The notes beneath the pieces were generated by a model that was not told the DNA's origin, did no database searches, and saw only the letters and a list, made by a program, of their open reading frames with translations. This document shows positions 1 to 20,644 of a stretch of DNA of 20,644 nucleotides, one piece after another. The position numbers and the translations under genes are program-made. The stretch comes from Nitrospirota bacterium (GTDB lineage Bacteria > Nitrospirota > UBA9217): NCBI GenBank assembly GCA_963818475.1, contig CAWFSF010000004.1, positions 1-20,644 of the forward strand, given 5' to 3'. Positions within the stretch are counted from its first letter, which is position 1, and every line of letters begins with the position of its first letter.

Positions 1-863
1 CGGACGGCTCTTTTTCATGATGATCGGCGTGAGATAGACGTCATGGGCGCCCTGCTGCATGAGCTTGTTCATCACATGCTCATAGACCTGCGGGTTCATG
101 TCGTCGATGTTCGTTTCAATGGAGATGATGTCGTCACGTCCCGCCCGTGATTCTTCTCGCCGATGAAGACGCGGAGGAGGTTCGGGACCGGCAGGTCCTT
201 GCATTCCGGCGCCGTACCCCGCGCTCATGATTGTCAGTTCCGGAATGGGGCCGAAGCGCCGGGCGAAAGTGCGTCATGATGGCGGCGCCGGTGGGAGTGG
301 TAAGCTCGCCGGTATGCCGCTCGAGTAGACGGGGACGCCCTTGAGGAGCGCCGCGGTGGCGGGCGCGGGCACCGGCAGGACGCCGTGCGCGGTGTTCACG
401 GTCCCCTCACCCACGTTGATGCGGGAGCAGTACACTCGCTCGATCCCCAGCAGGTCGAGCGCGGCGCAGGCCGCCGGCGATGTCGATGATCGAATCCACC
501 GCGCCGATTTCGTGGAAGTGGACGTCCTCGATGCTGGTGCCGTGTATGCCGGCCTCCACGGCCGCGATGCTCATGAATATGTCGCGGGCGTCTTTGTTTG
601 CCCGTGCGCTGAGTGCTGACCCGTCGATGATTTAATTATATCTTCAGGCGGCGTGCGGGATGGTGTTCTGACGCGGTGACGCTGGCCCTTGTGGCGGTGA
701 TCCCGTTTTTAACCACTTTTTCGAAGGTGATGTCATAGCCGGAAAGGGGGACGCCCGCGAGGGTCTTCCGGAGCGCGTCCGGGTCAAGGCCGGCGTCAAT
801 GAGCGATCCCAGTATCATGTCGCCGCTTACACCGGAAAAGCAGTCGAAGTAGGCGATCTTCAT
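1..863 (-). CDS. larC: Nickel pincer cofactor biosynthesis protein LarC (runs off window start; frameshifted)
   Basis: N-terminus [25 protein letters not shown]. Later frames give the [38 protein letters not shown] and [14 protein letters not shown] motifs. The ATG overlaps the larB stop. Confidence 0.93.
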
Positions 864-1622
864 GTCAGTTCTCCGCCCAGGTTGATCCTATGCGCCAGCA
901 CGCCCGCGCCGAAGCCGTTGTCGATGTTCATCACCGCCACGCCCGACGCGCAGGAGTTGAGCATGGTCAGCAGCGGGGCCAGGCCGTGGAAGCCCGCGCC
1001 GTAGCCCACGCTCGTCGGCACGGCGATCACGGGCTTGTCCACGAGGCCGCCGACGACGGAGGGGAGGGCGCCGTCCATGCCCGCGACGACGACGATGACG
1101 CGCGCGGAATCGAGGATGTCCTTCTTGCTCAGGATGCGGTGGATGCCGGCCACGCCGACGTCATACACGGTCTGGACCGTGCTGCCGAGCGTCTCGGCGG
1201 TGACCGCCGCCTCCTCGGCGACGGGGATGTCCGAGGTTCCGGCGGTCAGGACCAGGACGATGCCGCGTGGTAGGCTTCTTCTTCTCGTCGCTGCACGACG
1301 ATGGCCCGCGACGCCTTGTGATAGACCGCGCGTTTGTCGAGCTTCTTGATCGCCTTGAACACCGCGTCCGAGGCCCGCGTCGCGAGGATGTCGCTGCCCG
1401 GCCTTGAGCATGCGCTTGGTGATGCCCACGATCTGCTCCAGCGTCTTGCCTTCGCAGTAGATCACTTCGGGCATGCCGTGGCGCAGACTGGCGGTGGTGG
1501 TCGATGTGGGCATAGGCAACGTCTTCGAAAGGCAGGTGTTTGAGCCGCGTAAGCGCAGTATCAATATCCGTCTTGCCGGCGCGGACGCTTTGGAGCAGTT
1601 TGGTGAGTTCTATTTTATTCAT
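860..1622 (-). CDS. larB: Nickel pincer cofactor biosynthesis protein LarB (PurE-like carboxylase; frameshifted)
   Basis: [10 protein letters not shown]...[14 protein letters not shown] (1161..1622 frame) joins [15 protein letters not shown]...[12 protein letters not shown]...[30 protein letters not shown]...[24 protein letters not shown] (860..1564 frame). Confidence 0.95.
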
Positions 1623-1668
1623 TATTATTATCTTGGATTTGTTCGTTGATTCGAAGAAAATTTCTTAT

Positions 1669-1694
1669 TCCGCAATCCGGAATCTGCAATTGCG
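1669..1694. repeat. Degenerate heptamer tandem repeat (TCCGCAA TCCGGAA TCTGCAA)
   Basis: Read directly in the gpsA-larB intergenic region, immediately after the gpsA stop. Confidence 0.55.
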
Positions 1695-2699
1695 TCACTC
1701 CGCCCTGAGCTCCCGGCTCATCAGGTCCTTGACCGCGGTTTTCGGATCCTTGCCTTCGTACAGGAGCAGGTACACCTCTTCGACGACCGGCATTGCGACG
1801 TTGTATTTCTTCGCGAGGTTCCGTGCGGCCTTTGCGGTCTTGACGCCCTCTGCAACGGTCTTAGCCGTGCTCATGATCTCCGTCGAGCTTCTCGCCTTTG
1901 CCGAGCCGCGTGCCGAGGGTGCGGTTGCGCGAAAGACCGCCGGTGCAGGTGAGTACGAGGTCCCCCATGCCGGCAAGGCCGGAGAAAGTTGGGAGGCTGC
2001 CGCCGATGGCGGTACCGAGCCGCGCCATCTCTGCCAGGCCGCGGGTGAGGAGTGCTGCCATGGTGTTGTACCCGTAGCCCATGCCTTCGAGCACGCCTGC
2101 CGCGATGGCGACCACATTCTTGAGCGAACCGGCGAGCTCCACGCCGATGACGTCAGAATTGGTGTATACGCGGAAGTAGGGGCTGCTGAAGATCGCCTGT
2201 GTTTTTTTTGCGATGTCCGGATCGTACGCCGCGAGCGCAACAGCGGTCGGCATTTTCTGGGCGACTTCTTTCGCAAAGCTCGGGCCCGAGAGGAAACAGA
2301 GATTTTCGTGGAAGGCCGCAGGCAGGGTATCCTTGAATACCTCGGAAAGCGGCATCAGTGTTTCGATCTCTATGCCCTTGGATGCGCTGACAATGATCGC
2401 ATTCTCTGAAAGAAATGGTCCGAACTGTTTTGAAACGGCACGCGCTGTGTGGGATGGAACCACGGAAAGAATCACGGACCTGTCTGTGACAGCGGTTTCC
2501 ATGTCGGACGTTACGGCAATGGATGCGGGAAGGGTGAACCCCGGGAGATACACCCGGTTCTCTCGGGTTCTGCCGGTCTCTTCGGCAAGGTCCTTCTCGT
2601 ACATCCAGAGCGTTACGTCGTGCCCGTTGTCAGCCAAAAGCATTGCCAGGGCAGTACCCCATGCGCCGGCGCCGATCACCGCGATCTGTAGTGTTCAGA
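1695..2699 (-). CDS. gpsA: NAD(P)H-dependent glycerol-3-phosphate dehydrogenase (frameshift near 1880; start uncertain)
   Basis: IAVIGAGAWGTALA Rossmann motif, SASKGIE, LSGPSFAKEV, DVIGVELAGSLKNVVAIAAG, GLAGMGDLVLTCTGGLSRNR. The C-terminus VAEGVKTAKAA...KDLMSRELRAE lies in the adjacent frame. Confidence 0.95.
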
Positions 2700-2709
2700 A
2701 TAGTGCTGA

Positions 2710-2738
2710 ATTATAAAGGGAATGGAGGGAAGAGTCAA
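2710..2738 (-). promoter_or_regulatory. sigma70 promoter for gpsA(-larB-larC)
   Basis: Minus strand TTGACT (2738-2733), 17-nt spacer, TATAAT (2715-2710). Confidence 0.75.
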
Positions 2739-2895
2739 AAGAATTGTACGAAAACGGCAAAAACTTTTTACCACGGAAAGGGGCGAAGATGTACCACAGA
2801 GCGCACTGAGAAAAAAGGGGGAGGTAACGTCGGCTCCTGCTGGTTCGATCTTGTAGATTGAACCATACGTCAAAATGATTGAAACCGAAAGCTGC

Positions 2896-3923
2896 CTACT
2901 GGTTCGGCTCGATGATGACCTTCATGCAGCCGTCCGGTCTGGCGCCGGTCGTGAACGCTTCGCCGATTTTGTCGATGCCGAAGCGGTGCGTCACCATGTC
3001 GGTTACCGTCACGGTGTTGTGCCTGATGAGTTCGAGGGCTTGCAGATTGTCGAGGGGGGCGGCGCCGTAGCAGGTTTTGATCGTGATGTCGTCGCGCCAG
3101 AAGGGGTTGAAGTCCACGTCCACGGTCTCGCCCGGTTTGGGGACGGCGAAGAAGAGGATGGCGCCGCCTTCTTCGCTGGACATGAGCCCGGTCTTTGCCG
3201 CCGGAAGCGCGCCGGCGCAGAGGATGACCACATCGGCCAGACGGCCGTCATTGACCTTTCTGACGAAGGCGGGCACATCTTCGTTGGCAGTTATTCGTGC
3301 GTTGCTCCGAACTGCGTGCCTTTTCAAGCCGGTAGGCGCTGATATCGGTTGCGATGATCGTGCCTGCGCCCATGGCACGCGCCAGTTTGATGAGAAGCAG
3401 TCCTGCAACGCCGCTGCCGCAGACGAGCACGGTCTGGGCGGGTTTCAATGCCACGGTCCGGAGCGCCCGAACCGCGGTGGCCAGTGGTTCGATGAAGGTT
3501 GCCTGCTCAAAGGTCATGAGATCGGGGAGCACGAAGGTGCCGGTCTCAACGCTCTTGCCGGTAACGCGCAGCAGCTGTGAAAAACCGCCTGGCTCGAAGT
3601 TGTTGGTGCGCTCTGGAAGGTTGTGCAGGCGGTCTCATGGCCGGTGCGGCAGTGGTAGCAGGCATTGCAGGGCACGTGATGGGTGACGAATACGCGGTCC
3701 CCGATCTTGACGTTGGTCACGAGCTTTCCGGCCTCGACAACGATCCCGGCCGGTTCGTGGCCCAGCACCAGCGGCGCGCGCTTGATGCGGTACCACTCCA
3801 TAAGGTCCGACCCGCAGAGGCCGCAGGCCATGACCTTGACGACGATGTCGCGGTCGCCGGCTTTCGGCTCCGGACGTTCTTCCACACGGACATCGCTGTT
3901 CTTGTGTAGACACCGACTTTCAT
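2896..3923 (-). CDS. Zn-dependent medium-chain dehydrogenase/reductase, sorbitol/L-iditol dehydrogenase-like (frameshifted)
   Basis: MKVGVY...VMACGLCGSD (catalytic Zn Cys), LGHEPAG, structural Zn CNACYHC...C, EPLA, GSGVAG nucleotide-binding motif, and C-terminal MVTHRFGI...MKVIIEP. Assembled from several frames. Confidence 0.9.
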
Positions 3924-4090
3924 GTGATAGCTACCCCCCACATCACCCAGGATATAACCTTTGCCACGGATAGGGGCGGAGAGGATACGAAAATAACCGC
4001 TCCATTGATGGGAGGGGTGCGGTGGAGGGTGAGTGTGCTGTTGTCAGGTAAATTACCGGCTCCCCTGTCAAGTGGTCTTACGGCTGCGTT

Positions 4091-4970
4091 CTATTTCTTC
4101 TTCATGTCCAGATAATACTCGTACGCTTCCTTGACACTTATGTTGTCGTGCACCACCTTGCGCACGGCGCCGATCATGGCGACCGGGGATTCGGACTGGA
4201 AAATGTTCCTGCCCATATCAACGCCCGAGGCGCCCTGGTTTATGGCATCGCGCGCCATCTGCAGGGCTTCTTTTTCGGGAAGCTTTTTGCCGCCCGCGAT
4301 AACGATCGGAACCGGGCATGCCGCCGCGACCTGTTCGAATCCCGGGACGAAATACGTCTTCACGATGGAGACGCCGAGCTCCGCCAGGACGGCGCGTCGC
4401 CAGGCCGATATACCTGGCGTCGCGCACGAGCTCGGTGCCGACTGCCGTGACGCCGAGCACGGGCATGCCATAGCGCATTCCCTTGTCGACAAGTTTGGTC
4501 ATATTGTTGACCGACTGGGTCTCTATTGGCGCCGCCGATGAAGACCTGGACCGCAACGGCGCTCACGTTCATGCGAACGGCGTCTTCCATGTCCACGGCG
4601 ATGCGCTCGTCAGAGAGTTCTTTCAGGATGCTTGGCCCCCCGCTTGCGCGCATGACCACGGCGTTGGTATGCGATGGATCGATGACGGAGCGCAGGATCC
4701 CGCGCGTCAGCATCAACGCATCGGCCGAGGGGATGAGCGGCTTGATCGTGATATCGACCCGCTCGAGCCCGGTCTGTGGGGCCCTGGAAATACCCGTGAT
4801 CGAAGGCCAGCATCACGGTCTTGCCGGACCGCGGGTTTAAATATGCGCGCAAGACGGTTCTTCATGCCCCAGTCATAAGAGTTCGATCCTTTCAGGAAGA
4901 ATGCTTCGCTCTTTTGCGGGATATCGATGTAGTAATTTTTTTCCTTTTTCGAAAAATCCTGCTCTGCCAT
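4091..4970 (-). CDS. lsrF: LsrF-family 3-hydroxy-5-phosphonooxypentane-2,4-dione thiolase (class I aldolase fold; frameshifted)
   Basis: [84 protein letters not shown] and [23 protein letters not shown] precedes the ATG at 4970. Confidence 0.92.
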
Positions 4971-5008
4971 GAGAAACCTCCTTGCGGCTAATGGGTAAAT
5001 AGGTTTAT

Positions 5009-5037
5009 AATCTAATGCAAGCTGCATGATAAATCAA
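5009..5037 (-). promoter_or_regulatory. Putative sigma70 promoter of lsrF, with a palindrome in the spacer
   Basis: TTGATT-17 nt-TAGATT on the minus strand. ATGCA-AGC-TGCAT dyad at 5015-5027. Confidence 0.45.
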
Positions 5038-5102
5038 GGGGAAAATGGCCGGTGTCGGACGGATGCAGACGCTGCAGGCGGATGAAAGGGGAACGATAGG
5101 CC

Positions 5103-5577
5103 GTGTTGTTCAATGAACGACGTGACGAGGGCTCTACGCTGAACCTGGCCGACGAATGCGTCGCCTGTTTCAGGAAGGGGATAAACTGTACGCAGGCCGT
5201 CGTGTCCACCTACGGCCCCCAACTCGGACTTGGCAAGGAAAAGGCGCTCAAGGTCGCTGCTGCCTTTGGTTCGGGCATGGGCATGGGAGAGACCTGCGGC
5301 GCCGTGACCGGCGCGCTGATGGTCATCGGGTTGAAGCATTCCAAAGTTTCCGGGATCAGGCTGCTTTCAAGGGACAGGACCGAGGACGTGGCCCATGAAT
5401 TCGTGGAGCGGTTCAAAGCCCTGCACGGGACGGTGGTCTGCAGGGAATCTGCTGGGATGCGACGTGACCACGCCGGAAGGGCTGAAAACGGCAAAACAGG
5501 AAAAACATTTTAAAAAGCGCTGTCCCGAGTATGTGAAGGATGCCGCTCTGATACTGGAAGAGATTTTGAAGGATTAG
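5103..5577 (+). CDS. C-GCAxxG-C-C family putative redox-active protein (frameshift near 5450; start uncertain)
   Basis: GINCTQAV, AFGSGMGMGETCGAVTGA, VVCRE-LLG and KRCPEYVKDAALILE give four conserved Cys in family spacing. Confidence 0.88.
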
Positions 5578-5589
5578 GAATCGGGGGCA

Positions 5590-5627
5590 GGCTGAAGGTT
5601 GAAGGGTAGATGTAGCAGCCTTCAGCC
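5590..5627. repeat. Hairpin built from CTGAAGG-type heptamers between convergent genes (possible terminator)
   Basis: GGCTGAAGGTTG pairs with CAGCCTTCAGCC. Confidence 0.6.
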
Positions 5628-5641
5628 GAATACCTGAGCTT

Positions 5642-5857
5642 CTATTTCTTTATCAGCGTTACAACGCCTTTTGCGATCAGCAGCGCCCAGGGCGTGCCAT
5701 GCAGCACGAGATCGAACCAGTCGATGGGCCTCACCAGCTGGCCCTTTGACAGCATCTGCAGCTTCTCCCAGATGTGGGGCGGTGAAAAGGGCGCAAGCCC
5801 CAGCGTCAGGCAGGCAAGAATGAGCAAGCTCCACGGCATTTTCGAAATGAATTCCAT
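5642..5857 (-). CDS. Small conserved membrane protein (71 aa; homologues often auto-annotated as 'RND transporter')
   Basis: MEFISKMPWSLLILACLTLGLAPFSPPHIWEKLQML...IDWFDLVLHGTPW, with two hydrophobic segments. GGAGG SD precedes the ATG at 5857. Confidence 0.8.
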   Translation of the reverse strand: MEFISKMPWSLLILACLTLGLAPFSPPHIWEKLQMLSKGQLVRPIDWFDLVLHGTPWALLIAKGVVTLIKK

Positions 5858-5936
5858 ATAGTGAACCTCCGTCCTGAGAAGACTATACCATTTTTTCATC
5901 GTGAATTTCGAATTTTTAAATACGGAGGAACGATTC

Positions 5937-6701
5937 ATGGGTTTTATCATCACGAAAATACTGCTGTTCCTGCTGCTGCCGCCGGCGAGCATCCTGCGCT
6001 CATGTTCCTGGGGTTTCTGCTCATGTGGTCCCATCGCGTCCTGGGCCGCCTGCTGATCACGGCTGCATTTCTTCTGCTCTACGGCCTGAGCATCAGCCCC
6101 GTGTCCGACGCCTTGATCGCGCCGCTGGAAGCCGGACTACCGGCCCCTTGATGTGAAGAGCATCAAGGCCGACCTTATCGTCGTGCTGGGCGGCGGGGCT
6201 GTCGATCTTTCGTCGCTTGGGCCTGGATCCCGTGCCGAATGCCGGACTCGCTCCAGCGGGTGGTTGCCGCGGTAAAGCTCTATCGTTCGCTGCATATCCC
6301 GATCGGTGATAACCGGCGGCGCCGGCGACCCTGCCAGGCCGCGAGCTTTCCGATGCCGCCCCGATGGCCCGCGTTGCCCTGGACCTCGGCGTGCCGAAAA
6401 AAGACATCATTGTCGACAATGCCTCGTTCAACACGCTGGCCAGCGCCAGGAACATGAAGACCGCCGTTTGCCGGGAAACGCATGGTCCTGGTCACCTCGG
6501 CCTATCACCTGAAGCGGTCCGTGGCCATGTTCCAAAAACAGGGCCTTGAGGTGCTGCCCCAGCCCTCCGGGTTCCTGAGCGGCGCCGCGGGACCGCACCT
6601 TCTATGACGCTATTCCACGCCTGGAATTCCTCAATATTTCCTCCGCGGCCATTTCCGAACGCCTCAGCCTGTCCTGGTACCGCCTCAAAAAAGACCTGTA
6701 G
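5937..6701 (+). CDS. YdcF/DUF218 (ElyC/SanA-like) envelope protein (multiple frameshifts)
   Basis: GGAGG SD, then MGFIITKILLFLLLPP, LSISPVSDALIAPLE, ADLIVVLGGG, SLQRVVAAVKLY, ITGG, LGVPKKDIIVDNASFNTLASA and LVTSAYHLKRS, ending LSLSWYRLKKDL*. Confidence 0.88.
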
Positions 6702-6729
6702 TCTCAAGTGACCGTCAACGCAGTGCGCC

Positions 6730-6773
6730 CCTGAGTCCGCTCACGCCAAGTAGGCGAGAGGGTTGGGCTCAGG
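6730..6773. repeat. GC-rich stem-loop downstream of the YdcF gene (REP-like or terminator)
   Basis: CCTGAGTCC/GGGCTCAGG outer stem and CTCACGCC/GGCGAGAG inner stem. No U-tract. Confidence 0.45.
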
Positions 6774-6816
6774 TGGCTTCCGTGCATAACGGTTCGCTGC
6801 AATTAGTTTATCCTCC

Positions 6817-6844
6817 TTGACATTCCTTCATCCCGCGGTATAAT
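6817..6844 (+). promoter_or_regulatory. Consensus sigma70 promoter of the marR operon
   Basis: TTGACA (6817-6822), 16-nt spacer, TATAAT (6839-6844). Confidence 0.8.
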
Positions 6845-6864
6845 TAGTTTAACATTAAACAATT
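6842..6864. promoter_or_regulatory. Putative MarR operator
   Basis: AATTA-GTTTAA-CA-TTAAAC-AATT dyad overlapping the -10 element and start site. The half-site AATTAGTTTA is repeated at 6801-6810. Confidence 0.7.
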
Positions 6865-6878
6865 AATGGTGAACTATT

Positions 6879-7337
6879 ATGGGGACTCATTATAAAGGAT
6901 CACCTGATGTTCGGCAGGCGTTGGACGCGTATATCAAGCTCATCCGGGCGTCGGAATCCGTAACCTCCCGGGTGATACGGCATTTGGACGATGACGGTTT
7001 GACCGTAAGCCAGTTCGGGGTGCTTGAGGCCTTGTTCCATCTTGGCCCGCTGAGCCAGCGGGAACTGGCGCAAAAGATCCTTAAAAGCGGCGGCAATGTG
7101 ACCATGGTGATCGACAATCTCGAAAAACGGGGATTAGTGAAACGCGAAAGGGACGAGAAGGACCGGCGCGCTGTACCGGATCTCGCTGACCTCCGGGGGA
7201 AGCAAGCTGATAAAGAGCATATTCCCCCGTCATGCCGAGAAGATCGCCGCTCAAATGAACGTTCTTACGAAGGAGGAACTGCTGGAGCTGGGGTATCTCT
7301 GCCGCAAGCTGGGGCTGCAGCTGGCGAGGGGTCCTGA
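6879..7337 (+). CDS. MarR-family transcriptional regulator (MhqR-like; frameshift near 7170)
   Basis: ALDAYIKLIRASESV, GLTVSQFGVLEALFHLGPLSQRELAQKILKSGGNVTMVIDNLEKRGLVKRERDEKDRR, then LYRISLTSGG...LGYLCRKLG in the shifted frame. Confidence 0.92.
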   Translation: MGTHYKGSPDVRQALDAYIKLIRASESVTSRVIRHLDDDGLTVSQFGVLEALFHLGPLSQRELAQKILKSGGNVTMVIDNLEKRGLVKRERDEKDRRAVPDLADLRGKQADKEHIPPSCREDRRSNERSYEGGTAGAGVSLPQAGAAAGEGS

Positions 7338-7372
7338 TGGTGGCGTCGTAATCGAATTAAAGGAGGAATGGT

Positions 7373-7590
7373 ATGGGTAAAGGATTGCCGATCATGCAAT
7401 TGGAGCCGGGGACTCATTACTGGTGCAGGTGCGGGAAAAGCAAGACCGAGCCGTTTTGCGACGGTTCGCATGAAGGCACGGCCTTCTTACCGCTGGAATT
7501 CGTTGTGGACGTAAAAAAGAAAGCAGGACTGTGCACCTGCGGACGGACAAGAACGCGCCTTATTGCGATGGCACGCACGCAAAGGTGTAG
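7373..7590 (+). CDS. Two-motif CDGSH iron-sulfur (2Fe-2S) protein (frameshift near 7550)
   Basis: WCRCGKSKTEPFCDGSH and LCTCGRT-KNAPYCDGTHAKV*. AAGGAGG SD. Confidence 0.9.
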
Positions 7591-7626
7591 GACGTCACGA
7601 CGGCAAATTTTGAAAGGGAGGCATAT

Positions 7627-8075
7627 ATGTTAAAGAAACTATTTCAAACAAACGATGATACGGCAACCATGATCCTGAGGGTGCTGCTCGGCGTGGTGTT
7701 CTTTCCCCACGGGATGCAGAAGCTGCTGGGCTGGTTCGGCGGCTCCGGTTTTGAAGGGACCATGGGGTTCTTTACGGGAACGCTCGGTATTCCCGGCTGA
7801 TTTTCGCATTCCTTGCGATCATTGCAGAAGGGCTGGGGTCGCTCGGTCTGATCACCGGGTTCCTGACCAGGCTTTCGGCCTTCGGGATCGCCGTGAACAT
7901 GGCGGTTGCCGTGTACATGATGCATTTTCAGAACGGGTTCTTTATGAACTGGTTCGGCAAACAGGCAGGAGAAGGATATGAATATCATATCCTGGTGATC
8001 GCCATCGCCATTGCGTTGATCATCAAGGGCGGCGGAAAGTGGTCCGTTGACGGGATCGTAGCCGACAAGTTGTAG
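7627..8075 (+). CDS. DoxX family membrane protein (frameshifted)
   Basis: [39 protein letters not shown]...[29 protein letters not shown]...GGGKWSVD. Confidence 0.92.
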
Positions 8076-8121
8076 CAGTCAGTACAGAGACACGCAGCCA
8101 GGTGGAGTACAGCCGGGGCTG

Positions 8122-8795
8122 TTATTCTTTCGCAAGCCGTTTCTTTACTTCATCACTAAACGCCTCGATCCCCTTGTTGATCGTATTCAACCACGCCTTG
8201 GAGCTGGGCGCCTGCGAGTGAAGTTTGACATACCCCCGGACTATCTCCCCGTCCCTGAAGGACGCAACATTGCCCTTGATCTTGACGTTCGCTTCTCAAA
8301 TTCCATAGAAATTGACCAGAACCCCGGTACGACCCATGACCAGAACTGTTCGATCTCCGCCTCGACAGGAACAGCGGTGTTCTGTTGGATCCCGAGGCCT
8401 CGTCTACTGACGCGATACCCGGCTTCGCGAAAAGACTTCACCAGCGCCTCCCGAACCACATTTTCCACAGTGCGGCCTTCCGGCAGGAGTATGTCGCCGA
8501 TGGCTTTTCCATAGCCGTTTCGTTTGCGGGCAATTGCCCGGGAGGTTATGGTTTTGTCGTCGATCTCTTTTCCCTTGAGTGACGGGATCGAAGGTTTGCG
8601 GGGCGCTTCTTCGAACACACGGTTATCGGTGACGTGAACGATCGCTATGGCAGGGCCTGATGCGGGATTCCCGGGCTCTTTTATCCGTACGTCCAAAATG
8701 CCTCGACTGGTCGCGCACCCGCTTCCGAGCAAGCCGGCAAGCATGGCCAGTCCAGCTATTCCTAACGCGTATTCCCGCATTCTCTTCATCGTCAC
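8122..8795 (-). CDS. Putative lipoprotein (YajG-like; frameshift near 8295)
   Basis: Signal peptide with lipobox-like GSG-C, then VTDNRVFE and RAIARKRNGYGKAIGDI. The shifted frame continues to ...VKKRLAKE* (TAA at 8122-8124). GGAGG SD. Confidence 0.8.
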
Positions 8796-8835
8796 GATCC
8801 TCCTTTATTCTGTCGTGCCAAAAACAATTTCAAAA

Positions 8836-8864
8836 AATGTAACAGAAATCGCCGGCGTGGTCAA
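8836..8864 (-). promoter_or_regulatory. Putative sigma70 promoter of the lipoprotein gene
   Basis: TTGACC-17 nt-TACATT with an extended TG. Confidence 0.5.
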
Positions 8865-8959
8865 TGGTAAATGACTCATTGTTGCATCTGTTGGTTCACC
8901 CGATCAGGGTGAGCATGTAACCGGTAGTCCGAAGAAGGGGGGATGCGTCGAAGTTGCGC

Positions 8960-8991
8960 AAAAGAAAAGCCGCTGAAATTTATTCAGCGGC
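8960..8991 (-). terminator. Rho-independent terminator after typA
   Basis: 9-bp stem GCCGCTGAA/TTCAGCGGC (8969-8991), followed by TTTTCTTTT on the minus strand. Confidence 0.8.
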
Positions 8992-9040
8992 GCTGTTGTT
9001 TTTGTATTCCTGATGACTCAGGCAGAATGTGTTTGGATCG

Positions 9041-10870
<1,830 letters not shown>

Positions 10871-10972
10871 TCTGTTTTGTCCTTTTTTACCACGAAGTGC
10901 AGGTCGCGCAGGAAGAAGTTCTTGGTGACGTGGGGTTCCGTGGAACGAAATGGATTCTGTATGAAGCTGGGC

Positions 10973-11002
10973 ATAATACCCTGTGAGGGTACGATTTGTC
11001 AA
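10973..11002 (-). promoter_or_regulatory. Putative sigma70 promoter of typA
   Basis: TTGACA-18 nt-TATTAT. Confidence 0.55.
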
Positions 11003-11131
11003 TGGAATAATAATGGAAATTCCCGCTTTTTCCCGGTTTCGATAAAAGTCTGGTATGCTTAGGCCAGGATCGAAATCGCCCCTGCAGCCGGACGGGTGCA
11101 GATTATTTCATTCTTTATGTGGAGGATACGC

Positions 11132-11969
11132 ATGAAATTCATGAACAAGATGAAGCAGTTTTCATTGCTGATCGTAGCATGCTCGCTGGTGTTCGGAGTT
11201 TCGGATGTCCATGCCCTTATGCAGGGCGATATGGAGGTCTATGGCCTCATAGAGCGCTTCACGTGGAGGGAATTTGACGACGCCGGAGGGCAGATTTTGA
11301 AGGAGTCGGGTCCCCGTTTCGGCGTGGGGGTCGCTTATGCGCACGAGTTCCCCAATCACCTGACCATGAAGCCCAGGATCGAGCTCAACGGCGGTTCTGT
11401 GGATTACGACGGACAAACACAGGCGGGAGTGCCGGCAGCCTACGACGACAAACTATTTCGGGTTCAAATTTGAGCTTGACCTGGGAGGCAGGATCAGGCC
11501 GTCGCAGAGCTTTGTTCTCGAACCCTTTGGAGGCATCGGCTTCAGGTCCTGGTTCCGGGATATTGAGGACACTGTTGCCGCGGACGGATCTTCGCTAGCC
11601 GGGTATACCGAGGACTGGAGCACGTTTTACGGACGCCTCGGGATCAGGGGAGAGCAGTCTTTGGGGCAGGTGAACAAACTGTTCCTGGAGGCAGGGGTGA
11701 AGCTGCCGTTTTACACGGAAAATTATATCGACGACGACAATGTTTCCTACGAGGAAATAACGCTCGAACCAGGCAATAAACCCTCGTTGTTCGCCGAGGC
11801 CGGTGTAAAACTGCAGTCCTTCAGGATCAGCGCCTTTTACGACAGCATGCGCTTCAAAAAATCACCAACAGTCGTGGTTTACGATCCTTCCCTGCCGGGG
11901 TATGTGGGTTATCAGCAGCCCCGGTCGGATGCGGATATGTTCGGCCTGAGGATCGGTGCTTCGTTCTAG
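11132..11969 (+). CDS. Outer-membrane beta-barrel protein (frameshift near 11440)
   Basis: Signal peptide ending VHA, alternating amphipathic strands, and C-terminal FGLRIGASF (BAM-type terminal Phe). GGAGG SD. Confidence 0.8.
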
Positions 11970-12036
11970 GGCCGAAGGTTTATCATCCGATTTAGCAATG
12001 GGATGCCGTTTTTCTCCTGCGTTCAGAAATACGCGT

Positions 12037-13413
12037 TCACTCCGGTTCCTCCAGCTTTCCAAAGGCCTTCAGGACCACTTCGGACAGCGCCGGATGGATG
12101 TGCATGCCCTTGGCAACTGACCAGAGATTGCCGTCCGCTGCCATGGCGTTCACCACCTCCTGGATCAGGATCGAGGCCTGCGGCCCGATAATGTGATACC
12201 CCAGTATCTTGCCGCTCTTCCGAAGCACCACTGCCTTGGCAAACCCTTCCCGCTCCATCATGGCCTCGCCGCGCGCCACATCGGTATACATGGCCTTGCC
12301 CACCAGCAGTTCCTTTTTGCCCATGAGCTTGATCGCCTGCGCTTCGGTAAGCCCCACCGAGGCGATCTCGGGGAAGGAGAAGACGGCATGCGGCACCGTG
12401 AGGTAGTTGATGCGCGACTTTTTCCCGTGAACGGCATTGTGCCAGGCGAGCTCCGCCTCTTCGTTCGCTGCATGGCGGAACATCTTTTTGCCGATGGCGT
12501 CGCCGAAGGACCAGATATTGCTTTTCGTGGTCTCGAAATGGTCGTCCACGACGATATAGCCGCGCTCGTTCGTCTTGACCCCCGTCTTCTCCACCTGCAG
12601 CAGGTCCGCATTCGACCTTCTTCCGGCCGCGATCAGGAGCGTCTGCGCCGCAAGCTCCATGGTCTTGCCGCCCCGTTCGCGGGCCATGACGGTGATGCCG
12701 CCGTCGCTTTTGCGCACTTCCACGGCTTCGGTGTTCGTATGGACCGTCATGCGGCGGGAGAGGGCCGTTTGCAGGAGCTCCGCTATCTCAGGCTCTTCCT
12801 CCGGCACGAGGTGCTGGTTCCGCTGGATGATCGTCACCGTGGTCCCGACGGCCTCGAAGAAATGGGCGAACTCGACCGCGATGTATCCGCCGCCGATGAT
12901 GATCATGCTCTCGGGCCGCTCGGTGAGCTGGAGCGCGCTTTCGTTCGTAAGGTAGGGGACGTCGTCGATGCCTTTTATGGGAGGGATGAGCGGTCTTGCG
13001 CCGGATGCGATGAAGATCGTTTTGCCCTTGATCGTCTGGCCGTTCACTTCGAGCGTATAGTCGCCGGTAAACCGCGCTTCGCCGAAGTAAAAATCGAAGT
13101 CCTTTGCCTTTTCGAGCGCTTCCTGGATGTGGTCGTGGCTCTTCTTGACGTTGCTTCGCATCCGGTCCATGATGGCCTTGAAATCGATTTCCTTGATCTC
13201 GGCCGTGATGCCGAACTTCTTTGCTTCGCGGATCTCCATGATGCGGTCGGCAGGGTAGACGATCAGCTTGGTCGGGATGCAGCCCACGTTCAGGCAGGTG
13301 CCGCCGACGGGCCCTTTGTCCACGAGGGCCACGGTCTTGTTGTGCTCCAGCGCGTCATTCACCAGGTTCGCGCCGGCCCCGGATCCGATGATGATCACGT
13401 CGTATTCTTTCAT
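12037..13413 (-). CDS. Class I pyridine nucleotide-disulfide oxidoreductase (dihydrolipoyl dehydrogenase / mycothione reductase-like)
   Basis: Intact ORF: YDVIIIGSGAG, GGTCLNVGCIPTK redox disulfide, IIGGGYIAVEFA, FGD, and HIHPALSE catalytic His-Glu. GAGGTG SD. Confidence 0.92.
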   Translation of the reverse strand: MKEYDVIIIGSGAGANLVNDALEHNKTVALVDKGPVGGTCLNVGCIPTKLIVYPADRIMEIREAKKFGITAEIKEIDFKAIMDRMRSNVKKSHDHIQEALEKAKDFDFYFGEARFTGDYTLEVNGQTIKGKTIFIASGARPLIPPIKGIDDVPYLTNESALQLTERPESMIIIGGGYIAVEFAHFFEAVGTTVTIIQRNQHLVPEEEPEIAELLQTALSRRMTVHTNTEAVEVRKSDGGITVMARERGGKTMELAAQTLLIAAGRRSNADLLQVEKTGVKTNERGYIVVDDHFETTKSNIWSFGDAIGKKMFRHAANEEAELAWHNAVHGKKSRINYLTVPHAVFSFPEIASVGLTEAQAIKLMGKKELLVGKAMYTDVARGEAMMEREGFAKAVVLRKSGKILGYHIIGPQASILIQEVVNAMAADGNLWSVAKGMHIHPALSEVVLKAFGKLEEPE

Positions 13414-13429
13414 GTTCACCTCTTTCTGA

Positions 13430-13504
13430 ATTGTAGCATGATTAGGAAAAGAGTCAACGCAGGCGATGCTTCACCTTGACTTATGGAGGGAATAACGATA
13501 TAAA
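13430..13504. promoter_or_regulatory. Back-to-back divergent sigma70 promoters
   Basis: Minus strand: TTGACT (13457-13452)-16 nt-TACAAT (13435-13430) with extended TG. Plus strand: TTGACT (13476-13481)-17 nt-TATAAA (13499-13504). Confidence 0.6.
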
Positions 13505-13526
13505 AAAGGTACCATTCAGGTGAATA

Positions 13527-13652
13527 GACTGAAGGCCGAAGACTGAAGGTCAAAGATAAGGCTTGTGCTCAATCACTCAAGAAAATCCTTACGTGAAAGA
13601 TCAGACATCACGTTTTACGACCTTTAGCCTTCAGTCCTACAACCTTCCACCT
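13527..13652. repeat. Inverted pair of heptamer tandem arrays
   Basis: Left arm CTGAAGG CCGAAGA CTGAAGG; right arm CCTTTAG CCTTCAG-T-CCTACAA CCTTCCA. A nested ACGTGA...TCACGT dyad lies in the spacer. Confidence 0.65.
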
Positions 13653-13671
13653 GAAGAGTCACTAAAAAACC

Positions 13672-14187
13672 ATGTTCATCAAGGTTGCAACCAAACAGCA
13701 TATCGAGGCCGTCGAAGCCCTGGCCAAAGAGATCTGGACCGAGCATTACATCCCCATCATCGGCAGAGAGCAGGTGGATTACATGCTCTCCCGGTTCCAG
13801 TCCGCGCAGGCTATTTCGGAACAGATCGCGAACGGTTATCTCTATTTCCTGATCCGGGAAGCGGGGCAGTTCATCGGATATATAAGCGTCCAGCCGAAAG
13901 AACAGGAACTGTTCTTAAGCAAGATCTATGTGCTGTCGTCTCGCCGCGGCAAGGGGTATGGCAGGAAGGCTGTCCGGTTTGTTGAAGAACTGGCGAAAGA
14001 GAAAGGCCTGGGAAAGATCGTTCTCACCGTCAACAAGAACAATACTCTCGCCATCAAAGCCTATGAGGCGATCGGATTTAGGAAAATTGAAGCTCTTGTC
14101 CAGGATATCGGCAGCGGTTTTGTCATGGACGACTATAAGATGGAAAAGGAAATAGAAGAGGAGTCAGGAGTCAGGAGTCAGGAGTAA
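13672..14187 (+). CDS. GNAT family N-acetyltransferase
   Basis: [16 protein letters not shown] acetyl-CoA motif A and [19 protein letters not shown] motif B. Confidence 0.92.
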
Positions 14188-14262
14188 GTGTGAGAAGTCA
14201 GAGTCAGCATGAAAGACCAGGGTCCAAACCTGACCCCGACCCCTGACCCCTGAACCCTGATC
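14160..14262. repeat. Inverted pair of heptamer tandem arrays between convergent GNAT and htrA
   Basis: (GGAGTCA)3-GGAGTAA at 14160-14187 and five CCTGACC-like units at 14229-14262. Confidence 0.8.
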
Positions 14263-14267
14263 CCTCT

Positions 14268-15709
<1,442 letters not shown>

Positions 15710-15773
15710 GATCTCCTCCTTATTAATAGATACAGTTGAACAAAGTTAAACGAAAAATGGAAACATTAGCTCT

Positions 15774-15905
15774 GCCACGAAGGCACGAAGACACAAAGAA
15801 CGTCTACCTCAGAAAACAGCATCTTAAAAGTTTTTGAATATTCTCGGGATTTCAGCGTTTGTTCGTGGCCACTGTGGCAAATCGTTGGTTCCAGTTTGTC
15901 CCGGT
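15774..15905. repeat. CACGAAG-type octamer array with a degenerate inverted arm
   Basis: GCCACGAAGG CACGAAGA CACAAAGA (15774-15799), then TTTGTTCGTGGCCACTGTGGC (15858-15878) and TTGGTTCCAGTTTGTCCCGG. Confidence 0.6.
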
Positions 15906-15980
15906 GAGATACTGCTAAATAACACGCCGTACTCCGTAAGTATAGCGCGCATTTAGCTGGTTGCCCAGCAGGTGCAAATA

Positions 15981-16009
15981 ATTATAAAAAAAATGATCTC
16001 CGCAGTCAA
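15981..16009 (-). promoter_or_regulatory. sigma70 promoter about 270 nt upstream of htrA
   Basis: TTGACT (16009-16004)-17 nt-TATAAT (15986-15981). Confidence 0.75.
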
Positions 16010-16033
16010 GAGGGTGAAAATGAACAGGGCGGG

Positions 16034-17110
16034 CTAGAGGGATACGGTCAGCTCCAGGCGGGCGCTGTCGAGGAAGAGGAGGTGACCTTCGACCTTGTTC
16101 AGGCGGAACAGTTCCTTGATTGCTTCGCAGTAGACCAGTACCTGGGGGCGATAGTGAGCTTTCCAGGCAGCGCTCGGTTTCGTCCGGGCGTCGATGGCCT
16201 TATAATCGATGACAAATCCGGCGTCTCCCTGGATGACCACCCGGTCCATGATGCCGCTGATGAGCGTTTGTCCGCGGCGGCAGATGAAGGGCAGTTCGGA
16301 ATAGGAGGTGTCGAGTTTCTCAAAGATCCACGCGAAGTTCGGCGTGTGGAGCATTTTTTTCAGTACCGCATCGGCGTCGGCGGCGAAGACGGCCGCACCT
16401 CAGGGCTGACAGCATGCATCTCGGGGTATTCGTCGATGATGCGGTCAAGTTAAATACGCCCGTCTTCGTATGTTCCTCAAGACAGCGGTGCAGGATGCTT
16501 CCGCGCGTAAGCGGCGATATAGCAATTCGCTCTTTTCCCGGGAGAGGCGCTCGGCGGCATCTTCCCGGTCCCGCGAAATGAGGTCAGTGGCGGTTTTCCA
16601 TTTGAGCGAGGTGGAAGAAGGAACGGGCGCGATGTTCTCCAGGATGATTTGCGCGTTGACCATTGTGCGCGTTTCTTCCTTCTGCTCCTCCTGGAAAACG
16701 CCCGCCTGCAGCACAGGAAGCATCTCTGCCTGCCACTCAGGATAGGCGGAAACCGTTACACCAGGGCCGTCCGGCTGCGACCGTCCGCGCTCACGGGGAT
16801 AGCCTGATGCAGGTAGTTGAGCCAGGCGCTCTCCTTGAACGGTTTACTGTTCTTATCCAGCGTCCCGATCATGACCAGGCAGTCCCGGGCGCGCGTCATC
16901 GCCACGTAGAGCAGGCGCTGGTGCTCCCGCTGGAACTCTGCTTCTCCTGGTCCCACAGCTTCATACAGGGGGTTGTCCCCATCCTTGACTGCCAGCCTCA
17001 TTCCGCTGCTGCTGTTCTCCACTATCGCCAGCGGGCCGGTGGTTACCGATCGCGGCTGCTGGTTCACGGCGGGCAGGAAAACGACCGGAAATTCCAGACC
17101 TTTTGCCTTG
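16034..17110 (-). CDS. 3' fragment of an AddA/UvrD-like helicase with C-terminal PD-(D/E)xK nuclease (5' part missing; frameshifted)
   Basis: KAKGLEFPVVFLP (motif V), EHQRLLYVAMTRARDCL (motif VI), and nuclease motifs SELPF, SGIMDRVV, VIDYK and QVLVY. Confidence 0.88.
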
Positions 17111-17195
17111 TTTTTGACCCGATTGACGCAGAAAAATTGGAGACCTTATCCCAGTATCCCGGGGCTGTTTCGGTCTGGTTAACAACGGTGTTCAT
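17111..17195 (-). CDS. 5' fragment of a hypothetical protein, truncated at the junction
   Basis: AGGTGA SD, then MNTVVNQTETAPGYWDKVSNFSASIGSK. Starts 2 nt after the stop of the upstream gene. Confidence 0.5.
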
Positions 17196-17197
17196 TT

Positions 17198-17600
17198 TTA
17201 TTTCACCTTTTTCTCTTCTGTCTGAATCTTACCTATCATGTTGTCCAGTTTTCTGACTTTGACATAATTCTCGAGCCTGTCCAGTCGCTTCTCGACGAGT
17301 TTCCCGGGCAAAAATATTTGTTTCGAGAGTTATGTTCTCGTCTTCCACGTTTCTGATTTCTGCTGTCTGTTCGTGAGCCGGGTAAAGGGATACGCCTTGC
17401 GCGTTATCATCCCATCTTGGATAATCTTGAGCCTTTGTCCTGTTCCGACTGGGTGCTGTATTAGAGGCTTTCATCAGGCGAATTTCGCGAACTATTAGGT
17501 AGATAATTATTATAATAAATAAGCCAAGAATTACCATGAAAGATGTGTCATTAATGGGAACGTTGTGACACGTATACTACGGTCTGCGGGGTTGTATTAA
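17198..17600 (-). CDS. Hypothetical protein with an N-terminal TM helix and coiled-coil tail (frameshifted; start uncertain)
   Basis: FMVILGLFIIIIIYLIVREIRLMK. The shifted frame gives LVEKRLDRLENYVKVRKLDNMIGKIQTEEKKVK* (TAA at 17198-17200). GAGGTGA SD near 17609-17615. Confidence 0.6.
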
Positions 17601-17693
17601 TAATAAGTATCACCTCTCTGATTTAATAAATAAAATCACGTTCATAAGGAAATCCACCGGGATAGAGATCGTCTTTCCCCTTCACCTTTTTTT

Positions 17694-18086
17694 TCACGGT
17701 GTTGCTGCACTGCCAGCGGCTTTTCCCACTGCGGCCCCGGCTTTCTTGTCTACGGCAGCTACATCACCACGCTTATTTGCCCCGGCAGATACGTCACCGG
17801 CAGTTTTTGATGCCTTTTCCTTGAGTCCGAGGGATTCCGATCGATACCTCTTGACCTTCACCGAGTCCAAGAGACTCACGTGCTCTTCACTGACCCGGAT
17901 TTCATTCTTCCAACCATGGTGTCAGAAATAACCGTGACGGTGACTGTTTTTTTCGCAGTTTCATTGATGAGATCAATGTGATCACCGTTGACAATATGGA
18001 GATCCGTAAGTCTGAGTTAGTGGATTCGTACCCGTCCGTGGCTGGGAAAAGCACATTTTTTTGATTTTGAGGGTTAAGTTATCCAT
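17694..18086 (-). CDS. Hypothetical protein, possibly with a double-psi beta-barrel (CDC48-N-like) domain and an Ala/Lys-rich tail (frameshifted)
   Basis: Stitched frames: MDNLTLKIK-KCAFPSHGRVRI...LHIVNGDHIDLINETAKKTVTVTVISDTMVG-NEIRVSEE..., ending AAVGKAAGSAATP*. AT-rich TATA-like box upstream. Confidence 0.5.
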
Positions 18087-18352
18087 ACTCCTAAAGTTGC
18101 TCTATAATAATTAAATGTTTGTCTGTTCAGATATTGAAAATCGTTACCAATAGCAGTAATAACGACTAGTTAACTACCTGCAAAAAGCACAAAGGGATTC
18201 CGGTCTTTTTTAGAATCGATGACCCGGTTGAGGGTAACAGGTGAATATTTGTGGTAATGGAGTGGTGGAAAAATAGGATAAATTTTGTAGTTGTGGCACT
18301 AACACGGTATTAGGAAACCCGTGCAAACCGATTCCTTTACGGTCATACTACC

Positions 18353-18874
18353 ATGAATACAAAGAACTTATCATGCATTGTCTGGGGCATTATCGGGGTA
18401 ATTTTCGGGGCTTTTGACTCTGCTTTCCCGATCCGGAACTCATGCTTGCAACTTTTTATGTTATATTTCTTGTACTGATCGGACTGGTTATCGCACTGTC
18501 TCTTCTCCTCGCCATCACTTCCGACAGCGATGAATCATTGTTCTGGTTTGGTCTCTCGGCAGGATTGCTCATCTTGGAGTCGTTTGCATTTTTAGTGCAG
18601 CAATCTTCGCGATCATTTTTATGCTAATTGTCGCCGGAATCGCATTTTACAATGGGTTCACCGATATCACGCTTGCACTCACCCATCCAGGAACCAGATA
18701 TCTTCTTATTCCCGGGTATGTTTATGTGCGGTATATCCTCTTCCCGTTGTACTCTGGTATTTTCCTGATTATTCAGAAAATCCCGTGATCGTTATCCTTG
18801 GCACGTTCGCTTTTGTGTTTGTCCTTTTCTCGATCCTGATGGGCTATTTCCAGAAAGAGACAGATATCCGGTAG
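18353..18874 (+). CDS. Polytopic membrane protein, HdeD/DUF308-like (frameshifted; end uncertain)
   Basis: Successive hydrophobic segments across frames: IVWGIIGVIFG, FYVIFLVLIGLVIALSLLLAI, LFWFGLSAGLLIL, and others. Confidence 0.55.
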
Positions 18875-18983
18875 GAGCATGAATCGACGTCTCGGAACCC
18901 ACTGGATTGTTTCATGAACAGTAAGGAAAAACAACTCCCGGTTCCTTACGAACGACGTACAGGATTTAAGTGTGTCGGTTTCC

Positions 18984-20113
18984 ATGTCGTACGATGTTAT
19001 AGTCATCGGTGCCGGTCCACCCGGCAGCGCAGCAGCATCCGAATGCGCACGGCGGACTCCGACCCTCTGCATCGAGGAGCACGGTACTATCGGTTCCCGG
19101 TCCAGTGTCCCGGACTCCTGTCGAATGCTGCCTTTGCAGAATGCCGGGTATCAGGACGACGGGTCCTCCCCGGGTACCCGGTGCACGGGTTGTATCCGGT
19201 CTGGGCAGCGAGATCCTTATCGATGCAAAGATCCAAAGGCAGTCGTTGCCGACAGGGGATCACTTGACCGTGAGATGGCAGAATCTGCGGCAAACTCGGG
19301 GGCGGAATTCCTCTTAAAAACTGCGGCGTCTGGCATTCGGGGAACTACGCTCTTACACGGGGCGGGAACGGGCATCCAGAAATCCCGTTCAGACTCTTAA
19401 TCGCTGCGGATGGTCCGCGGAGTCCCGTTTCCCGTATCCACAGAATGCCCCGTGCAAAGACGTATCTTCCGGGTGTCCAGGTCGATCTGCTCAGAATGCG
19501 ATCCCCGATTTGTGGAAATTTATCCTGATGCATTCACCCGACTTTTTCGCATGGATGATTCGACCGGAAAGGACCGGGTGCGTATGGGGACTGTGCGGGC
19601 AGTCGGAGGTATCGGCCCGATTGGGGCGTTCTCAAAAGAATGTGGTTAGACTGCACACATTATGTCACCGGAACCCTTCCGCTTGGCCTTATGCCAAAGA
19701 CGTACGGTCACCGCACCCTGTTTGTTGGGGATGCTGCCGGGTTTGCCAAACCCACTTCCGGGGGGGGAGTATATACCGGTATCCGCCCGCCCGTCACGCA
19801 GCCTCAATTGCGGCTGTCTGTTGTGAAACTGATATATTTACTGATCGGCTCTTGCTGCGTATGAACAACGATGGAAGGCAGATATGGGATGGGATCTGGT
19901 CTCGTTTTACGGATTTTTCAGATGCGTCAGACAATCTCGGCCAGGAAATGGATGCGTTGATCCGTGCACTGAGTGATCCGGATATTGTTCACACGATCGT
20001 TGAATATGGGGATATGACCGCCGGTGTTCTGGTCAGGAAACTTCTGCTCAAACCTGCTATTTCAGGTGTGCAGCCCCACTTTCCGGTCAGGACTTCTGTC
20101 ATTGTTCAGATAA
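18984..20113 (+). CDS. Geranylgeranyl reductase family FAD-dependent oxidoreductase, archaeal type (many frameshifts)
   Basis: MSYDVIVIGAGPPGSAAA, IEEHGTIG-PVQCPGLLS, DRGSLDREMA, LIAADG, YVTGTLPLG, LFVGDAAGFAKPTSGGGVYTG and IVEYGDM. Confidence 0.88.
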
Positions 20114-20285
20114 CTAAAAAACAAAAACCAGGGTTCAAACCCTCGTGTTTACAAACAGCATAATCCCTTGCAGCATTTGCAATTTTATTTGGCTCTCGTG
20201 TTGAAAGACCCGGAAAAACGATTCTGAAAATACTCCTGCCATTAGTCCTGGAGTTATACTGGCCGGAACAGTTATGGTGAAAAAA

Positions 20286-20565
20286 TTATGGCCGGGGACC
20301 GGATTTGGTCATCTTTTTTGACGGTTTAATGGGTCCCGGTGGATTTGTATGAGAGGGTAATTCATCACCATGAGGATGGGAGTGGGGTGTATGCTTTGGA
20401 GAAAGAACAGGTTTTTTTATGGTTTTATGCGGGGGGTGGGGAAGGGGATGATCGGAAGGATGATGTCGGGCATCTTCAAGATGTCGTTCCCTGTTCTTGC
20501 TGGGTCCGGCTTTGAGGCGAGGAGTTGTATCTGGTTTCCGGCTTTTGTACACGTCTCGGTGACAT
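20286..20565 (-). CDS. Small basic, low-complexity hypothetical protein (probable frameshift near start)
   Basis: K/H/P-rich ORF at 20286..20552. An ATG at 20565 lies about 20 nt downstream of a TTTATAT TATA-like box. Confidence 0.35.
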
Positions 20566-20644
20566 ACTCAGTAATCTCTTTGTGAGATATAAAGGAACCG
20601 GTTTACCGCGAAATCCTAGACCTATGGAGTATCCGCGTCACAGT

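Follow-up and report, generated by a model that had tools for sequence, protein, structure and literature searches.

A conserved lsrF–dehydrogenase gene pair in Nitrospirota as a candidate aldolase-free ending for 5′-deoxyadenosine salvage

The window analysed here, 20,644 nucleotides long, is an entire 20.6-kb contig (CAWFSF010000004.1) of a Nitrospirota assembly (GCA_963818475.1; 4.66 Mb, 91% complete, 6.2% contamination). Its minus strand carries a gene for an LsrF-type thiolase with the DeoC/LacD class I aldolase fold (4091..4970), pieces of which match PF01791 and are found by tblastn with Escherichia coli LsrF. This is followed on the same strand by a gene for a zinc-dependent MDR dehydrogenase, polyol/threonine-dehydrogenase-like and with an NAD-type Rossmann fold (2896..3923; ADH_N and ADH_zinc_N on the pieces), and by gpsA, for NAD(P)H-dependent glycerol-3-phosphate dehydrogenase (about 1695..2703; PF01210 and PF07479). 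The original prediction had these genes, their order and their shared orientation right. The next gene downstream, also on the minus strand (860..1564), is LarB-like and belongs to the AIR carboxylase family (PF00731; the copy on contig C6, described below, scores 292 bits on the LarB model NF033503). Upstream of LsrF, a divergent gene of the C_GCAxxG_C_C family (5100..5577, plus strand; PF09719) is read in two frames. No Rfam element, riboswitches included, reached its gathering score near the pair in the window or at locus L001. The prediction had also taken gpsA for a functional partner. Outside the window's own family no gpsA occurs within 3 kb of the pair; the downstream position is confined to that family, and the idea was dropped in favour of synteny by descent.

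In the window, LsrF, the dehydrogenase and gpsA are all interrupted, which the prediction had missed; the longest open reading frames within 2896–4970 have at most 182 codons. The window corresponds to a region on contig C6, of which it is a second, diverged copy rich in errors. Relative to C6, its LsrF gene has four one-base insertions and is split over four to five frames, the dehydrogenase has at least four frame-breaking indels, and gpsA is frameshifted, with 17 gaps; frame-breaking indels over the three genes number at least 13. On C6, LsrF is intact (290 aa; G000:C6:1795253-1796122) and the dehydrogenase carries one frameshift. Substitutions between the two copies at codon positions 1/2/3 amount to 8/4/80 in LsrF, 10/9/58 in the N-terminal part of the dehydrogenase and 37/20/139 in gpsA. 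About 85% thus fall at third positions, indicating purifying selection. The extra window bases at 4391, 4524/4525, 4775 and 4842 are missing from relatives' contigs in four sediment runs; these contigs, from public runs, were used for the indel check only. No public run contained the window closely (shares 0.05–0.07), and no RNA run was among those listed. Unrelated genes are split in the same way, BipA and an HtrA-like gene on the window contig and MtnA, MtnP and GlpK on C6. Given the third-position bias, the relatives without the extra bases and the splitting of other genes, the breaks are most probably sequence errors left in a contig that was poorly polished and that comes from a co-binned relative. 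The same evidence makes it unlikely that the frameshifts are real and that the window copy, to which alone this applies, is a decaying duplicate or belongs to a dying lineage, as the number of indels across three genes and the frameshift in the C6 dehydrogenase might otherwise suggest.

The lsr AI-2 operon of E. coli and Salmonella encodes LsrF as its 3-hydroxy-2,4-pentanedione-5-phosphate thiolase, an enzyme not known to serve any purpose other than destruction of the AI-2 signal. Aligned along its full length, the protein encoded here shows 61% identity with E. coli LsrF. Its C6 copy scored 479.2 bits on NF006081 (3-hydroxy-5-phosphonooxypentane-2,4-dione thiolase; cut-off 297) over residues 1–288 of 290, and the window pieces alone fell below that cut-off. 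Its best match among solved structures was E. coli LsrF, at 382 bits, the next family reaching 139 bits. Residues named for the E. coli enzyme (PMC2728841) are the Schiff-base Lys203, Asp57 and Asp251, and a phosphate site of His58, Arg254 and Gly226/227/253; in the alignment, all of these have identical counterparts in the C6 protein. Asn replaces Asp251 in two Nitrospirota LsrF sequences, the most distant ones. Identity between LsrF proteins from different genomic contexts is 61–90%. Judged by its sequence, the protein is an orthologue of the enterobacterial enzyme, above the equivalog cut-off and with the active site kept, and presumably catalyses the same reaction.

The remainder of the lsr operon, in contrast, was not found. 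Searches by tblastn with E. coli K-12 queries (E ≤ 1e-3) of the 4.66-Mb, 91% complete assembly gave no LsrK, LsrR, LsrB, LsrC, LsrD or LsrG, and the LsrA query yielded generic ABC ATPase matches alone, at about 30% identity. The search for LuxS was likewise negative. Only one FGGY kinase is encoded, a GlpK-like protein that scored 43 bits on the LsrK model, against a cut-off of 528. The predicted lack of lsr partners therefore holds both beside the pair and elsewhere in the genome, and at the 80 closest LsrF loci there was no LsrG match. In the E. coli operon a kinase and an isomerase supply the substrate of LsrF, whereas here the dehydrogenase would have to supply it. Classical AI-2 processing, in which LsrF cleaves the phospho-DPD-derived diketone from imported AI-2, would fit the orthology to E. 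coli LsrF, but with LsrK, LsrG, LsrR, LsrB, LsrC, LsrD and LuxS all missing from the searches, and LsrG from all 80 loci, it is extremely unlikely.

The dehydrogenase is 342 aa long and intact in relatives, with ADH_N and ADH_zinc_N domains. The features that define the MDR family are all present: the catalytic zinc ligands Cys/His/Glu/Glu (C37, H56, E57, E145), the four cysteines of the structural zinc site (C86, C89, C92, C100) and the GxGxxG motif (G169, G171, G174), each conserved to 95% or more across 78 sequences. Behind the Rossmann motif, the conserved Asp193 is consistent with NAD+ as cofactor; Arg46, His313 and Lys335 are conserved as well and may contact a phosphate at the far end of the substrate. 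The genome encodes no other MDR dehydrogenase. When the dehydrogenases of three intact relatives (from the window's genus, L087 and L012) were scored against curated models, no NCBIfam equivalog was reached: Tdh models gave 149–193 bits (cut-offs 380/458), GatD 131–148 (550) and IolM 154–176 (450). Among the curated models, that for threonine 3-dehydrogenase came nearest. Assignment as L-threonine 3-dehydrogenase, galactitol-1-phosphate 5-dehydrogenase or sorbitol dehydrogenase was rejected on these scores; metagenome pipelines label the clade 'L-iditol 2-dehydrogenase'. MDR polyol and threonine dehydrogenases act on the penultimate carbinol, and the product of threonine 3-dehydrogenase is likewise cleaved with CoA to give acetyl-CoA. 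The arrangement thus resembles Tdh/Kbl (2-amino-3-ketobutyrate CoA ligase), where an MDR zinc dehydrogenase acts on a methyl carbinol and a CoA-dependent step then releases acetyl-CoA. It differs in that the dehydrogenase here is not a Tdh (177–193 bits versus 380–458) and in that the cleaving enzyme has the Schiff-base class I aldolase fold, whereas Kbl is a PLP enzyme.

Linkage of the two genes is conserved, as predicted. In Nitrospirota, 61 LsrF loci are of this type; the dehydrogenase is encoded on the same strand no more than 3 kb away in 56 of them, and no more than 205 bp away in 51. Both gene orders occur, and two loci had room for a dehydrogenase yet lacked one. Of the 80 closest LsrF loci across phyla, 25 have the dehydrogenase next to LsrF, with paired loci in Syntrophorhabdaceae, Spirochaetales, Fibrobacterota, Bacteroidota, Desulfobacterota and Bacillota, and with flanks that are not conserved. 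No kinase, isomerase or transporter accompanied the pair in 23 mapped loci. The expected linkage to mtnA was rare (4/80 loci), with MtnA-like genes beside the pair at L074 and L095. A full operon with MtnK, MtnA, LsrF and the dehydrogenase does exist, however, at the Bacillota locus L087, comprising an ABC transporter, MtnK (431 bits, cut-off 275), MtnA, a RuBisCO-like protein (RLP), LsrF, an epimerase and the same dehydrogenase. RLPs lie near LsrF in 7 of the 80 loci, directly upstream in L087, and an LsrE/Rpe-type epimerase follows LsrF in 17. Neighbours of LsrF in other phyla include aldolase-SDR fusions, FGGY kinases with 2-hydroxyacid dehydrogenases, and split transketolases. Clusters of LsrF with an LsrE-type epimerase and a class II aldolase/SDR fusion, some with an RLP (the Chlorobi 'Photo' RLP neighbourhood), are similar in that a dehydrogenase gene neighbours LsrF and AI-2 genes are lacking; they differ in having, instead of an MDR enzyme, an SDR joined to an aldolase-like domain as the dehydrogenase, and in their additional epimerase, RLP or transketolase genes. 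Seven Nitrospirota genomes have the fusion form.

The enzymes that would feed such a pair are encoded in the genome, each with one frameshift in the assembly: MtnA (pieces of 336 and 95 bits on TIGR00512) and MtnP (MTAP pieces of 146 and 126 bits on TIGR01694). A class II aldolase of the Ald2/DrdA type was not found, there being no PF00596 match in the genome; the control search was positive in 11 of 14 reference genomes. The presence of mtnA and mtnP and the absence of this aldolase were among the checks named in the original prediction. The genome also has 58 radical-SAM domain matches and encodes DXS. In a sample of 251 Nitrospirota genomes, MtnA was above its cut-off in 241, LsrF in 68 and PF00596 in 137. 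MtnA is near-universal in the phylum, and its presence, taken by itself, is not discriminating. LsrF and PF00596 occurred together in nine genomes, seven of which have aldolase-SDR fusions of about 710 aa, four of them adjoining LsrF and a fifth 2.9 kb away, and PF00596 was found in 128 of the 183 LsrF-negative genomes. Five mixed families (89 genomes) comprised 36 genomes with LsrF only, 47 with the aldolase only, none with both and six with neither; switches between the two were seen inside at least five genera, and 55 of the 251 genomes had neither. LsrF and class II aldolases are therefore almost mutually exclusive in Nitrospirota, even within genera (Fisher p = 4e-24, a value that overstates the case since the genomes are related). 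Outside the phylum the exclusion is not strict, as a PF00596 protein accompanies the pair in 5 of 10 genomes. In relatives from the window's family the putative class II aldolase is an unusual protein of 400–440 aa. Its N-terminal ~230 aa matched no Pfam or NCBIfam family, and an Atlas search with this part returned class II aldolase clusters only (0.87–0.90). Replacement in position was rejected, the aldolase gene of LsrF-negative relatives not being at the same locus.

5′-Deoxyadenosine and methylthioadenosine (MTA) are processed in the DHAP shunt by MtnP, or MtnN with MtnK, followed by MtnA and the class II aldolase Ald2; the Bacillus enzymes are DrdK, DrdI and DrdA. The best-supported reading of our data, to which we give a probability of about 0.5, is that the pair forms the last part of an aldolase-free salvage of 5′-deoxyadenosine, leading from 5-deoxyribulose-1-phosphate to acetyl-CoA and DHAP. 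MtnP would yield 5-deoxyribose-1-phosphate, which MtnA would isomerise to 5-deoxyribulose-1-phosphate; the dehydrogenase, with NAD+, would oxidise the methyl carbinol at C4 to give 3-hydroxy-2,4-pentanedione-5-phosphate, and LsrF, with CoA, would cleave this to acetyl-CoA and DHAP. MTA is also a possible input. Gene identities, the conserved pairing, the missing lsr partners, the MtnP and MtnA genes and the complementary distribution with class II aldolases are observations; which substrate the pair uses, which carbon it oxidises and which way the flux runs are inferred. The pair would then fill the place taken by a class II aldolase of the Ald2 or MtnB type in related genomes. Compared with the shunt, the likeness lies in the entry enzymes MtnP and MtnA and in the product DHAP, and the differences in the class II aldolase, which was not found in this genome, and in the C2 unit, which is acetaldehyde in the shunt and would here be acetyl-CoA, with NADH gained. 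From the original proposal of this salvage, the gene linkage, the MtnA and MtnP genes and the missing aldolase have stood, and the partnership with gpsA and the intact genes have not. In the main texts of openly accessible papers, we found none combining LsrF with 5-deoxyribose, RuBisCO-like protein or methylthioribulose, or pentadione with deoxyribulose; broader searches brought up PMC5893883 as the one relevant paper. Supplementary gene-cluster tables of DHAP-shunt and 5-deoxyribose papers could list such neighbours.

The same end chemistry could, as the original prediction also suggested, start from another substrate, if the dehydrogenase oxidised C4 of a 1-deoxy-pentulose-5-phosphate to the same diketone. 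This compound could be DXP, which is made since DXS is present, or the product of an RLP acting as 1,3-isomerase on 5-deoxyribulose-1-phosphate, and the RLPs and epimerases found near LsrF fit such a scheme, as does a genomic RLP that is 59% identical to the one at L087. The orthologue of this RLP was found, however, in just 31 of the 68 LsrF-positive Nitrospirota genomes, and in the window's family it is equally frequent in aldolase-type genomes, so that it is not an obligatory partner. Breakdown of DXP would moreover drain isoprenoid synthesis, and oxidation adjacent to CH2OP would be an unusual regiochemistry for this MDR branch; we consider this substrate rather improbable. A little more doubtful is the degradation of a different phosphorylated deoxy-sugar or diketone, one that has nothing to do with SAM by-products, for example 6-deoxy-hexulose-1-phosphate to lactoyl-CoA and DHAP, with the anticorrelation to aldolases reflecting lifestyle. 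The varied LsrF neighbours across phyla (fusions, FGGY kinases, transketolases) imply several sugar-phosphate contexts, and the exclusion of class II aldolases is loose outside Nitrospirota. Yet the 23 mapped loci hold no kinase, isomerase or transporter with the pair, the genome's one FGGY kinase is GlpK-like, the high identity of LsrF across contexts argues for one substrate, and lifestyle can hardly explain switches between LsrF and aldolase inside genera. The pair might also run in the biosynthetic direction, LsrF condensing acetyl-CoA with DHAP before reduction to a deoxy-pentulose phosphate. Thiolase-type reactions are reversible in principle, but the condensation is uphill, DXS is present, the Rossmann fold is NAD-type and the replacement of class II aldolases would be left unexplained, making this direction very unlikely.

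Radical-SAM enzymes are abundant in anaerobes, and their by-product 5′-deoxyadenosine is inhibitory and needs removal. To our knowledge, the last enzyme of the known routes for it is a class II aldolase, and the C2 unit is given off as acetaldehyde. If the salvage reading is correct, an ending by dehydrogenase and thiolase would keep the C2 unit as acetyl-CoA and gain NADH, and a function would be assigned to the uncharacterised MDR clade now labelled 'L-iditol 2-dehydrogenase'. In environmental genomes, 'lsrF' could then no longer be taken as a marker of quorum sensing; 68 of the 251 Nitrospirota genomes carry it. More tentatively, and at somewhat less than even odds, the widespread orphan LsrF may be the end enzyme of an undescribed, aldolase-free oxidative-thiolytic shunt for 5′-deoxyadenosine, perhaps also MTA, in many anaerobes, which would yield acetyl-CoA, NADH and DHAP, would have repeatedly displaced class II aldolases, and would have no part in quorum-quenching. 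Enterobacterial AI-2 degradation would then be a later co-option.

The minus strand of the window carries an LsrF-type gene of the DeoC/LacD fold (4970-4091), followed by genes for an MDR Zn-dependent dehydrogenase (3923-2896), GpsA (about 2703-1695) and a LarB-like protein (1564-860); a C_GCAxxG_C_C gene lies divergently upstream of LsrF. The content, order and co-orientation of LsrF, dehydrogenase and gpsA agree with the original prediction, which had however overlooked that the frames are broken. All four genes are in pieces spread over overlapping frames, and the longest ORF in 2896-4970 is at most 182 aa.

The window spans the whole of a small contig (C4, 20,644 bases) from an assembly of 7 contigs and 4.66 Mb, whose named homologues are consistent with a Nitrospirota genome. 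It aligns, as a diverged copy, with two stretches of contig C6 at 79-90% identity with many gaps. C6 holds an uninterrupted LsrF-like gene (290 aa; 1795253-1796122) and a dehydrogenase gene broken by a single frameshift; relatives, both within the genus and further away, have an unbroken 342-aa dehydrogenase ORF. Relative to C6, four single-base insertions were found in the window LsrF and at least four frame-breaking indels in the window dehydrogenase. Substitutions between the two contigs at codon positions 1/2/3 numbered 8/4/80 in LsrF, 10/9/58 in the N-terminal part of the dehydrogenase and 37/20/139 in gpsA, a third-position bias characteristic of an orthologue that functions in a related population. 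The extra window bases (at 4391, 4524/4525, 4775 and 4842) were absent from relatives' contigs from four sediment metagenome runs, and these contigs also showed indel differences at the dehydrogenase break points. The BipA and HtrA-like genes on C4 are likewise split, and bin contamination is 6.2%. On C6, single frameshifts split the dehydrogenase (L001:10264-11293), MtnA, MtnP and a GlpK-like kinase (stretches L101, L104 and L174), so the main contigs of the assembly also contain indel errors and gene calls will be fragmented. Recent decay is the less likely cause of the frameshifts in the window; the breaks probably stem from inadequate polishing of a contig that belongs to a relative binned together with this genome. 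The genes themselves are real; their broken state in the window is probably artefactual.

C4 is collinear with C6 (1763504-1799191) in two blocks, window 878-5858 and 9042-17111, between which C6 has about 22.7 kb and the window about 3.2 kb. The last 3.5 kb of the window (GC 0.42-0.46) had no match in C6. Either two populations in the same bin differ in structure here, or the contig is a chimera.

On NF006081, the NCBIfam equivalog model for LsrF, the intact C6 protein reached 479 bits (cut-off 297), and it shared 61% identity with E. coli K-12 LsrF across 291 residues (tblastn). Its best solved relatives were E. coli LsrF structures (382 bits), with M. jannaschii ADH synthase at 139 bits. 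LsrF is, reportedly in a 2014 PNAS paper, a CoA-dependent thiolase giving acetyl-CoA and DHAP. Equivalents of Lys203, Asp57, His58, Asp251, Arg254 and Gly226/227/253 (E. coli numbering), residues named in a structure paper (PMC2728841), are all kept. In the control search with NF006081 the E. coli control genome matched below the cut-off, either because it lacks lsr or because the initial filter missed the gene; K-12 LsrF is the founding member of the family, and the counts used here are unaffected.

The dehydrogenase retains its two Zn sites, the GxGxxG motif of the Rossmann fold and, at position 193, a conserved Asp that is typical of NAD+ use. It exceeded the cut-off of no curated subfamily, the best model being threonine 3-dehydrogenase (149-193 bits versus cut-offs of 380/458), and its nearest solved structures are sorbitol dehydrogenases. 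No second MDR dehydrogenase was detectable in the genome.

LsrF had been predicted to be an orphan, and no lsrK/lsrG set was found elsewhere in the 91%-complete assembly. Searches with E. coli queries (tblastn, E<=1e-3) gave no match in the genome for LsrK, LsrR, LsrB, LsrC, LsrD or LsrG, and LsrA matched generic ABC ATPases only. The single FGGY kinase is GlpK-like (43 bits on the LsrK model versus a cut-off of 528), and LuxS was not found in the genome. The lsr partners are thus probably absent, and AI-2 processing by LsrF is excluded to the extent that this assembly can show.

The predicted linkage of LsrF and dehydrogenase proved to be conserved. Of 251 Nitrospirota genomes sampled evenly, 68 were LsrF-positive. 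Seven of these, all from one family, have a class II aldolase-SDR fusion instead of the MDR dehydrogenase (adjoining LsrF in four, at a distance of 2.9 kb in one, and outside the stretches examined in two). At 56 of the 61 other loci no more than 3 kb separates LsrF from an MDR dehydrogenase gene on the same strand, in either order, and at 51 the distance is at most 205 bp; of the five exceptions, three lie at contig ends and two had room yet no dehydrogenase. Among the 80 closest LsrF loci (64-90% identity, many phyla) in a dataset with one genome per species, the dehydrogenase (42-87% identity) adjoins LsrF in 25. Aldolase-SDR or SDR proteins accompany LsrF in 45 of the 80, an Rpe/LsrE-type epimerase in 17, a RuBisCO-like protein (RLP) in 7 and an LsrK-like kinase (43-45% identity) in 7, with an LsrG match in none; a split transketolase is a further context. 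Outside lsr operons, a dehydrogenase is almost always next to LsrF. The seven kinase loci (L037, L044, L051, L052, L072, L080 and L094; Actinomycetota and Chloroflexota) include five with a 2-hydroxyacid dehydrogenase and none with an LsrG match; they represent a further arrangement, with kinase and dehydrogenase, for supplying LsrF.

Across 23 mapped loci the surroundings of the pair show no conservation, and a link to gpsA was not borne out. Having neither a kinase nor a transporter of its own, the pair acts like a self-sufficient cassette of two genes, and its substrate should therefore be a metabolite from housekeeping enzymes. The genome encodes MtnA and MtnP, gave 58 radical-SAM domain hits and has no detectable class II aldolase; both the presence of mtnA/mtnP and the absence of a DHAP-shunt aldolase had been anticipated. 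Among the 251 genomes MtnA exceeded its cut-off in 241 and the class II aldolase family PF00596 in 137. LsrF and PF00596 occurred together in just nine (seven of the fusion type, two with a small aldolase), PF00596 alone in 128 of the 183 LsrF-negative genomes, and neither in 55 (Fisher p 4e-24, uncorrected and overstated, the genomes being related). In five mixed-state families (89 genomes) 36 had LsrF only, 47 aldolase only, none both and six neither, and the state switches within at least five genera, the window's own included. Among the alternating aldolase-family proteins are a bona fide MtnB beside MtnW and MtnD in one family and a FucA/Ald2-like protein in another. In the window's family there is a 400-440-aa protein, alternating with LsrF and dehydrogenase within genera, whose C-terminal half is the aldolase domain and whose N-terminal ~230 aa matched no Pfam or NCBIfam family (stretches from LsrF-negative relatives, L106:4371-5693, L107:4509-5711, L111:4895-6172, L112:5858-7063 and L113:1112-2362). 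Such a pattern would be expected if non-orthologous enzymes had displaced each other in the step after MtnA. Physical linkage to mtnA exists but is rare: MtnA-like genes occur in 4 of the 80 closest loci, and a Bacillota operon (L087) encodes a ribose-type ABC transporter, MtnK, MtnA, a DeoR regulator, split transketolase, RLP, LsrF, epimerase, mutarotase, the same dehydrogenase type and a class II aldolase. Outside Nitrospirota, five of ten pair-bearing genomes also have a class II aldolase-family protein, so the exclusion holds cleanly only where these proteins serve few further functions.

In the proposed pathway, MtnP and MtnA would convert 5'-deoxyadenosine to 5-deoxyribulose-1-P, the dehydrogenase would oxidise its C4 methyl carbinol with NAD+, and LsrF would use CoA to split the product, 3-hydroxy-2,4-pentanedione-5-P, into acetyl-CoA and DHAP, thiolysis pulling the unfavourable oxidation. 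Elsewhere in this MDR branch the penultimate carbinol is oxidised, any phosphate being distal as in GatD, and the proposed regiochemistry fits that habit. The logic mirrors that of threonine dehydrogenase with Kbl. That methylthioribulose-1-P is handled likewise is speculation.

A route via an RLP isomerase and 1-deoxy-pentulose-5-P is attractive where RLP and epimerase share a cluster. The RLP of the window's genome (C1, 270181-271332; L175:5179-6333) is 59% identical to that of the Bacillota operon. Its best model is MtnW (217 bits versus a cut-off of 409), its four neighbouring ORFs matched no NCBIfam family, and orthologues occur in 79 of the 251 genomes. However, this RLP is present in just 31 of the 68 LsrF-positive genomes and equally in aldolase-type relatives, and is therefore not an obligatory partner of the pair. 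A biosynthetic direction of the pair is not needed either, since DXS is present in the genome. The proposed oxidation and thiolysis of 5-deoxyribulose-1-P is partly supported, its computational predictions having come out as expected.

No literature joining LsrF to 5-deoxyribose, methylthioribulose or RLPs was found in the open-access main texts searched. The LsrF-dehydrogenase ending would be a variant of the DHAP-shunt type of salvage, itself known. In Chlorobi (L041, L053, L058, L069 and L089), LsrF is flanked by an aldolase-SDR fusion on one side and a 'Photo'-type RLP on the other, a protein without an assigned function as of a 2018 paper (PMC5893883). LsrF could be a handle on the function of this RLP.
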